From positions 1,184,001 to 1,248,000 of the forward strand of contig CAVWPA010000003.1 in the NCBI GenBank assembly GCA_963756875.1: a DNA stretch of 64,000 nucleotides, read 5' to 3'. Position numbers and translations under genes: made by a program. Shown here piece by piece: positions 1 through 64,000 of the stretch. Below the pieces are notes generated by a model that saw only the letters and a program-made list of their open reading frames with translations, made no database searches and was not told the DNA's origin. Position 1 is the first letter of the stretch, and each line of letters begins with the position of its first letter. The stretch is from an uncultured Verrucomicrobiae bacterium (GTDB lineage: Bacteria; Verrucomicrobiota; Verrucomicrobiia; Chthoniobacterales; UBA10450).

Positions 1-1
1 G

Positions 2-205
2 GGGATTCGCTCCTGCGAAGACATCGGCCACATGGTTTTTAATTTGATCGACGCCGGAATTTTCGGAAAGACCGACCAGGACTCCATTGAGGACTTCAAA
101 AACGTCTACGACTTTGAGGAGGCGTTTGTAAAACCGTTCTCTCCGGAAAAGCCTTCGGCGCCAAGACTTTCGACTCCGGGCCTCCCGGTGCCGAAGTTGT
201 TGTAA
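2..205 (+). CDS. 3' part of a conserved Planctomycetes/Verrucomicrobia-restricted protein (Minf_1886-like), truncated by the window edge
   Basis: My translation of frame 2 is GIRSCEDIGHMVFNLIDAGIFGKTDQDSIEDFKNVYDFEEAF...KLL*, with TAA at 203-205. The EDxGxxVFNL...GKTxxDSxxDF...YDF pattern is recalled from this family. Confidence 0.65.
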   Translation, partial: GIRSCEDIGHMVFNLIDAGIFGKTDQDSIEDFKNVYDFEEAFVKPFSPEKPSAPRLSTPGLPVPKLL

Positions 206-210
206 CCGGC

Positions 211-2895
211 GTGGCCCTGCTACGTCATTGGAAACGATGCTCGCGAAAGCGGATTGTGCATCGCGTGCAGGTAGCGGGATTTTTTTCTGCGATAATATTA
301 AGCATGGCTAATTTGAATGCGGCGCCGGCGGATCGCTCGGCAACCATCACCTTTCCACCGAGCACGGCGCAGAAATGGGTTTTGCCCGATGGCCTGACTC
401 TCATCGTACAGGAAGACCACAGCGCTCCGGTGGCCAGTGTGCAGGCCTGGTGCGCCACCGGTAGCATTGAGGAGGATCAATGGCTGGGCGCCGGCCTGTC
501 GCACATCCTGGAACACATGCTTTTCAAGGGGACCAAAACGCAACAGGGCAACGAGATCGCGCAAAAGATCCAGGACGTAGGCGGTTACATCAATGCATAT
601 ACATCGTTCGATCGAACCGTTTTTTGGATCGATGTGCCGAAAGAAGGTGTGCAGACCGCGCTCGCGGTTCTATCCGACGCGATGATGAATTCCACTTTAC
701 CGTCGGACGAGTACTCGAAAGAGCAGGAGGTGATTCGGCGCGAGTTCGCCATGGGCTTCGATAATCCCGATCGCATGGCGTCAGAGCTCCTTTTTGCAAC
801 CGCGTATCAGCGGCATCCATATCGGCTCCCGGTGATTGGGCAGATGGAAATTTATAATCAGCTGACGCAGCAGCAGGTGATGCAGTATTACAAAACGCGC
901 TACGTGCCGAACAATCTCACGTTTGTCGTGGTGGGAGATGTCGACGCCAAGAAAGTGCATCAGCAGCTGACCGATTACTTCAAGGCGTATCCGGAGAAGG
1001 CGCTGCAGCCGGTTTTCATTCCCGGGGAACCGCCCCAACTCGGGCGGCGCGAAGCGCACAAGGAGTTCGCCACCGAGCTAACGCGACTGATGCTCGCCTG
1101 GCATATTCCGGAGATAACAAATCCGGATGTTCCTGCTCTCGATCTGCTTTCGACGATTCTGGGTGACGGGCGCAGTTCGCGTCTGTATCGCAAAGTGCGT
1201 GAGGAAACCGGGCTGGCCTTTTCTGTTTCCGCATTTTCTTATACGCCAGGCGATCCCGGTCTGCTTGGCATTGAAGCCACGGTCGATCCCAAGAAACGCG
1301 ATCCTGCCGAACAATTGATTCTGCAAATCGTCGAGAATGTAAAGCAGGCGGGCGTAACGGCGGACGAACTGACGAAGGCAAAAAAAATATCCCTGAGTCA
1401 TCAGTTCGAGGCGCTCACGACGATGCGCGGCCAGGCTTCCGATCTCGGTTCCAATTGGCTGCTGACGCGAAACTTGAACTTCAGTCGCGACTATCTCACG
1501 GCGCTCCAGAAAGTGACGCTGGATGATATCCATCGTGTTGCGTCCAAATACCTGGTCGATCGAAATCTCACTGTCGTTACGCTGGATCCGAAAGGTTCGC
1601 TTGCCGGCAAGACGGAGGCGGCAAAACCGGCGAAAGCGGCCGAAGTTCAAAAATTCGAGCTCTCAAACGGTCTGCGCATTCTGGTGCGCGAGGATGGGCG
1701 CCTGCCCCTTGTTTCGATGGCCGCCGTGTTCCGTGGAGGACTGCTTGCTGAGACGCCTCAAACCAACGGAATCACGCGTTTGATGGCGAAGACGCTCCTG
1801 AAAGGGACGAAAACTCGCACAGCGGAACAAATCGCCGATCAAATCGAAGCCGTGGGTGGTTTCATCTCGAGTGACGGCGGCAACAACAGCTTTAACATTT
1901 CGCTGCATGTTACGAAGCCGGATTTGAAACTGGGCGCAGACATTCTGTCGGACGTTTTGCTTAACGCCACCATGCCGGAGAAGGCGGTGGCCCGCGAAAA
2001 AGAGGTGCAAATCGCCGGAATTAAAGAAGAAGACGAGCAAATGACGACGGTCGCCCGCAACATCCTGCGTCAGGCGCTCTTCGATCATCATCCTTATGCT
2101 CTGCGCGCCAGTGGTTCGGTCGATTCAGTGCAGCACTTGACCCAAAAAGATCTGCTTGCGTTTCGCAATCGTTACCTGGTCGCGAAAAACGGCGTGATCG
2201 CTGTTTTCGGAGACGTGAGTGCGGCGGAAGTAAAACAACTTTTCGAAAAAACGCTCGGCACAATGAAGCCGGGTGCGCTTGCCTTGACGGAGGCCCCCGC
2301 GCCGGCGCCATTGAAAAAAGTGACTGCTGTGGAGAGCACAAGACAAAAAGCGCAGGGAGTCGTGATGGTCGGCTATCGCGGAGTGGACGTGTACAGCAAG
2401 GACCGGTACCCGCTGGAGTTAATTGACGAAGCGAGCAGCGATCTGGGGTCGCGTTTTTTCATCCGGATCCGGGAGAAAATGGGACTGGCCTATTACGTTG
2501 GCGCGAGCCAGATGGAGGGGTTAGTGCCCGGTCTTTTCGCATTTTATCTCGGGACCGATCCGAAGAAGATCGAGCCGGTGAAAGCGGCGCTTCTCGATGA
2601 GATTCATAAACTGGCCGGCGAAGGGCTGACGGGCGAAGAGCTGACCCGGGCGAAGAAGAAATTGATCGGCCAGCAGGAGATCGCGAATCAAAGCAACGAC
2701 AGTTTTGGATTTCAGTGCGCGATCGACGAGCTTTATGGGCTCGGGTTCGACCATTACAAATCGACCGAGCGCGAGGTAAATGCAGTGACGCTTGATGAAA
2801 TCAAACGCGTGGCCGGGAAATATTTTCTCGATCGACCATACGTTTTGGCAACAGTGCGGCCCCCGGATCGCTCTGCGGCCGCGAAGCGGAGGTAA
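211..2895 (+). CDS. M16 family zinc metallopeptidase (insulinase/PqqL-like, fused two-unit form)
   Basis: Inverted zinc motif HILEH, NAYTSFD and a second M16 half lacking the motif. The start is uncertain; ATG at 304 is plausible. Confidence 0.92.
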   Translation: MALLRHWKRCSRKRIVHRVQVAGFFSAIILSMANLNAAPADRSATITFPPSTAQKWVLPDGLTLIVQEDHSAPVASVQAWCATGSIEEDQWLGAGLSHILEHMLFKGTKTQQGNEIAQKIQDVGGYINAYTSFDRTVFWIDVPKEGVQTALAVLSDAMMNSTLPSDEYSKEQEVIRREFAMGFDNPDRMASELLFATAYQRHPYRLPVIGQMEIYNQLTQQQVMQYYKTRYVPNNLTFVVVGDVDAKKVHQQLTDYFKAYPEKALQPVFIPGEPPQLGRREAHKEFATELTRLMLAWHIPEITNPDVPALDLLSTILGDGRSSRLYRKVREETGLAFSVSAFSYTPGDPGLLGIEATVDPKKRDPAEQLILQIVENVKQAGVTADELTKAKKISLSHQFEALTTMRGQASDLGSNWLLTRNLNFSRDYLTALQKVTLDDIHRVASKYLVDRNLTVVTLDPKGSLAGKTEAAKPAKAAEVQKFELSNGLRILVREDGRLPLVSMAAVFRGGLLAETPQTNGITRLMAKTLLKGTKTRTAEQIADQIEAVGGFISSDGGNNSFNISLHVTKPDLKLGADILSDVLLNATMPEKAVAREKEVQIAGIKEEDEQMTTVARNILRQALFDHHPYALRASGSVDSVQHLTQKDLLAFRNRYLVAKNGVIAVFGDVSAAEVKQLFEKTLGTMKPGALALTEAPAPAPLKKVTAVESTRQKAQGVVMVGYRGVDVYSKDRYPLELIDEASSDLGSRFFIRIREKMGLAYYVGASQMEGLVPGLFAFYLGTDPKKIEPVKAALLDEIHKLAGEGLTGEELTRAKKKLIGQQEIANQSNDSFGFQCAIDELYGLGFDHYKSTEREVNAVTLDEIKRVAGKYFLDRPYVLATVRPPDRSAAAKRR

Positions 2896-2898
2896 ACT

Positions 2899-3321
2899 AT
2901 GGCGGAAATCCAAACGAACACGATGGGTCAGACGGCGCAGCGCTTCATTGAGTTTGTCATGATGCATGCGCAGAACGCGGCGCTTTTTCTCGGGCAAATT
3001 CCCAATCCCAAGACAGGTGAGGGAGAAGTGAATCTCGAGCTGGCGAAAATGTTCATCGACCAGCTCGCCATGATTCAGGAAAAAACGCGCGGGAATTTGA
3101 CGAACGAAGAATCGACGGTGTTGCGGAACGCGATCTCGAACCTGCAAATGGTATACGTGGAGGTGTCGCGGAAGGCGCCGCAAGGCACAGCGCCATCGGC
3201 TGCGCCTGCGAGCGAGCAGCCTGCACCGGAATCGTCTGAGCCGTCATCTTCCCCGTCGCCTCCAGGCGCGTCGACTGAATCGGAGTCGAAAAAGAAGTTC
3301 ACGAAGAGCTACGGACCGTAG
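2899..3321 (+). CDS. DUF1844 domain-containing protein
   Basis: LGQIPNP...NLELAKMFIDQLAMIQEKTRGNL pattern followed by a Pro/Ser-rich tail. Confidence 0.8.
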   Translation: MAEIQTNTMGQTAQRFIEFVMMHAQNAALFLGQIPNPKTGEGEVNLELAKMFIDQLAMIQEKTRGNLTNEESTVLRNAISNLQMVYVEVSRKAPQGTAPSAAPASEQPAPESSEPSSSPSPPGASTESESKKKFTKSYGP

Positions 3322-3324
3322 GTA

Positions 3325-3381
3325 GTGGCATCGGCTTCCAGCCGATATTTTAGAACGTGATCGGCAGGATGCCGACGCCAC
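3325..3381. repeat. GTGG-type REP-like inverted doublet
   Basis: GTGGCATCGGCTTCCAGCCGAT...ATCGGCAGGATGCCGACGCCAC; each half is a hairpin and the halves are inverted. Confidence 0.75.
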
Positions 3382-3478
3382 AATCGCCGTGGCGCTTCGA
3401 GGAAAGCGAGCCGACGATTGTCAAAGGCCAGGACCTTGATGTTCCAACTTTCCTGAGGAAGAGCGACCAAACGCTAGC

Positions 3479-4474
3479 CTAGCGGTGGCTGCGCGACGAG
3501 CGTTTCGCTTTGGTGCTTTTGCGCACGGTGATGGTTCCTTCGCGCGCCTCGGGCGTGGGCGACGCATTGGGATATTTTTTCGTGCTCGGCCAGATCAACC
3601 GCCACGGCTGCGTTTTGATCGTATTGGAAAATTCCGCAATGTTTCGGCCGACCGGCTCCAGGTTGCGCATGGTTGTCTTCAATTTTTCGGATGAATCCCG
3701 AAAGTTTTGCAGTGTGACTTTCAGGTTGTCGTTTTCGGTAAGACTGTTGGTGATCTTTTCGAGATTGGTGAGTGAATGCGAGAGGGAGCCATCCGGAGCG
3801 GTAAGACCGTTGAGGTGTTCGCCGAAAGTTTTGAATTCGGCGAGCGCCTGGTTGAGTTCGGAATTTTCGTCCGTGATGCGGCTAAGATTTTGCGCGGTAG
3901 CCTCCAGCTCTTTCATGGTGGAAGTGGCCTCGGCTGCGACCGGTTTGATCACCTCCAGCATTTGAGCGGCCGCTTCGCTGAAATCCGGCGTGCGTTCGCC
4001 CGAGAATATTTCGCCATCCCGGGCGCGGCCAGAGTTTTCAGTGCCTTGCGTAATGTCGATGGCCATCTCGCCGAGCAGACCGAGTTGCATCAGCCGGACA
4101 TGAGCGTCGCGGTAAACTTGTGCGCTTTTGTTCACCTTTACATCAATGCGAACTTCGTATTTTGGCCCGGCCTCCAGCGGGGTAGGGGTTGCGTTTGCCG
4201 GCGGCGGGCGCAGGGCGGCGGCAGCTTCTTCCGCGCGCCGCTCTTCTTCCCGTGAAACGGGCGAATGCAAACTTTGCACCTGGCCGATCTTTCGTCCGGC
4301 CAGCATGACCGGCGCGCCCAGCTTGATTCCGGCCGCGTTGTCGAAATAAAGCTTATAGGTAACCAGCGGCCGAAAAAGGCCGGGTGCCCCGAGCAGGACC
4401 AGGGCGGCGGTGATCACCGCCGCCGAGCCGATGACCAGCAGCCCGGTTAAAACTTCATTTCTTCGCAATTGCAT
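3479..4474 (-). CDS. mlaD: MCE/MlaD family lipid-transport substrate-binding protein
   Basis: N-terminal TM helix, FDNAAGIKLGAPVMLAGRKIGQV and GLLGE MCE motifs, then a helical region. Confidence 0.85.
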   Translation of the reverse strand: MQLRRNEVLTGLLVIGSAAVITAALVLLGAPGLFRPLVTYKLYFDNAAGIKLGAPVMLAGRKIGQVQSLHSPVSREEERRAEEAAAALRPPPANATPTPLEAGPKYEVRIDVKVNKSAQVYRDAHVRLMQLGLLGEMAIDITQGTENSGRARDGEIFSGERTPDFSEAAAQMLEVIKPVAAEATSTMKELEATAQNLSRITDENSELNQALAEFKTFGEHLNGLTAPDGSLSHSLTNLEKITNSLTENDNLKVTLQNFRDSSEKLKTTMRNLEPVGRNIAEFSNTIKTQPWRLIWPSTKKYPNASPTPEAREGTITVRKSTKAKRSSRSHR

Positions 4475-5246
4475 CTTGGCTGTCTTCCAGAATGGGGCCT
4501 TCCGTGCTTCCGCTCAAGAACTGAGCAACAACGGGATTTCTTGACTGTTTGAATTGTTCCGGCGGCCCGTCCTCGATGATCCTGCCCTGATAGAGCATGG
4601 CCATTCGCGTGGCGACTCGGAAAGCGCTGCCCATTTCATGCGTGACGATAATGGATGTGACCTTGGATTTCTCGGTGAGATTAATGATCAACTCATCAAT
4701 CACGGATGCAATCACCGGATCGAGGCCAGCCGAGGGTTCGTCAAAAAGAATGGCTTCCGGTTCCATGACCAGCGCCCGGGCCAGGCTCACGCGCTTTCTC
4801 ATGCCGCCACTGAGTTGCGATGGCATCATCTCCCTGGAATCTTGCATGCCGACGAGCTCGAGTTTTTCATTTACAATTCGATCGATCTCCCGGCGCGGTT
4901 TGGTGGTGAGCTCTTCCAGCGGAAGCGCGACATTGTCGCGGACGTTTCGTGAACTGAGCAGCGCCGAGTATTGATAAACCATTCCGATACTTCTGCGCAC
5001 TTGTTGCAATTTGCGTCGCCGCAGCCGTGTGATCTCAAATTGTTTGAAAAAAACCGAACCCTCGGTGGGTCGCAAAATTCCCAGGACAAGGCGCAAGATG
5101 GTGCTCTTGCCACTGCCGCTTTGACCCATGATGACGAGGCGGTCCTGAGGTTCGACAGCGAGAGAAAGTCCGTCGAGCACTTTTTTTCCCTCGAACTGCA
5201 TTCGTACATCACGGAGTTCGATCACAGCTGAGTTCCGCGCGCTCAT
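4455..5246 (-). CDS. mlaF: ABC transporter ATP-binding protein (MlaF/Mkl type)
   Basis: Walker A GQSGSGKS, LSGGMRKR and DEPSAGLDP. The start at 5246 forms an ATGA overlap with the mlaE stop. Confidence 0.88.
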   Translation of the reverse strand: MSARNSAVIELRDVRMQFEGKKVLDGLSLAVEPQDRLVIMGQSGSGKSTILRLVLGILRPTEGSVFFKQFEITRLRRRKLQQVRRSIGMVYQYSALLSSRNVRDNVALPLEELTTKPRREIDRIVNEKLELVGMQDSREMMPSQLSGGMRKRVSLARALVMEPEAILFDEPSAGLDPVIASVIDELIINLTEKSKVTSIIVTHEMGSAFRVATRMAMLYQGRIIEDGPPEQFKQSRNPVVAQFLSGSTEGPILEDSQDAIAKK

Positions 5247-6082
5247 GTTGGGAAAAACACGACGTAAACAATGTTGTAGAGCGTATCGACGCCGATCACG
5301 GTGGTAATCGCGGTGACGACGCTTGAGGTGGTCGCCTTTCCGACACCGGCTGCTCCGCCGGTAACGGTCAGACCGCGATAGCACGCGATCGCGGCAATAA
5401 GCAGGCCGAACATAAAGCTCTTAAAAACTCCCGTGATGATGTCGCGGATGAGCAAAGCGTCGCGGACGAGATCGATAAAATAGACGAAGGCGATGCCGAA
5501 ATAGGCCCGACAAATCAAGCTGCTGGCAAAAATAGCGGCAATATTCGCAATCGTGGAAAGGCAGGGCATCAGCAAAAACAGGGCGAGCATGCGCGGCGCG
5601 ACCAGAAACCGCAGCGGCCCTATGCCCATCGCCTCGATCGCTTCCACTTCTTCGGACACCTGCATTGTGCCCAGCTCGGCGGTGAACGCCGCGCCAATGC
5701 GCGCGGCCAGCATAATGCCCGTGATGAGCGGTCCCAGCTCGCGAGTGAAACTGATGGCCACCAGACCAGGGACCAGACGCTCCGTTCCAAAACGCTCCAG
5801 CTGGTAACCAGTTAACAGCGCCATGGTCAGACCAAGAAAGAACGAGACCAGCCCGACAAGCGGCACCGAATCGACGCCGGCCCTTGCGGTATGCCCGAAA
5901 AAACTGGAGGCGCGAAACGGAACCCGTCTCTGGCGCAGCCGCTCGATCGTTTCCTCGAAAGTGTGAACGATGAACCAAAACACGCCGCCCACCCCGCGCA
6001 AAAAGTTCGTGCTGATCTCGCCGACGTCCTGCACGATGTCGACCGGATTCCCCGGGGCGGTCTCCTTTTGGTTCTTTGGCAT
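5243..6082 (-). CDS. mlaE: MlaE family ABC permease
   Basis: RELGPLITGIMLAARIGAAFTAELGTMQVSEEVEA and GGAAGVGKATTSSVV signature motifs. Confidence 0.9.
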   Translation of the reverse strand: MPKNQKETAPGNPVDIVQDVGEISTNFLRGVGGVFWFIVHTFEETIERLRQRRVPFRASSFFGHTARAGVDSVPLVGLVSFFLGLTMALLTGYQLERFGTERLVPGLVAISFTRELGPLITGIMLAARIGAAFTAELGTMQVSEEVEAIEAMGIGPLRFLVAPRMLALFLLMPCLSTIANIAAIFASSLICRAYFGIAFVYFIDLVRDALLIRDIITGVFKSFMFGLLIAAIACYRGLTVTGGAAGVGKATTSSVVTAITTVIGVDTLYNIVYVVFFPT

Positions 6083-6139
6083 GCCGATGCTGAAGTTGCC
6101 TTACTTCATGACGCGTAAAAGAACAAAATGGGCCGCTCT

Positions 6140-6982
6140 TCAGGATCGCGTTGCAAAGATAGTGCTAAACCCGTTCGGATCGTGGGTATCCACCCAGGAA
6201 TCGACCGAATGGCGCGCGAGAGCCCGCAGTTCCCCATGTCCAGGATAGGCCAGGTTGAATTGTCGATCCAGGAACCAATCAAGAAGCTCGGTTTTGCCAC
6301 GCCCCGCGCACGCCTGGGCTGTAGGATTGAATTCGCAAAATATTGTGAGCTGTCTGGAAGCGGAAATGGTTTGTTCCAGTCCCGCTAGAACGTTCAACTC
6401 CCAGCCTTCTACGTCGATCTTCAGGATGTCGATCCGGCGGACATCGATCTTTTTCATGAAATTGTCACCGGCGACGAGTTCGGAAACCGCCGAATTTAAT
6501 CGCCCGCTTCCCTGATAAAAGACGTGCGTCGCCGGATACTCTTTTGCAAATGAGCCAACCGAGTGATCGTGGCCGGCAAAAAAAAGCGGGAGGCGGTCAT
6601 CGCTTGATGAGAGAGCGACATTGTAGAGGGAGACCTGGCGGAAACCGGAGACGTTCTTTTCGAGTAATGGAAAGATGATCGAATTGGGCTCGAACGCGCA
6701 AACTCTTCCCCGAGCGCCGGTCGAGCGGGCAAAAAATCGTGTCAAATACCCGACATTAGCGCCGACGTCGATGATCGTTTGGCCGGGCCGAAGAAAGCGG
6801 CGCATTAAATTGGTTTCCGCGACTTCGTAACGTCCGGTCAACATCTTGATCCGGTTTGGCAGATAACCGCCGCGAGCCGTTCGAAATCCTGCGACCCGCT
6901 CCACCGGGGAAAGTGCTGCTTCTAGAAAAGCTTTGGCCACATGATGGCCTGCGCGGCGCAGAGCAGAGTGCATTTCGCCCAA
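6140..6982 (-). CDS. FkbM family SAM-dependent methyltransferase
   Basis: IDVGANVGY, AFEPN and LKIDVEGWE motifs. Confidence 0.9.
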   Translation of the reverse strand: MGEMHSALRRAGHHVAKAFLEAALSPVERVAGFRTARGGYLPNRIKMLTGRYEVAETNLMRRFLRPGQTIIDVGANVGYLTRFFARSTGARGRVCAFEPNSIIFPLLEKNVSGFRQVSLYNVALSSSDDRLPLFFAGHDHSVGSFAKEYPATHVFYQGSGRLNSAVSELVAGDNFMKKIDVRRIDILKIDVEGWELNVLAGLEQTISASRQLTIFCEFNPTAQACAGRGKTELLDWFLDRQFNLAYPGHGELRALARHSVDSWVDTHDPNGFSTIFATRS

Positions 6983-6983
6983 A

Positions 6984-8156
6984 TTATAAGCTTTCTAGAA
7001 ATTCCCGCAGCAACGCAATGTCGACAATCATGTCTTCGTTTTCAGGCGGGCGAAATGAGGCTTCGTCCATCTGGATGCGCGGCCTGGCTTCGACAAACCG
7101 ATATCGCAACTGCGCGGAGGTCGCGAGCTGAAGGTAGAAATCGCGGTAGCCCGATTTCGTGCCGATTTCCGCAACCAGCGCCCCGGGTTGAGAGAAGGCG
7201 ATGTTGGCCAGGGCCGCGCCGTGCGGGGCGAGAACGACTTCAGCGCTGGAAAACATGGCAACCTGTTCGTCCCACGATTTTGATTCGAGCTCGACAATTG
7301 TAAAATTCGCGCCGACCAACAGCTTCTCTAATTCGGACTCGTTGATCACCCGGCGAACGGCTGCGCGTTGTCGTGAGATATACAAGCGGCGCGCCGAACT
7401 CTTCGCGCGCGGCTGCGATTCGCCCAGAATTCGCAGCATATCGATCTTCCATGGGGCGATTACTTTTGAGAAATGGTCCATCGACGGAATCATTGCCTCC
7501 TTGATCAGAAAACGGTCGCCAGCGCCGACGTACATGATTTTTTCCTGTGGGAGCTCTAACGCGCGCAGCGACGCCCCTTCGTAATGAGCATGCGATCCGT
7601 TGATCAGGAAACGATCGAAAGATCCAAATCTTTCCTCGGCGGATTTGAGCAGACCGAGGCGCGGAACGAGATCGATCAACCAATGGTAATAATTTCCGGG
7701 AGCCTCTGGTGTGACGGCGATGGCGGTTCGTCCATCCAGTGTGCGGGCTTCCGGCAAACGCAATTGAGAGAAGATCGGATGATTTTCAACGCCCCAGACT
7801 TCGGGTGAAAGATCGCCGAGAAGCCGATTATCGTTCGTGACGATCGATCCGCCGTAGCGCGCCCAGAAATCGATGTCCGTAAAATGGAACAGCCAGGCCG
7901 GCTCGGAAACATTTGGCCCGGCAACGCCATGATCAGAAGCAAACGGATAGGACGGGCGTGCGACCGGCATGGCGGGATGGATCTCCGCCGCGCTGCAAAG
8001 CGACGAACCGGCATAATCTCGCGTCGAACGTTGAATGATCGGCGGCTGCCGGTTCAGCGCTACGAGATATCGCCTGATCTTTCTCATGGGAAGAACGAGG
8101 CGCTTCAGCGGACGGAGCCGCCATTTTTGGCGTCGAATAAAATTTCTTAGCTGCAT
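6984..8156 (-). CDS. Glycosyltransferase family 61 (DUF563) protein
   Basis: NYYHWLID, LYISR...RRVINE and APHGAALAN motifs. Confidence 0.87.
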   Translation of the reverse strand: MQLRNFIRRQKWRLRPLKRLVLPMRKIRRYLVALNRQPPIIQRSTRDYAGSSLCSAAEIHPAMPVARPSYPFASDHGVAGPNVSEPAWLFHFTDIDFWARYGGSIVTNDNRLLGDLSPEVWGVENHPIFSQLRLPEARTLDGRTAIAVTPEAPGNYYHWLIDLVPRLGLLKSAEERFGSFDRFLINGSHAHYEGASLRALELPQEKIMYVGAGDRFLIKEAMIPSMDHFSKVIAPWKIDMLRILGESQPRAKSSARRLYISRQRAAVRRVINESELEKLLVGANFTIVELESKSWDEQVAMFSSAEVVLAPHGAALANIAFSQPGALVAEIGTKSGYRDFYLQLATSAQLRYRFVEARPRIQMDEASFRPPENEDMIVDIALLREFLESL

Positions 8157-8209
8157 TCCTTTTCCGAAAACGCTAAAGGAGAGAGTAGCTCATCGCCGTG
8201 CGGCCGCGC

Positions 8210-9256
8210 ATGAAAATATACCGAATGCTTTTTCTGGTTTGCACACTGCTCGTGTCCGCTGCATTAGCTGATGCGCAAGGGCAGGGCAAGGTCGAGAAGC
8301 CAACTATTCCGATGAAAGAGCACAAATTCGTTTTGGTAATCCACGGCGGCGCCGGAACAATGGAGCGTGGTAAAATGACGCTGGAACGCGAGCGCGAATA
8401 TCGCGCGGGGCTGGAACGCGCTCTCCACGGCGGTTACGATGTCCTGAAGAGCGGCGGCTCCAGCCTGGATGCGACCGAAGCAGCCGTGCGCGCTCTCGAA
8501 GACGATCCCCATTTCAACGCAGGCAGGGGCGCCATCTTTACAAATGCCGGAACCAACGAGCTCGACGCCGCGATTATGGATGGGCGCACATTGAAAGCTG
8601 GAGCGGTCGCAGCATTGAAGCACATCAGGAACCCGATCAGTCTGGCACGGCTCGTCATGGAAAAATCGCCGCATGTCATGATGGCCTGCGACGGGGCGGA
8701 AGCGTTCGCCAAAAAGAACGGAATGGAGCTGGTCGACCAAAAATATTTTTTCACCCAGGAACGCTGGGATGCGCTGCAGAAAATAAAAGCTGCCGAAAAG
8801 AGCCATAAAGTTGGCGACAGGAAGTCCGGCATTACCGATCAAGATCTGCACGGAACGGTCGGCGCGGTCGCGCTCGACCAGGCTGGAAATCTGGCCGCGG
8901 CGACATCGACTGGAGGAACCACGAACAAACTTGCCGGACGTATCGGAGATTCGCCAATTATTGGCGCGGGAACCTATGCAAATAACGCCACCTGCGCCGT
9001 CTCGGCAACGGGTGATGGAGAATACTTTATTCGAGCGACAGTCGCGCACGACATTTCGGCATTGATGGAATATCGCAAAATGAAATTGCAAGACGCCGCC
9101 CAGACCGTTCTCGATAAAGTGGCGAAACTGGGAGGGACCGGTGGATTGATTGCGGTCGATAAAGAAGGCGACATCGCTTTGCCATTCAACACCTCCGGGA
9201 TGTACCGCGGACATGTCGATTCGAATGGCGAATTTGTCGTCGATATTTACAAATAA
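8210..9256 (+). CDS. iaaA: Isoaspartyl peptidase/L-asparaginase (Ntn hydrolase) with signal peptide
   Basis: IHGGAG, autocleavage site HG|TVGAVA, ATSTGG and GRIGDSP. The N-terminus is hydrophobic. Confidence 0.9.
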   Translation: MKIYRMLFLVCTLLVSAALADAQGQGKVEKPTIPMKEHKFVLVIHGGAGTMERGKMTLEREREYRAGLERALHGGYDVLKSGGSSLDATEAAVRALEDDPHFNAGRGAIFTNAGTNELDAAIMDGRTLKAGAVAALKHIRNPISLARLVMEKSPHVMMACDGAEAFAKKNGMELVDQKYFFTQERWDALQKIKAAEKSHKVGDRKSGITDQDLHGTVGAVALDQAGNLAAATSTGGTTNKLAGRIGDSPIIGAGTYANNATCAVSATGDGEYFIRATVAHDISALMEYRKMKLQDAAQTVLDKVAKLGGTGGLIAVDKEGDIALPFNTSGMYRGHVDSNGEFVVDIYK

Positions 9257-9259
9257 GGT

Positions 9260-9321
9260 TGTAGAGACCGCTGTCTCAGCGGCAATCTTCGCATCTGCCG
9301 CCGGGGACGGCGGCCGCTACA
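9260..9321. repeat. GTAG-type REP-like inverted doublet
   Basis: TGTAGAGACCGCTGTCTCAGCGGC...GCCGCCGGGGACGGCGGCCGCTACA. Confidence 0.75.
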
Positions 9322-9325
9322 AAAT

Positions 9326-10039
9326 ATGCTGCCCGCGTTTTCGGTTGTTATTCCCTGTTTTAACGAAGCTGCGCGCATCGGCCAAACCGTACGCGCCACG
9401 CTCGATTATCTTCTGCATGTCAGTCCCGAAAGCGAACTGATCGTCGTGAACGATGGCTCGACTGACGCAACGTCGACGATCGCCCGGGAATATTTGGCCG
9501 GCGCAAAAATAACAGCGCGACTTCTCGAAAATTTTCCGAACCGCGGGAAAGGTGCGGCCGTCCGAAAAGGTTTGCTCGATGCGCACAAACCGATCGGCTT
9601 GTTTTTCGATGCCGATCTTTCGACGCCGCTCGAGGAAACGCCGAAACTGGTCGAGCCGATCGCGCACGGCGATGTGGATGTGGCTTTCGGGTCGCGCGCG
9701 CTTGATCGAAGTTTAATCGGTCACCGGCAACCGTGGCGGCGGGAGCAGGCAGGTCGCGTTTTCAATTTACTGGTTCGCCTCGCAACGGGCATGCCGTTTT
9801 GGGACACGCAATGCGGCTTCAAGGCATTCCGGCTCGATGTTTGCCGTCCTGTTCTGCAGGCGGCGCGACTGGATGGTTTCGCCTTTGACGTCGAGCTGCT
9901 CTTTCTGGCAAAGCGCGCGGGGTTGCGCCTGCGCGAAATCCCTGTCCGCTGGAACCACGCTGAAGGAAGCAAGGTGCACTTTCTCCGCGACAGCCTGGGC
10001 ATGCTCCGCGAAGTCGTCGCCCTGCGTGCGCGGCTGTAG
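9326..10039 (+). CDS. GT2 polyprenyl/dolichyl-phosphate beta-glucosyltransferase-like protein
   Basis: VVIPCFNE, VNDGSTD, NRGKGAAV, FFDADLS, DTQCGFK and FAFDVE motifs. Confidence 0.88.
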   Translation: MLPAFSVVIPCFNEAARIGQTVRATLDYLLHVSPESELIVVNDGSTDATSTIAREYLAGAKITARLLENFPNRGKGAAVRKGLLDAHKPIGLFFDADLSTPLEETPKLVEPIAHGDVDVAFGSRALDRSLIGHRQPWRREQAGRVFNLLVRLATGMPFWDTQCGFKAFRLDVCRPVLQAARLDGFAFDVELLFLAKRAGLRLREIPVRWNHAEGSKVHFLRDSLGMLREVVALRARL

Positions 10040-10058
10040 CGGCGGTCTATGACCGCCG
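10035..10058 (+). repeat. GTAG-type REP half-element overlapping the GT2 stop codon
   Basis: TGTAGCGGCGGTCTATGACCGCCG is the exact reverse complement of the right half of the 24990-25063 doublet. Confidence 0.75.
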
Positions 10059-10133
10059 AAAAATTAGCAGTACAGCAAAGCGGCGCGCTGACCGACTATC
10101 CGATCTGGCGCGCCTGCTTGAATGACTCAGTTG

Positions 10134-10541
10134 CTACTTTTTAACAATCTCAGCGTTCTCGATCATGCTGATACCGTCGCGCTCCACCACCTTGCCTTTG
10201 ACGGTAATCGTTTTGGCCGCGTACGGCGCAAGCTCGGCATTCATCGGCTTGTGATCGCCAATGATGATATAGGTTTTGTCCCCGCTCTTGATGCCGACCG
10301 GGCCGCCGCTCTTGATGCATTTCTCCGCACAGGCCGCATGTTTCTCACCGCTGGCGCCGTGATCGATGTAACACATCATATCGAGGACTTCACCGGTGAT
10401 TTCCTGCGTTCCGGCGGCATCGGACTTTTCCTTGCTTGGCTCTGCTGCAAGCGCAAGCGGGGACAAGACCATACCCGCACTGAACGCTACGACCACGGCT
10501 GCTTTCAGAATGCCGGGTTTGTTTGTTGTTGAATTAAACAT
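10134..10541 (-). CDS. Exported hypothetical protein with a Cys/His cluster
   Basis: Signal-peptide-like N-terminus and GEVLDMMCY...HAACAEKCIKSGGP. Confidence 0.75.
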   Translation of the reverse strand: MFNSTTNKPGILKAAVVVAFSAGMVLSPLALAAEPSKEKSDAAGTQEITGEVLDMMCYIDHGASGEKHAACAEKCIKSGGPVGIKSGDKTYIIIGDHKPMNAELAPYAAKTITVKGKVVERDGISMIENAEIVKK

Positions 10542-10626
10542 GAGAGGAATCTCTGCCCATTTCCCATGCGGTCAAGAAGATCGGACGTGCGGCCGCACTC
10601 GACATAGCAAAAAGTAAGAGCGCGCC

Positions 10627-11769
10627 TTACTTTTGCTTCTCGATCAGGTCGGCAAATTGCGAGAAGAAATAGGAGGCGTCGTGTGGGCCCGGCGCGGCTT
10701 CGGGGTGATATTGCACGCTGAAAATCGGCAATTCCTTGTGGCGCATTCCTTCCACGGTTCCGTCGTTCAAGTTAATGTGCGTGACTTCCACATTTGACGG
10801 CAACGATTTCGGATCGACCGCGAACCCATGATTCTGCGCGGTGATCGCCACCTTGCCGCTCCGCAAATCTTTCACCGGCTGGTTTGCGCCGCGATGCCCG
10901 AATTTCAGTTTGAAGGTCGATCCGCCAAAAGCGAAGCCAAGGATCTGATGTCCGAGACAGATTCCGAAGATCGGCTTCTTTCCCATCAAATCGTGCACCG
11001 TCTTGTGAGCGTACGGAAGCGCCGCCGGATCCCCCGGACCGTTCGACAGGAAGATACCGTCCGGATTAAGCGCGAGCACTTCCTTGGCGGTCGTCGATGC
11101 GGGAACAACGGTCACCCCAAAGCCTTTTTGCCGGAGCAATCGCAAAATATTTTGTTTGATTCCGTAATCGTAAGCCGCAACGCGAAACCGAATCGGCGGC
11201 AATTTCGGTTGATCTCCTCCATTGCCGGGCCCGACCGACCACGGGGCGCTTAGCTTGTCTTCGGGGTCCCATTGATAAATTTCCGGCGTGGAAACTTCGC
11301 GCACGTAATCCATTCCGATGACGCCCTCGCCCTCGATTGCGCGTCGCACCGCGTCGTCGATCGACATTTCATCGGTCGTCAGGCAGGCTTTCATTGCGCC
11401 GCGCGTGCGCAGGTGCCGCGTTAACGCGCGTGTATCGATTCCCTGTACCCCGGGGACGTCCCATTTTTGCAGATATTCCTCGAGCGACATCTCCGAACGC
11501 CAGTTGCTCGGGCTCTGGCTCAATTCTTCAATGACGAATCCGCGCACGTGCGGCGAGCGGCTTTCCTGGTCGAGCGCATTTGTTCCGTAGTTGCCGATGA
11601 GCGGATAAGTCATCGCCACGATCTGGCCGCGATAAGATGGGTCGGTCAGCACTTCCTGATAACCGGTCATCGCGGTGTTGAAACAGATTTCACCGATGCG
11701 CGTGCCGGTCGCGCCAAACGATTGGCCCTCGAAGTGACGGCCGTCTTCCAGGGCGAGAATTGCTTTCAT
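10627..11769 (-). CDS. carA: Carbamoyl-phosphate synthase small subunit
   Basis: [31 protein letters not shown] and QYHPEA motifs. Confidence 0.97.
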
Positions 11770-11778
11770 TAGTCTAAA

Positions 11779-11816
11779 AACGCCCAACGTTCAACGCTCA
11801 ACGGCCAACGCTCAAC
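11779..11816. repeat. Heptamer tandem array (AACGYYC)x5
   Basis: aacgccc aacgttc aacgctc aacggcc aacgctc aac, just upstream of the carA start. Confidence 0.8.
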
Positions 11817-11835
11817 CAAAATGTAGTGAGGAATT

Positions 11836-11923
11836 ATCCGCTAAACACGCCAAATAACGCTAAAGAAAAGATAAAGTTTCTGATCCTCTGAATTTTTCGC
11901 GTCTTTTAGCGTATTTGGCGGAT
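11836..11923. repeat. Palindromic repeat, copy 1 (related to 18791-18889)
   Basis: ATCCGCTAAACACGCCAAATAACGCTAAA...TTTTCGCGTCTTTTAGCGTATTTGGCGGAT. Confidence 0.75.
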
Positions 11924-12038
11924 CCTCTCTCTCTTACTTCGCCTTAAAGATCTGCGCCAAAATTCGCGCCTGCCGCGCCGTAGTCTTGCGAAGGCGGGTG
12001 ATTCGCGGGAAATTTCCGAAAGATTTAACGCTTCAAGG

Positions 12039-12073
12039 AAAAAGCCCGGATCGAAGGATCGATCCGGGCTTTT
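12039..12073. terminator. Bidirectional intrinsic terminator downstream of 6S RNA
   Basis: AAAAGCCCGGATCGA-AGGA-TCGATCCGGGCTTTT is a perfect stem flanked by A and T tracts. Confidence 0.85.
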
Positions 12074-12080
12074 AAATTTT

Positions 12081-12263
12081 TACCCCGCCGATGCCGTTTA
12101 GGTGAATCTCCCGTCCCTTTTGGGTAACGGGCGGATGACCGTCGCCGGAGCGTCTGACTTCCAACTAAGGCATGTCATGTTCTCCGAAGTGCGACCCAGC
12201 CTCCTTTGGTTATTCAAGTATCGGTTCGGGGATCACACCTGGAATCTCGTACATCGCAGGGTA
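12081..12263 (-). ncRNA. ssrS: 6S RNA
   Basis: About 183 nt. On the minus strand the 5' end ACCCTGCGATGT pairs with the 3' end GCATCGGCGGGGT. It has a CCGA...CTTGAA core, lies directly downstream of pheT and is followed by a terminator. Confidence 0.85.
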
Positions 12264-12271
12264 AATTTTTC

Positions 12272-12345
12272 GAAAGTCGCCGGTCGAGAGTTGAGAGAAA
12301 AACACTGGTTTCCTGCCCAACCCTCAACGGACGACTCTCACTTTC
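12272..12345. repeat. Degenerate heptamer (GTTGAGA-like) hairpin between pheT and 6S RNA
   Basis: GAAAGT..GTCGAGAGTTGAGAG...CCCTCAAC..ACTCTCACTTTC, related to 59771-59851. Confidence 0.55.
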
Positions 12346-12360
12346 AAAGAACTATTAGAA

Positions 12361-14733
12361 CTATTCGCGCAATTCTGCGCCGAGTTCGCGCCGCAAGCGT
12401 TCGCGAATTCTCGCGTGCGCTGCGGCTACTTCCTCGTTCGTCAGTGTGCGATTCCGGTCACGGTATGTCAATCTATATGCGAGCGACTTTCGCGCCGCTC
12501 CCAATTGTTCTTTCTCTGTTCCCGTAAAGACATCGAAAAATTCGACCCGTTCCAACAGCGGCTCCTTCGGATGCAAAATTAGCTTCCATATTTCTTCGTG
12601 GGTCAACTCATCAGGAACAATCATGGCGATGTCGCGCGTGATCGCCGGGAATTTCCCAAATTCACGGAAAGTTGCGCGCGATCCCTGGCCGCGAAGCGGG
12701 AAATCGAGCGACACTTCCGCAACGAAAACATTGCCAGATGCATCGATTTTCGAAGCAAGTGAATTCGATAACCGGCCGGCCAATCCGATTAGTTCATTAC
12801 CTGCGCTTACCTCTGCAGCGAGAGCAAAGTGATCGTGCTGGCTGCGGCGGAAGGATAGCGCATCGATCCTTGCTAACTCGAGCGCACCTTTGAGATCGAA
12901 GAAATCGAGCTGACGCTTGTCGCTTCTCCAATGAACCTGGCCACCGACAGCCCCCCAAAGAAGAATGGCGACACGCTTTTTCTCTGCGCCGCTTGGAGGT
13001 TCGAAGACCCTGCCTATTTCAAAGATGGCAACCCGGTCTGCTCCGCCGCGAATATTGCGGTCAAGAACACCTAACAATCCCGCCAATAAAGTGGGCCGCA
13101 ACGCGACATGATCCTCAGTCAGCGGATTGCGCAACTTGATGGCGTTTTCGCCGAACGCGAATCCTTCTCGCGGAAGCAATTTTGAAGTGCGCACTTCGCT
13201 GAGGCCGGCGGCCGCAAATCGTTCGCGCAAGAGAGACTCGAGATCATGTGCATGGTCCGCCGCGCTCGATGGCGTGAAGCGGCTGCGGTCCGTGCCGGCA
13301 ATTTTGTTAACGCCGTAGGTGCGGACAATTTCCTCGACCAAATCGACATCGCGCTGCAGGTCCCGCCGATAACTCGGAATTTTCCATATTCCTTTGCCTC
13401 CACTCTCCTTTTTCGCCTTGGTTAAGCCCGATTTGCTTTTGCTCAATCCAAATCGCTCGAGAATTTGGTCGGCGGTTTTCGGCTGGATTGCGAGCCCCAG
13501 AACCTGATTGCACTTTTCGTAATTTAGAGAAACGTCGCCAGGATTCGGCGGCAGTTCTCCCGCCACGCGAATTTCTTTCGCCGGAGTTCCGCCGGCGATT
13601 TCGCGAATCAGTTCTGTCGCACGATCTGACGCGCGCAAGACCATTCCCGGATCGACCCCGCGTTCGAAGCGATAGCTCGCGTCGCTCGGCAAACTTAGAT
13701 TACGCGCCGTTCGTCGAACGCTCGCAGGCGAGAAGCAGGCGCTTTCCAATAAAATACTCCTTGTCGGTTGAGTTACGCCGGTTTCCTCGCCTCCCATGAC
13801 TCCTGCGATCCCAACCGCGCGTTCTTCATCGGCGACCACGAGGTTCTCTTTCTTCAGCGAATAGGTTTTGCCATCGAGAGCGAGAAATTTTTCTCCATCA
13901 TGGGCCAGGCGCACATTGATGCCGCCTTTCAACTTGTCAGCATCGAACGCATGCGTCGGCTGCCCCAGCTCGAGCATCACAAAATTCGAGACGTCAACGA
14001 TGTTGTTGATGGAGCGGATCCCGACAGATTCGATTTTTGCGCGCAACCAGGCGGGGCTTGGTCCGACCTTTACATTATCGATCCTGCGCGCGGAGAAAAA
14101 CGGACATTCGCTAGGCGCGGCAATCTTCACACCGGACGCTTTAGTGGCCGCCGTCCCCGGCGGCAGCTGTGCGTGCAGCTTTCCGCCCGTTAGCGCCGCG
14201 ATCTCCCGCGCGAGGCCGTAATGACTGAGCAAATCGCCACGGTTCGGCGTGATCTCCACGTCAAGAATCGTGTCGTCCGGAAAAAGATCGGCGATGGGGG
14301 CGCCAATCTTTGCGTCGGGCGACAGGATCAGCAGGCCGGCGGCATCCTCCGAGAGGCCGAGCTCTTTTCCGCTGCACAGCATTCCTTCGCTTTCGACGCC
14401 GCGCAGTTTGCTTTTCCGAATCTCCAAACCATTCGGCAAACGCGCGCCCGGCAATGCCAGCGGCACTTTATCGCCCACCTTGTAATTGGTCGCGCCACAA
14501 ACTATTTGCCGTTTCGTTCCGCTCCCGTCGTCGACTTCGCAAACCGTCAGACGATCGGCATTCGGATGACGCGATGAAGCGGCGATCTGCGCGACCGTCA
14601 CCTGATCGATATTCGCCCCGCGTTGCTCGATCCCTTCGATCTCGATCCCGGCGAGCGTGAGCAATTCCGCAAGCTCATCGACACTCGCGGGGGCGTCGAC
14701 AAATTCGCGGAGCCAGTTAACGGAGAATTTCAT
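12361..14733 (-). CDS. pheT: Phenylalanine-tRNA ligase beta subunit
   Basis: MKFSVNWLREFV, HPNADRL, ITPNRGDLLS and ASYRFERGVD motifs, with a C-terminal FDX-ACB domain. Confidence 0.97.
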   Translation of the reverse strand: MKFSVNWLREFVDAPASVDELAELLTLAGIEIEGIEQRGANIDQVTVAQIAASSRHPNADRLTVCEVDDGSGTKRQIVCGATNYKVGDKVPLALPGARLPNGLEIRKSKLRGVESEGMLCSGKELGLSEDAAGLLILSPDAKIGAPIADLFPDDTILDVEITPNRGDLLSHYGLAREIAALTGGKLHAQLPPGTAATKASGVKIAAPSECPFFSARRIDNVKVGPSPAWLRAKIESVGIRSINNIVDVSNFVMLELGQPTHAFDADKLKGGINVRLAHDGEKFLALDGKTYSLKKENLVVADEERAVGIAGVMGGEETGVTQPTRSILLESACFSPASVRRTARNLSLPSDASYRFERGVDPGMVLRASDRATELIREIAGGTPAKEIRVAGELPPNPGDVSLNYEKCNQVLGLAIQPKTADQILERFGLSKSKSGLTKAKKESGGKGIWKIPSYRRDLQRDVDLVEEIVRTYGVNKIAGTDRSRFTPSSAADHAHDLESLLRERFAAAGLSEVRTSKLLPREGFAFGENAIKLRNPLTEDHVALRPTLLAGLLGVLDRNIRGGADRVAIFEIGRVFEPPSGAEKKRVAILLWGAVGGQVHWRSDKRQLDFFDLKGALELARIDALSFRRSQHDHFALAAEVSAGNELIGLAGRLSNSLASKIDASGNVFVAEVSLDFPLRGQGSRATFREFGKFPAITRDIAMIVPDELTHEEIWKLILHPKEPLLERVEFFDVFTGTEKEQLGAARKSLAYRLTYRDRNRTLTNEEVAAAHARIRERLRRELGAELRE

Positions 14734-14734
14734 A

Positions 14735-14874
14735 TCCGGGGAGCGGACGCGCCCTCGCGTGCACCGTTCGTCGCCTCGCCGAACGGAATGAAAAGAACAA
14801 AAGAGTTTCCGGCGAGGGCGCCGGAAGTCCGAGCCGGACTGGCGTTAGCACGCGAGGCGCGTGCGCTCCCCGGA
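14735..14874. repeat. Family A palindromic element, copy 1 (pheS-pheT spacer)
   Basis: TCCGGGGAGCGGACGCGCCCTCGCGTGC...GCACGCGAGGCGCGTGCGCTCCCCGGA. Confidence 0.85.
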
Positions 14875-14893
14875 ATTGAGAATCTCGCGAGGT

Positions 14894-15910
14894 TCATGCG
14901 AACTGCCTTAAAAACCGCAGATCGTTCTGCGCAAACAGCCGGATGTCCGGGATGTCGAACAGGATCATGGCCAGCCGGTCCATACCGAGACCGAAAGCAA
15001 ATCCGCTCCATTTTTCCGGATCGTAAGCGTTGTCGCGGCGCGCCTTGTTTACTTCTTCAAAAACGGCCGGGTGCACCATTCCGGAACCGGCCACCTCGAT
15101 CCACTGCTCGCCGCCCTTGAGCGCCTTCGAGCGCACGTCGATTTCGAAACTCGGTTCAGTGAACGGAAAATAATGCGGACGAAAACGGACCGCGGTTTCC
15201 GGCCCGAAAAGTTCGTGAAAGAAAAATTCGAGCGCGCCTTTCAAATCCGCGACACTGACATTTGCATCAACATAGAGACCTTCGATCTGGTGAAATTGCG
15301 CGCTGTGAGTCGCGTCTACTTCGTCGCGTCGATAGGCGGCGCCTGGAGCAATTACCCGGATTGGTGGAGGCGCAGCTTGCATGGCGCGGATCTGCACAGT
15401 CGACGTGTGCGTACGGAGCAAGCGTCCGTCCGGCAGATAAAATGTGTCCTGTTCGTTGCGCGCCGGATGATCGGACGGCGTGTTCAGCGCATCGAAGCAG
15501 TGCCATTCCGTTTCAATATCCGGCCCGTCGGCAAGCGCGAAACCCATCCGCCGAAAAATGGCGATCCCGCGCTCGAGCATTTGGGTGAGGGGATGTAAAG
15601 AGCCGAGTTCGACCGGCGTTCCGGGCAATGAGATGTCGGTGCGGCCGAGCGCCGCGCGTTCCGCTTCGGAGCGAAGTTTTCCGGCGCGTTCCTCGATTGT
15701 CGCGGTGACTGCATTGCGGATCTGATTGAGTAATTTTCCGACGACCGGTTTTTCGTCGGCGCTCAGCGATTTCATGCGATCGCCCCATGCCGAGATGCTG
15801 CCGTTGCGGCCCAGGTATTTTACGCGCGCGGCTTCGAGCGATTTCTCATCGCCGGCCGATTCGACTTCGCGCAGCGCTTCGTCGCGCAGTTGTTCGAGCG
15901 GATGGTTCAT
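14894..15910 (-). CDS. pheS: Phenylalanine-tRNA ligase alpha subunit
   Basis: HPAR..QDTFY, LRTHTSTVQIR, FHQIEG, YFPFTEPS and GFAFGLG motifs. Confidence 0.97.
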   Translation of the reverse strand: MNHPLEQLRDEALREVESAGDEKSLEAARVKYLGRNGSISAWGDRMKSLSADEKPVVGKLLNQIRNAVTATIEERAGKLRSEAERAALGRTDISLPGTPVELGSLHPLTQMLERGIAIFRRMGFALADGPDIETEWHCFDALNTPSDHPARNEQDTFYLPDGRLLRTHTSTVQIRAMQAAPPPIRVIAPGAAYRRDEVDATHSAQFHQIEGLYVDANVSVADLKGALEFFFHELFGPETAVRFRPHYFPFTEPSFEIDVRSKALKGGEQWIEVAGSGMVHPAVFEEVNKARRDNAYDPEKWSGFAFGLGMDRLAMILFDIPDIRLFAQNDLRFLRQFA

Positions 15911-15921
15911 GGAACGAAGCA

Positions 15922-15958
15922 AACGTTGAACGTCCAACGCCCAACGTTCAACGTTCAA
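15922..15958. repeat. Heptamer tandem array (AACGYYC)x5
   Basis: aacgttg aacgtcc aacgccc aacgttc aacgttc, just upstream of the pheS start. Confidence 0.8.
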
Positions 15959-15967
15959 TTCAGAGAA

Positions 15968-16028
15968 TTGTAGGGCAGGCGCATCGCCTGCCTGGGTCGA
16001 ATCGGCAAGCGGAGCGCTTGCCCTACAA
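15968..16028. repeat. GTAG-type REP-like inverted doublet
   Basis: TTGTAGGGCAGGCGCATCGCCTGCC...GGCAAGCGGAGCGCTTGCCCTACAA. Confidence 0.8.
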
Positions 16029-16042
16029 CAGCAATCGAAATA

Positions 16043-16420
16043 TTACGCGGCCTTTTTGTTTTTCTTTTCCAGCGCGCTCTTCGCTTGTTCGACAATCGAC
16101 TTGAAAGCGGCGGCGTCGGTCACGGCGAGATCGGCGAGGATCTTGCGATCAAGCCCAATGCCGGCCGCTTTGAGCCCTTCGGCGAAACGGCTGTAAGTCA
16201 TTCCGTTTGCGCGGGCGGCCGCGTTCAAGCGTTGGATCCAAAGATAGCGAAAAGTGCGTTTGCGTGTCTTGCGATCGCGATACGACCAGTACTGGCCCTT
16301 CATTGTCGCGTCTTTCGCGTAACGGAAAAGTTTGGACCGGCGTCCGCGGTAACCTTTGGCTTTTTTAATGACGCGTTTGCGTCGCGCACGGCTGGCCGGC
16401 GCGTTGGTGGCTCTTGGCAT
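16043..16420 (-). CDS. rplT: 50S ribosomal protein L20
   Basis: [47 protein letters not shown]. Confidence 0.97.
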
Positions 16421-16598
16421 GTTGTTTCGCCCCCGCCGTGGCGGGGACTCCTCCTTCAGCGAGCTGTTGTTTCCTTCTCGATCCTTCCGACCTCGCTCGC
16501 CGATTTAGTCCCGCAGACGCGGGACAGGTGGAAAGATTTTGTGGGCACAGAAGTTAGGCGGCCCATCTCAAATGACAAATAATTTCCTGCGTTCAGCC

Positions 16599-16631
16599 TT
16601 CCTTCGACATTCGGCATTCGTGCTTCGGCAT
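16599..16631 (-). repeat. Heptamer-type (CGAATGM) repeat arm, inverted copy of 46322-46354
   Basis: The reverse complement matches 46322-46354 at 31 of 33 positions. Confidence 0.75.
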
Positions 16632-16651
16632 TTTCTGGTATAATCCTGCGC

Positions 16652-18784
16652 ATGCATTGGCTCAACCGCCACAGGTTGGTGATTCTCGTCGCGATTTGCG
16701 CGCTGTGGACGGTTCTGATCCTGACAGCCCATTTTTTCCCGACAGTTCCCTTTATTTCCACGCCCTGGCGCAGTGAGCAGGGTTTTGAGGATTTGCTCCG
16801 GCGCGAGGGCCGCAAGACAGCGACCCGTCCGGACTTCGTCTTCGTAGGCATCGACCAAAGCACGCTGGAATTTCAGCCTTTCGACCCCGAGCAGATGGCA
16901 AACAATCGTGCTTTGCAATTGATGGCGGCACAGACTTATCCATGGTCGCGGGAAGTCTGGGCGCTCCTGCTCGACCGTTTATGCAATGCCGGCGCGCGGC
17001 TGGTGATGTTCGACGTTAGTTTCGATAAGGCACGCGAGGGGGATGCGGAGTTTCGCGCCGCCTTGGATCGTTATCGCGACAAAGTTGTCATTGCGGCGAA
17101 CTTCGACTTATCGGCCGTCGGTGACAAAGGCGGCATGGCGCTGAACGTGCCGCCGAATGCAGACCTGATCCCGCCGCCTCAAATGGAAGACGATCGCGTC
17201 GGTTACGCCGTATTTTTCCCCGACCCGCTGGATAAAAGAATCCGCTCGATTCGTTATACGCTGACCGATTTGCAACTGGCGGGCCAGATGCCCCTGCGTG
17301 GTGAGAAGCCGTATGAAGCCCTCAGCGCGCGCGCGCTGGAAAAACTCGGCCACGCCGCGGATGTGCCGCGCGATCTGGAGCCGCACCTGATGCGGTTCAG
17401 CTCCGCCGACGCTTACCAGCCTCATCCGCTTTGGGAAATCTTCGATAACAAAATCTGGCATGCCAATTACGGCGATGGCGCTTTCTTTAAAAATAAGATC
17501 GTCGTCGTTGGCGCGTCATCGCAGATTGCCCATGACGTTTTCGATACGGCGATCAGTCCCGAGACACCGGGACCAACGTTGCACTTGTACGCGCTGGCTG
17601 CGGCTCTGGAGCGTCAATTCTTGTACAACACGCCGCTCTGGGTCGATTTTGCGACGATTGTTTGTGCCGGCATTTTTTCCTGGGTGGTCGTCGCTTTTGT
17701 CCGGCGTCCGTTCCTCTGTTTCGTCGTGCTGCTCGGTATTGGCGCGGCATATCTGGGGGCAGCGCGGATTCTCTACGATCGACTGGGGCTGTTCATCATG
17801 GTGGTGCCGACTCTCAGCGCTTTCCTGGGCGGTGGGATCTCCGGGCTCGGTTTCGAGTACACGCTGGAGCGCCTGGAAAAACTGCGCACCCGGCGCACTC
17901 TGGAGCGTTATGTCTCCAAAAATCTGGTGAAGGAGATTCTCGATAACCCGGGTGGCTTTTACAGTTCCATGCTGGGATCGCGCAAACCGGTAACGGTGCT
18001 TTTTTCCGACCTGGTTGGCTTTACGAGTTTGACTGAGTACGCCGATCCGGTCTCGCTGGTTAACCAGCTAAACGAGTATCTGAGCTGCATGGTGCCGCAT
18101 GTTTTCGATAATGGCGGCACGCTCGACAAATTCATTGGCGACGCAATCATGGCGGTTTGGGGAAATGTGAGCAGCCACGGCGCTGCGGCAGATGCGAAGT
18201 CGGCCGTGACCGCGGCGCTCGGTATGCGGGCGGCGCTGTTGAAGCTTAATGAAAAATGGCGCGCCGAAGGCAAAAAGGAGCTGCACTTCGGTGTTGGCAT
18301 CAACCACGGCGACGCAGTCGTGGGAAACATCGGCTCGTACGAACCGCACGAACGGCTCGATCCGACGGTCATTGGGGATGCAGTCAATCTCGCTTCGCGC
18401 CTCGAAGGGTTGACGCGAATTTACGGTGTCGACATTCTGCTCGGCGAGGCGGCGGCCGATATGGTGCGCGATCAATTTCACCTGCGAACAGTGGCGCGCG
18501 CTCAGGTGAAGGGGAAAACAAAACCGGTTGACGTTTGCACTCTGGTCGGCGCGCGAGATGAAAATGTTGATCCGGAGCTTTTGAAATGGCTCGAAGTGTA
18601 CGAAGAAGCCATTCGCCGGTTCCGCGACCGCGATTTTGCGCAGGCGAAGATTCTGTTTTCGCGGTTTCTCGAATTCTATCCCGAGGACAATCTGGCCAAG
18701 ATGTATTTGGAGCGAGCTCTCGAGTACGAACAAGTCCCACCGGACCCGGCCTGGAACGCGGTGGAGGTGTTTAAGAAGAAATAG
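16652..18784 (+). CDS. CHASE2-domain class III adenylate/guanylate cyclase
   Basis: CHASE2 region (VGIDQ, PWSR..A.LLDRL), three TM helices, and FSDLVGFT, DKFIGDAIMA and IGDAVNLASRLE motifs. Confidence 0.92.
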   Translation: MHWLNRHRLVILVAICALWTVLILTAHFFPTVPFISTPWRSEQGFEDLLRREGRKTATRPDFVFVGIDQSTLEFQPFDPEQMANNRALQLMAAQTYPWSREVWALLLDRLCNAGARLVMFDVSFDKAREGDAEFRAALDRYRDKVVIAANFDLSAVGDKGGMALNVPPNADLIPPPQMEDDRVGYAVFFPDPLDKRIRSIRYTLTDLQLAGQMPLRGEKPYEALSARALEKLGHAADVPRDLEPHLMRFSSADAYQPHPLWEIFDNKIWHANYGDGAFFKNKIVVVGASSQIAHDVFDTAISPETPGPTLHLYALAAALERQFLYNTPLWVDFATIVCAGIFSWVVVAFVRRPFLCFVVLLGIGAAYLGAARILYDRLGLFIMVVPTLSAFLGGGISGLGFEYTLERLEKLRTRRTLERYVSKNLVKEILDNPGGFYSSMLGSRKPVTVLFSDLVGFTSLTEYADPVSLVNQLNEYLSCMVPHVFDNGGTLDKFIGDAIMAVWGNVSSHGAAADAKSAVTAALGMRAALLKLNEKWRAEGKKELHFGVGINHGDAVVGNIGSYEPHERLDPTVIGDAVNLASRLEGLTRIYGVDILLGEAAADMVRDQFHLRTVARAQVKGKTKPVDVCTLVGARDENVDPELLKWLEVYEEAIRRFRDRDFAQAKILFSRFLEFYPEDNLAKMYLERALEYEQVPPDPAWNAVEVFKKK

Positions 18785-18790
18785 AAAATG

Positions 18791-18889
18791 ATCCGCCAAA
18801 CACGCCAAATGACGCCAAAAAAGAACTGACTCGAGATGGTCCAATCTCCTGCTCCGAACTTTTCGCGTTTTTTGGCGTCATTTGGCGGA
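18791..18889. repeat. Palindromic repeat, copy 2 (related to 11836-11923)
   Basis: ATCCGCCAAACACGCCAAATGACGCCAAAA...TTTTCGCGTTTTTTGGCGTCATTTGGCGGA. Confidence 0.75.
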
Positions 18890-18915
18890 GGTTCTTCGGC
18901 TGCGGCGGAATCGCA

Positions 18916-19096
18916 TTAGAACCCATCTCATAAACAAGGAATGAGTGCTTAGCCCCCAGGGTTGCGGTTCTTTGTCGCCGCAGCGGCGTTGCTCGTCGGT
19001 CAAAGATCCATGAAGGATATTCTTCCTCCTCGCGCCTTGCTGCCGCGCCAAATCTCCAGCAACGCAGCCGTTCCCTATTTATGAGATGGGTTCTAA
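18916..19096. mobile_element. MITE-like non-autonomous element with perfect terminal inverted repeats
   Basis: TTAGAACCCATCTCATAAA (18916-18934) and TTTATGAGATGGGTTCTAA (19078-19096) form a perfect 19 bp inverted repeat. The element is 181 bp with no transposase. Confidence 0.78.
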
Positions 19097-19136
19097 GCAA
19101 TCCGTGGTTTGTTTTTTCCTTAGCTGAGCGTAAAGA

Positions 19137-20540
19137 ATGCGCGTGACGAAAAACGCGCCGCAGCATTTTCATTTCCTCGGGATTTGCGGTACGGCGATGG
19201 GGGCGGTGGCGGCTGCTCTCGCGGAGCGCGGGTTCGAGGTCACCGGTTCGGACGAGAACATTTACCCGCCGATATCGACTTTTCTCGAAAAGAAAGGCAT
19301 TGCGCTCAAGGAAGGCTTTCGAGCGGAAAATATCCCGGCCGGCGCAGACGTGGTGGTGGTCGGCAACGCGATCAAGCGGGGGAATCCGGAAGCGGAAGCG
19401 GTGCTGAACCGCAAACTTTTTTATCTCTCGCTGCCGGAAGTTTTGAAAAACTATTTTCTGCGCGGCAAACACAATCTGGTGGTCACCGGCACGCACGGGA
19501 AAACAACGACCACAGCCTTGCTCGCATGGATCATGGAGAAGGCAGGACTTAAACCCGGCTATCTCATCGGTGGAATACCGAAAAATCTCGGCCAAGGCGC
19601 CCGGTTGAACGACTCAAAATATTTCGTGATCGAAGGGGACGAATACGACAGCGCCTTTTTCGACAAGCGCTCCAAATTTCTTCATTACCTGCCCGAATTG
19701 CTGATCGTAAACAACATCGAGTTCGATCATGCCGACATCTTCAATAATCTTGACGAGATCAAGCTGAGCTTTCGGCGGCTTCTCAATATCGTGCCGCAAA
19801 ACGGAATGGTCCTGGTGAACGGCGACGATCCCAATTGCGTGGAGGTGGCGCGGGATTGCCTGGCGCAAATGGTCGAGGTCGGCTTTTCAAAGAACTGCGC
19901 GCAACGGATTCGCGCTGTGGCTTATTCGACCGATGGATCCCGGTTTACGCTTGGCGAAGAGACTTTTGAGATCCCGCTGGTTGGCGAGTTCAATGTGCGC
20001 AATGCCGCAATGGCTGTGACCGCCGCGGGATTTTACGATGTTCCCAAAGCGACGATCGATCGAGCGCTGAAAAGTTTCTCGGGAATCGCGCGGCGCCAGG
20101 AATTGCGGGGCGAAGCAGCCGGCGTAAAAGTGATCGACGACTTCGGGCACCATCCCACGGCGATCTCGAAAACGCTGCAGTCGCTGAGGCACCGGTTTCC
20201 TGGTCATCGGCTTTGGGCGATTTTCGAACCGCGGTCGAACACAACCCGGCGCTCGGTTTTCCAGCATGAACTGCCCGAAGCGCTGAAATCGGCGGACGGG
20301 GTCTTCATTGCCCAGGTGGCCAGGCTCGAACAGATCCCGCCGGCGGAACGATTAAACCCTGATGCAGTGATAAAGGAAATCGTGCAATCGGGCCGGCCCG
20401 CGTTTTATGAAGCCAATGCGGACGCGATTATTGAGAAGATTACCCCATTGCTGCGGCCCCAAGACGTCGTGGTTGTGTTTAGCAATGGTGGATTCGACAA
20501 CATCCACGAGAAGTTGCTCGCGCGATTGCGCGCCCTGTAG
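19137..20540 (+). CDS. mpl: UDP-N-acetylmuramate:L-alanyl-gamma-D-glutamyl-meso-diaminopimelate ligase
   Basis: HFLGICGTAMG, GTHGKTTT, EGDEYDSAFFDKRSKF, DDFGHHPTA and FEPRSNT motifs. Confidence 0.93.
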   Translation: MRVTKNAPQHFHFLGICGTAMGAVAAALAERGFEVTGSDENIYPPISTFLEKKGIALKEGFRAENIPAGADVVVVGNAIKRGNPEAEAVLNRKLFYLSLPEVLKNYFLRGKHNLVVTGTHGKTTTTALLAWIMEKAGLKPGYLIGGIPKNLGQGARLNDSKYFVIEGDEYDSAFFDKRSKFLHYLPELLIVNNIEFDHADIFNNLDEIKLSFRRLLNIVPQNGMVLVNGDDPNCVEVARDCLAQMVEVGFSKNCAQRIRAVAYSTDGSRFTLGEETFEIPLVGEFNVRNAAMAVTAAGFYDVPKATIDRALKSFSGIARRQELRGEAAGVKVIDDFGHHPTAISKTLQSLRHRFPGHRLWAIFEPRSNTTRRSVFQHELPEALKSADGVFIAQVARLEQIPPAERLNPDAVIKEIVQSGRPAFYEANADAIIEKITPLLRPQDVVVVFSNGGFDNIHEKLLARLRAL

Positions 20541-20605
20541 CGGCGCGTCTACCTGTCACGCCGGGGCGCCGTGCGAAGGCGGATGACTGGCTGTTTCAGG
20601 GCGCG

Positions 20606-21052
20606 CTATTTCTCGGCGGCCGATGTGTGGTCGTGCACAATTTTCCAGCCTGTTGAAAAATGGCGAAAAATTAATGTGAAACGACCGTGGGGATTGTCGC
20701 TTGCCCGTTTGAGTTTCCACCGGCCGAGCACAACAGCTGCATCGACGCCAAGCGTTGTGATTTCGGTTCCTGAAAAAGTTAGAGTGCCCATTTTAGCGCG
20801 GTCCGAATATTTCTTTTTGTAGCGATTCATTACTTTCTGCCAGCCTCGAGTTACTTCGTCGCCGCTAACGAATACGGTTTCGTCGGAACGCCAGTAACCA
20901 TCCATAAACGCATCAATGTCGCCGCGGTTCCAGGCGTCCTGTTGCATCTTCAGCACCGCTGCAACTTCGGATTGAGGCGATTGTGCAGAAAGCGATGTCG
21001 ACCCAACGATCGCGGCGACAATGCAGGGAATAGTTAAACAGATTACACGCAT
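20606..21052 (-). CDS. Exported NTF2/SnoaL-like (DUF4440) protein
   Basis: Signal peptide, AWNRGDIDAFMDGY and GWKIVHDHTS. Confidence 0.85.
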   Translation of the reverse strand: MRVICLTIPCIVAAIVGSTSLSAQSPQSEVAAVLKMQQDAWNRGDIDAFMDGYWRSDETVFVSGDEVTRGWQKVMNRYKKKYSDRAKMGTLTFSGTEITTLGVDAAVVLGRWKLKRASDNPHGRFTLIFRHFSTGWKIVHDHTSAAEK

Positions 21053-21058
21053 TGAGCT

Positions 21059-21539
21059 TTATGGCGTCGGGGTCGGGGTAACTTCGGATTGTTTTCTATA
21101 AGTGATGAAAAGCGTTGCGCTTGGCACGGGCGCGACCGTTACAGTCGCAGGACCGGGAATCGTCACTGATTTCGTGAATTCCGGTGGCGACGTTCCAGTG
21201 TCGATGATTGTCGCAGTCAGGTACTGTTTGCGGGGACGGTGTTGGGGTCGGCGTGGGTGTGGGGGTCGCGGTTGGCGTTGGTGTAACTGTGGGAGTAACA
21301 GTCGCAGTCGGAGTTGGCGTGGGTGTTGGAGTACCGGCGTTTACAATCACAACACCCCGCTGAGTGCTGCTGCCTTCCTGCGTAAAGTTATGGATTTGCA
21401 AAAAATGTTTGTCGGGGACAACGATTGTTAACGTCAGGCCGGTTTCAGGGACGATCACGCTCTTGAAGTCACCGGCGATCAGAACCGGAGCAACAACACA
21501 AAGGCAGCTGATCAAGAATGCCGCCGCGCGCCTGCTCAT
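21059..21539 (-). pseudogene. Exported protein with Pro-Thr repeats, paralog of 21580-21960, with an apparent +1 frameshift near 21220 (possibly a sequencing artefact)
   Basis: Removing one base restores VLTATIID...PGPATVTV...FITYRK...TP*, which is colinear with the neighbour's VLAATIID...AGPANVTV...FITYKK. Confidence 0.75.
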
Positions 21540-21579
21540 ATTTGGTCTGTGATCCAGCCCGAGTTTTGTGAGCTTGCTG

Positions 21580-21960
21580 CTAGTCCGATTCTTTCTTGTA
21601 AGTTATGAAACAACTGGTTCCATCACCGCATGTAACAGTGACATTAGCCGGGCCTGCGATGACGAGGCGGTTTATAACTTCTAGCGCAGGCGAGCTGTTT
21701 GGATCGATGATAGTTGCGGCGAGTACGTCCGCGGATTGACCAGTAGGAATAAGATACACATTAACGAGCCCACGCATGGTGCCGCCGTCTTGCGTAAAAT
21801 TGCGAATCACCAGATGCTGGCCGTCGGGAACATGGATTGGATCCGGCAGCAGCGTTCCATTTTGTTCAACGATTTTGCTTTTGAAATCGTCTGCGAAAAG
21901 AGATGTAACAGAAGCGAAAAAAAGGAGCGCAAGAAAGAGTCGAGGGAACGGAGTCTTCAT
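21580..21960 (-). CDS. Exported hypothetical beta-rich protein
   Basis: Signal peptide; the DFKS, NFTQ.G...RG.V, ATIID and FITY motifs are shared with the adjacent paralog. Confidence 0.78.
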   Translation of the reverse strand: MKTPFPRLFLALLFFASVTSLFADDFKSKIVEQNGTLLPDPIHVPDGQHLVIRNFTQDGGTMRGLVNVYLIPTGQSADVLAATIIDPNSSPALEVINRLVIAGPANVTVTCGDGTSCFITYKKESD

Positions 21961-22161
21961 TTTTCAGGGATCGTAGCGATTGCCCGGTTTGAAGGCAATC
22001 AGCAATCATTCCTGTCACCGCGGCACGTCAGTTGCAACGTGAGGAACTTGTAATAGATTCGCCTCGACGGCGACCAGGTCCTCTTTTTTGAGAGGGCTGG
22101 CGAAGCGAATTGACCGGTCCACTAATATTTTATTAGCATCCTTAGCCTACTAAGTAACACC

Positions 22162-24522
22162 GTGCATCGATTCCTCTGCAGCGCGGTCCTTTTGTTTGTG
22201 GCCGTAGCGGTCGCCTCCGCTCAAGAGGCAAGGAGCGATGCAACTCCATTTCCCGCCGTTGCGCTGGCCACACCAGCGCCGCCGGCACCGGCACCGCCCG
22301 GCGCGCCGCAGACCGTGAAGTTGCAGTATCCGAACAGCGACGTGCAGGACGTGTTGCATTTGTACGAACAGCTCACGGGCAAAAAACTGGTCATGGACAA
22401 TTTCGTCCAGGGCAAGGTCAACATCTTTATCCCTGGTCCGGTCCCGCGCGAAGAAGCGATCAAAATTATTGAGATCAATTTACTGATGAATGGCTATTCG
22501 CTGGTCCCGTCCGAGGGCGACATCGTAAAAGTGATCGGTACCGGGAAAAATCCGCGAACGGCGGGCGTGCCGATTATTTCCGACGAATCGGAGATTCCGT
22601 CCGACGGTCACATCATCAGCTTTCTCTTTAAGTTGCGGTATGCCGATCCGCAGGAACTTCAACAAGTTCTCGGCCAATATCTTTCGCCGCCGCAGCCGTA
22701 CACTTCTTTTCTGGCACTGCCAAAATCAGGCAGCCTGCTTATTACTGAAAATTCGGCCGTCATTCGCACGATCGCGCACATCATTAATCAGGTTGATATC
22801 CCGCCGGCGGAAGTGGTCAGCGAATTCATCAAGCTCGAGCGTGCTGACGCCAGCAAAGTAGTGGACATGTTGAAAGAGGTTTTTGAAAAGGAAGATAAAA
22901 CCGGAGCGCCCGGGCAGGCGGGATATCGGGGTGTGCGAAATGTGCGACCCGGGGGCGTGCCGCAACCGGAGGAGAACGAAGTAGGCGCGTTAACCGCGCT
23001 GACGGAAGAAGCGGTCATCGTCGGCAAGATCAAGCTCGAGGCGGACGTGCGAACAAACCGCATTCACGTCATCACCCGGCCGGTCAACATGCCGTTCGTT
23101 CGTAAATTGATCGCAGAATTTGATGCCAACGTGGAATTCGCCAAGCCGGTCGTGCGATCGCTGGAGTACATCTCTGCGGGTGACGTTCTTCCGGTTATCG
23201 TGCAGGCGCTGACCGAACCGGGAACAACGACTCAAGGGGGCACCGAAGGCGGTGCGGCGGGCGGGCCACCGCAACCGCAGGCGCGGCGTACGCCGGGCAC
23301 GACGGGTCAATATAATCAAGGTGGGCTTTCAAGTACGTCGAGTGCCGGTGGAGAGAGTGGCGCTCTGAACATCTCGGAGGAACTTCAGACGCAGGCGGTC
23401 GATACGACACCGAAGGCTGTCACTGTCGGCAATGCGAAGATCATCGCGGACCAGCGGGCCAACTCGATCATTGTGCTGGGGAACCGGGAAGTGGTGGTGA
23501 AAGTGGAAAAACTGCTCGACGAAATGGACGTGAAGGCGCCACAGGTCGCGCTTAGCACGGTGATCGGGGAGCTCACACTGAATAACGACGAAGAACTCGG
23601 CGTCGATTATTTTGCCAAGTACAAGAACAAGGTCGTCGGCTTTTCGCGCAACACGAATGTGCCTCTTCCTTTCCCTACCGCAACGGTAACCGCTTCGGGA
23701 AGCCCGATTGCCGGCGGTGTTGTTGACCCTGCGAATCTTATCAATTTCAGCCAAGTTCTCCAAGGCGTTGCCAGTGGAACAAACGTTTACGTCGCTGCTG
23801 GAAACTACCTCGCTACGATTATCCACGCGCTGGAATCAACCGGGCGCTTCCGTGTGATTTCGCGACCCATGGTTTTCACCAGCAACAACAAGAAAGCGAT
23901 TATTGCTTCCGGCCAGGAAATTCCGGTTCCGGTGTCTTCGCTGACAAACGTCGTGAACACAAACGTAACGACGGGAACGGCGGCTGTTGCTTCCAACATT
24001 GAATTCAAAAAAGTCGCTCTCCAGCTCGAGGTCGTGCCGTTGATCAACTCGAAAAAGGAGGTCTCGCTGGATATTTTGCAAAAGATCGACAGCATTGCCG
24101 GCAGTCAGGTGATCGATGGGAACTCGATTCCGACCATCGCGACGCGTTATATCCGTTCGAATGTCACCGCGGCCAACGAATCGACGATTGTTCTCGGCGG
24201 TCTCATCACGGACAGTAAAACGAAGAATACTACCGGGATCCCGGTGCTGAGCCGTATTCCTTATCTGGGCGCAGCTTTTCGCAGTACCTCCTATACCAGA
24301 ATGCGCACAGAGTTGATTATTCTAATGTGCCCCGAGGTCACCTTGACCGAGCTTGATCTTCACCGTCTGCGCGAAAAATCTGAGGACAAGACACATTTTG
24401 GTCCCGAAATTGATCAAGGTGAGTGCCCTGATTGTCCGCCGCGCGCCGGTGAAGGTAAGGAACTGGAACAGCTGCCGCCGCCTGATCTGCCGACGGTAAA
24501 AAATGTGCTGGGAGGCAAGTAA
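22162..24522 (+). CDS. gspD: Type II secretion system secretin
   Basis: Signal peptide, repeated N-domains (LRYADP, LERADA, ADVRTNRI, ADQRANSI) and a secretin domain (ASGQEIP, TIVLGGLI, GIPVLSRIPYLGAAF). Confidence 0.9.
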   Translation: MHRFLCSAVLLFVAVAVASAQEARSDATPFPAVALATPAPPAPAPPGAPQTVKLQYPNSDVQDVLHLYEQLTGKKLVMDNFVQGKVNIFIPGPVPREEAIKIIEINLLMNGYSLVPSEGDIVKVIGTGKNPRTAGVPIISDESEIPSDGHIISFLFKLRYADPQELQQVLGQYLSPPQPYTSFLALPKSGSLLITENSAVIRTIAHIINQVDIPPAEVVSEFIKLERADASKVVDMLKEVFEKEDKTGAPGQAGYRGVRNVRPGGVPQPEENEVGALTALTEEAVIVGKIKLEADVRTNRIHVITRPVNMPFVRKLIAEFDANVEFAKPVVRSLEYISAGDVLPVIVQALTEPGTTTQGGTEGGAAGGPPQPQARRTPGTTGQYNQGGLSSTSSAGGESGALNISEELQTQAVDTTPKAVTVGNAKIIADQRANSIIVLGNREVVVKVEKLLDEMDVKAPQVALSTVIGELTLNNDEELGVDYFAKYKNKVVGFSRNTNVPLPFPTATVTASGSPIAGGVVDPANLINFSQVLQGVASGTNVYVAAGNYLATIIHALESTGRFRVISRPMVFTSNNKKAIIASGQEIPVPVSSLTNVVNTNVTTGTAAVASNIEFKKVALQLEVVPLINSKKEVSLDILQKIDSIAGSQVIDGNSIPTIATRYIRSNVTAANESTIVLGGLITDSKTKNTTGIPVLSRIPYLGAAFRSTSYTRMRTELIILMCPEVTLTELDLHRLREKSEDKTHFGPEIDQGECPDCPPRAGEGKELEQLPPPDLPTVKNVLGGK

Positions 24523-24525
24523 TCT

Positions 24526-24933
24526 ATGAAGAAAGTGATTCTAATCGTGCTGGCGATTGGCCTGAGAACGGCTGTCGCCCAGGTCGGGGAACTTTTCGAA
24601 AATCCGTTTTTCCATTCCAGCGATTCACTTGCGGCTCGGGATGATTTGGGGCTGCTGCATCAAAGCCGGACCGTGAACGACACCGATTATGCGCCGCGAT
24701 ATAGCTGGCGGCCCCTCTATTGGTTCGAAGGCAGAAGAGACCTGATCGCGCAGCCGGCGTATATCGGCGCGTTGCAGCGCGACCTGCAGCGGCTTGGTTA
24801 TTATTGCGGCCCGATTGACGGGGTCTATTCAGTCGACGTAAGGGATGCCATCGCCCGATTGCAGAAGAATTACTCCATGCGTGTGACGGGCACACTCACG
24901 ATTCCTGTTCGACGGGCATTGCACTTGCCGTAG
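24526..24933 (+). CDS. Exported peptidoglycan-binding domain (PG_binding_1) protein
   Basis: LQRDLQRLGYYCGPIDGVY...DAIARLQ...VTG.L. Confidence 0.8.
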   Translation: MKKVILIVLAIGLRTAVAQVGELFENPFFHSSDSLAARDDLGLLHQSRTVNDTDYAPRYSWRPLYWFEGRRDLIAQPAYIGALQRDLQRLGYYCGPIDGVYSVDVRDAIARLQKNYSMRVTGTLTIPVRRALHLP

Positions 24934-24989
24934 AATTGTATCGTGAGGGAGCGGAATTGCCAATTCCTGATCGATCCTTCGGCGGATCC

Positions 24990-25063
24990 TGTAGCGGCGG
25001 TCCATGACCGTCGGACGTTTTGGATCCTTGGCACGATTCCGGCGGTCATAGACCGCCGCTACA
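24990..25063. repeat. GTAG-type REP-like inverted doublet
   Basis: TGTAGCGGCGGTCCATGACCGTCGG...CCGGCGGTCATAGACCGCCGCTACA. Confidence 0.85.
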
Positions 25064-25067
25064 ACCT

Positions 25068-26795
25068 ATGAGCGCGACAGTGGGCCAATCTGTGATCGAG
25101 CTTTTGCTCGCCAGCGGTGTGCCTTCTCGCGACGAGGCCATCCAACTCGCGCAAAACATGAACGGCGGATCGTGGACCGCGCAGGTACTCGATTCGGGCA
25201 AGGTGGACGAGCAACGCTTTCTCGGGGTGATCGGCGATTTTTTCCGTGTGCCGGTTATTTCGCTCGATCCGAAAGCGATCAGCCGTGACACTTTGTCGAT
25301 CCTGCCGAGCCGCTTTGTTTTCCAGCATCACATTCTCCCGATTGAAGTGAAGGAGAACTCGGTGGTGTTGGCGACTTACGATCTCTTCAATGCGCTGGGC
25401 CGCCAGCTTGCCGGCCAACTTTTGAAAAAGACGCCCGAATGGGTGCTTGTCCCGCGCGCCCAGCTTTTGCGCGCGATGAAAACTGTCTACGGCGTCGGCG
25501 CGGAAACGTTCGATGAAATTTTAAAAACGAATCGTGCCTTCGAAATCCTGCAGGACGTTGAGACAAGCACCGATCTTAATGCCGACGATCCCGAAGCGTC
25601 GGTGGTCAAGTTCGTGAACCAGATCATTCGCGAAGCGATTATCGAACGCGCGACCGATATCCATGTTGAACCGTTGGAAAACGATCTCCGCATTCGTTAT
25701 CGGATCGACGGCATTTTGCACGAAGTGGCGGTGCCGCCGCAGTTGCGTGTTCTGCAATCGGCCATCATCTCGCGTCTCAAAGTGATGTCCCATATGGATA
25801 TCGCCGAGCGGCGTCTTCCGCAGGACGGGCGCATGAATTTGCACGCCACCAATCAGGAAATCGACGTCCGCGTTTCGACTATTCCGACGGTGAACGGCGA
25901 ATCGATCAGTCTGCGTCTGCTTAGCCGCGGCGAACAGCAATTCGGCTTCGATCGCCTCGATATGAGCAAGAAGCAGGAGAAAACCATCCGGCACCTGCTG
26001 GCCCAGCCAAACGGGATTATCCTTCTGACCGGCCCCACCGGTTGCGGGAAGTCGACGACACTCTATTGCTTCCTGACCAGCATCAATTCGGTCCAGCGGC
26101 GCATCATTACCATCGAAGAACCGGTGGAGTATCGGTTGCCCGGGGTCCTTCAGATGGATGTGAAACCCGAGATCGATTTTACTTTCGCCAGAGCTTTACG
26201 TCACATTCTTCGCCAGGACCCGAATGTGGTGATGGTCGGCGAAATCCGCGACATCGAGACGGCGGACATCGCCATCCGCGCGGCGATGACGGGCCATCTT
26301 GTGTTCAGCACGCTTCACACGAACGATGCGGTCGGCGGAATTACCCGTTTGCTCGATATGGACGTCGAGCCGTTCCTGCTCGCCTCGGTCGTGAAATCGT
26401 TCATCGCGCAACGGCTCGTGCGAACGATTTGCTCCGAGTGCGGGGAGAAGGTGGATTACCCGCCCGACTATCTGGCTGAGATTGGATTTCCGGTGAAAGA
26501 ACTCGGCACAAGCTTTCTGCGTGGGAAAGGTTGCGATAATTGCCGGCAAACCGGCTATCAAGGTCGCGCCGCCATCTACGAAATCTGTGTCGTAACCGAA
26601 CCGCTTCGGAAGCTGATCATGCAAAAGCGGGACGGCGGCGAACTCAAGCAGTGTGCCACTTCAGAAGGAATGGTCACGCTGCGGCAGGATGGCTGGCGCC
26701 GTGTGGCACAGGGCCGAACTACGATTGAAGAAGTCGTCCGGGTTACCCAAACGGACGAAGTGATGGCCGAGACCACCGAGGAAAGCAATCGGTAG
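25068..26795 (+). CDS. gspE: GspE/PilB family secretion ATPase
   Basis: DIHVEP, DIAERRLPQDG, GPTGCGKSTT, LRQDPNVVMVGEIRD, TGHLVFSTLHTN and a tetracysteine motif. Confidence 0.9.
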   Translation: MSATVGQSVIELLLASGVPSRDEAIQLAQNMNGGSWTAQVLDSGKVDEQRFLGVIGDFFRVPVISLDPKAISRDTLSILPSRFVFQHHILPIEVKENSVVLATYDLFNALGRQLAGQLLKKTPEWVLVPRAQLLRAMKTVYGVGAETFDEILKTNRAFEILQDVETSTDLNADDPEASVVKFVNQIIREAIIERATDIHVEPLENDLRIRYRIDGILHEVAVPPQLRVLQSAIISRLKVMSHMDIAERRLPQDGRMNLHATNQEIDVRVSTIPTVNGESISLRLLSRGEQQFGFDRLDMSKKQEKTIRHLLAQPNGIILLTGPTGCGKSTTLYCFLTSINSVQRRIITIEEPVEYRLPGVLQMDVKPEIDFTFARALRHILRQDPNVVMVGEIRDIETADIAIRAAMTGHLVFSTLHTNDAVGGITRLLDMDVEPFLLASVVKSFIAQRLVRTICSECGEKVDYPPDYLAEIGFPVKELGTSFLRGKGCDNCRQTGYQGRAAIYEICVVTEPLRKLIMQKRDGGELKQCATSEGMVTLRQDGWRRVAQGRTTIEEVVRVTQTDEVMAETTEESNR

Positions 26796-26867
26796 TAACG
26801 CGGGAGATAGGTTGCGGAAGATAGACGCGGACGGTTCCACACCGCCCGCGACGATGCCGGAGATGCA

Positions 26868-27012
26868 GGGTAGCGCACGCGTCCCGCGTGCTGGTTGCGG
26901 CGTCTCGCCGCAACGCACTTTGATCGACTATCCGCAGGGCGGCATCGGATTGCAGAAGGAAGTTTGCGATGGCGGGACGCCCTCGCCGGCACGCGAGACG
27001 CGTGCGCTACCC
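26868..27012. repeat. Family A palindromic element, copy 2 (overlaps the rpe stop)
   Basis: GGGTAGCGCACGCGTCCCGCGTGC...GCACGCGAGACGCGTGCGCTACCC. Confidence 0.85.
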
Positions 27013-27669
27013 ATCTCCCCGTAATTCGCGAATTGCCTCCGCGTAATCTTTTGCGTGGAAAATGGATGTTCCCGCTACGAGGACGTTGGCGCCGTTGTCG
27101 ATCGAGATGCGCGCGGTCTCTGCGTTTATGCCGCCGTCCACTTCAATGTCGAGATTGCGTTCGCGAGTTTTTTTCCATTTGGCGGCGCGCTTCACTTTGT
27201 CCATTTGATCGGCCCGGAACGATTGACCGCCGAAGCCAGGGTGGACCGTCATGACAAGCAGCATGTCGATTTCGTCGAGAAACGGTTCCACGAGTTCGAA
27301 TGCTGTCTCGGGATTCAAGGTCAGTCCCACGCGGCAACCGGCTTTGCGAATTTGCTCCAGCGTTTTTGCGACATCGTGTTTCGATTCCGATTCCACGTGG
27401 ACAGTGATCGAATTTGCTCCCGCTTTCACAAATCGGGGCACGTAATGGTCGGCATGCTCGATCATTAAATGCACGTCGAGCGGGAGCTCTGTTTGCTTGC
27501 GCACCATGGCGACTACAGTCGGGCCGAACGAAATATTATCTACGAAATGCCCGTCCATAATGTCGCAATGGATCCAATCGGCGCCTGCCTGTTCCACGCG
27601 ATGGATCTCGTCCGCCAGGCGGGAAAAATCGGCTGCCAGAATGGAGGGGGCGACGAGAATGCTTCCCAT
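27007..27669 (-). CDS. rpe: Ribulose-phosphate 3-epimerase
   Basis: APSILAADF, HCDIMDGHFV, LDVHLMI, MTVHPGFGGQ and EVDGGIN motifs. Confidence 0.96.
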   Translation of the reverse strand: MGSILVAPSILAADFSRLADEIHRVEQAGADWIHCDIMDGHFVDNISFGPTVVAMVRKQTELPLDVHLMIEHADHYVPRFVKAGANSITVHVESESKHDVAKTLEQIRKAGCRVGLTLNPETAFELVEPFLDEIDMLLVMTVHPGFGGQSFRADQMDKVKRAAKWKKTRERNLDIEVDGGINAETARISIDNGANVLVAGTSIFHAKDYAEAIRELRGDG

Positions 27670-27748
27670 GGAGTATTGGAGTAGTGGAGTAATAGAGCAT
27701 TGGCAATTCTTCTTCAGCACTCCATCACTCCGATGCTCCGATACTCCA
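27669..27748. repeat. Octamer tandem-repeat hairpin
   Basis: TGGAGTAT TGGAGTAG TGGAGTAA TAGAGCAT...CACTCCAT CACTCCGA TGCTCCGA TACTCCA. Confidence 0.8.
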
Positions 27749-27893
27749 TATATATTAAGAGCTTGACGGCGCGAGCCGGTGTTTCATGTTACCGGCGTTT
27801 CAGGCGGTGGAATCGCGAGCGGCGCGAAAGCGTGCGCAAGGTCGACAGGTGAACGCGCTTCACACAGACTGAAGGCGCGAATTTATTTCATTC

Positions 27894-28931
27894 ATGTTCA
27901 ACGGACTCTTCGGCTGGTTATCCAACGACATTGGAATCGATCTGGGCACGGCCAATACGCTTGTCTACGTAAAGGACCAGGGGATCGTCTTACGCGAACC
28001 ATCCGTCGTAGCCGTACAGGCCGGCACGAACAAAGTGCTGGCGGTGGGCGACGAAGCGAAACGGATGCTGGGCCGCACGCCATCAAACATCGTCGCAGTG
28101 CGCCCGTTGAAAGACGGCGTGATTGCAGATTTCGAGGTGACGGAAGCGATGCTCCGGCACTTCATCGCAAAAGTGCACAACCGGCGGGTACGCGCGCGAC
28201 CTCGTGTAGTGATTGCAGTTCCATCGGGAATTACCGAAGTGGAAAAGCGAGCCGTGCGCGAGTCGGCCACGCACGCTGGCGCGCGAGAGGTTTATTTGAT
28301 CGAAGAACCGATGGCCGCGGCGATTGGCGTTGGACTTCCGGTGCAGGACCCCGCTGGCAACATGATCATCGACATCGGCGGCGGCACGACCGAAGTGGCG
28401 CTGATCTCGCTTTCGGGAATTGTTTTCAGCCGGAGCGTGCGCGTAGCAGGCGACGAGCTCGATGAGGCGATCGTTCAGTACATGAAGCGCGCCTACAATT
28501 TGATGGTAGGCGAACGGACGGCCGAAGAGATTAAGATCAAAATCGGGTCCGCTTATCCCACGGAAAAGGAAACCAGCGTGGAAGTGAAAGGGCGCGACCT
28601 CGTTGCTGGTTTGCCCAAGACACTGATGATCACGTCACAGGAGGTGAGGGAGGCCTTGCTGGAGCCGATCTCGACCATAGTCGATTCCGTGCGCATCACG
28701 CTGGAGCGATGTCCGCCGGAGCTTTCGGCGGATCTGGTCGATCGCGGGCTCGTGCTGGCCGGTGGCGGTGCGCTTTTACGCGGGTTCGATAAACTTTTGA
28801 GCGAGGAAACCGGCCTGCCTGTCCATGTTGCGGAAGATCCCCTGAGCGCAGTGGCGGAGGGAACAGGCAAGTGTCTGAATGAACTTAAATTTTTGCGACA
28901 AGTGGCAGCTGCCGATCGCCAGTGGCGCTGA
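27894..28931 (+). CDS. mreB: Rod shape-determining protein MreB
   Basis: [25 protein letters not shown] and AGGGALL motifs. Confidence 0.97.
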
Positions 28932-28935
28932 CAAG

Positions 28936-29036
28936 AATTGCGGACCAGCGAATGCGGATTGCGGATTGATCTTTTTCGCACGCTGGCTGATGTGGATCTT
29001 CTGTAATCAGCGTTCCGCATTCCACACTCCGCAATT
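28936..29036. repeat. Heptamer (TGCGGAT-like) tandem-repeat hairpin
   Basis: AATTGCGGA..GAATGCGGATTGCGGATT...TTCCGCATTCCACACTCCGCAATT. Confidence 0.7.
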
Positions 29037-29039
29037 GTA

Positions 29040-29843
29040 ATGAGCCGCACCAGCATCATCGCGCTGCTGATCTTCGGCGCCATTCTGGGTTATTTCCTCA
29101 GTTTCGGCGCCGGAACGACGCGCAAATTTCAAGCCAGCGTTTACCAACTGCTCGCTCCATTCTTTACGACCGGCTCCGGGTTGCAGAAACAAATTACCTC
29201 CGTCCGCAGCGGGTTGAAGTCGCTCGACGAGCTGGAGCGCGAGAACTCCGGGCTGCGCGTGGAAAACCGGGAACTGCGCGCGACCAATCACGCCTTGCGC
29301 GATGTTGAACATGAAGTGAACCGTCTCAGAGTTGCGCTCAAATATCGGGAGCGTTCGGTTTTCAAACTGGTGCCGGCGGAGATTCTGACGCGTGATTCGT
29401 CCACCTGGTGGCATACCGTCACGATCAATCGCGGCAAGGAAGACGATATCAAAACAGACATGCCCGTCGTGACCGACGAAGGTTTGGTCGGAAAAACGAC
29501 CACGGTGAGTGACACCATCTCCGTGGTACTTTTGATCACCGATGAGAATTGCAAAGTAGCGGCGACGGTCGAAGGAACGCGCGAGCAGGGAATCGTTTCG
29601 GGAGAACGCGTGTCGGGCGGCGTGAGCCCGCTGCTAAATCTCAACTTTCTCTCCAAACAGGCGAACTTGAAGCCGGGTCAAAAGGTTTATACCTCCGGCG
29701 TCGGCGGTGTGTTTCCCTCGGGTTTGCTGGTCGGCACCGTGAAAAGCTTTCATGTCCGGGAACTGGACGGGCAGGCAACGCTGGTGCCGGGGGTTGAATT
29801 ATCGCACTTGGAGGACGTCTTTGTCGTAACAGGCCGGAAATGA
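29040..29843 (+). CDS. mreC: Rod shape-determining protein MreC
   Basis: TM helix plus coiled coil, INRG, GLVG, VLLITD and TSGVGGVFPSGL; operon position. Confidence 0.93.
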   Translation: MSRTSIIALLIFGAILGYFLSFGAGTTRKFQASVYQLLAPFFTTGSGLQKQITSVRSGLKSLDELERENSGLRVENRELRATNHALRDVEHEVNRLRVALKYRERSVFKLVPAEILTRDSSTWWHTVTINRGKEDDIKTDMPVVTDEGLVGKTTTVSDTISVVLLITDENCKVAATVEGTREQGIVSGERVSGGVSPLLNLNFLSKQANLKPGQKVYTSGVGGVFPSGLLVGTVKSFHVRELDGQATLVPGVELSHLEDVFVVTGRK

Positions 29844-30382
29844 TTTTCTTTTTTATTTTGCTGGCGCTGGTGGTGATTGCGCAGGTGGCGGAATTTTACA
29901 TCCCGCCAATCGAGTGGATGTGCAACGCTCACATTTATATCGCGCCGGTGATCGTTTTTTACGGGGCAATGGCATTGCCGTTTCCCCTGATGCTGGCGCT
30001 GGCCCTGTTCGCCGGGATGCTGCTCGACGCCCTCACTGTACAGGTGATCGGGACGAAGGTTGAAATCTCGATGGGATGGTCGATACTTCTCTACGCTGTG
30101 CTGGCGGGAATCATGCATGGCCTTAGGCCACTGTTCGTTCGCGGTCGCTGGGAAGTGCATTGCATTTTGAGCGGCGTCTGCACTTCTACGATTATTTTGG
30201 CGCAATACCTCATGATTACATTTCGGCGCGGATCGGTTGTGTTTAACCGTGAAGTCTGGTGGCAGATCGGCGGACCGGGGTTGATCGCCATGCTGATGGC
30301 GCCGGTGATCTTTTGGTCGCTTCAGTGGGTGGCGCGAATCACGCGGTATCCATACTTGCCGGAGAGGAGCGCTTTCGAATGA
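29840..30382 (+). CDS. mreD: MreD-like membrane protein
   Basis: About five TM helices and AGMLLDAL; lies between mreC and mrdA with ATGA overlaps. Confidence 0.75.
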   Translation: MIFFFILLALVVIAQVAEFYIPPIEWMCNAHIYIAPVIVFYGAMALPFPLMLALALFAGMLLDALTVQVIGTKVEISMGWSILLYAVLAGIMHGLRPLFVRGRWEVHCILSGVCTSTIILAQYLMITFRRGSVVFNREVWWQIGGPGLIAMLMAPVIFWSLQWVARITRYPYLPERSAFE

Positions 30383-32637
30383 ACCGGCGCCGCCTCAGCC
30401 CGCGATTACGAATCCAGTTTCTCGGGTTTCTCATGCTCCTGGGAATGGGCGCGCTGGGTCTGCGGCTTTGGTGGATACAGGTCGCGCACGGCGCGGAGTG
30501 GACCGCACAGATTCGCGGCAGCTCGCAAGCTACCGTGCGCCTGCCCTCGGTTCGCGGGGAGATTCGCGACCGCAACGGCCTGGCCCTGGTACAGAATCGG
30601 GCGAGCTACGAGGTGGATTTTTACCTCCCGGAAATGGTGAAGGGCTATCGGGAACGCTTCGGTTCGCCTCCGCTGGCGGAGCATCGTGCCATCATTAACG
30701 GCATGCCGAAGGACGTGAAGGAGCCGGACATCATCAAGATCGTGAACACGGGCGTTGTGCCACGCCTGGATGATCTGGATTTGGCGCGGGACTACAACGC
30801 GACGCAATTGCGGCGCCATTATCGTAACGACACCGAGGTGCCCTATTCCTATATCAAGGACATCGATTTTCCCACGATGGCGAAGTTTTCCGAGCACGAC
30901 GTCGGGTTGCCGGGAGTAGACATCGCGGTGAAACCGGTGCGGTCGTACGTTTACGGCGCACTGGCCTCGCACATGTTGGGCTATGTCGGCGCGCCCGACG
31001 ATATCAATAAAGAGGAAGCGCGGAAGTACACATTTTATCAGGGCGACGTGGAGGGGAAATCGAACATCGAGAAATCGATGGATGATTACCTGCGTGGCAA
31101 GCCGGGCGTGCGTTATTTGCGACGCAATGCCAAGGGCGTCATCGACGGAGTTCTGCGGGAGGTTCCTCCACAACAGGGGGCGAATGTCTATCTCACCATC
31201 GATGCGCGCATTCAGTCGATTGCCGAGGAAGCGTTGCGTGCAATCGGCCGCGGTGCGGCGGTTGTGGTCGATCCAAACAACGGCGCCGTTCTGGCGATGG
31301 TGTCCGCGCCGTCGTTCGACCCGAACAAATTTATCCCGAGCATCAAAGCGAAAGACTGGAAGGAGCTGCGAAAGGATGAGGCGGACCCCTTGGTCAATCG
31401 CGCGGTGAGCGCATTTCCGCCCGGTTCAACGTTCAAACTCGTGACCGCTCTCGCCGGCGTGCGAAAGGGCCTCGCAAAAGCGAAATTTACCTGCACCGGT
31501 GGCGTCAGCTACGGCGACCATTATTTTCACTGTTGGATTGCGGCGAAAGGCGGCCAGCATGGCACCCTTACTCTGACGGATGCGATCAAAGTTTCCTGCG
31601 ACGCGTATTTCTATCAATATGGCAATGCTGCCGGCATCGCATCGGTCGACGAGACCGGCAAGATGTTGGGGCTCGGTGAGGAGACGGGCATTCGTCTGAC
31701 CAGCGAGCAAGCCGGCGTTTTACCCGGACCCGAATGGCTCCAGGTGCATCATCCCCAGGAACGCTGGTCGCAGGCCTACACTGCCAACGTGTCGATCGGC
31801 CAGGGCTACGTCCTGGTCACCCCGCTACAGCTTGCCATGGCGTACGTCGCGATTGCCAATGGCGGCGTCTGCTACTATCCGCGGCTGGTCGCCAAAGTTC
31901 TGAATCAGAATGGAACGCCTCTCCTTGACCAACACGGAAAACCGGTCCTGTCGGATACGCCGAGGATTCGTTCCGATTTGCGGAACGATTTTACGCCTGA
32001 AGAAATCGAGCTTGTTCGGAAAGGGCTCTGGGAAGTTGTCAATGAAGATGGCGGCACGGGTGGCCGCGTCCGCATGAAAGACGTGCAGGTCGCTGGCAAA
32101 ACCGGCACGGCGCAGGCTTCGGATCACGGGCATGATGCAAATATCGGGTGGTTTGCGTGTTTTGCGCCGTTCGATCATCCGAAATATGTGGTCGTGGTGA
32201 TGGTGGAGGCCGGACAGGGCGGGGGACACGGCGGCAGTGTCGCAGGCCCGATCGCGGCCCGTATCCTCCAGAGGACGCTGGCGATGGACGACGGAAAGTT
32301 CGACATGCCGGTGGCGTGGCTGGCGCCGGCGCACAAGGCCAATCCATTCCAAACGATTAAAGAAGTCGACTACGGTACCGGTGGCAATCTCAATACGGAC
32401 GAAGAGAATGCCGATAATTCGCAAAACGCGGACGCTCAAATGGCGAGCGCGGGCGGTGCGCCGGATGTCGAGCCCGAGGCGGATGCCCAGGGCCGAGTTT
32501 CAAAACGGGCTCACGTCGCACGGGCCGTTCCGGTCGCGACGCCGCGTCCTCGTAACTTTTTCGAACGGCTTTTTGGAGTACGGCACGAACCGACTCCGCA
32601 ACCCACCCGGCCACCACGCCGGGGCAGACCGAGATGA
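30379..32637 (+). CDS. mrdA: Penicillin-binding protein 2
   Basis: RGEIRDRNG, PPGSTFK (SxxK), SCD (SxD) and KTGTAQ motifs. Confidence 0.92.
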   Translation: MNRRRLSPRLRIQFLGFLMLLGMGALGLRLWWIQVAHGAEWTAQIRGSSQATVRLPSVRGEIRDRNGLALVQNRASYEVDFYLPEMVKGYRERFGSPPLAEHRAIINGMPKDVKEPDIIKIVNTGVVPRLDDLDLARDYNATQLRRHYRNDTEVPYSYIKDIDFPTMAKFSEHDVGLPGVDIAVKPVRSYVYGALASHMLGYVGAPDDINKEEARKYTFYQGDVEGKSNIEKSMDDYLRGKPGVRYLRRNAKGVIDGVLREVPPQQGANVYLTIDARIQSIAEEALRAIGRGAAVVVDPNNGAVLAMVSAPSFDPNKFIPSIKAKDWKELRKDEADPLVNRAVSAFPPGSTFKLVTALAGVRKGLAKAKFTCTGGVSYGDHYFHCWIAAKGGQHGTLTLTDAIKVSCDAYFYQYGNAAGIASVDETGKMLGLGEETGIRLTSEQAGVLPGPEWLQVHHPQERWSQAYTANVSIGQGYVLVTPLQLAMAYVAIANGGVCYYPRLVAKVLNQNGTPLLDQHGKPVLSDTPRIRSDLRNDFTPEEIELVRKGLWEVVNEDGGTGGRVRMKDVQVAGKTGTAQASDHGHDANIGWFACFAPFDHPKYVVVVMVEAGQGGGHGGSVAGPIAARILQRTLAMDDGKFDMPVAWLAPAHKANPFQTIKEVDYGTGGNLNTDEENADNSQNADAQMASAGGAPDVEPEADAQGRVSKRAHVARAVPVATPRPRNFFERLFGVRHEPTPQPTRPPRRGRPR

Positions 32638-32712
32638 ATTATCAACCGTGTTTAGTAACGAGTGGGACGAGCAGCATGGCTGACTTCCGGCTCATTCCAA
32701 TTCTTCAAGTTT

Positions 32713-34284
32713 ATGTTAGACAAAGTAAAAAAATTTCTTCGCCTTCCTCCACGCAAGACCGACAACAAGCTCGTTTTGAGCGTCGAAAAACTCGAGCGCC
32801 GGGTTGCCTTACTCGAGAACGGCCAGCTCGAAGAATATAGCGTCGAGCGGAGCGGCTCGCGCAACATCGTCGGCAGCGTTTACAAGGGCCGGGTCAAGAA
32901 CATCGAGATGGGCCTGAAGGCGATGTTTGTCGACATCGGCCTGGAAAAGAACGCCTTTCTGCATTTTTGGGACGCACTTCCGGCAGCGCTGGACAGCGGT
33001 ATCGAAGAAATCGACCGGCCATCGAAGAAGCAGCGCAAACGAATAACGGCCAAGGATATTCCTAACATCTACCCGGTCGGCTCGGAAGTCATTGTCCAGG
33101 TCACGAAGGGCCCGATCGGAACGAAAGGTCCGCGGGTCACGACGAATCTGAGCTTTGCGGGTCGTTATCTCGTCTTAATGCCGTTCAGCGACCGCAGCGG
33201 CATTTCCCGGAAAATCGAGAACCCGAGAGAGCGCGACCGGTTGCGAAAAATCCTGCGCGAGCTCGATATTCCCGACGGTATCGGCGTAATTATTCGTACG
33301 GTTGGGGAAGGACAGCGCGCGCGCTATTTTGTGCGCGATCTCCGTTTTCTCATCGACCAATGGGCCAAGGTGGAACAACTGATCCGCGATCAACCAGCGC
33401 CGAGCTGCGTTTTTGAGGAACCGGATTTGGTCGAGCGCACCGTGCGAGATTTCTTGACGGAAGAAATCGACGAGGTGCTATGCGACGATCGCGCATCGCT
33501 GGAGCGCATGCGCGAACTGGTGGGCCATATTTCGCGGCGCGCAGGCAAGCGCATGAAGTTCTACGAAAGTGCCACGCCTATTTTTGAAGCACTCGGTATC
33601 CAGAAGCAGATCGACGATGCATTTCATCGGCAGGTCTGGCTCAGATGCGGAGGGTACATTGTGATCGATGAGACGGAGGCGCTGGTGGCGATCGACGTGA
33701 ATACGGGAAGGAACAAGGGCGGACGGGACGTCGAGAAAACGATTTTGCAAACAAATCTGGAGGCAGCCGACGAGATCGCGCGGCAGCTGCGCCTGCGCAA
33801 TATCGGCGGGCTGATTATCGGCGACTTTATCGACATGAAGAGCCGGAAAGATCAGCAAATGGTTTACAGCTTGATGAAGGAACGGCTCAAGCGCGACAAG
33901 GCCAAGACACACGTTCTGCCGATCTCTCAGCTCGGCTTGATGGAAATGACGCGCCAGCGCGCGCAAGAGAGCCTGAGCGACACGATTTACGAAAACTGCC
34001 CCTACTGCGGCGGTCGTGGCATTGTGAAAACTTCCATGACTACGAGTGTCGAACTGCATCGCACGCTCAATACGGTCATGCGCAAGTATGAGGACAGCGT
34101 GCACGATTTCCGCGTTATCTTGAATCCGGACGTGCTCAAACGGCTAAAGGAAGAAGACGAGGAATTGCTCATCGAACTGGAGCGGCGCTACGCGAGCAGG
34201 CTCATGTTTCGCGGCGACCCGGGCTATCATCACGAGAAATTTGTCATTACCGATGCAAATACAGGGGCCGAGTTGAAGCCGTAA
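32713..34284 (+). CDS. rng: Ribonuclease E/G family
   Basis: S1 domain (YKGRV..AMFVDIG), KGPRVTT, AIDVNTG, RQLRLRNIGG..DFIDM and CPYC. Confidence 0.9.
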   Translation: MLDKVKKFLRLPPRKTDNKLVLSVEKLERRVALLENGQLEEYSVERSGSRNIVGSVYKGRVKNIEMGLKAMFVDIGLEKNAFLHFWDALPAALDSGIEEIDRPSKKQRKRITAKDIPNIYPVGSEVIVQVTKGPIGTKGPRVTTNLSFAGRYLVLMPFSDRSGISRKIENPRERDRLRKILRELDIPDGIGVIIRTVGEGQRARYFVRDLRFLIDQWAKVEQLIRDQPAPSCVFEEPDLVERTVRDFLTEEIDEVLCDDRASLERMRELVGHISRRAGKRMKFYESATPIFEALGIQKQIDDAFHRQVWLRCGGYIVIDETEALVAIDVNTGRNKGGRDVEKTILQTNLEAADEIARQLRLRNIGGLIIGDFIDMKSRKDQQMVYSLMKERLKRDKAKTHVLPISQLGLMEMTRQRAQESLSDTIYENCPYCGGRGIVKTSMTTSVELHRTLNTVMRKYEDSVHDFRVILNPDVLKRLKEEDEELLIELERRYASRLMFRGDPGYHHEKFVITDANTGAELKP

Positions 34285-34502
34285 TTCAAAATATGAGCGG
34301 GATTTGTTAGTCAGAGATGTTAGTCCATCGAGCCGCTAAGGAAGACTGTGCGACGAAATCCGACATAAATTTCTCTTGCATCCTATCGATATCTGGCGAA
34401 TCCACTTCGGTGCGGGAATTCGTATCTTTCTAAGGGCGTTATTAGGCTTCCCTGAGGAGTGCGAAAACATGTTAAATTAACGATAAGGAAAAGAGAAATA
34501 GT

Positions 34503-35231
34503 ATGAAGAAATTGGTATTGAGCTTGTTCGCAATGGGTGCGTTGGCCGCGGTGGCTTTCGCAGGGACGGAGAGTTATTCGGGCAAGGAAATGAAACAGGT
34601 GGCTCCGATGCCGCCACCGTGTCCGCAATGGTTTGCCGATAACGAATGGGACATCAGCCTCTGGGGCACGTACGCGTTTACTGGAACCGAGAGCAATCGG
34701 ACCGATGCGGAATACACGGAAGACCGTCGCATCTATGGCACCTACGACCGGTTCCTGGGCGACGATCATGCCTGGGGCGGCGGTGTTGATGCGAAATACT
34801 TTTTCCGTCGCTACTTTGGCGTCGGCATCGAGGGCTTCGCTTTGGACGGCAAGGGAAGCCACATCACCGCGGAAGAGAACCCTATTGACGAGCATGCGTC
34901 CCCACGTGATCACACAGTCGGCGCCGTTCTGGGCACACTGACTCTGCGATATCCGATTCCTTGCACGCGCTTTGCGCCGTATATCTGGGCGGGTGGTGGC
35001 GGTATTTTCGGTGGCAGGAATGACCGGCCGACGGTGGAACTTGTCAATAATGAGCCCTTCTTCACCGTGAAGGACCAAAGCGAGACCCGTGGTATTGGGC
35101 AATTTGGAGGCGGCATGGAAGTCCGCATTACTCCGCACATCGGCTGGATCAGCGACTTCAGCTGGAACGTCGTGGATGGGCCGCATAACAATTTCGGAAT
35201 GGCCCGGACCGGGATTAATTTCGCATTCTAA
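34503..35231 (+). CDS. Outer-membrane beta-barrel protein
   Basis: Signal peptide, YSGKEMKQVAP linker, amphipathic beta-strands and C-terminal GINFAF (BAM-type terminal Phe). Confidence 0.8.
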   Translation: MKKLVLSLFAMGALAAVAFAGTESYSGKEMKQVAPMPPPCPQWFADNEWDISLWGTYAFTGTESNRTDAEYTEDRRIYGTYDRFLGDDHAWGGGVDAKYFFRRYFGVGIEGFALDGKGSHITAEENPIDEHASPRDHTVGAVLGTLTLRYPIPCTRFAPYIWAGGGGIFGGRNDRPTVELVNNEPFFTVKDQSETRGIGQFGGGMEVRITPHIGWISDFSWNVVDGPHNNFGMARTGINFAF

Positions 35232-35252
35232 GATCGGTTTCTGTATTTAAAC

Positions 35253-35297
35253 GAAACGCCGGAACGCCTGGTGCGCGTTTCCGGCGTTTTTCTTTTA
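35253..35297 (+). terminator. Intrinsic terminator
   Basis: AAACGCCGGAACGC...GCGTTTCCGGCGTTT stem followed by TTCTTTT. Confidence 0.75.
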
Positions 35298-35410
35298 TCC
35301 CGGTCTGGCTCCTCTTCCGCGATGGAAGGAATTGCGTTGCGTAATGGCCGATCATTCTAAAAAGCCGATTCACAATTTGCGAAGCCGTCGGTCGCGATGA
35401 CATTAACCTG

Positions 35411-36535
35411 ATGTCTTTTGCAAACGCGCTCGATAATTTGCTGCTTGAAGAATCTCCTCTGGTGCGCGGATTTGGACAGCTGATTGCGCCGAGCTCGGAT
35501 GAGGAACTCGAAGCGATGGCGCAAAAATCCCGCGCGCTAACCCTGCGAAACTTTGGCCGGACGATGCGGTTGTTTGCTCCGCTTTATCTTTCCAACGAGT
35601 GCGTCAATAATTGCCGTTACTGCGGTTTTTCGCGCGATAATCCCATTTTGCGCGTGACGCTTGGTGTCGATGAGGTGGCCGCTGAAGCGCGGTATCTCTC
35701 CCAGGCGGGGTTTCGGCAGGTCCTCCTTGTTGCCGGCGAACACCCAAAATTTGTGAGTCGCGATTATCTGGCTGACTGCGTTCGCGCTCTGGCGCCTGAC
35801 TTCGCATCGATCGCAATCGAGGTAGGTCCAATGGAAACAAAGGATTATATTCCAATTGTCGATGCCGGCGCGGAGGGACTGGTTGTTTATCAGGAGACCT
35901 ATAACCGGGCCGTTTATTCTGAGCTCCACACCGCCGGCCCCAAGCGCGATTTCGATTTTCGTCTCGATTGCGCGGAGCGTGGGTACCGGGCTGGATTCCG
36001 CCGCATTGGAATCGGCGCGCTCTTTGGGCTGTGGCGCTGGCAGGATGAAGCGATCGCTCTGGCTGCGCATTTGGAATATCTGTTCAAGCGCTGCTGGCAG
36101 GCCCAAATCAGCGTGAGCCTGCCGAGATTGCGCCCGGCTGCCGGCGGATTCAGACCGCCGTTTTCAATGAGCGACCGGGAACTGGCGCAACTGGTTTGCG
36201 CGTTGCGTATCACGTTCCCCCAAGTGGGAATTGTCCTGAGTACGCGCGAAGGTCCGGCTTTGCGCGATTCGCTCATTCCATTAGGCGTGACCATGATGAG
36301 CGCCGGAAGCCATACGGAACCGGGCGGCTACACGCGCCAGGGGGGCGAACATTTGCATCGGACAACGCGTGGCCGAATCGTCCCGCCCGATTTTGAGGAC
36401 GGAGAAGACCAACTCGCTACGGGACAGTTCGAAATCAGTGATGAACGCTCCCCGTCCGAAATCGCAAATCTGTTGCGTCGCCACGGACTTGAGCCGGTTT
36501 GGAAGGACTGGGACCAGGCTCTTTGCGGCGTATGA
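35411..36535 (+). CDS. thiH: 2-iminoacetate synthase (radical SAM)
   Basis: LFAPLYLSNECVNNCRYCGFS, YQETY, SLPRLRP, LSTRE and GQFEISDER motifs; adjacent to thiS. Confidence 0.93.
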   Translation: MSFANALDNLLLEESPLVRGFGQLIAPSSDEELEAMAQKSRALTLRNFGRTMRLFAPLYLSNECVNNCRYCGFSRDNPILRVTLGVDEVAAEARYLSQAGFRQVLLVAGEHPKFVSRDYLADCVRALAPDFASIAIEVGPMETKDYIPIVDAGAEGLVVYQETYNRAVYSELHTAGPKRDFDFRLDCAERGYRAGFRRIGIGALFGLWRWQDEAIALAAHLEYLFKRCWQAQISVSLPRLRPAAGGFRPPFSMSDRELAQLVCALRITFPQVGIVLSTREGPALRDSLIPLGVTMMSAGSHTEPGGYTRQGGEHLHRTTRGRIVPPDFEDGEDQLATGQFEISDERSPSEIANLLRRHGLEPVWKDWDQALCGV

Positions 36536-36732
36536 CGCTTTCTCTCAATGGCGAAAAGACCGACGCGCGTGGCGCGAAAACGGTCGCCGAATTGATGGAA
36601 CGATACGAACTGCCGCCACAGACAATTCTGGTAGAACATAATGGCCTTGCATTGCATCGGCATGAATGGCCGCAGCGAACATTGAGTGAAGGCGACCGAA
36701 TCGAATTAGTCCGGGTCGTGGCCGGCGGCTAG
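36532..36732 (+). CDS. thiS: Sulfur carrier protein ThiS
   Basis: LNGE...VEHNG...L.EGDRIE.V..VAGG with a C-terminal GG. Confidence 0.93.
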   Translation: MTLSLNGEKTDARGAKTVAELMERYELPPQTILVEHNGLALHRHEWPQRTLSEGDRIELVRVVAGG

Positions 36733-36749
36733 AAAGCCCGCCGCTCCTT

Positions 36750-38177
36750 TTAAACGCTCGCTTTTACGACGACGCGCATCCCGTCGGTTTGCACGACTGT
36801 GATTGGCGTACCGGGCGCTACGAATTCTCCCTCCGTTACCACATCAACGATATGGCCGGTAAAGCGGGCCTTGCCGCTCGGTCGCAACATGGACAGCGAA
36901 ACGCCCTGCATTCCCGGTGATAAATGGAGAGGCGTTACGAATTCGCGAGGCGCTCCGGCCAGCGAGGGTCCGGGTGGATTGGAAGTCGTGAGAGCAAAAC
37001 GCCGGTAAAAACTCGTGCGCGGCAAGTAGCGGGCCAACACGACGATTAGGATTGCGGCGCAGACGATCGCCAGAAGAAGATTCAACAGCGGGATCGCGAG
37101 CATCCGGCCCGTCGGAAAGAATGTTTCACCCGGATACCGATCGATCATAGCCCAGAGGAGAGAGGCCAGCATAAGGAAGACGCCGACTACGCCGAAGACG
37201 ATCGTGGAATGAGCGAAAAACAGAATTTCGATCAAGACCAAAACCAGACCCAGGACAAAGAGGCCGACCACTTCCCAACCGGCAAGGCCAGCCAGGTAAT
37301 GGCCGAGGAAAAAAAACGCGAAGCAAATCGCAGAAATCACCCCTGGCAATGTGGCCCCCGGAATTTTGAACTCAAGATACGCGCCGATGATGCCGCCAAG
37401 CAAAAGCAAGGGTGCCAGCTCGGTGATCCAAAACGCCAGCTTCTCAAAGCCTGTCGGATCAAGCGTAACGGCTCTTCCTTTCAGCCCGGCTTTCTGCATG
37501 AGATCCGGTATCGAATCAGCGATGCCGTCGGCCAGCAGCGGTTTGCCATTAATTTTCTCGGTTGCCTCCTGTGCGTTGAGGGTGAGCACGGTTCCTTTCG
37601 GGTGAATCACTCGCTTCCCGATCTTGACCGCCTTGTCCTTGTTCATGAACGCCTCGCCGATATCGGGATTGTGTCCGTTTCGGATAGCTGTGCCGCGAAC
37701 AAGGGCGGACCAGTATGAGATTGTCTTCTCGCGTTCGGTTGCTGGAAGATCCTGGCCGCCCGCGAGGACGGGCGCCGCGGCGCCGATCGCGCTGACCGGC
37801 GCCATGTAAATATGCTGGGTGGCCAGCGCGATCAGCGAGCCGGCCGATCCCGCATTGGAATTGATGTACGTGTAAGTGGGAATCGTCGCGTGGTTCAGAA
37901 CGTTCGTGATATCCTCTGCGGCGTCGAGCCGTCCGCCATACGTATTCATTTCAAAGATAATCGCCGACGCTCCGTTGCTCTCCGCCTCCTTCTCGGCCCG
38001 GCGCAAAAACATAAAAAGCGAAGGCGAGATCTCGCCGCGCAACGGGACCACCACCACCTCGCCCTTATGAATGATCTCGCGTGCCTGCGCAGTTGTCGGC
38101 GTTGCGAGCAACATCGCAGCTGCGCCAAGCGCGAGGGCAAACTGGAGGGACGACCTCTCTCCGAGCCGGAGGCTCAT
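36750..38177 (-). CDS. NfeD family membrane-bound serine protease (ClpP class)
   Basis: MNTYGG, AGSAGSLIA, IGAAAP, a TM bundle and a C-terminal LRPSGKA OB domain. The start is uncertain. Confidence 0.88.
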   Translation of the reverse strand: MSLRLGERSSLQFALALGAAAMLLATPTTAQAREIIHKGEVVVVPLRGEISPSLFMFLRRAEKEAESNGASAIIFEMNTYGGRLDAAEDITNVLNHATIPTYTYINSNAGSAGSLIALATQHIYMAPVSAIGAAAPVLAGGQDLPATEREKTISYWSALVRGTAIRNGHNPDIGEAFMNKDKAVKIGKRVIHPKGTVLTLNAQEATEKINGKPLLADGIADSIPDLMQKAGLKGRAVTLDPTGFEKLAFWITELAPLLLLGGIIGAYLEFKIPGATLPGVISAICFAFFFLGHYLAGLAGWEVVGLFVLGLVLVLIEILFFAHSTIVFGVVGVFLMLASLLWAMIDRYPGETFFPTGRMLAIPLLNLLLAIVCAAILIVVLARYLPRTSFYRRFALTTSNPPGPSLAGAPREFVTPLHLSPGMQGVSLSMLRPSGKARFTGHIVDVVTEGEFVAPGTPITVVQTDGMRVVVKASV

Positions 38178-38327
38178 CCGAGCCAGAGGCCGTGTCGTCC
38201 CATTATTTTTGGGACGCACCGGAGTGCCTCTCTCCAACATCGACATTAATTTTTTCATTGTTTGGAAACCGCCGCGGCGCCGGGTAAGTTTGACATCGCT
38301 TCCCAAATCAAACGAGCGGAAAATCCA

Positions 38328-40151
38328 TTGGGCAAGATCCCTTCAGATAACATAGAGCAAATCGCCGCGGCGAACGATATCGTTGAGGTGATCGGTTCGT
38401 ATTTTCCGCTCAAGCGCGCCGGGGCGAATTTCAAGGCGCTTTGCCCGTTTCACCAGGAAAAGACGCCCTCATTTCATGTCAGCCCCCAGCGGCAAACATT
38501 CCATTGCTTTGGCTGCGGGGTGGGAGGGAGCGTTTTCCGCTTCGTCATGGAATACGAGCATGTCGATTTCCCTGCCGCGGTACGCAAACTGGCTGCCCGC
38601 GTGGGCATTCCAGTCATCGAGGAGCGAGGGGCCGGCGATGAAGACCGGCAGAATGAGGCGCGGCGCATCCTGCTGCGGTTGCACGCAGAAGCGGCGGAAT
38701 GGTTTCACGAGAACCTGTTGAAGAAGGATTTTGCAAAGCCCGCGCGCGAATATTTGAAAAAGCGCGGCATCGAAAACAAGATCGCGAAAAGCTGGCGGCT
38801 TGGCTATGCGCCGGATAGTTGGGACGCATTTTTGAAATGGGGGCTTGGTCGCGGCTATTCACGCGGGGAGCTTCTGCAAAGCGGACTGGTCAAACTGCGG
38901 GATGAAGAGCGTCCGCAGAGCGACGTATACGACCGTTTCCGCGGGCGCGTCATGTTTCCGATCTGCAACGACGTGGGCGAAGTGATCGCGTTTAGCGGGC
39001 GGCTCCTGCAGAGCGACGCCGAAGCTGCGAAGTACGTGAACTCGCCGGAAACGCCGCTTTTTCGCAAAGGCAAGGTGCTTTTTGGCCTGCACAAAACGAA
39101 ACGCGCTCTGATCGACGCCAACTGCGCCATCGTTTGCGAAGGGCAGCTCGACTTAATCACCCTTTTCGAGGCCGGAATTACCAATGTCGTCGCTCCGCAG
39201 GGGACTGCCTTCACCGAAGATCAGGCGCGCCTGCTCAAGCGCTTCGTCGACGAAGCGGTGCTCTGTTTCGATGCGGACGAAGCCGGGCAGAAGGCGGCTG
39301 AACGCTCGCTTGGCGCCCTTCTCGAGAATGATTTGATTGTGCGCGTCATTGAGATGCCGCGGGGCGAAGATCCCGATTCGCTGGTTCGTCGCGATGGGAA
39401 AGAGGAATTTGAAAAGCGGGTCGTCGCGGCGCGCGATTTCTTCGATTATTGGATTGAGCGCGAAGTGGCGAATGTCGATTTGAATTCGTTGGGCGCGAAG
39501 ATGCAGGTGGCGGGCAGATTGGCGGAAACCGCATCGCGAGTTCACGACCAGCTCATGCGAGGCGAAATCGTAAACAAGGCGAGCGCGCGTCTGGGCGTTC
39601 CAGCAAGAGATTTCGAGGCACTGGTCGCCAAACAAATGCGCGAGGCGCGGCCAGGAACTTCAGCCGGAGCCGCGGGGCGCAGGGGACCGGAACCCGGTTT
39701 GTTGCCGCGGCATGATACCGCGATGCTTTGCCTGCTGGCGTTGAGGGATGAGGCGGCGCGCTCCTTTCTGCTCGAACAAACTTGGCGCGAAGTCCTCGAG
39801 CAAACTCCGGGATCGGACCTGCTTATCCGCATCCTGGAGAGCGACTTGCGCACGGAGAATCCGAGCTCGCTTAATGCTTTCATGGCCACCCTCTCACCGG
39901 AAGACGAAGGCCTGGTTTCTTCGTGGCTCCTGCAAAAGATGCCGCCGAATGCCGTGGATGTGGCGATGAGTTGGTGGACCGGTCTGCGGCAGGCGGCACT
40001 TCGACGCCAATTGGCCGTGGCGGAGGCACGAATGAAGCTTCCTCAGCTGAGCACGGGGGAAATAGTGAATTTACAGAAACAAATCCTTGACCTGCGAGGC
40101 CAACTCCACGAACTTTCGCAGTTTTCGTCTGCCCGCAAGATTGGCAGTTGA
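38328..40151 (+). CDS. dnaG: DNA primase
   Basis: CPFHQEKTPSF, CFGC, DRFRGRVMFPI, KYVNSPET, EGQLD and FDADEAG motifs. The TTG start is inferred. Confidence 0.96.
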   Translation: MGKIPSDNIEQIAAANDIVEVIGSYFPLKRAGANFKALCPFHQEKTPSFHVSPQRQTFHCFGCGVGGSVFRFVMEYEHVDFPAAVRKLAARVGIPVIEERGAGDEDRQNEARRILLRLHAEAAEWFHENLLKKDFAKPAREYLKKRGIENKIAKSWRLGYAPDSWDAFLKWGLGRGYSRGELLQSGLVKLRDEERPQSDVYDRFRGRVMFPICNDVGEVIAFSGRLLQSDAEAAKYVNSPETPLFRKGKVLFGLHKTKRALIDANCAIVCEGQLDLITLFEAGITNVVAPQGTAFTEDQARLLKRFVDEAVLCFDADEAGQKAAERSLGALLENDLIVRVIEMPRGEDPDSLVRRDGKEEFEKRVVAARDFFDYWIEREVANVDLNSLGAKMQVAGRLAETASRVHDQLMRGEIVNKASARLGVPARDFEALVAKQMREARPGTSAGAAGRRGPEPGLLPRHDTAMLCLLALRDEAARSFLLEQTWREVLEQTPGSDLLIRILESDLRTENPSSLNAFMATLSPEDEGLVSSWLLQKMPPNAVDVAMSWWTGLRQAALRRQLAVAEARMKLPQLSTGEIVNLQKQILDLRGQLHELSQFSSARKIGS

Positions 40152-40231
40152 TCCCGAGGCAGTTCAGGGGTTGATTTGCCATCCGGCGGGCGAAATCGAA
40201 CGTCCCAGTCCAATCCCTTAACCGTATCATC

Positions 40232-42073
40232 TTGGCCAGGCATTCGAAACGAAAGGCACGCATTCGCCGGTCACCGGCGAAGCGGCCGAAGCTCAAGCGC
40301 GCCCAGCGAAATGGGGCGATAAAATCTCGCGGCTCACGGCTTAAAGTGAGGCGGCCTCTGAGAATCGCGGCGTTTAAACCCAAACGCATCACTGCTCTGG
40401 TGCGTGCGCGGCGAAAATCGGGCCGCGATCTGTCGAAGCGAAAATCGGATTCCCTCCCGCAAATGCCGACTGAAGCCGACGTCCAGGTGCGCATTCGAGA
40501 ACTGATCAAGCTGGCAAAGGAGCAGGGCCATCTTACTTTTGATGATCTGAACGAAGCGTTGCCGGAGGGTGTGGCCGGAGCCGATGAGCTCGACGCCATT
40601 CTGATACGGCTGCGCCGGATGGAGATCGACATCATCGAAGCATCGGAGGTCGATCGCCACAAAGACGGAAAAAAGGACGTCGAGGAAGAAGAAGAAGAGA
40701 AAACCGAAACGAAGCTCGATATTCTGGATGACCCCGTCCGGATGTATCTGAAGCAGATGGGCCAGGTGCCATTGCTCACGCGCGAACAGGAAGTCGAGAT
40801 TTCCAAGCGGATCGAGGAAGCGGAGAACATGGTGCAGCGGCATATCAATCGATTTGGCTTCACCGCTCGCGCCCATCTCGATCTCGCCGAGAAGCTTGCG
40901 CAGGGACGGGAGCGATTTGACCGGGTGATTCTCGACAAAAAGATCGAGAGCCGTGAGCGCTACATGAAGATGTTGCCGAAGTTGTGCAAGCGGGTCGGAA
41001 AGCTAAGCGCTTCCATCACGCAGCAGTACGCCAAGCTGAATCCGGCAAAGAAGGGGAACAAGAAACTCAAGGTATTTCAACGGTCTCTCAACGGTTTACA
41101 GCGCCTCTATCCAAAATTTTATTTCAAACAGAAAGTTACTGAGGAATTCGTTCATCTGGCCGATGAATATTACCGCACACTGGTGCAGTTGCAGAATGAG
41201 ATGGCCAAGCATCGCCGGGGATCCGGCATGCGGTCGCCTCTCACTGCAAGAGCGCACGACCTGGAAAAAACAGTGTGGCTCACGGTGGATGAATACGCCG
41301 AGCAATACCAGGCCTTGAAAGGCTGGTTGCGCAAAGCGCTTAAAGCCAAGACCGAAATGGTCGAAGCCAATCTGCGTCTGGTCATCTCGATCGCGAAGAA
41401 ATATACCAACCGCGGCCTCTCATTTCTCGATCTCATCCAGGAGGGCAACATGGGCCTGATGAAAGCCGTCGAGAAGTTTGAGTATCGCCGCGGTTACAAG
41501 TTCTCCACCTATGCCACCTGGTGGATCCGCCAGGCGATTACCCGTTCCATCGCCGATCAGGCCCGGACGATTCGTATTCCCGTGCATATGATTGAGACGA
41601 TCAACAAGCTGATGCGCGTGCAGAAACAGCTTGTCCAGGAGTACGGGCGCGAACCTACGCCGGAGGAGGTGGCGGAAGAAATTCTCCTGCCGGTGGATCG
41701 CGTTCGAGCGGTCCTAAAAATGGCGCAACAACCGATCTCGCTCCAGTCGCCAATCGGCGAAAGTGAGGAGACAAACTTCGGCGATTTTATTGAAGATAAA
41801 GGCGCGGAGAATCCCAGCGACATGACGGCCATCGTTTTGTTGAAGGAGAAAATCAAGGATGTGCTTGAGACTTTGACCGAACGCGAGCGCCAGGTGCTGG
41901 AACAACGATTTGGACTCGTCGATGGCTATAGCCGGACGCTTGAAGAAGTCGGGCGCCAGTTTCGGGTTACCCGAGAGCGAATTCGACAAATCGAGGCCAA
42001 GGCGTTGCGCAAAATGCGCCATCCAACGCGCATCCGGCAGTTGGAGGGATTTCTGGAAGCGGCCGAAGCCTAG
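40232..42073 (+). CDS. rpoD: RNA polymerase primary sigma factor, with an Arg/Lys-rich N-terminal extension
   Basis: [38 protein letters not shown] and TRERIRQIE motifs. Confidence 0.96.
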
Positions 42074-42139
42074 CAAGGCCGGTTTTGACAGCCTCCCGGG
42101 CGCAACTTTTTGCCGTGCAGCCGGTTAAATTTTGCGACG

Positions 42140-42499
42140 ATGAGACGCGATGACGACCATGATTTGTGGGATCTTTTGGGCAAGGCTGCCCAGCCACAGC
42201 TTTCGGACTTTTTTGCCCGTGACGTAGTTCGGCGAATTCGGCAACAACCGACCGGACTTGAGTGGGCAAGGAACTGGTTCAGTTTGCGCCGGCTTATTCC
42301 CGCATCGGGCCTGGCGGTGGCCATGGCCATCGCGCTTATCCTCGCGGGGCAACATCCAAGGTCGCGGCCGGTAGCCGCCGATAGCGAGCCTGAGGTGGTG
42401 GCAAAGGTCGACCCTCAGGACTATGAGGTCGTTGCGGATCTGGATGAACTGCTCGCTGTGGACGAGAGTAGCTTGTGGGACGACAATCAAACATTGTAA
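42140..42499 (+). CDS. Single-TM hypothetical protein (anti-sigma-like architecture)
   Basis: DLWDLLGK...SDFFARDVVRRIR, one TM helix and an acidic C-terminus. Confidence 0.7.
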   Translation: MRRDDDHDLWDLLGKAAQPQLSDFFARDVVRRIRQQPTGLEWARNWFSLRRLIPASGLAVAMAIALILAGQHPRSRPVAADSEPEVVAKVDPQDYEVVADLDELLAVDESSLWDDNQTL

Positions 42500-43092
42500 C
42501 AACGCTCGCCGCGTTGTCGGTTTTGTTGACCTGCGGCCTGTCTCAAGCGCAGCCGCCACGGTCGGGCGGGCACGGCGCGGGCGGGCGTGGCGCCGGCATG
42601 GGTGGACATGGTGGCCCAGCCGGGTATGGCGCGGGTATGGGCGGCCACGGTGCGAGCGGTCAGGGCGCGGCGCATATTCGGAGTACGCCCAGACTCCAAA
42701 GCATGCAGCAGCGCTGGCATTCGCTTTCTCCAGAAGAGCGACAGATATTCCGCCGCAACGCCGAGCGGTGGATGCAGATGACTCCGGCCGAACGAAAGGT
42801 GATGCGCGAGCGTGAGAAGGCGCACCGCGAAAAGCTTAAGAGCGAAGCCGACACAATCTTGCGCCAGGAAGGCCTGCACCTCGATCAGGAAAAGCAGCAA
42901 CGATTTGAGCAACGTTACATTCAGGAGCGTCGCAAAATCGAGCGGGCATTGCACCAGGAAGTCGAAGCGAAGCGGAAAGAGGAGTTGCCCGCGTTAAACG
43001 AGCGGCTGAAAAAGGAGTTTGAGAAGTCCTCGAGCGCGACGCGTAAATCAATCTCACCCACTCCGGCGGCCTCTGCGAAGCAGGGCCACTAG
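42475..43092 (+). CDS. Exported helical protein (DUF3106-like)
   Basis: Signal peptide, Gly-rich linker and repeated WHSLSPEER / WMQMTPAER. Confidence 0.7.
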   Translation: MGRQSNIVTTLAALSVLLTCGLSQAQPPRSGGHGAGGRGAGMGGHGGPAGYGAGMGGHGASGQGAAHIRSTPRLQSMQQRWHSLSPEERQIFRRNAERWMQMTPAERKVMREREKAHREKLKSEADTILRQEGLHLDQEKQQRFEQRYIQERRKIERALHQEVEAKRKEELPALNERLKKEFEKSSSATRKSISPTPAASAKQGH

Positions 43093-43196
43093 GGGTTTCC
43101 TTCCGGAAAGCCGGTTAACCAGCGCCCGGGCGAGGAGAAAAAGAGTGAGCTGGCCCGCCGCTCGGCGAACCAGCTCAAGAGTTTGAGCGCTTTAGT

Positions 43197-43487
43197 TTAC
43201 CGCCGATGACGACCGTAGTGACGGTGCGAGTAATACGCCCGATGTCCGTAGTGCCGGTAATATACCGGGCGACCGACGCGGTACGACCCGTAGTAATGTG
43301 GCCGGTAGTATCCGTATCCGTAGTAAGGATAACCGTAAGGATATGCATAACCATAGTATGGATACGGATACGCGAGGGGAAATCCGATCCCGATACCTAC
43401 CGAAACCCCCGCATTGGAGCGAGGGGCCGAAGCGAATGCAAAACCGCCGGCTACGAGCGCGATCAATAAAAACTTTTTCCAATTCAT
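43197..43487 (-). CDS. Small exported Tyr/Gly/His-rich protein
   Basis: Signal peptide, GVSVGIGIG and a low-complexity YPY/YYG/HRH tail. Confidence 0.7.
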   Translation of the reverse strand: MNWKKFLLIALVAGGFAFASAPRSNAGVSVGIGIGFPLAYPYPYYGYAYPYGYPYYGYGYYRPHYYGSYRVGRPVYYRHYGHRAYYSHRHYGRHRR

Positions 43488-43550
43488 GGCTTCAACCTCC
43501 GAAAGACTTCCTAACATTTAACTCTAGATGAGACGCAAAGTTTCTCAAAA

Positions 43551-44594
43551 TTATTCGACGACACTGGCCGGCGCGTATCTCGGATAGCCGATAACGCAGA
43601 GATCCCGGCCAAGGCGTTGATACTGCACTCTTTCCAAAAGCGCTCCATTGCCGGGAGAATTCGCTCCACGGCCCGCGAAGGCGACGACGGGGCCCCCCGA
43701 GAAGATCGGGCCGAGATAGATTTGCACCTTGTCGATGATTTTTTCATCCAGTGCCCGCCCCAAAACATCACCACCCCCCTCGATCAACAAGCTGGTCACT
43801 TCTTTTTTGCCTAGATCGCGCAACACGGAGCTCATCGATTTACGCCGGTAAATCACCGTCCGTTCGGCAAAGCGATCGCTAAAGAGCCGGGCGCGACGCG
43901 GTAAATTTCCGGAGCGGGTGATTACGACTCGCAGGGGAGGCCTTGTCCGCCCCTGGCCGCGCACGGTCAGTCGCGGGTCGTCTTTACGCACAGTTTCTGC
44001 ACCGATAAGAATCGCATCTACACTGGCTCGCAGGGCGTGTGCGTGGTGTCTGGCTGCGGCGCTCGTGATCCATCGCGATTCTTTTGGCGGCCTTGTCAGT
44101 CGTCCGTCCAGGCTCATGCCGCACTTGGCGGTCACAAACGGCCTGCCGGTTACGATCCATTTGTTGAAGGCTTCGTTTAACAACGCACACTGGCCGGCCA
44201 GGATGCCGGTGCGCACCTCGATCCCCGCTTGTCGCAGAAGATCAATCCCGTGCCCGGCATGGCGCGGATTCACATCGATGGCGCCGATCACAACCTTTTT
44301 CACTCCGGATTTGATGATTGCATCCGTGCACGCCGGTGTCCGACCGACAGTCGAGCAGGGTTCCAGTGTCACGTATAAAGTCGCTTCCGAATGGACGGCG
44401 CGTCCGAAGGCGCCGAGACATTCCACTTCCGCATGCGGCCGGCCGGCTTGCCGATGCCGACCACGGGCGACGATGCGGCCGCGGATTACAAGAAGTGCGC
44501 CGACGGCTGGGTTTGGGCTGGTTTGGCCCAATGACTCGCGCGCTTCCTGCAGCGCGGCGCGCATAAAGAGTTCGTCATTCTGCGCTGGCAACAT
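43551..44594 (-). CDS. ribD: Bifunctional riboflavin biosynthesis deaminase/reductase
   Basis: PNPAVGA, HAE, TLEPC..GRTPAC, SLDG and EGGG motifs. Confidence 0.95.
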   Translation of the reverse strand: MLPAQNDELFMRAALQEARESLGQTSPNPAVGALLVIRGRIVARGRHRQAGRPHAEVECLGAFGRAVHSEATLYVTLEPCSTVGRTPACTDAIIKSGVKKVVIGAIDVNPRHAGHGIDLLRQAGIEVRTGILAGQCALLNEAFNKWIVTGRPFVTAKCGMSLDGRLTRPPKESRWITSAAARHHAHALRASVDAILIGAETVRKDDPRLTVRGQGRTRPPLRVVITRSGNLPRRARLFSDRFAERTVIYRRKSMSSVLRDLGKKEVTSLLIEGGGDVLGRALDEKIIDKVQIYLGPIFSGGPVVAFAGRGANSPGNGALLERVQYQRLGRDLCVIGYPRYAPASVVE

Positions 44595-44700
44595 TCAGGC
44601 ACGAATATTAGTCGGCAGGCAATTTCAGCAAATGATTTTGCCTGAGCGGAAATGCCGACTGATGTTGTTACCCTGTTGGTAGCTGGGGCCGTGGTCCCTC

Positions 44701-44779
44701 TGGAGGGGCGATCTCTGTGTCATCCCATTCATTGATTTGTGGATCGCAATTGAGGGACGGGACAGAGCCCGTCCCTCCA
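44701..44779. repeat. GGAG-type REP-like inverted doublet
   Basis: TGGAGGGGCGATCTCTGTGTCATCCC...GGGACGGGACAGAGCCCGTCCCTCCA. Confidence 0.7.
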
Positions 44780-44888
44780 AGGGACGCGCGTGCCTTTGCT
44801 TTTGCAACGCGTGGCGCGACTTCAAGCGTCGTCGTTTTGCTTTTCTGCTTGGCGAACGGCATCCGTGGCTTTACCTAGGGGATTCATC

Positions 44889-45926
44889 ATGGCGACTAAA
44901 ACCGAAGAAAAAACAGCCGAGAGCAAAGTAACGGCGGCGCGGAACAAGAATCTCGACCTCGCGATTCAACAAATTGCAAAAGACTACGGCGAGGGCGCAA
45001 TCATGCGGCTGGGGGACGAAAAGGTCGTCGACATCGACGTGATCCCGACGGGAAATATTTTGATCGATCGCGCATTGGGGGTGGGGGGATTTCCCCGAGG
45101 GCGGGTAGTCGAAGTCTATGGACCGGAATCGTCGGGCAAAACAACGCTAACGTTGACTGTCATTGCCCAGGCACAAAAGCGCGGAGGATTGGCCGCATTT
45201 ATCGACGTCGAACATGCGCTTGATCCGCAATACGCCAGAAAACTCGGGGTGAATCTGGACGACTTGCTCGTTTCTCAACCAAGTTCGGGCGAGGAAGCGC
45301 TGCGCATTTGTGAAACTCTCGTTCGCTCGAACGCTCTGGATGTGATCGTGCTGGATTCAGTCGCCGCGCTGGTGACCAGAGCCGAGTTAGAAGGCGAAAT
45401 TGGCGATGTCACGGTGGGCGCGCAAGCGCGACTGATGAGTGCAGCTTTGCGCAAACTGACTTCGCTCATCTCGAAGGCGCGCACCTGCTGTATCTTTACA
45501 AACCAAATCCGCGAGAAGATCGGCGTCATGTTCGGTAACCCGGAAACCACGCCGGGTGGCAAAGCCCTGAAATTTTACGCGAGCATGCGCGTGGACATTC
45601 GCCGCATCGGCGCCATTAAACAGACGGATGGCGTCGTTACCGGCAATCGCACCCGGATCAAAATCGTAAAGAACAAGGTGGCGCCGCCGTTCACAGAAGC
45701 GGAGTTCGACATCATGTATAACGAAGGGATTTCCTCGGTGGGCGCGCTGCTGGATGTGGCGCTGGAAAAACAGATCATCGAAAAACGTGGATCGTGGATG
45801 AACTACAAAGGGACGCAGCTTGCGCAAGGCCGCGACGCTGCCAAGGAGGTGCTGAGAAACGATTCGGCTCTTTACCAGGAAATCGAGACGGCGGTAAAGG
45901 CCAAGCTGGACGAGGAGAAAGAATAG
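44889..45926 (+). CDS. recA: Recombinase RecA
   Basis: [41 protein letters not shown] and KNKVAPPF motifs. Confidence 0.98.
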
Positions 45927-46073
45927 ACCCGGAATCGAGGTGCGCGGCGAGGTTTGGCGCATCCCTACCTGTTCCAGATTCGGGAATCGCGACGATTGCT
46001 GACCGGCAGGAATCAACGCTCCAAAAATTGGATCGTGTAAAATACGACGCGGCCCTGTCGATCTGAGTACGGT

Positions 46074-46205
46074 TTAAAAGAAAAGCAGAGTTAGTAACCC
46101 GCAGAACAAAGTCGTCAGGCGCAAAACCGCGACGCTCGATCCGAAAAGGGCGAAGGCTGGTATGAGCATCCAGCTTTTCAACGCTCCAAGATAAAACTGA
46201 ACAAG
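46074..46205 (-). pseudogene. Possible remnant of an ArnT/GT39-like membrane glycosyltransferase
   Basis: YLGALKSWMLIPAFALFGSSVAVLRLTTLFCGLLTLLFF* resembles the FG.S...LR helix of GT39 proteins, but it is an isolated fragment. Confidence 0.4.
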
Positions 46206-46321
46206 TTCCGCTCGGCATTTTGGACCTGCCGCAGCATGACCGGGACAGAGCGACATTTCTAGTTGGAAATCTGCGCACGCACCGTCAATTTTCCGCTATC
46301 GTAATGCCGAGGAGAGGTGAC

Positions 46322-46432
46322 ATGACGAAGCACGAATGCCGAATGACGAAGGAAGCTGAAAGCCCGAATGACCACGCGTTCCCGCACGGGGCCTGTTTCT
46401 TCGCCTTGGGCTTCGTCATTCATTCGTCATTT
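46322..46432. repeat. Heptamer-type (CGAATGM) tandem-repeat hairpin upstream of alaS
   Basis: ATGACGAAGCACGAATGCCGAATGACGAA...GGGCTTCGTCATTCATTCGTCAT. Confidence 0.75.
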
Positions 46433-46440
46433 GCCCCGTG

Positions 46441-49368
46441 ATGACATCCGCGCAGATCAGACAATCGTTCCTCGATTTCTTTCGCGGGAAGGGGCACACG
46501 ATCGTGCCTTCGTCCCCGCTGATGCCCGATTCGCCGAATCTGCTTTTCACCAACGCCGGCATGAACCAGTTCGTTCCGATTTTTCTCGGACAACAAAAGC
46601 CGCCCTGGACTCCACCGCGCGTGGTCGACACCCAAAAGTGTATCCGCGCGGGCGGCAAACATAACGATCTCGAAGACGTCGGGCTCGACACGTATCACCA
46701 CACGTTCTTCGAGATGCTCGGCAACTGGAGCTTCGGCGATTATTTCAAGAAGGAAGCGATTGAATGGGCGTGGGAACTGGTGGTCGATCGCTGGGAATTT
46801 CCGGCGCAACGTCTTTACGCCACCGTTTACAAACCCGGCGCCGGTGAACCAAGCGAATTCGATCAGGAAGCGCACGATTGTTGGGCCCGATTGTTTCGCG
46901 ACGCCGATCTCGATCCGGCCGTTCACATCGTAAACGGCGGCAAAGCCGACAATTTCTGGATGATGGGCGATACCGGACCGTGTGGTCCATGCTCAGAGGT
47001 ACACGTCGATCTTACGCCGGAGGGCGACACGCGCGGCGCGCTGGTGAACAAGAACGATCCGCGCTGCATTGAGATTTGGAACCTGGTTTTCATCCAGTTC
47101 AACGCTCAACCTGTAGCCGGGGTTGGTGACCCCGGCCGGGTCGAGTATGTCCCGCTGGGGGCGCGGCACGTCGATACCGGGATGGGTTTCGAGCGGGTCA
47201 CCGCGATCGTTCAAGGCACAAAAAACCTCAGCGATTTTTCCGGCACAATTTCCAATTACGAAACGGACATCTTCCGTCCGATTTTCGACGAGTTGGAAAA
47301 ACTCAGTGGGAAGAAATATGCAAGCACGCTGCCTGATTCTCCGGATCGGGGAGCGCACGCGCCCTCGCGTGCAGCGGTTGGCGCCTCGCCAAGCGCATCC
47401 GGCGAGGCGCCGGATGCAACACCCGAGGCGGGTGTGCTCCCCAGAAACGAGCAGGAAAAGATCGACGTGGCGTTTCGCGTGATCGCCGATCACATCCGCG
47501 CGCTCAGTTTCGCGATTGCCGATGGAATTATTCCTTCGAACGAAGGGCGCGGCTATGTTTTGCGCCGGATCCTGCGCCGCGCGGTCCGCTATGGCCGCAC
47601 CCTCGGGTTTCACGAGCCGTTCTTTTTCAAACTGGTCGACACTGTGGCAAAAACAATGGGCGACGTTTTTCCGGAGGTCCGCGCCAAACGAAACACGATT
47701 AAGGAGGCAATTCACCGTGAGGAAGAAGCGTTTAACAGAACGCTGGATGAGGGGATTCACATGTTCGATGCGGCGATGGTGTTCGATGCGGAGAAGGCAA
47801 AGACGGGGCTTTCAGTTGAGAAAGCCGTTTCTGGCGAGTTCGCTTTCAAACTCTACGATACCTACGGATTTCCTCTGGATTTGACGGAACTGATGGCGCG
47901 GGAGCGCGGGCTTACTGTCGACGTGGTCGGCTTTGAGAGACTGATGGAAGAACAGCGCGAACGCGCGCGCAAAGCCCAGAAGAAGGAGGCGATCAGCGTT
48001 GAGCAGGGGAAGTTGACGGCGGCTCCGACGAAATTCCTTGGCTACGATTTTCTCGAGACTGAGGCTGTCGTGGAGACAGTTTTGTCCGGGAAAAAGCCCG
48101 ACGAGGTGAACGTTGTTCTCGATCAAACGCCGCTCTATGCGGAGATGGGCGGACAGGTCGGCGACCGCGGTTTGCTTCATGTCCCAGGACACGATCGCAC
48201 CGAAGTCGGTCAACTTCGCGTCATCGATACGCAAAAACGAGGCGACGTTTTTGTTCATCGAGCGACGCTGACCAAGGGGCGCGCGCCGGAGCCGGGTGAA
48301 GCGGTGCGGGTCTCGGTCGATGCCGAACGACGCCGCGTGATTCAAGGACATCATACGGTCACGCATCTGTTGCATTGGGCGCTGCACGAAGTCGTCTCGC
48401 GCGACGCCGTGCAAAAGGGGAGTTACGTCGGTCCTGACAAGTTGACGTTCGATTTCAGCAGTGCGCCCCTCACGCCGCAACAGAAGCGTGACGTGGAAAG
48501 ATTGGTGAACGAGAGAATCCGCGACGGTGCGCCGGTTTCATGGACCGAGATCCCGTACAAGGAAGCGAAACAGCGCAAGGACATCATCCAATTTTTCGGC
48601 GAAAAATACGGAGATACGGTCCGCGTATTGCAAATCGGCGGGACACCTCGCGAACTGGACGGTTATTCGATGGAGTTATGTGGTGGAACGCATGTGAGAT
48701 CGACAAACGAAATTGGGCCGTTCCGGATCGTGAAGGAAGAAGCGATCGCCGCGGGAATTCGCCGGATCGAAGCGGTCGCGGGCGAGGCGACGCGTGCGTG
48801 GGCCAGACAGGAAGCGGCTCGGCAAGAGGAGAGGTTCGAAACGCTAAGGCGCAAAAAGACCGATTTGCCGCCGATGCCCGGTTTTATGGATGAAGCGGAA
48901 ACATCTGTGATGCTGGAACAGATTGATGCGCGAGCGGCACATTTGGGAAAAGCAGATCTCGATGTCCGCGAGTGGGAAAAGAAGACTGCCAAAGCGAGCG
49001 AGGCAGACCTGAGAAGCCGCGCCGCTGAGATCGCAAGCGAACTGGCGTCGTCGCATGCTGGAAAACATTCATTAGTGGCAGAAGTGCCGGACGGAAACGG
49101 CAAGTTGCTTCAGGCGATTGCCGACGTGCTGAAGTCGCAATTCAAGGGACCGATTTTTCTTGCCGGCGCGGCGGAAGGTCGGGCGGCGTTAGTCGTCGTG
49201 GTTCCAAAAGAGCTCACGTCGAAGTTTCAAGCGAACAAGATTATTCAGGCGGTTGCGCCAATTGTTGGCGGCAAAGGCGGTGGCCGGCCGGAAAACGCTC
49301 AAGGCGGCGGCACCGACACGAGCAAGATCGCGGAAGCATTGGCGAAAGTGCGGGAGCTGTTGCGCTGA
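46441..49368 (+). CDS. alaS: Alanine-tRNA ligase carrying repeat-derived in-frame insertions
   Basis: LLFTNAGMNQF, HHTFFEMLGNWSFGDYFK, DTGMGFER, IADHIR, HTVTH, ELCGGTH and GGKGGG motifs. Confidence 0.97.
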   Translation: MTSAQIRQSFLDFFRGKGHTIVPSSPLMPDSPNLLFTNAGMNQFVPIFLGQQKPPWTPPRVVDTQKCIRAGGKHNDLEDVGLDTYHHTFFEMLGNWSFGDYFKKEAIEWAWELVVDRWEFPAQRLYATVYKPGAGEPSEFDQEAHDCWARLFRDADLDPAVHIVNGGKADNFWMMGDTGPCGPCSEVHVDLTPEGDTRGALVNKNDPRCIEIWNLVFIQFNAQPVAGVGDPGRVEYVPLGARHVDTGMGFERVTAIVQGTKNLSDFSGTISNYETDIFRPIFDELEKLSGKKYASTLPDSPDRGAHAPSRAAVGASPSASGEAPDATPEAGVLPRNEQEKIDVAFRVIADHIRALSFAIADGIIPSNEGRGYVLRRILRRAVRYGRTLGFHEPFFFKLVDTVAKTMGDVFPEVRAKRNTIKEAIHREEEAFNRTLDEGIHMFDAAMVFDAEKAKTGLSVEKAVSGEFAFKLYDTYGFPLDLTELMARERGLTVDVVGFERLMEEQRERARKAQKKEAISVEQGKLTAAPTKFLGYDFLETEAVVETVLSGKKPDEVNVVLDQTPLYAEMGGQVGDRGLLHVPGHDRTEVGQLRVIDTQKRGDVFVHRATLTKGRAPEPGEAVRVSVDAERRRVIQGHHTVTHLLHWALHEVVSRDAVQKGSYVGPDKLTFDFSSAPLTPQQKRDVERLVNERIRDGAPVSWTEIPYKEAKQRKDIIQFFGEKYGDTVRVLQIGGTPRELDGYSMELCGGTHVRSTNEIGPFRIVKEEAIAAGIRRIEAVAGEATRAWARQEAARQEERFETLRRKKTDLPPMPGFMDEAETSVMLEQIDARAAHLGKADLDVREWEKKTAKASEADLRSRAAEIASELASSHAGKHSLVAEVPDGNGKLLQAIADVLKSQFKGPIFLAGAAEGRAALVVVVPKELTSKFQANKIIQAVAPIVGGKGGGRPENAQGGGTDTSKIAEALAKVRELLR
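47348..47442. repeat. Family A palindromic element, copy 3 (in frame inside alaS)
   Basis: GGGGAGCGCACGCGCCCTCGCGTGC...CACCCGAGGCGGGTGTGCTCCCC. Confidence 0.85.
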
Positions 49369-49381
49369 ATCGCGCTCGAAA

Positions 49382-49585
49382 TTACGGAGCGCTTACGCTT
49401 GGAGTGCGAGCGTGTTTGGCAATGAGTTTCGGATGCCAGCTTAAAGGCGTGTGGTAAAGCGACGGCTCATTTTCGTGCTCGCCCTGAATGACGCAAAGGA
49501 ATTCGTCATTCGTAAGCCAGCAAGGGTCCCGGGCGAAATCGTTCTTCCCGGTTATGCGCACCGCCTTTTCCGTTGCCTTTTTCAT
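49382..49585 (-). pseudogene. Truncated paralog of the C-terminus of the adjacent TolB-like gene
   Basis: KAVRIT..FARDPCWLTNDEFL....SLY...KLIAKHARTPSVS aligns by eye with RGVRIT..FGWSGCWIDNDNVL....SIY...RLIKNALFPTVN. Confidence 0.55.
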
Positions 49586-49636
49586 GACAGGAGAATTTCA
49601 GTTCGATTCGAGGTTAACAGATTTTGCGATGACGCG

Positions 49637-50521
49637 TCAGTTCACTGTCGGAAAGAGCGCGTTTTTGATCAGTCGCTTCAGGTTCTTGCCGTCGATGGAT
49701 ATTCGATAAATGGACGCGGATTTTTCTCCGGAGGGTTGAGATAGGAAAAGGACGTTGTCATTATCGATCCAACAGCCGCTCCAGCCGAAAATCGTCGGAC
49801 GTGTGATGCGCACGCCTCTACCCGTCGCGATGTCGAGTGTCCAAAGCGCGGGCGGCGGGCCATCCCAATCAGTGCGAGTCGCTTTCTCGGCCATATCCAC
49901 CGAAAGAAGCAGGCGCTTCCCATCGGGCGAAGCAGCGATGCGCCCATCCGCGTTCATTCCGCCGCCCGGTATGATCTTCTCGATTTTCCATTGCGCGACC
50001 ACAGTTCCGTCGAGGCCGATTTGATAGATATTGGTCGTATCCTGGCAAAAAATCGATTGCCCATTACGGGCCCAACAAGGCGAGTAAAGAGTTGCCTGGT
50101 GTTGTGCGCCTCTTTTCAGGATTTGGAAATCGGTCCCGTTCGCAGCGATTGTAGCAAGGTTCCAAACATCATTTTGCCGCAGCATAAAGAGAATGCGTTT
50201 TCCGTCGGGCGCCCAGGCTGGATAATAAGAGTTATCGCCCGGTATTGTTGTAACGATTGCCGTTTCGCCAGTTGCCACATCTGCGACAGCGATGTGTTGT
50301 TCATAAGTAGTCGGCGATTTCTCCACGGTGGTGAACGCTACCTGCGTTCCATCCGGTGAAATCGCCGGGAAAATTCCATCGGCAATTTTTTTCTCGCCGG
50401 TTCCATCGAGATTTGCCACCCAGACGGCATCATTGCGCTGGAACGCGACGAGAGATGCAGCGCCCGATGCGTCAACCAGGGAAGCGACCAGGATCGAAAT
50501 CCAGAATGCTCTTTTGTTCAT
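49637..50521 (-). CDS. Exported TolB-like/PD40 beta-propeller protein
   Basis: Signal peptide and repeated PAISPDG, PAWAPDG, PCWARNG and ASPDG. Confidence 0.85.
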   Translation of the reverse strand: MNKRAFWISILVASLVDASGAASLVAFQRNDAVWVANLDGTGEKKIADGIFPAISPDGTQVAFTTVEKSPTTYEQHIAVADVATGETAIVTTIPGDNSYYPAWAPDGKRILFMLRQNDVWNLATIAANGTDFQILKRGAQHQATLYSPCWARNGQSIFCQDTTNIYQIGLDGTVVAQWKIEKIIPGGGMNADGRIAASPDGKRLLLSVDMAEKATRTDWDGPPPALWTLDIATGRGVRITRPTIFGWSGCWIDNDNVLFLSQPSGEKSASIYRISIDGKNLKRLIKNALFPTVN

Positions 50522-51627
50522 GGCAGGGCCAGCGTGACAAAGAGAGTGGTGACTACCGCCATCGTCAGGACGATCACGTAAACAAACCCGCCGAACAGGA
50601 ACTTGGCAACGCTGATAAACCAGCCCTGTCGATAAACACGGCGGATTGAAATAAAAATTTCAATCAAGGCTGCCAGGCTAAGGATATTGCAGACGGGCGC
50701 TGTAAGATTCGGCGCGCTCTGGTTAAGCCCCATTCCGATCAGGGTGATCAGGATGACGTAGAGATAAGCGAAGCTGTGAATATGCAGCGCGTAGATCAGG
50801 TGATCGATGTAGAAAATGCGTCGCCGGATATAGAGAATCTTAAGCACGAAAGCGAAGAGCGGGATGCAGCACAGCATCATGTAAGGCAGATTGCTGATCA
50901 CCGTAATAAGGAACAACTGCGCGTTGCTCCCATGCTCGCCGATCTTCTCCTTGGCACGGGCCTCGATCCACTTCTCAAAAGGAGTTGAAGAAGTTTCACG
51001 GCCAAATTGCACGATTGGTTCCCCGGCTTGAGCTGATTTCTCGTTCGGGGTTGGTGAAGCTTTTCCGACGGGTTGACCTGTTGGCACAGGCGCGGGGCTG
51101 TTCAGGTCCAGTGCTCGTTTAATCTTGGCGCGCGCCTCCGGAGGCAGATTCTCGTTTTTAAGTTCTGCCTGGAGCTCGGCGCGGTCCTTCTTCGACATCT
51201 TACCCGGTTCAAGGTGAATTGATTTCGCCCAAAAATTTACGGCAAAGAAAAAGAGAACGCTCGCGAGCAAATAAACCCGCAGCGGATGCACGTAACGCAC
51301 GCGCCGGCCCGCAACGAATTCATTCGTAAGTTTCCAGGGCCTCGTTAGAAGCAGCCCGATCGTCGCGAAAAATTTTGAGTCCCAGTTCAGGAACTCATCG
51401 AGTAGATCGACAAGTACATGACGAATCGACCGGCGGTAATCGATTGCGGGCTGCCCGCACTTTGCGCAGTAGTGGCCGTGTAGCAGGGCGCCGCAATTCT
51501 CGCAGTGCGTCGGCGGCGGTGATTGGCGATTCTTCCGGCGGCGGAACAAGCCTTTCCGGCCTTCCGACTGTTCAATCAGAGAGATCGCCGTGTCACCGAG
51601 AATGATTTTCGCAGGGTCGTCGGCCAT
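50518..51627 (-). CDS. DUF3667 domain membrane protein
   Basis: CENCG...HYCAKCGQ zinc ribbon, RPWKLT..F..GRRVRYVHPLRVYL and multiple TM helices. Confidence 0.85.
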   Translation of the reverse strand: MADDPAKIILGDTAISLIEQSEGRKGLFRRRKNRQSPPPTHCENCGALLHGHYCAKCGQPAIDYRRSIRHVLVDLLDEFLNWDSKFFATIGLLLTRPWKLTNEFVAGRRVRYVHPLRVYLLASVLFFFAVNFWAKSIHLEPGKMSKKDRAELQAELKNENLPPEARAKIKRALDLNSPAPVPTGQPVGKASPTPNEKSAQAGEPIVQFGRETSSTPFEKWIEARAKEKIGEHGSNAQLFLITVISNLPYMMLCCIPLFAFVLKILYIRRRIFYIDHLIYALHIHSFAYLYVILITLIGMGLNQSAPNLTAPVCNILSLAALIEIFISIRRVYRQGWFISVAKFLFGGFVYVIVLTMAVVTTLFVTLALP

Positions 51628-51730
51628 GCCGCCGCGAGATTACGAAAATGCAAATGGGACGTCCACTTGGAAGAAGACCGCTTCTCTTGAGGCCGCTTGC
51701 CGCAGTGAAGTTTCCACCCCCGTCGTTATT

Positions 51731-51961
51731 TCACTCGCGCACAAGGAAGAGAATACCCGTGCCCACGACGCCGGCGGCGTACATGGCTGTGGTGTTCGCG
51801 ATGAAATAGGGGACAATCATGAGCGCCAATCCGCAGAATATCGGTTTCCACAGATGCATCCGCTTGCCGTATACGAAAGCGACGAGACCGATGGAGCTGA
51901 AGACGAACCCGCCGATCAAATTCGCAGCGCCGAAATTGAAAATGCTGGACATGCCGGGCAT
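51731..51961 (-). CDS. Small hypothetical membrane protein
   Basis: FSSIGLVAFVYGKR...GLALMIVPYF with about three hydrophobic segments. Confidence 0.7.
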   Translation of the reverse strand: MPGMSSIFNFGAANLIGGFVFSSIGLVAFVYGKRMHLWKPIFCGLALMIVPYFIANTTAMYAAGVVGTGILFLVRE

Positions 51962-52100
51962 GTCGATCTTTGCAGCTAAATGCGCGCCACGTCCGCAACC
52001 TTCCGCCAAGGATGGGGCGCACCAGAAGATCGCCTAGAAACTTAAGGTTGACCGCCAAGATCGGACAATGCCACGATTCGCGACGGCAAAAGCCATCCGG

Positions 52101-53722
52101 ATGCCTTCCAAACTTTTCCAAACCAAAAGTCCAGAGCTTCTGATTCGCGAATCGCAGCAGGCCGATCGCAGGATGAAGCGCTCACTCAACGTGCTGGATC
52201 TTACCTGCCTTGGCATCGGCGCGATCATCGGCGCGGGCATCTTCGCGCTTGCCGGCACCGCTGCGGCGGGCGAGGCCGCGCAAGTCGGCGAATCCATTGT
52301 CAAAACGCCGGTGCTCAATTTTATCATCGCATTTCTTCACCATAGCGACCTCGTCTTCGGCCGGCCTGCGGCGGGACCGGCGGTTGCCGTTTCGTTCGTT
52401 GTGGCCGCCATTGCGTGTGGCTTTGCCGCGCTTTGTTACAGCGAGCTCGCGGCCATGATTCCCGTTTCCGGGTCGGCTTACACTTACTCGTATGCCACGC
52501 TCGGCGAGATTATCGCCTGGATCATCGGCTGGGATTTGATTCTGGAATATGCGGTCGGAAACATGGCCGTGGCGAAAGGGTGGTCGGATTATTTTGTAAA
52601 ACTGCTCTACAGCTTGAGCCACGGCGCCATCAGGCTTCCTCTTTGGCTCGTGACGGACCCGTCCACGGCTGCAACCAAGCTTTCCCAAGGCGGTGAAGCT
52701 ATTCAGGTACTATTCGCCGTCCGCCCTGCCGCATATCTTCGGATATCCCATCGCTCTCGATCTTCCCGCATTGCTGATCGTAGCCGCGGTAACAGTTCTT
52801 CTCATCTACGGCATTCGCGAAAGCGCTACGACGAACACGACGATCGTGTTGATCAAGGTCGCTGTGGTGGTTTTCGTCATTGCCTTTGGAGCCTTCATGG
52901 TCCACCCGACAAACTGGCGTCCGTTTGCTCCCAGTGGATTTGGCGGCGTTATGAGTGGTGCCGCGATCGTCTTTTTTGCGTTCATCGGATTCGATGCGAT
53001 TTCGACTACCGCCGAGGAAACCAAGAATCCGCAACGCGATTTACCGATCGGGATGATTGTCGAGTCTCATCATCTGTACCGTGCTCTATGTGCTCATGGC
53101 CGCGGTGCTTACCGGCATCAAAAAATATACCGTCTATCTTGGGGACTCTGCTGCGGTGGCGACCGCGTTCGCCAGCAAACCATGGGCGCAGGCGCTTGTC
53201 AGCGCCGGTGCGCTTGCCGGCCTCAGCTCTGTCCTGCTCGTCTTTCAGCTTGGTCAGCCCCGCATTTTCATGGCGATGGGGCGCGACGGTCTGCTCCCGC
53301 AATATTTTTCGCGCATTCATCCACGCTACCGCACGCCGTATATCACTACGATCTGGACTGGCGTTGTGGTGGGCGGAGTTGCCATGTTGACCGATATCGG
53401 TTCGTTGGCCGACCTAACGAATATCGGAACACTTTTCGCGTTTGTGCTGGTTTGCGCCGGTGTGATTGTCCTGCGCCGCAAGGATCCGGCCCGCCCGAGG
53501 CCGTTTCGTGTTCCGTTCGTTCCAGTTTTCCCGGTGCTCGGCGTGATATTTTGCGTTGCCCTGATGCTCAGCCTGCCGTTGGAAACATGGTTCCGATTCT
53601 TTGGCTGGCTGGTTATCGGCTTGTTGATTTATTTTCTCTACAGCGTCCGGCACAGCAAACTTCGCCTCGGCATTGATGCCGGCCCGACCGAAGACGTTTC
53701 TCCGCCGATCATCAAACCATAG
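52101..53722 (+). pseudogene. APC family amino acid permease split by two apparent +1 frameshifts (about 52706 and about 53059), possibly sequencing artefacts
   Basis: Three consecutive ORF pieces carry GIGAIIGAGIF/GSAYTYSY, FFAFIGFD..EETKNPQRD and QPRIF..GRDGLLP/RPFRVP. Confidence 0.85.
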
Positions 53723-53937
53723 AATCGGCGGTCCGCGGAGAATTGACCGGCTTCTTCGTTGGTCAAAATGCTCAAATAAGTAAGCAGGCAATCCGATAAC
53801 CTGTTCGAGGAATCAGCTGGGAATTCTACCAGAGTTATCCCACTTAGAGCGCGCTTTCGACACCGATTAATATAGGGATGAAAGACCGGGGATTGGTGAT
53901 TGCAGGGGTGATCGCCGCAATAAAACCTGGCAACAGT

Positions 53938-55888
53938 TCAGCGGGATCCTGAATTTGTGCCGGGGGAATTGCCCGACGTGGATGGATGCAAATGTTGATC
54001 GAGAAATTTTTCCATGGCCTGGTAGAAATCGAATCGATTTTCTTCGTTGTGGAATCCGTGGCCCTCGTTTTCCTTGACCATGTATTCAACGTCCACGCCC
54101 CGTTTTCTCAGGCTCGCCACCATCTGATCGGACTCCGCTTTGTTCACCCGCGGGTCTTGCGCGCCCTGTGCAACAAAAAGGGGCGTCTTGATTCGGTCGG
54201 AATGTAATACCGGCGACTCCGACGCGAGCAGCGCTTTGTCTTTCTCCGGATTTCCAACCATGACGTACATCTCCTCGAGAAACGGCTTCCAGTACGGCGG
54301 AATCGTTTTCATGAACGTAAACATGTTGGAGGGGCCGACGTAGTCGACCGCTGCCGCGTAGAGATCGGGTGTGAACGTCACCCCGGCGAGAGTGGCGTAG
54401 CCGCCGTAGCTGCCACCGTAAATCGCGATACGTTTGGGATCGGCAACGCCCTGCTTGATCAACCATTGGACGCCATCGGTGATATCGTCCTGCATTTTCT
54501 TGCCCCATTGCTTGAAGGACGTTTCCCAGAATTTTCGTCCGTAGCCAGTCGAGCCGCGGAAATTCATTTGCAGAACGGCGTAGCCGCGGTTGGCGAGAAA
54601 TTGAACTTCCGGGTCATAACCCCACTCATCGCGCGCCCACGGACCACCGTGCGGATTCACCACGACCGGCAAATTTTTCGGTTCTCGTCCCAGTGGCAAC
54701 GTGAGATAGCCGTGAATTGTCAGCCCATCGCGGCTCTTGTATTCAATCGGCTTCATAGGCGCCAGTTCGCTCTCTTTCAACCACGGCTTGACGTCTGCGA
54801 GCTTTGTCAGTTCGCCGCTCTTCACGTTGAACAGATACCGTGAGCCCGGCGTACGGTCGCTTGTCGTCGCGATGATGAACTGGTCCTCGTCGTGATCGGT
54901 ATCAACCGCGTCAATCTGATAACCGGGCAGTTTCTGCTCGATGGTTGCGAACATTTTTTCGGCTTGTGGATCTAGATATTTCCGTTGCTCTTTCCAGGTG
55001 GTATAGCCGGCGTAAAGAAGGACTTTTCGCTTCTTCGAATAGGCGAGCCCGTCAACATCCACATTGGGATTCTGATAAATCATACTGGTCTCTTTGCCTG
55101 TAGCGGGATCAATTATGACCGCCGCACCCTTATCGCGGCCAATGTTGGAGACTGCGTACAATTGCTTGTTATCGAACGTGTAAAATTCGACGTCGAGATG
55201 CTCGCGGAAATTGGTCGTCAGCACTTTTTTAAACGGCGACTTCTCGTCGGGCCGCGTTAACAATGTGGCGTTCACCCCATCCGTTTCCGTCGCGGCCAGA
55301 ATTCGCCCCTTATGATCGGTCACCCAGTGATCGACATGTCCGGGATTCTGCGCGGCCATCGTAATCTCGCCGGTTGGAACGTTCAGCCGGTACACGTCGA
55401 ATAATTCCGGGTTGCGCTTGTTGTCCTGGATTAAAACCTCTGTGGGAGAGACATCTTCAAGGTCGTCGACCAGCTCCGCGCGCACTTTTGGAAAAGGCGT
55501 CAGATCTTTGATCTCATTTGTCTTCAGGTTCACCCGGAAAAGATGAAAATTTTCGTCGCCCTTATTGTCCTGTGCATAGATGACGAAATTGTTTCCCTTC
55601 CAGAAATAACCGCGAATGTCGCGGTCTTTTTCCGATGTGATCCGTTTCGCCTCGCCCCCTGCGGTCGGGCGAAGCCAGATGTTCATGCGCGACTCCCAGG
55701 GCGCGAGGTAAGACAACGTGTTACCGTCGGGCGAGAGCTGATAACCGCTGCTTTCCGGATTCCTGAAGAAATCGCGCAGTGGGATCTTTGGCGGCACTGC
55801 GACCGGAGTGGATGCAGCGGGCTGCTCCGCTCCAGCGATAGAAAGGATGGCAATTAAACAGGTACCAGAATGCGAGCAATGATTTCAT
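53938..55888 (-). CDS. S9 family (prolyl oligopeptidase/dipeptidyl aminopeptidase-like) peptidase, with an apparent +1 frameshift in the signal peptide near 55861
   Basis: HGGPW, NFRGSTGYG, GGSYGG, DPRV and EGHGF motifs. Removing one base joins MKSLLAFWY to CLIAILSIAGAEQ. Confidence 0.9.
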
Positions 55889-56002
55889 AAGTGGTCTCTT
55901 CGATAGGATGCGGTCCGCCTGTCGAGCGGATTCAAATTTTGTATTTATAAACACGAACGGGCCTGGCTGTGGCCTCAAGGGCTCTGATCGGGTTGCGTTG
56001 TT

Positions 56003-56458
56003 TTAAGGCGCTGCGTGCGCGTGACAGGCTTTGTCGTCAGCTTCCAGCCAGGTAAACGTGGTCGTCTTTGTTGGATCGAGCCCGAGTTCCTTGCATCCTT
56101 TGACGAAGTAATCGCGCTTCTCCGGAACGTTGTAGAGGCTGCTCGCTTCGGTTTCGTCGCTCCAGCGTTTGATTTCGTCCGGTGTTCTCTTTATGCCGTT
56201 TTGATCCAGCCATTCCGCCATCTGTTGGTCGCTTGCGCCTTGCTCGATTTCCGCCTTGAAATCGTCGCCTTTCACACCTTTGAAACCGAAAAGTGTGTTG
56301 TCCAGCGCGCAATCGAAGTGGTATTCGCCAAGGTCCCCCGCAACCAAGGCGCGACATTTGTCGATGGTGCGCCCGAGAATGGCATAGCCACCAATGCGTA
56401 TTCGCGGACTGCGCGGCGCTTCCCTGGTCAGGTCCTTCCCGGTAACACTTTTATGCAT
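56003..56458 (-). CDS. DUF5069 domain-containing protein
   Basis: DLT..APRSPR..IGGY..LGRTIDKCRA...G.LGEYHFDC.LD...LEADD. Confidence 0.8.
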   Translation of the reverse strand: MHKSVTGKDLTREAPRSPRIRIGGYAILGRTIDKCRALVAGDLGEYHFDCALDNTLFGFKGVKGDDFKAEIEQGASDQQMAEWLDQNGIKRTPDEIKRWSDETEASSLYNVPEKRDYFVKGCKELGLDPTKTTTFTWLEADDKACHAHAAP

Positions 56459-56511
56459 ATATCACGCTAGTGCGAAAGGGAGGGGCCGCAAGATCGAGAA
56501 TCGCTCTTGCC

Positions 56512-56581
56512 TGTAGCGGGGCTCCATGAGCGTCGTATTATTTCCCTTTCAGCGACCCCGAAAGCTTTTGCGGCCGCTACA
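56512..56581. repeat. Degenerate GTAG-type REP-like doublet
   Basis: TGTAGCGG...CCGCTACA termini, related to 24990-25063. Confidence 0.6.
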
Positions 56582-56586
56582 GAAGA

Positions 56587-57669
56587 ATGAAGAAGATCAT
56601 ATATCGATCTTTGGTCGCGCTTTGCTATATCGCGCAGGTCCATGCAGAGGCCCCACGCGTCGCCGTGCCTCCTGCGGGTAGACTCTATCACGGACTTTAT
56701 TGGGGCGGCGTTGGCACGGATACTCACGATCCGACCGAGCACGATGTCACGCCCGCGGACGTCGCCCGTTATGAAAAAGCTGTCGGTAAGCAGGCGGCCT
56801 GGGTCTATTTTTCCGATAACTGGTTCGAATCGCGGAAATTTCCGGCCACGATGTGCGGATGGATCCGCGATCTCGGAAAGGTTCCTTATGTTCGTTTGAT
56901 GCTCCGCTCAGATGTCGATCAGCGTCACGCGGAGAAAGAATTCTCACTCCAAAAGATCATTGCAGGAGAGTTCGACGCCGATCTTCGCGAATGGGCGCGT
57001 GACGCCACACAATTTGGGTCGCCGATTCTGATCGAATGGGGGACGGAACCCAACGGAAGCTGGTTCAGCTGGAACGGCAAATGGAACGGCGGCGCGGGCG
57101 AGGGGCCGCGGCGCTACATTGCTGCGTATCGGCACATTGTGGATGTGATGCGCGCGGAAGGAGCGGCGAACCTGCAATGGGTCTGGCACGTGAACTGGTT
57201 CGACGAACCCGAGCGAAAATGGAACGCATTCGAGAATTATTTTCCAGGCGACAATTACTGCGACTGGGTCGCGCTAAGCGCTTACGGGCCGACCACACCG
57301 CGGATGCATGACGGCACCGAGAGTTTCGCATTCAAAATGCGCGAAGCCTATCCACGCCTGACAAAAATCGCCCCCGGCAAACCGATCATTGTTGCCGAAT
57401 TCGGGTGCGATCTACACAACCGCCGTGTGGACGTCGCGCGATGGGCGAAAAGCGCTCTGGCAGATTTATTGTCAAATCGATGGCCGGCAGTGATCGGATT
57501 CTGCTGGTGGAACGAGGGCTGGCAAAATGACGACATCAAAAAACACGATACCGACATGATCGTTCTCCACGATGCCAATCTGACCCGCGTTTTTCGGGAT
57601 GAATTCGCGAAGTATGCCGACAAAATTCAGGAGACGCCGATTATCAAAGCCACAGATGAACACAGATGA
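56587..57669 (+). CDS. Glycoside hydrolase family 26-like (beta-mannanase-type) protein
   Basis: I.AG.FD..L..WA, EPNGSWFSW, YFPGD.Y.DW..LS.Y and KPIIVAEFG motifs. Confidence 0.82.
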   Translation: MKKIIYRSLVALCYIAQVHAEAPRVAVPPAGRLYHGLYWGGVGTDTHDPTEHDVTPADVARYEKAVGKQAAWVYFSDNWFESRKFPATMCGWIRDLGKVPYVRLMLRSDVDQRHAEKEFSLQKIIAGEFDADLREWARDATQFGSPILIEWGTEPNGSWFSWNGKWNGGAGEGPRRYIAAYRHIVDVMRAEGAANLQWVWHVNWFDEPERKWNAFENYFPGDNYCDWVALSAYGPTTPRMHDGTESFAFKMREAYPRLTKIAPGKPIIVAEFGCDLHNRRVDVARWAKSALADLLSNRWPAVIGFCWWNEGWQNDDIKKHDTDMIVLHDANLTRVFRDEFAKYADKIQETPIIKATDEHR

Positions 57670-57725
57670 AACACTGATTTATCGTTTCGGTCTGAATCTG
57701 TGAAAATCTGTGGTAATCTGTGGCT
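57648..57725. repeat. 9-10-mer tandem-repeat hairpin (CACAGATGAA) overlapping the GH26 stop
   Basis: AGCCACAGATGAACACAGATGAAACACTGATTT...AATCTGTGAAAATCTGTGGTAATCTGTGGCT. Confidence 0.8.
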
Positions 57726-57733
57726 GAAAATCC

Positions 57734-58144
57734 ATGGTCCAAGTTTCGATCAAATACACTGGCGACCTGCATTGCGATGCCACGCACGGCCCGTCGCAAT
57801 CGACGATTGCTACGGATGCGCCGACTGATAACAAGGGAAAGGGTGAATCGTTTTCACCCACTGATCTTGTGGCAACTGCGCTCGCAACCTGCATCAGCAC
57901 GACCATGGGAATCAAGGCGGAGACGCTTGGGGTTGATCTCAAAGGGATGACCGTCGATGTGACGAAGGAAATGTCCAAGGACGCGCCACGCCGCATCGTG
58001 GGCCTGCCGTCCGAAGTGCACATTCCGCTTCCCGCCGATTGCGAGCATCGCGAACTGCTCGAGCAGACGGCTCTCAATTGTCCGGTGCACAAAAGCCTTC
58101 CGCCCGAGATCAACCGCCCGACGAAATTCTTCTGGGAAGGTTGA
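57734..58144 (+). CDS. OsmC family protein
   Basis: TDAP.DN.GKGESFSPTDL.ATALATC...CPVHKSL. Confidence 0.9.
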   Translation: MVQVSIKYTGDLHCDATHGPSQSTIATDAPTDNKGKGESFSPTDLVATALATCISTTMGIKAETLGVDLKGMTVDVTKEMSKDAPRRIVGLPSEVHIPLPADCEHRELLEQTALNCPVHKSLPPEINRPTKFFWEG

Positions 58145-58215
58145 CCGCCGTAGCCGCTTGCGAAGCGCGGCACTGGCATGGTCAGGCTCGCGCGCTCAAT
58201 CTCACGACGGCCCTT

Positions 58216-58352
58216 GTCATTCCCAGCGGAGTCGAGGAATGGAGCGAGCTGGGAAGCCGCGACATAGACGGGCAGACCGAGAGGTCGAGCGAGCGGGGAC
58301 CGAGCGAGTCAATCTCTTACTGTTATCCCAAAAACAATGAGAGATGTCTCGA
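58216..58352. repeat. GTCA-type palindromic element interrupted by a nested insert
   Basis: GTCATTCCCAGCGGAGTCGAGG-AAT-[70 bp]-AAT-CTCT...AGAGATGTCTCGA. Confidence 0.55.
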
Positions 58353-58540
58353 GGTTCTTCCGGAAAAACACCGAGGCGTTCGCAGCGACTATTTCTTCGA
58401 CTTTTCGCTTCTTGCTTCGGCCGCTTGCTGCCTTGGATTTTCGGTCGCCCAATTCTTGATCTTCATAATGAAGATTGGAGTTCGCCGGCCGCGGGCTCGT
58501 TCAAAATCGCCTCGTCACCTGTCAGGCGATCCCCCGCATC

Positions 58541-59497
58541 TCAGCTCCGGCTTTTGTTTTCCGGATACAACCACTTCACGTAGTCGGCCACGCCGCGTTC
58601 AAGGGAAAACCGCGGCTCGTAACCGAGCGCATCGTGCGCCCTGGTCAGATCGGCCTCGGTAAAGTTTTGATAATGCGCGTGCGGGTTGTCGATGTAGTCG
58701 GGCTGGAACTTTGTGCCGAGAGATTTGTTCAGGATGTCGATCAGCTCGTTGAACGAGCGGGCTTTGCCGGAACCGAGATTGTAAATTCCGCTTTGTTTTG
58801 CTTTCAGCGCACTGATGCTTCCTTCGACTGCATCTCTTACATAAACGAAGTCGCGTTTCTGCTCCCCTTGCTTGAAGATGCGTGGCCGCTGTCCCGCCTT
58901 CATCTGTTTCGACAAATGGTAGATCATGCTCGCGGGGACGCCTTTATGCGCTTCGCGTGGGCCGTAGACATTGAAATACCGCAGGCCGACAATGACCCAG
59001 TCGGAAAATTCCTCCGCTTCGCGCGTGGCGATATTGTCCATGATCGCCTTCGAAAATGCATAGACGTTTGCCGGCGCGGCCCCGTTGGATTCCACGCTGG
59101 CCTCTGTCGCTGGCCCGTAGGTCGCTGCAGAGGACGCATAAATAATCCGCGTTCTGTTCGGTTGTGCGAAATTCAGAATGCGCCGGAAACTTTCGACGTT
59201 GTCGTGCACCTGCTCGAATTGGTCGTGGTTGGTCGTGTCGGTAATGGACGCGAGATGAAAGATGGCGTCGAAAGCGTTGTCTCCGAATTGTTCGCGCCAA
59301 TCGAGCGTGGCCAGGTTTTGCGCCACGAGATCGCCGCGGTACCCAACGAGGTTCTTGAAGTCGCCGGAACGAAAATCGTCGATCACGGTCAGGCGCGCGT
59401 CAGGGAACTTTTCCTGCAGCGCAAGAGTAAGATTGGAGCCGATAAAACCGGCGCCGCCCGTGACGACAAAATTAGGAGCAGAATCTGACAAGGACAC
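58541..59497 (-). CDS. hldD: ADP-L-glycero-D-manno-heptose 6-epimerase
   Basis: TGGAGFIGS, YASSAATYG, NVYAFSK, LRYFNVYGPREAHKG and YQNFTEAD motifs. Confidence 0.92.
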   Translation of the reverse strand: MSLSDSAPNFVVTGGAGFIGSNLTLALQEKFPDARLTVIDDFRSGDFKNLVGYRGDLVAQNLATLDWREQFGDNAFDAIFHLASITDTTNHDQFEQVHDNVESFRRILNFAQPNRTRIIYASSAATYGPATEASVESNGAAPANVYAFSKAIMDNIATREAEEFSDWVIVGLRYFNVYGPREAHKGVPASMIYHLSKQMKAGQRPRIFKQGEQKRDFVYVRDAVEGSISALKAKQSGIYNLGSGKARSFNELIDILNKSLGTKFQPDYIDNPHAHYQNFTEADLTRAHDALGYEPRFSLERGVADYVKWLYPENKSRS

Positions 59498-59588
59498 AGT
59501 GAAAGTTTGCTGGCTTGATTAAATAAGTCTTGAGCGGCCAAGCGCAAGCAGCTACTTATCGAGCCGGTTCTTTGCGAGCTTAAAAAAA

Positions 59589-60014
59589 GAGTGGAGCGGC
59601 GCGAGAAATCCCGTGCGAATCGGGAGCAGTTGCGCTGCTGTAACTGGATACGACTTCCCAGGGCCAATCGTTGTAGTGGCAGGCGTGACGCCTGCCACAC
59701 TCTGGCAGTGCCCCGAAAGCATTCGGGGCGGCCACAGAAGAGCGGTGAAGGCGGGAAGAAGGTGAAAGTTAGTTGAGGGTTGAGTGTTGAGAGTTGAGAG
59801 AAGGCGGAAAGCTGTCTTTGGCTCTCATCTTTCAACTAAAGACTCTCAACTTCTTCGAAAGCCAGGAGCCAGAATATTCGACCGTTTCCACCTCATTCGC
59901 CAGCGTGACGCTGGACCCGGATCTGAACGATTTGGGTTCGCCGTGTCGCTGCAACCGATTCCGGAATCCGCCAGTCCGGCTCGGACCGCGAAAAAACTTC
60001 TTCGCAAAAAGAAG
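59589..60014 (+). promoter_or_regulatory. Cobalamin riboswitch, expanded by inserted repeats
   Basis: Contains GAGAAA-TCCCGTGCGAATCGGGA (T-loop hairpin), GCAG-TTGCG-CTGC-TGTAA, GGCCACAG, GGGAAG and the B12-box-like GAGCCAGAATA. GAGTGGAGCGG pairs with CCGTTTCCACCTC. It lies upstream of a TonB receptor. Confidence 0.82.
59771..59851. repeat. Heptamer (GTTGAGN) tandem-repeat hairpin inside the riboswitch
   Basis: AGTTGAGG GTTGAGT GTTGAGA GTTGAGAG...CTCTCATCTTTCAACTAAAGACTCTCAACT. Confidence 0.75.
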
Positions 60015-60088
60015 AATGAGAGCTGGGCGATGCGCCCCGCCTCGGCGGGACAAACAAGTCCGACTCTCGGAGTTGGAGGAAACTTGTT

Positions 60089-62164
60089 ATGCAAAATCGT
60101 CCAGGATCTGTTTTTGTCCGGGGGAGCGCGCGCGTCTCGCGTGCTGGTTTTGGCCTCTGGCCAAAACATACTTTGCTTGTGCCAGCAATGCGGTCGCGCA
60201 CGCATTTATTGCGCGGTACCGTTTTTAGAAAGTTCGTTTCGGCGCGACGCCGAAACCAGCACGCGGGACGCGTGCGCTACCCAAAGATCGGGAACACGAT
60301 CTCTCTCGGTTTAGCGTTCGTCGCCGTTACCGGGGCGTTGCACTGCATCGCGCAGCAGCCGTCGCCATCGCCAGGCGAAGCCCAGGCCGAGCCGGTCGTT
60401 GTTTCGGCAACCAGATTCGACATTCCGCTCGATCAGTCGCCCGCATCGATCAGCGTTGTCAGTTCCCAGGATCTCGATCAAAGGCAGATCGATCGCGTGG
60501 CGGACGCGTTGCGCGAAGTGCCCGGGCTTTCGGTCGTTCAAACTGGAACACAAGGCCAGCTCACTTCCGTTTTCATGCGCGGACTTCCGAGTGAAGATCT
60601 GCAGGTTCTGCTCGACGGCATACCGATTAATCAGGGCCTGTCGGGGGCGTTTAATTTTGCCGACCTGACAATTGACGATATCGACCGCATTGAAGTTGCG
60701 CGGGGTCCGCAAAGTACGCTCTACGGACCGCGCTCGCTCGCGGGGGTCATTCAACTTTTTACGAGGCAAGGCACCGGAACACCCAGTGTTACTCTGAGCA
60801 CCGAGGCAGGAAGCTACGATACATTCCGCGAAGCGCTCCAGAGCGACGGGAGAATCGGCGATTTCGATTACGCGCTAGGGGCGAGTCGCATCGACACGGA
60901 TAACGCGCGGCCGAATAACGACTATCGCAACAGCGCGGCCACTGCGGACGTAGGCTGGTCGCCTGACGCACATCTGCGAATTGGAAGTTTGTTCGTCTAT
61001 TCGGAAAGCGAAACCGGAAACCCGAATTCGATCTTCGATCCGAAGCCGATCGATCATTTTTTGACCGAGCATTGGCTGATTGGGCCGCATTTCGATGTTC
61101 GGATCGCGGATTGGTGGGATCACAAGTTGATTTTCGATTACGATCACGAACGCCAGGTAAACAACCCAAACCAGGATGGATTCGTCGGACCTACGCGGGC
61201 CCTTTTTGAACGCACAACAATCGATTATCAAAACAACCTGCGGCCCACCTCGTGGCTCACGCTTACCAGCGGGCTGTTTTACAACACGATCAAGGCCGGG
61301 CAGGAACGTCCATTTGTCTCGCAAGCATTTGGACCGCAGCCAAAGTTCATTGGCGACGAGGTTCAAGAGAATGCGGTTTTTGCCCAGGCTACGGTGAATA
61401 TTCGGAATTTTATTCTCGTAACGGGCGGGCGCCTCGATGAGTTCAATCAGTTCGGCGATGTTTGGACGTATCGAGTTGCGACCAGCTACAAAATCGACAG
61501 AACAAACACCACGTTGCATTCAAGTGTCGCCACCGGATTCAGTCCGCCGAGCAGTCAGGACAAGATTTTTGGCAACAACTTCAATCTCAAGCCTGAAAAG
61601 GATTTTGGCTGGGACATGGGATTCGAACAGCGACTCTGGGAGAACAGGGTGATCGCCGGGGCCACATATTTTCACAATGATTTGTCGAACGTTATTGGGT
61701 TTAACGGCCAGTTTAAAACGCTCAACCTTGGCGCGGCCGAAACTCAGGGCTTGGAGACGGAATTACGCGTCCAGCCGACTCCCGATGTTACGCTGAAAGC
61801 GAGCTACACTTATCTCGAAGCTGAGAAAACATCCCTGGCGGATATTTCGCAGTTGCAGGGCGCGCGTTTGCCGCGGCGGCCGAGAAATGAAGTTTATGTA
61901 TCCGCGTCGTATCTTTGGTGCAAGAAACTGCGCACCACCATCGAGGCCAAATGGGTCAACGCGCGCGAGGAACTGAATTTCGGCGGACCGAATTTCGACA
62001 TCGAGGACTACAACTTCGTCAATTTCGCTTCGGAATATGAAATCAACTCGCACTTCTCCGTCTTCGGCCGGATCGACAATCTGACGAACGAGCATTACGC
62101 GGAGGTGTTCGGATTTCCCGCGCCAGGCCGCGCCGCGTACGCGGGAGTAAAGCTGCGGTTTTGA
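60089..62164 (+). CDS. btuB: TonB-dependent receptor, probable vitamin B12 transporter (BtuB-like)
   Basis: TonB box EPVVVSATR, plug motifs (LREVPGL, VLLDGIP, IDRIEVARGPQSTLYG) and C-terminal F. GGAGGA lies upstream of ATG 60089, and the gene follows a cobalamin riboswitch. Confidence 0.85.
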   Translation: MQNRPGSVFVRGSARVSRAGFGLWPKHTLLVPAMRSRTHLLRGTVFRKFVSARRRNQHAGRVRYPKIGNTISLGLAFVAVTGALHCIAQQPSPSPGEAQAEPVVVSATRFDIPLDQSPASISVVSSQDLDQRQIDRVADALREVPGLSVVQTGTQGQLTSVFMRGLPSEDLQVLLDGIPINQGLSGAFNFADLTIDDIDRIEVARGPQSTLYGPRSLAGVIQLFTRQGTGTPSVTLSTEAGSYDTFREALQSDGRIGDFDYALGASRIDTDNARPNNDYRNSAATADVGWSPDAHLRIGSLFVYSESETGNPNSIFDPKPIDHFLTEHWLIGPHFDVRIADWWDHKLIFDYDHERQVNNPNQDGFVGPTRALFERTTIDYQNNLRPTSWLTLTSGLFYNTIKAGQERPFVSQAFGPQPKFIGDEVQENAVFAQATVNIRNFILVTGGRLDEFNQFGDVWTYRVATSYKIDRTNTTLHSSVATGFSPPSSQDKIFGNNFNLKPEKDFGWDMGFEQRLWENRVIAGATYFHNDLSNVIGFNGQFKTLNLGAAETQGLETELRVQPTPDVTLKASYTYLEAEKTSLADISQLQGARLPRRPRNEVYVSASYLWCKKLRTTIEAKWVNAREELNFGGPNFDIEDYNFVNFASEYEINSHFSVFGRIDNLTNEHYAEVFGFPAPGRAAYAGVKLRF
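60121..60282. repeat. Family A palindromic element, copy 4 (in frame in the receptor N-terminus)
   Basis: GGGGAGCGCGCGCGTCTCGCGTGCTGGTTT...AAACCAGCACGCGGGACGCGTGCGCTACCC. Confidence 0.85.
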
Positions 62165-62167
62165 GCT

Positions 62168-62225
62168 GGAGGGACACGCGCTGTCGTGTCCCAAATATTC
62201 GGGCGCCTACAGCGCGTCGCTCTCC
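62168..62225. repeat. GGAG-type REP-like doublet
   Basis: GGAGGGACACGCGCTGTCGTGTCCC...GGGCGCCTACAGCGCGTCGCTCTCC. Confidence 0.65.
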
Positions 62226-62317
62226 GGCAACGGCCGGCGAATTCGACGGCCGCCCCCGGAGGTGCGTCCCTACCTTTGCTTGAATTCCGTGCAACATCGC
62301 TTAATCACGAGAAAGAA

Positions 62318-63343
62318 ATGAGTCCGCTGGTATACGTCCTTATCGGTATCACGCTGCTGGGCGTGGTGGCGGTCCTTTTCGTCTTGATCGGAGATCGAAG
62401 GAAGATGCAGGGACCCGATCAAAGCATGTTGATGTTGCAGCAGCACCTCAATGCACTTCAACAGAGACTGGACGCCTTCGGGCAGACCGTCAGCGAAAAT
62501 CTCCAGCAATCGACAGCGTCAATGAATACGCGGCTCGATAAGGCCGCCGAAGTGGTCGGCGACTTGCGAGAGAAAGTTGGACAGATTCACGAAGTAGGCA
62601 AAGCGGCGCAGGAATTGGTTAACATCATGCGTGCTCCAAAACTTCGTGGCGGAATGAGTGAATTTTTTCTGGGTGACTTGCTTGCCCAAATTCTGCCTCA
62701 GGAGCACTTCACTTTGCAGTATCGCTTTAAGAGCGGCGAGGCCGTTGACGCTGTAATTCGGATCGGTCCGAAATTGGTGTGTGCCGACGCGAAATTTCCG
62801 TATGAAAACTTCAAGCGTGTCATCGACGCTCCGACGGAGGCTGACCGGGTCGCTGCGCGCAAGCAATTCCTGCGGGATGTAAAAAAGCACGTGGACGCAA
62901 TTGCGACCAAATACATTCTGCCGGACGAGGGGACATATGACTTCGCGCTTATGTACATCCCGGCCGAGAACGTTTATTATGAGACGATCATCAAGGAGGA
63001 TGTGGGCGAGGACCGTCAGCTTTTCAGTTATGCGCTTGCCAAACGCGTGATTCCTGTTTCGCCGAACAGTTTTTACGCGTACGTGCAGACTATTCTACTG
63101 GGTTTGCGCGGAATGAAAGTTGAAGAGCGCGCGCAGGAAATTCTGGGGGAATTGTCGCGCCTGCGCGGTGATTTCGAGAAAATCCAGGAGAGCTTTCGCA
63201 TTCTGGGGCGTCACCTGACTAATGCCAGCGGCAGCTATGCGGAGACCGAAAAAACAATGACCAAGCTTGATGCCAAGCTCAGCCAGATCGAGCAGCCGCC
63301 TGTGCGCACAGAGAACGCGCAACAGCCTTCACTTCCGGCTTAG
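62318..63343 (+). CDS. rmuC: DNA recombination protein RmuC
   Basis: N-terminal TM helix and coiled coil; PKLRGG..E, DAKFP, KYILP..GT.DFALMYIPAE and VSPNS motifs. Confidence 0.9.
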   Translation: MSPLVYVLIGITLLGVVAVLFVLIGDRRKMQGPDQSMLMLQQHLNALQQRLDAFGQTVSENLQQSTASMNTRLDKAAEVVGDLREKVGQIHEVGKAAQELVNIMRAPKLRGGMSEFFLGDLLAQILPQEHFTLQYRFKSGEAVDAVIRIGPKLVCADAKFPYENFKRVIDAPTEADRVAARKQFLRDVKKHVDAIATKYILPDEGTYDFALMYIPAENVYYETIIKEDVGEDRQLFSYALAKRVIPVSPNSFYAYVQTILLGLRGMKVEERAQEILGELSRLRGDFEKIQESFRILGRHLTNASGSYAETEKTMTKLDAKLSQIEQPPVRTENAQQPSLPA

Positions 63344-63388
63344 GATGGGTCCGAACTCGACGCGAAGAGAACCGGGTTGATGGAGTAA

Positions 63389-63440
63389 TTGTGGGGCGTT
63401 TCCGCGAAACGCCACGGCGTCTGACACAGACGCCCTATAA
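63389..63440. repeat. GTGG/ATAG REP-like doublet overlapping the DUF885 stop
   Basis: TTGTGGGGCGTTTCCGCGAAACGCC-AC-GGCGTCTGACACAGACGCCCTATAA. Confidence 0.75.
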
Positions 63441-64000
63441 CACGTCGTCCCACTTGCTCTTGTCCTTGAGCATGATTTCGCGCAGCAGGCGAATGGGCGG
63501 CATCCCGTGGTTGAGGAGTTTGTTGTGAAATTCCTGCAGCGAGAACTTGTCACCCTCCTGTGCCTTGTAATCGGCGCGTAGTTTCAGGATCTCCAGTTTG
63601 CCCAGGCTGTAATTGAGATAGAGGGGATCGAACGTCCCTCGCATGGCCTCGGCGTGCGCCGGTTTCTGCTCGTAATAACAATTGTCCTGAAAGAACTTGG
63701 TGGCTTCATCCATGGTCATTTTCTGAGTGTGCATCTTGATTGCAACGCACAGCCGGCATAAACGCAGCATTGCTTCGTCGGTCTGGGCCATGCGATATTT
63801 CGCCGCGCGTTTCAACTCTTCATCGGTGGGCTTGTCGCTGGTTGGGCCGCCATAGCCTTCGTCGATCATCATTTGCTCGCAGTAATGCGCCCAGCCTTCA
63901 ATGAATGCGTAACTGCCGAAAATCTTTTCCACCTTGCTCGCAGGCGATGCGTTCAAGCGCAGGAACTGGACGTAATGTCCGGGGTAAACCTCGTGGATCG
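63435..64000 (-). CDS. DUF885 domain-containing protein (3' part, truncated by the window edge)
   Basis: HEVYPGHYVQ, EGWAHYCE, YSLGKLEI and FH..LL.HG.PPI motifs. Confidence 0.88.
   Translation of the reverse strand, partial: IHEVYPGHYVQFLRLNASPASKVEKIFGSYAFIEGWAHYCEQMMIDEGYGGPTSDKPTDEELKRAAKYRMAQTDEAMLRLCRLCVAIKMHTQKMTMDEATKFFQDNCYYEQKPAHAEAMRGTFDPLYLNYSLGKLEILKLRADYKAQEGDKFSLQEFHNKLLNHGMPPIRLLREIMLKDKSKWDDVL

Follow-up and report, generated by a model that had tools for sequence, protein, structure and literature searches.

Selfish DNA that lies in frame within essential genes is usually quoted as a curiosity of Rickettsia. The palindromic repeats of that genus (RPEs), ~100-150 nt in length, occur in frame in unrelated housekeeping genes (PMC10969869; PMC3733652). 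In the REPIN/RAYT systems inverted hairpin doublets are presumed to depend for their movement on a low-copy, repeat-flanked Y1 transposase (PMC2817692; PMC3116915; PMC3337134; PMC5581495). Intragenic REP/TIR repeats in uvrA, dnaE2 and tRNA-synthetase genes were reported by Di Nocera 2013 (PMC3733652), with Opitutus terrae (Verrucomicrobia) carrying the most intragenic GTAG repeats, also in both its uvrA genes. The available parts of that article further describe TIR-flanked tyrosine transposases, some repeats that overlap either the 5' or the 3' end of the transposase ORF, and some TIRs that are doubly palindromic, and give the motif GGGGWSAS for 'some TIRs' only. According to the available text of Quentin et al. 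2018 (PMC6006769), REPs occur inside genes without frame disruption, including the tnpA-REP genes of subclass 2.4, and TIRYT are equated with subclass 2.1, all members of which have a C-terminal helix-turn-helix domain.

The window analysed here is a stretch of 64,000 nt from a verrucomicrobial genome (G000; 2.69 Mb, 3 contigs, 87.6% complete). It contains alaS, the gene for alanyl-tRNA synthetase (AlaRS), at 46438..49368 on the + strand as a 976-aa ORF starting from GTG, with an ATG next at 46441. An earlier note, made from the letters of the window, had proposed that a palindromic element is translated in frame inside this gene. We consider it very probable (roughly 0.85) that the insert represents a REPIN/TIR-dimer-like element in a minimal, non-autonomous form.

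The element copy inside alaS

The alaS reading frame is intact across 976 codons and retains all three Pfam domains, tRNA-synt_2c (E 3e-182), tRNA_SAD and DHHA1; the gene gave a single match in the 87.6% complete genome, where a search for a second alaS found none. The element copy occupies 47348..47442 as a 95-nt core running from GGGGAGC to GCTCCCC. Its DNA reads GGGGAGCGCACGCGCCCTCGCGTGC ... GTGCTCCCC and encodes RGAHAPSRAAVGASPSASGEAPDATPEAGVLP, and the peptide across it is ...KKYASTLPDSPD-RGAHAPSRAAVGASPSASGEAPDATPEAGVLP-RNEQEKIDVAFRVIADH, as had been quoted. The in-frame copy and the open frame were confirmed at these positions, and the insert is presumably translated.

Among the 57 paired copies of the family in this genome the alaS copy is the shortest, its variable middle being absent. 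The family conserves 3 nt of flanking sequence on either side (here ATC and AGA), and with these the copy spans 47345..47445. The left end module (47348..47396) carries the terminal GGGGAGC followed by hairpin 1 (47355-47372, GCACGCG-CCCT-CGCGTGC) and hairpin 2 (47374-47396, GCGGTTGGCG-CCT-CGCCAAGCGC, with one mismatch). The right end module (47397..47442) carries hairpin 2' (47397-47415, ATCCGGCG-AGG-CGCCGGAT), hairpin 1' (47419-47435, ACACCCG-AGG-CGGGTGT) and the terminal GCTCCCC. In hairpin 1' ACACCCG/CGGGTGT replaces the GCACGCG/CGCGTGC of the family consensus, and in both pairs the change is compensatory. Folded as single-stranded DNA, the element and its flanks (101 nt) are predicted to form four hairpins closed by a terminal stem (-45.5 kcal/mol, z -7.7; 0/200 shuffles equally stable), and the predicted RNA fold reaches -73.8 kcal/mol (z -7.6). 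An Rfam scan of 46900-47900 returned two matches, both well below their gathering scores (17 vs 37.8 and 15.7 vs 37 bits), and nothing that would point to an intron or to a known RNA.

The site was compared in 26 relatives whose alaS covers it. A short loop is found in 19 of the 26, the family element in four (G000, G016, G008 and G007) and other long inserts in three, the inserts of G012 and G004 being palindromic (z -5.1 and -6.5). The ortholog alignment delimits the insert, and the peptide was not found conserved in distant AlaS proteins that lack the palindrome. Relative to empty orthologous sites the net gain is 30 codons. The event was not a clean insertion, because the native 7-residue loop is absent from the filled allele. 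In DNA comparison with relatives, the codons P-DSPD-(R) directly 5' of the element (47332..47347, + strand) and the element together occupy the place of the native K-x-G-S-x-G-E loop. Since similar codons precede the element also in G016, G008 and G007, they may be part of the inserted DNA.

Alignment with solved AlaRS chains covers only residues 1-292 and 326-499, and the insert falls in the gap. In an AlphaFold model of moderate quality (mean pLDDT 69.7, low also in the conserved stretch 23-100) pLDDT is <50 for residues 300-332, between confident helices at 279-289 and 337-360. The insert lies in the linker that joins the aminoacylation domain to the helical tRNA-recognition domain, where it is probably a disordered, low-complexity loop of ~32 residues.

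Across genera the alaS copy shares 93% identity with that of G016 (101 nt) and 98% with that of G008 (40 nt). For the element codons dS is 0.109 vs G016 and 0.088 vs G008, and for flanking alaS it is 1.08-1.76 and 1.2-3.0, respectively. Synonymous divergence is thus ~tenfold lower in the copy than in the surrounding gene, an observation that a plain neutral passenger reading leaves unexplained.

The repeat family and its transposase-bearing copies

At a threshold of nhmmer E<=1e-3 the 2.69-Mb genome holds 57 paired copies and 24 lone ends; 55 of the paired copies measure 95-220 nt and two measure 577 nt. Window copies lie at 14738..14871 (134 nt), 26868..27012 (145 nt, of the GGGTAGC-ended sub-type) and 60121..60282 (162 nt). 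All three had been listed by the earlier note, but the first 3 nt off, at 14735. The copy at 60121..60282 lies either upstream of the ORF of a TonB-dependent receptor or in its outermost 5' portion; the Plug domain of the receptor begins ~50 codons past the copy. Searched with <=3 mismatches, the terminal motif gave 5 matches in the window vs 0 in each of 100 shuffles. A leave-one-out profile (nhmmer) constructed from 110 element ends, with the alaS copy excluded, was searched against the whole genome and recovered both ends of the alaS copy, the left with E 4.3e-9 (37.1 bits) and the right with E 2.4e-4 (21.9 bits), compared with a best match of E 2.1 in the shuffled genome. The claim that the insert is a copy of a dispersed palindromic element is borne out by these values, its similarity to the other copies being significant at both ends.

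Each element end has two hairpins. Hairpin 2 is present in 106/114 ends; its loops are conserved and its stems occur in 67 sequence versions, i.e., its structure and not its sequence is conserved. The main end sequence of the family is GGGGAGCG; GTAG is found within ends only in the GGGTAGCG sub-type, and 13/57 left ends have T at the fourth position. The flanks of the 57 copies follow the pattern T-C/T-C/T before GGGG and G/A-G-A after CCCC. A target duplication of 2 or 3 nt was found at the flanks of 0/57 copies, unlike in a classical MITE (DDE derivative), and a direct repeat of 4 or 5 nt at 1/57. All six frames of the element ends are free of stop codons. The 55 short copies have on average 3.58 of 6 frames free of stops, compared with 2.38 (sd 0.16) in random genomic pieces of the same lengths and 2.17 in shuffles.

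The two 577-nt copies share their ends with the short copies, starting and finishing with GGGGAGCGCACGCGCCTCGCGTGC and its complement. PF01797 matches fall within both of them, and both have an intact HUH motif (PDHVH), an intact Y-I-C-R-N motif and no internal stop. The encoded protein matches NCBIfam NF047646 (REP_Tyr_transpos) with E 1.7e-19 over positions 4-145 of 146, although its 70.1 bits are below the curated cut-off of 80, and Pfam PF01797 (Y1_Tnp) with 31.6 bits vs a cut-off of 23; no Pfam domain besides Y1_Tnp was found on the 217-aa transposase ORF at C3:1631566-1632216. The 577-nt copies are therefore candidates for encoding a ~165-aa RAYT/TIRYT-like HUH tyrosine (Y1) transposase. 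Because they share their ends with the short copies, the latter are most likely non-autonomous derivatives.

The transposase copy provides neither a start nor a stop codon for its ORF; the frame passes through both ends, which are translated with it. One 577-nt copy is located in frame inside metH, between the homocysteine and pterin domains of a 1542-aa ORF in which all five MetH Pfam domains were found, four of them full-profile and the B12-binding domain at positions 2-92 of 121. This arrangement is common to G000 and G017, and judged from dN (0.158, with dS saturated) the transposase part of metH is under purifying selection in the G017 comparison. The second 577-nt copy forms a small separate cistron between two pilus-operon genes and takes its ATG and its stop from outside. 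Complete transposases of the same or a second clade are in frame inside genes of related genomes, namely in alaS (G004 and G007), recG (5 genomes), carB (4 genomes) and a class-I tRNA synthetase (1 genome). No published description of a transposase without its own start and stop, in frame within host genes, was found in the literature. On balance we favour the view that this is a transposon family expressed by translation within housekeeping proteins, of which short copies such as that of alaS would be by-products.

The family resembles the TIRYT/TIRtron of PMC3733652 in having a tyrosine (HUH) transposase between long doubly palindromic TIRs that start with GGGG, in the moderate abundance of the same repeats, with dimers elsewhere in the genome, and in its copies within uvrA, dnaE-type and tRNA-synthetase genes. 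It differs from what the available parts of that article describe in that GGGGAGCG fits the motif GGGGWSAS at 7/8 positions (position 7 is C, not A), in the transposase ORF that spans both ends without its own start or stop, and in the metH transposase being part of the host reading frame, for which no such description was found there. In contrast to subclass 2.1 of PMC6006769, the ~165-aa protein seems to leave no room for an obvious extra domain; the available text of that article contains no mention of fused, in frame or Verrucomicrobia. Similar to REPIN/RAYT systems are the non-autonomous inverted doublets able to fold as one hairpin (57 paired copies) and the candidate transposase, which is bordered by the repeats found dispersed through the genome. 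Classical REPINs are, however, extragenic and GTAG-tagged, whereas here the main ends lack GTAG, which only the GGGTAGC sub-type has, there are two hairpins per end, and about one copy in seven or eight is genic. The accessible parts of Bertels 2017 (PMC5581495) make no mention of in-frame or fusion.

The analogy with RPEs that the earlier note had drawn is sound for the palindromic in-frame inserts, which add peptide segments to housekeeping proteins and leave the genes unbroken. It does not extend to the lineage, here Verrucomicrobiota, or to the candidate transposase with identical ends that is present in this genome, and the comparison concerns the way of life. The description of the family as 'undescribed' applies at most to this particular one, of which no published account was found in the literature, since the kind is already in print beyond Rickettsia (Di Nocera 2013, PMC3733652).

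Copies in other genes

The in-frame copies named below have Pfam domains on either side of the insert. The view that the family adds inserts to housekeeping genes is supported by two in-frame copies in metH (one of them the 577-nt transposase copy), two internal in-frame copies in uvrA plus a third in a double UvrA, at its linker, one in-frame copy each in a DNA polymerase III alpha-family (dnaE-family) gene and in smc, and an in-frame half copy in thiC. Insert 1 of uvrA is absent from the orthologues in 4/5 genomes and insert 2 in 2/5; the smc insert is absent from those in 2/5 genomes (G012 and G009), with 3/5 ambiguous. The suggestion that coding copies have lengths divisible by 3 fails for the alaS core of 95 nt, and the core lengths of the in-gene elements (95, 149, 577, 184, 143, 158, 134 and 156 nt) are not multiples of 3 as a rule.

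At their 5' ends 8/9 in-gene copies of G000 are in the frame of the transposase ((L/P)GSARA...), the sole exception being the alaS copy (binomial vs 1/3, p ~0.001, in a small sample with several copies in one gene). This shared frame and the metH site, with a short copy in G001 and the full copy in G000 and G017, favour an origin of short copies from in-frame transposase copies that underwent deletion in place. Since the 3' ends of in-gene copies use all three frames, however, such deletion cannot be the general route and was rejected as one.

At the insert site of the dnaE-family gene, element-derived codons gave dN 0.75-0.91 and dS 0.74-1.31 vs G012 and G017. With dN about equal to dS these codons evolve neutrally, and because of this in-gene copies are not generally constrained; a general DNA-level constraint was rejected.

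Origin, retention and meaning of the alaS copy

Enzymes of this class use single-stranded DNA hairpins and make no target duplication, as is known from work on IS608 and E. coli TnpA-REP. The alaS copy consists of two inverted end modules of two hairpins each, with nothing in between, and in the 577-nt parents the same ends enclose the putative ~165-aa RAYT/TIRYT-like HUH Y1 transposase. By analogy, this transposase would have mobilised the copy by acting on single-stranded DNA hairpins without target duplication. As the ends are stop-free in six frames and the copies are stop-poor, a sizeable share of genic insertions would keep the frame open. Selection would then retain only those in tolerant spots, for example linkers between domains or loops at the protein surface. 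For alaS the tolerant spot would be the linker before the helical tRNA-recognition domain, where the element may be translated as a loop that we infer to be neutral for AlaRS.

It is conceivable, though doubtful, that the shared alaS allele is young and has moved between lineages, by short-patch recombination or repeated site-specific insertion, rather than being inherited from a common ancestor. In the AlaS tree the carriers G000, G008 and G016 are not a clade but are scattered among the non-carriers G006, G017, G010, G012 and G009, and several of the branches that separate them have supports of 97-100. This is consistent with such movement even though the tree is from one gene only. The element dS of ~0.1 in a gene whose synonymous sites are near saturation points in the same direction, as does the consideration that excision could not easily restore the native KxGSxGE loop of the non-carriers. 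Sliding-window DNA identity between alaS and seven relatives, however, showed no clear raised block around the insert, and the other copies in G000 and G016 resemble the alaS copy over part of its length at most (best matches 91% across 52 nt and 88% across 43 nt), so that no source sub-family is visible.

We regard it as unlikely that the alaS copy, with the same mobile origin, has been put to use and its nucleotide sequence or structure kept by selection. Possible uses are a very stable mRNA structure that slows ribosomes at the AlaRS domain boundary, or a DNA site that is still bound by the transposase. The dS ~10x below that of flanking alaS with both G016 and G008 would fit such a use but fits a late arrival equally well, and the neutral codons at the dnaE-family site argue against it. 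Further points in its favour are the compensatory changes that preserve the hairpin stems, the strength of the RNA fold and the position exactly at the domain boundary. Yet 19/26 relatives are without any long insert at the site, and in G008 the left half of the element is lost and the alaS frame is still open, so the full element structure is dispensable.

It is highly improbable that the segment is an ordinary AlaRS loop specific to this lineage, or an artefact of assembly or a pseudogene, and resembles the repeat only incidentally: low-complexity loops do vary here (in relatives the loop that separates STLP from the conserved QEKID motif has 8 to 86 residues), but both ends match the leave-one-out profile and form the four-hairpin fold, two genomes assembled independently of each other share the insert, the gene is intact and no second alaS was found, and the genome is in 3 contigs far longer than the repeat.

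The reading that we prefer, a minimal and non-autonomous copy of a REPIN/TIR-dimer-like element, has consequences beyond this gene. Chimeric genes of this type are expected to be mislabelled by gene callers and domain annotators, and assemblies break there, as in G002, where the contig of alaS stops where such an insert begins. Because the parent element encodes a putative tyrosine transposase, a known kind of selfish DNA in proteins is seen here together with its likely mobilising enzyme. The outcome is the same as in Rickettsia, but in a free-living-type verrucomicrobial genome that also holds the likely cause, a hairpin-specific transposase with the same ends. How the elements enter genes, why they prefer the linkers of repair, replication and translation proteins, and whether the loops are neutral are now testable questions. 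If it is true that the transposase is made within MetH, AlaRS, RecG or CarB, the mobile element would be expressed by a strategy that is new, and such a transposase would resemble an intein by its location, but without splicing.

The alaS copy and its repeat family

The element copy in the alanyl-tRNA synthetase gene alaS (window 47348-47442, 95 nt) is enclosed in an open reading frame of 976 codons (46438-49368, plus strand) in which three Pfam domains of the enzyme (AlaRS) were detected, namely tRNA-synt_2c (E 3e-182), tRNA_SAD, and DHHA1. Translation of the copy within this frame gives the insert peptide as the earlier note had quoted it. A search of the source genome (G000; 2.69 Mb in 3 contigs, C1-C3, 56.8% G+C, completeness rated 87.6%), of which the window covers C3:1184001-1248000, returned one alaS match. 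The copy reads GGGGAGC-GCACGCG-CCCT-CGCGTGC-A-GCGGTTGGCG-CCT-CGCCAAGCGC-ATCCGGCG-AGG-CGCCGGAT-GCA-ACACCCG-AGG-CGGGTGT-GCTCCCC; it is the shortest of its family, consisting of two end modules only without the middle, and its right hairpin 1 carries two compensatory pair changes relative to the consensus. As single-stranded DNA it was predicted to fold into four hairpins closed by a terminal stem (-45.5 kcal/mol, z -7.7) and as RNA into a single extended hairpin (-73.8 kcal/mol, z -7.6), with none of 200 shuffles folding as well in either case.

The 14-nt terminal motif occurred 179 times in G000 at up to 2 mismatches, and a 60-nt end-module profile (E-value cut-off: 1e-3) identified 138 ends, which were resolved into 57 paired elements (55 of 95-220 nt and two of 577 nt) and 24 lone ends. 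The window contains four of the paired copies found with this profile (14738-14871, 26868-27012, 47348-47442, and 60121-60282). When the profile was rebuilt with the alaS copy left out, it still recovered both ends of that copy (left, E 4.3e-9; right, E 2.4e-4), compared to a best E of 2.1 in the shuffled-genome control, and the likeness of the alaS copy to the other copies is thus significant. Each element end is composed of two hairpins, the first of which (GCACGCG/CGCGTGC) hardly varies. Hairpin 2 was found in 106 of 114 ends and has 67 different stem sequences and conserved CCCT, CCT, or TCT loops; since the stems covary, it is the structure that is kept. Three flanking bases are conserved on each side (T-C/T-C/T before GGGG and G/A-G-A after CCCC), and a target-site duplication of 2 or 3 nt, sought at the flanks of all 57 copies, was found at none. 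Lengths divisible by three, on which the earlier note had proposed to examine the coding copies, were not enriched among the 55 short copies (14, 21, and 20 for remainders 0, 1, and 2). Of the six frames, 3.58 on average are free of stops in these short copies, compared to 2.38 (sd 0.16) for random genomic pieces and 2.17 for shuffles of equal length.

The probable transposase and other in-gene copies of the source genome

A Pfam Y1_Tnp search of G000 gave six matches, including one inside each of the 577-nt copies; both copies bear the family ends. In one frame, and with no element-internal stop, these copies encode a protein with an HUH motif (PDHVH) and a tyrosine motif (Y-I-C-R-N) that scores over the Pfam Y1_Tnp cut-off and matches the NCBIfam model for the REP-associated tyrosine transposase at positions 4-145 of 146 (E 1.7e-19; 70 bits, the curated cut-off being 80). 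The other four matches are in short ORFs of 160-179 aa (C3:12137-12349, C2:136900-137172, C1:672335-672598, and C3:1385666-1385929), presumably transposases of other repeat families.

Copy 1 (C3:1631625-1632201) is located between an Amuc_1100-family and an Amuc_1099-family pilus gene, where its ORF (C3:1631566-1632219; positions 1333-1986 of locus L163) forms a small cistron of its own with both ATG and stop outside the element: the ATG lies 59 nt before the element and 2 nt after the stop of the upstream gene, and the ORF ends 15 nt past the element and 3 nt before the start of the next gene. Copy 2 (C2:26120-26696) is in frame in metH, between the homocysteine and pterin domains. This gene, outside the window (C2:23183-27811; L032/L167), is a 1542-aa open frame in which Pfam detected all five domains of MetH, four over the full profile and the B12-binding domain at profile positions 2-92 of 121; a second element, of 149 nt, separates the B12 domain from the activation domain. 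Because the 577-nt copies encode a transposase between the same ends, the short copies are best read as its non-autonomous derivatives, and they would be mobilised by this enzyme. The transposases of IS200/IS605 elements and of the TnpA-REP type recognise single-stranded hairpins and leave no duplication; the putative transposase of this family would act likewise.

Within genes of G000 we located eight of the 57 paired copies and one of the 24 lone ends, and all in-gene copies other than that of alaS have Pfam domains on both sides. In addition to metH they comprise two internal copies in a uvrA ORF (C3:700925-705391) and a third in the linker to the second UvrA module, a 134-nt copy that separates the HhH domain from the OB domain in a gene of the DNA polymerase III alpha family, a 156-nt copy in smc, and a half copy in thiC. 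About five further copies fall near the beginning of long open frames, within 35-100 codons, and the true start of these frames is uncertain; the genes for aspartate-semialdehyde dehydrogenase and an ammonium transporter have their copies immediately downstream of the stop codon. The 5' end is read in the frame of the transposase ((L/P)GSARA...) in eight of the nine in-gene copies, a small sample to which the alaS copy (RGAHAP...) is the exception.

Orthologs in five genomes of relatives (given here by G numbers) were compared for each of two genes. Insert 1 of uvrA was absent from four of the five and insert 2 from two, the other three not being clear-cut. The smc insert was absent from two of five (G012 and G009); G017 aligned only partly across the site, G016 aligned straight across it, and the smc of G008 is broken by stop codons. 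The uvrA locus (C3:699175-705391; L033, L206) is a tandem double UvrA, which in G012, G009, G016, and G017 occupies a single open frame of about 2000 aa; in G000 the second module is frameshifted, with overlapping ORFs of which one ends at 700925 and the other starts at 701088, due to either sequencing error or real decay. The smc open frame of G000 (C1:568008-571256; L031) has 1082 aa, compared to 1247-1304 aa in relatives, and its SMC_N match begins at position 107 of the profile; it seems that the gene is interrupted in its 5' part or continues there in a different frame. Since a second polymerase paralogue (about 1180 aa, 30-33% identical) was found in all five relatives checked, the element-bearing polymerase gene may be of the DnaE2 type.

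The alaS site, divergence, and distribution among relatives

For alaS, 30 relatives of the same order were compared, and 26 rows spanned the insert site after four truncated or wrongly framed rows (L003, L014, L020, and L022) were left out. Relative to these orthologs the segment is an insert: 19 of the 26 rows have instead a short loop of the STLP-K-x-G-S-x-G-E-x-EQEKID type or a short variant of it. The element family occupies the site in four rows: G000, G016 (93% identity to the G000 copy over 101 nt), G008 (an internal deletion, with the remaining 40 nt 98% identical to the G000 copy), and the unpublished genome G007 (a diverged copy of 131 nt with its own compensatory stems). The remaining three rows have other long inserts, palindromic in G012 and G004 (z -5.1 and -6.5; 0 of 200 shuffles as good) and not palindromic in G022 (z -1.4). 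As several relatives carry this or other long inserts there, the loop is a site at which inserts repeatedly land or are retained. G000 has a net gain of 30 codons; its filled allele is without the native 7-residue loop and has DSPD just before the element, which means that the insertion was not clean. In alignments with solved AlaRS chains (5knn, 4xem, 1riq, 3hxu, and others) the matching parts are residues 1-292 and 326-499, with a gap at the insert. A model of residues 1-500 made with AlphaFold (23-sequence alignment, mean pLDDT 69.7) had pLDDT below 50 at residues 300-332, between confident helices at 279-289 and 337-360; the model is also poor at residues 23-100 and hence serves as a consistency check only. 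The insert loop is probably on the surface.

Between G000 and G017 the core of the metH transposase has a dN of 0.158 with saturated dS, similar to the MetH domains (dN 0.06-0.16, dS 1.2-2.2), and the stretches coded by the element ends have a dS of only 0.40-0.49. The protein part of the embedded transposase is under purifying selection, and the ends are constrained as DNA. At the polymerase site the element-derived codons (G000 versus G012 and G017: dN 0.75-0.91, dS 0.74-1.31) evolve neutrally, and G009 and G016 have other sequence there. The divergence of the alaS copy is low, with a dS of 0.109 to G016 (32 codons) and 0.088 to G008 (13 codons) between flanks with a dS of 1.1-3.0. Given that the carriers G000, G008, and G016 do not form a clade in the AlaS tree, this points either to special constraint or to late spread between lineages; a sliding-window comparison favoured neither of the two.

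As a DNA query the alaS element matched 16 of 31 genomes including G000, namely 13 of the 18 further genomes from its family and two of 12 from other families of the order, with 57 matches in G000, 53 in G004, and 26 in G017. An exact scan for the hairpin-1 pattern using one genome per species gave at least 124 stretches; among the 80 matches listed about 64 had a Verrucomicrobiota-type label, one 'PVC group', and 15 another or no label, and lone matches to this 19-base hairpin in other phyla may be due to chance.

Long frames of relatives hit by the transposase part were fetched at 16 places, and 14 frames were scanned for domains. The metH of G017 (1514-aa frame, 81% identical over residues 1-1541) has both inserts, and G001 has a short copy at the site of the transposase copy in G000 and G017. 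In-frame transposases were found in recG of G016, G003, G004, G015, and G022, at a single site between two helicase domains; in carB of G003, G029, G004, and G005, whose transposases form a second clade with an MPNHVH motif (Y1_Tnp was called by Pfam in one of the four, the other three being assigned by motif); in a class-I tRNA synthetase of G009 that has a leucyl editing domain; and at a second site, around residue 450, in alaS of G004. The same second-site insert is present in alaS of G007; the alaS contig of G002, likewise unpublished, ends at its start. Two of the scanned frames were free-standing transposase ORFs (224 and 274 aa).

Other repeats were also observed. A sister family with the same GGGGAGCGCA terminus and a different hairpin 1 (GCAGGCT/AGCCTGC), encoding LGSAGCQPAVAGS..., is found at C2:65179-65279 of G000 and at metH site 2 of G016 and G004 (L170, L169), and occupies metH and recG insert sites of relatives. 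A second REP-like, GTAG-tagged hairpin family (CTGTAGCGGCGGTC.ATGACCGCCG) is located in the window at 10032-10061, 24989-25066, and 56511-56535, and a similar palindromic doublet with GTAG ends fills the alaS loop of G012 (L002). Tandem heptanucleotide repeats (e.g., AATCCGC, CTCAACC, AACGCYC), which recur in the window at 11779-11815 and 15922-15958, are another class of repeat DNA read as protein: in thiC (L200, about 780-810) and metH of G000, and in the alaS loop of the relatives G017 and G010, they give in-frame peptides resembling IRNPQSAIR or STLNPQLS. At the same metH and dnaE-family linker sites in G003, G013, G007, and G016 (L171, L172, L173, L210), a third in-frame peptide recurs (...RDPST(A/P)LRSAQDD...) and suggests yet another translated repeat family.

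Relation to known intragenic repeats

Di Nocera et al. (2013; PMC3733652) describe intragenic REPs, many in uvrA, dnaE2, recB, and tRNA-synthetase genes and most in O. terrae, as well as TIRYT/TIRtron units with GGGGWSAS-type ends that are sometimes doubly palindromic and may overlap the transposase ORF. In-frame REP insertions in genes were likewise reported by Quentin et al. (2018; PMC6006769), and a 2024 review of MITEs (PMC10969869) calls in-frame MITE fusions 'not unusual', with Rickettsia palindromic elements (RPEs) as the extreme case. In the texts covered by our full-text literature search we found no account of a whole Y1 transposase residing in frame within genes of the host; the list of intragenic REPs that accompanies the 2013 paper as Additional file 3 may bear on this.

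The insert in AlaS that the earlier note had observed is real; it is probably translated, and the analogy to RPEs is sound. The description of the family as undescribed holds at most at the level of the family and not of the kind, which is already known from intragenic REPs and RPEs. At the family level the element is a new example of a kind already known, its probable transposase has been identified, and the habit of this transposase of lying in frame without a start or stop of its own makes the system a new variant.
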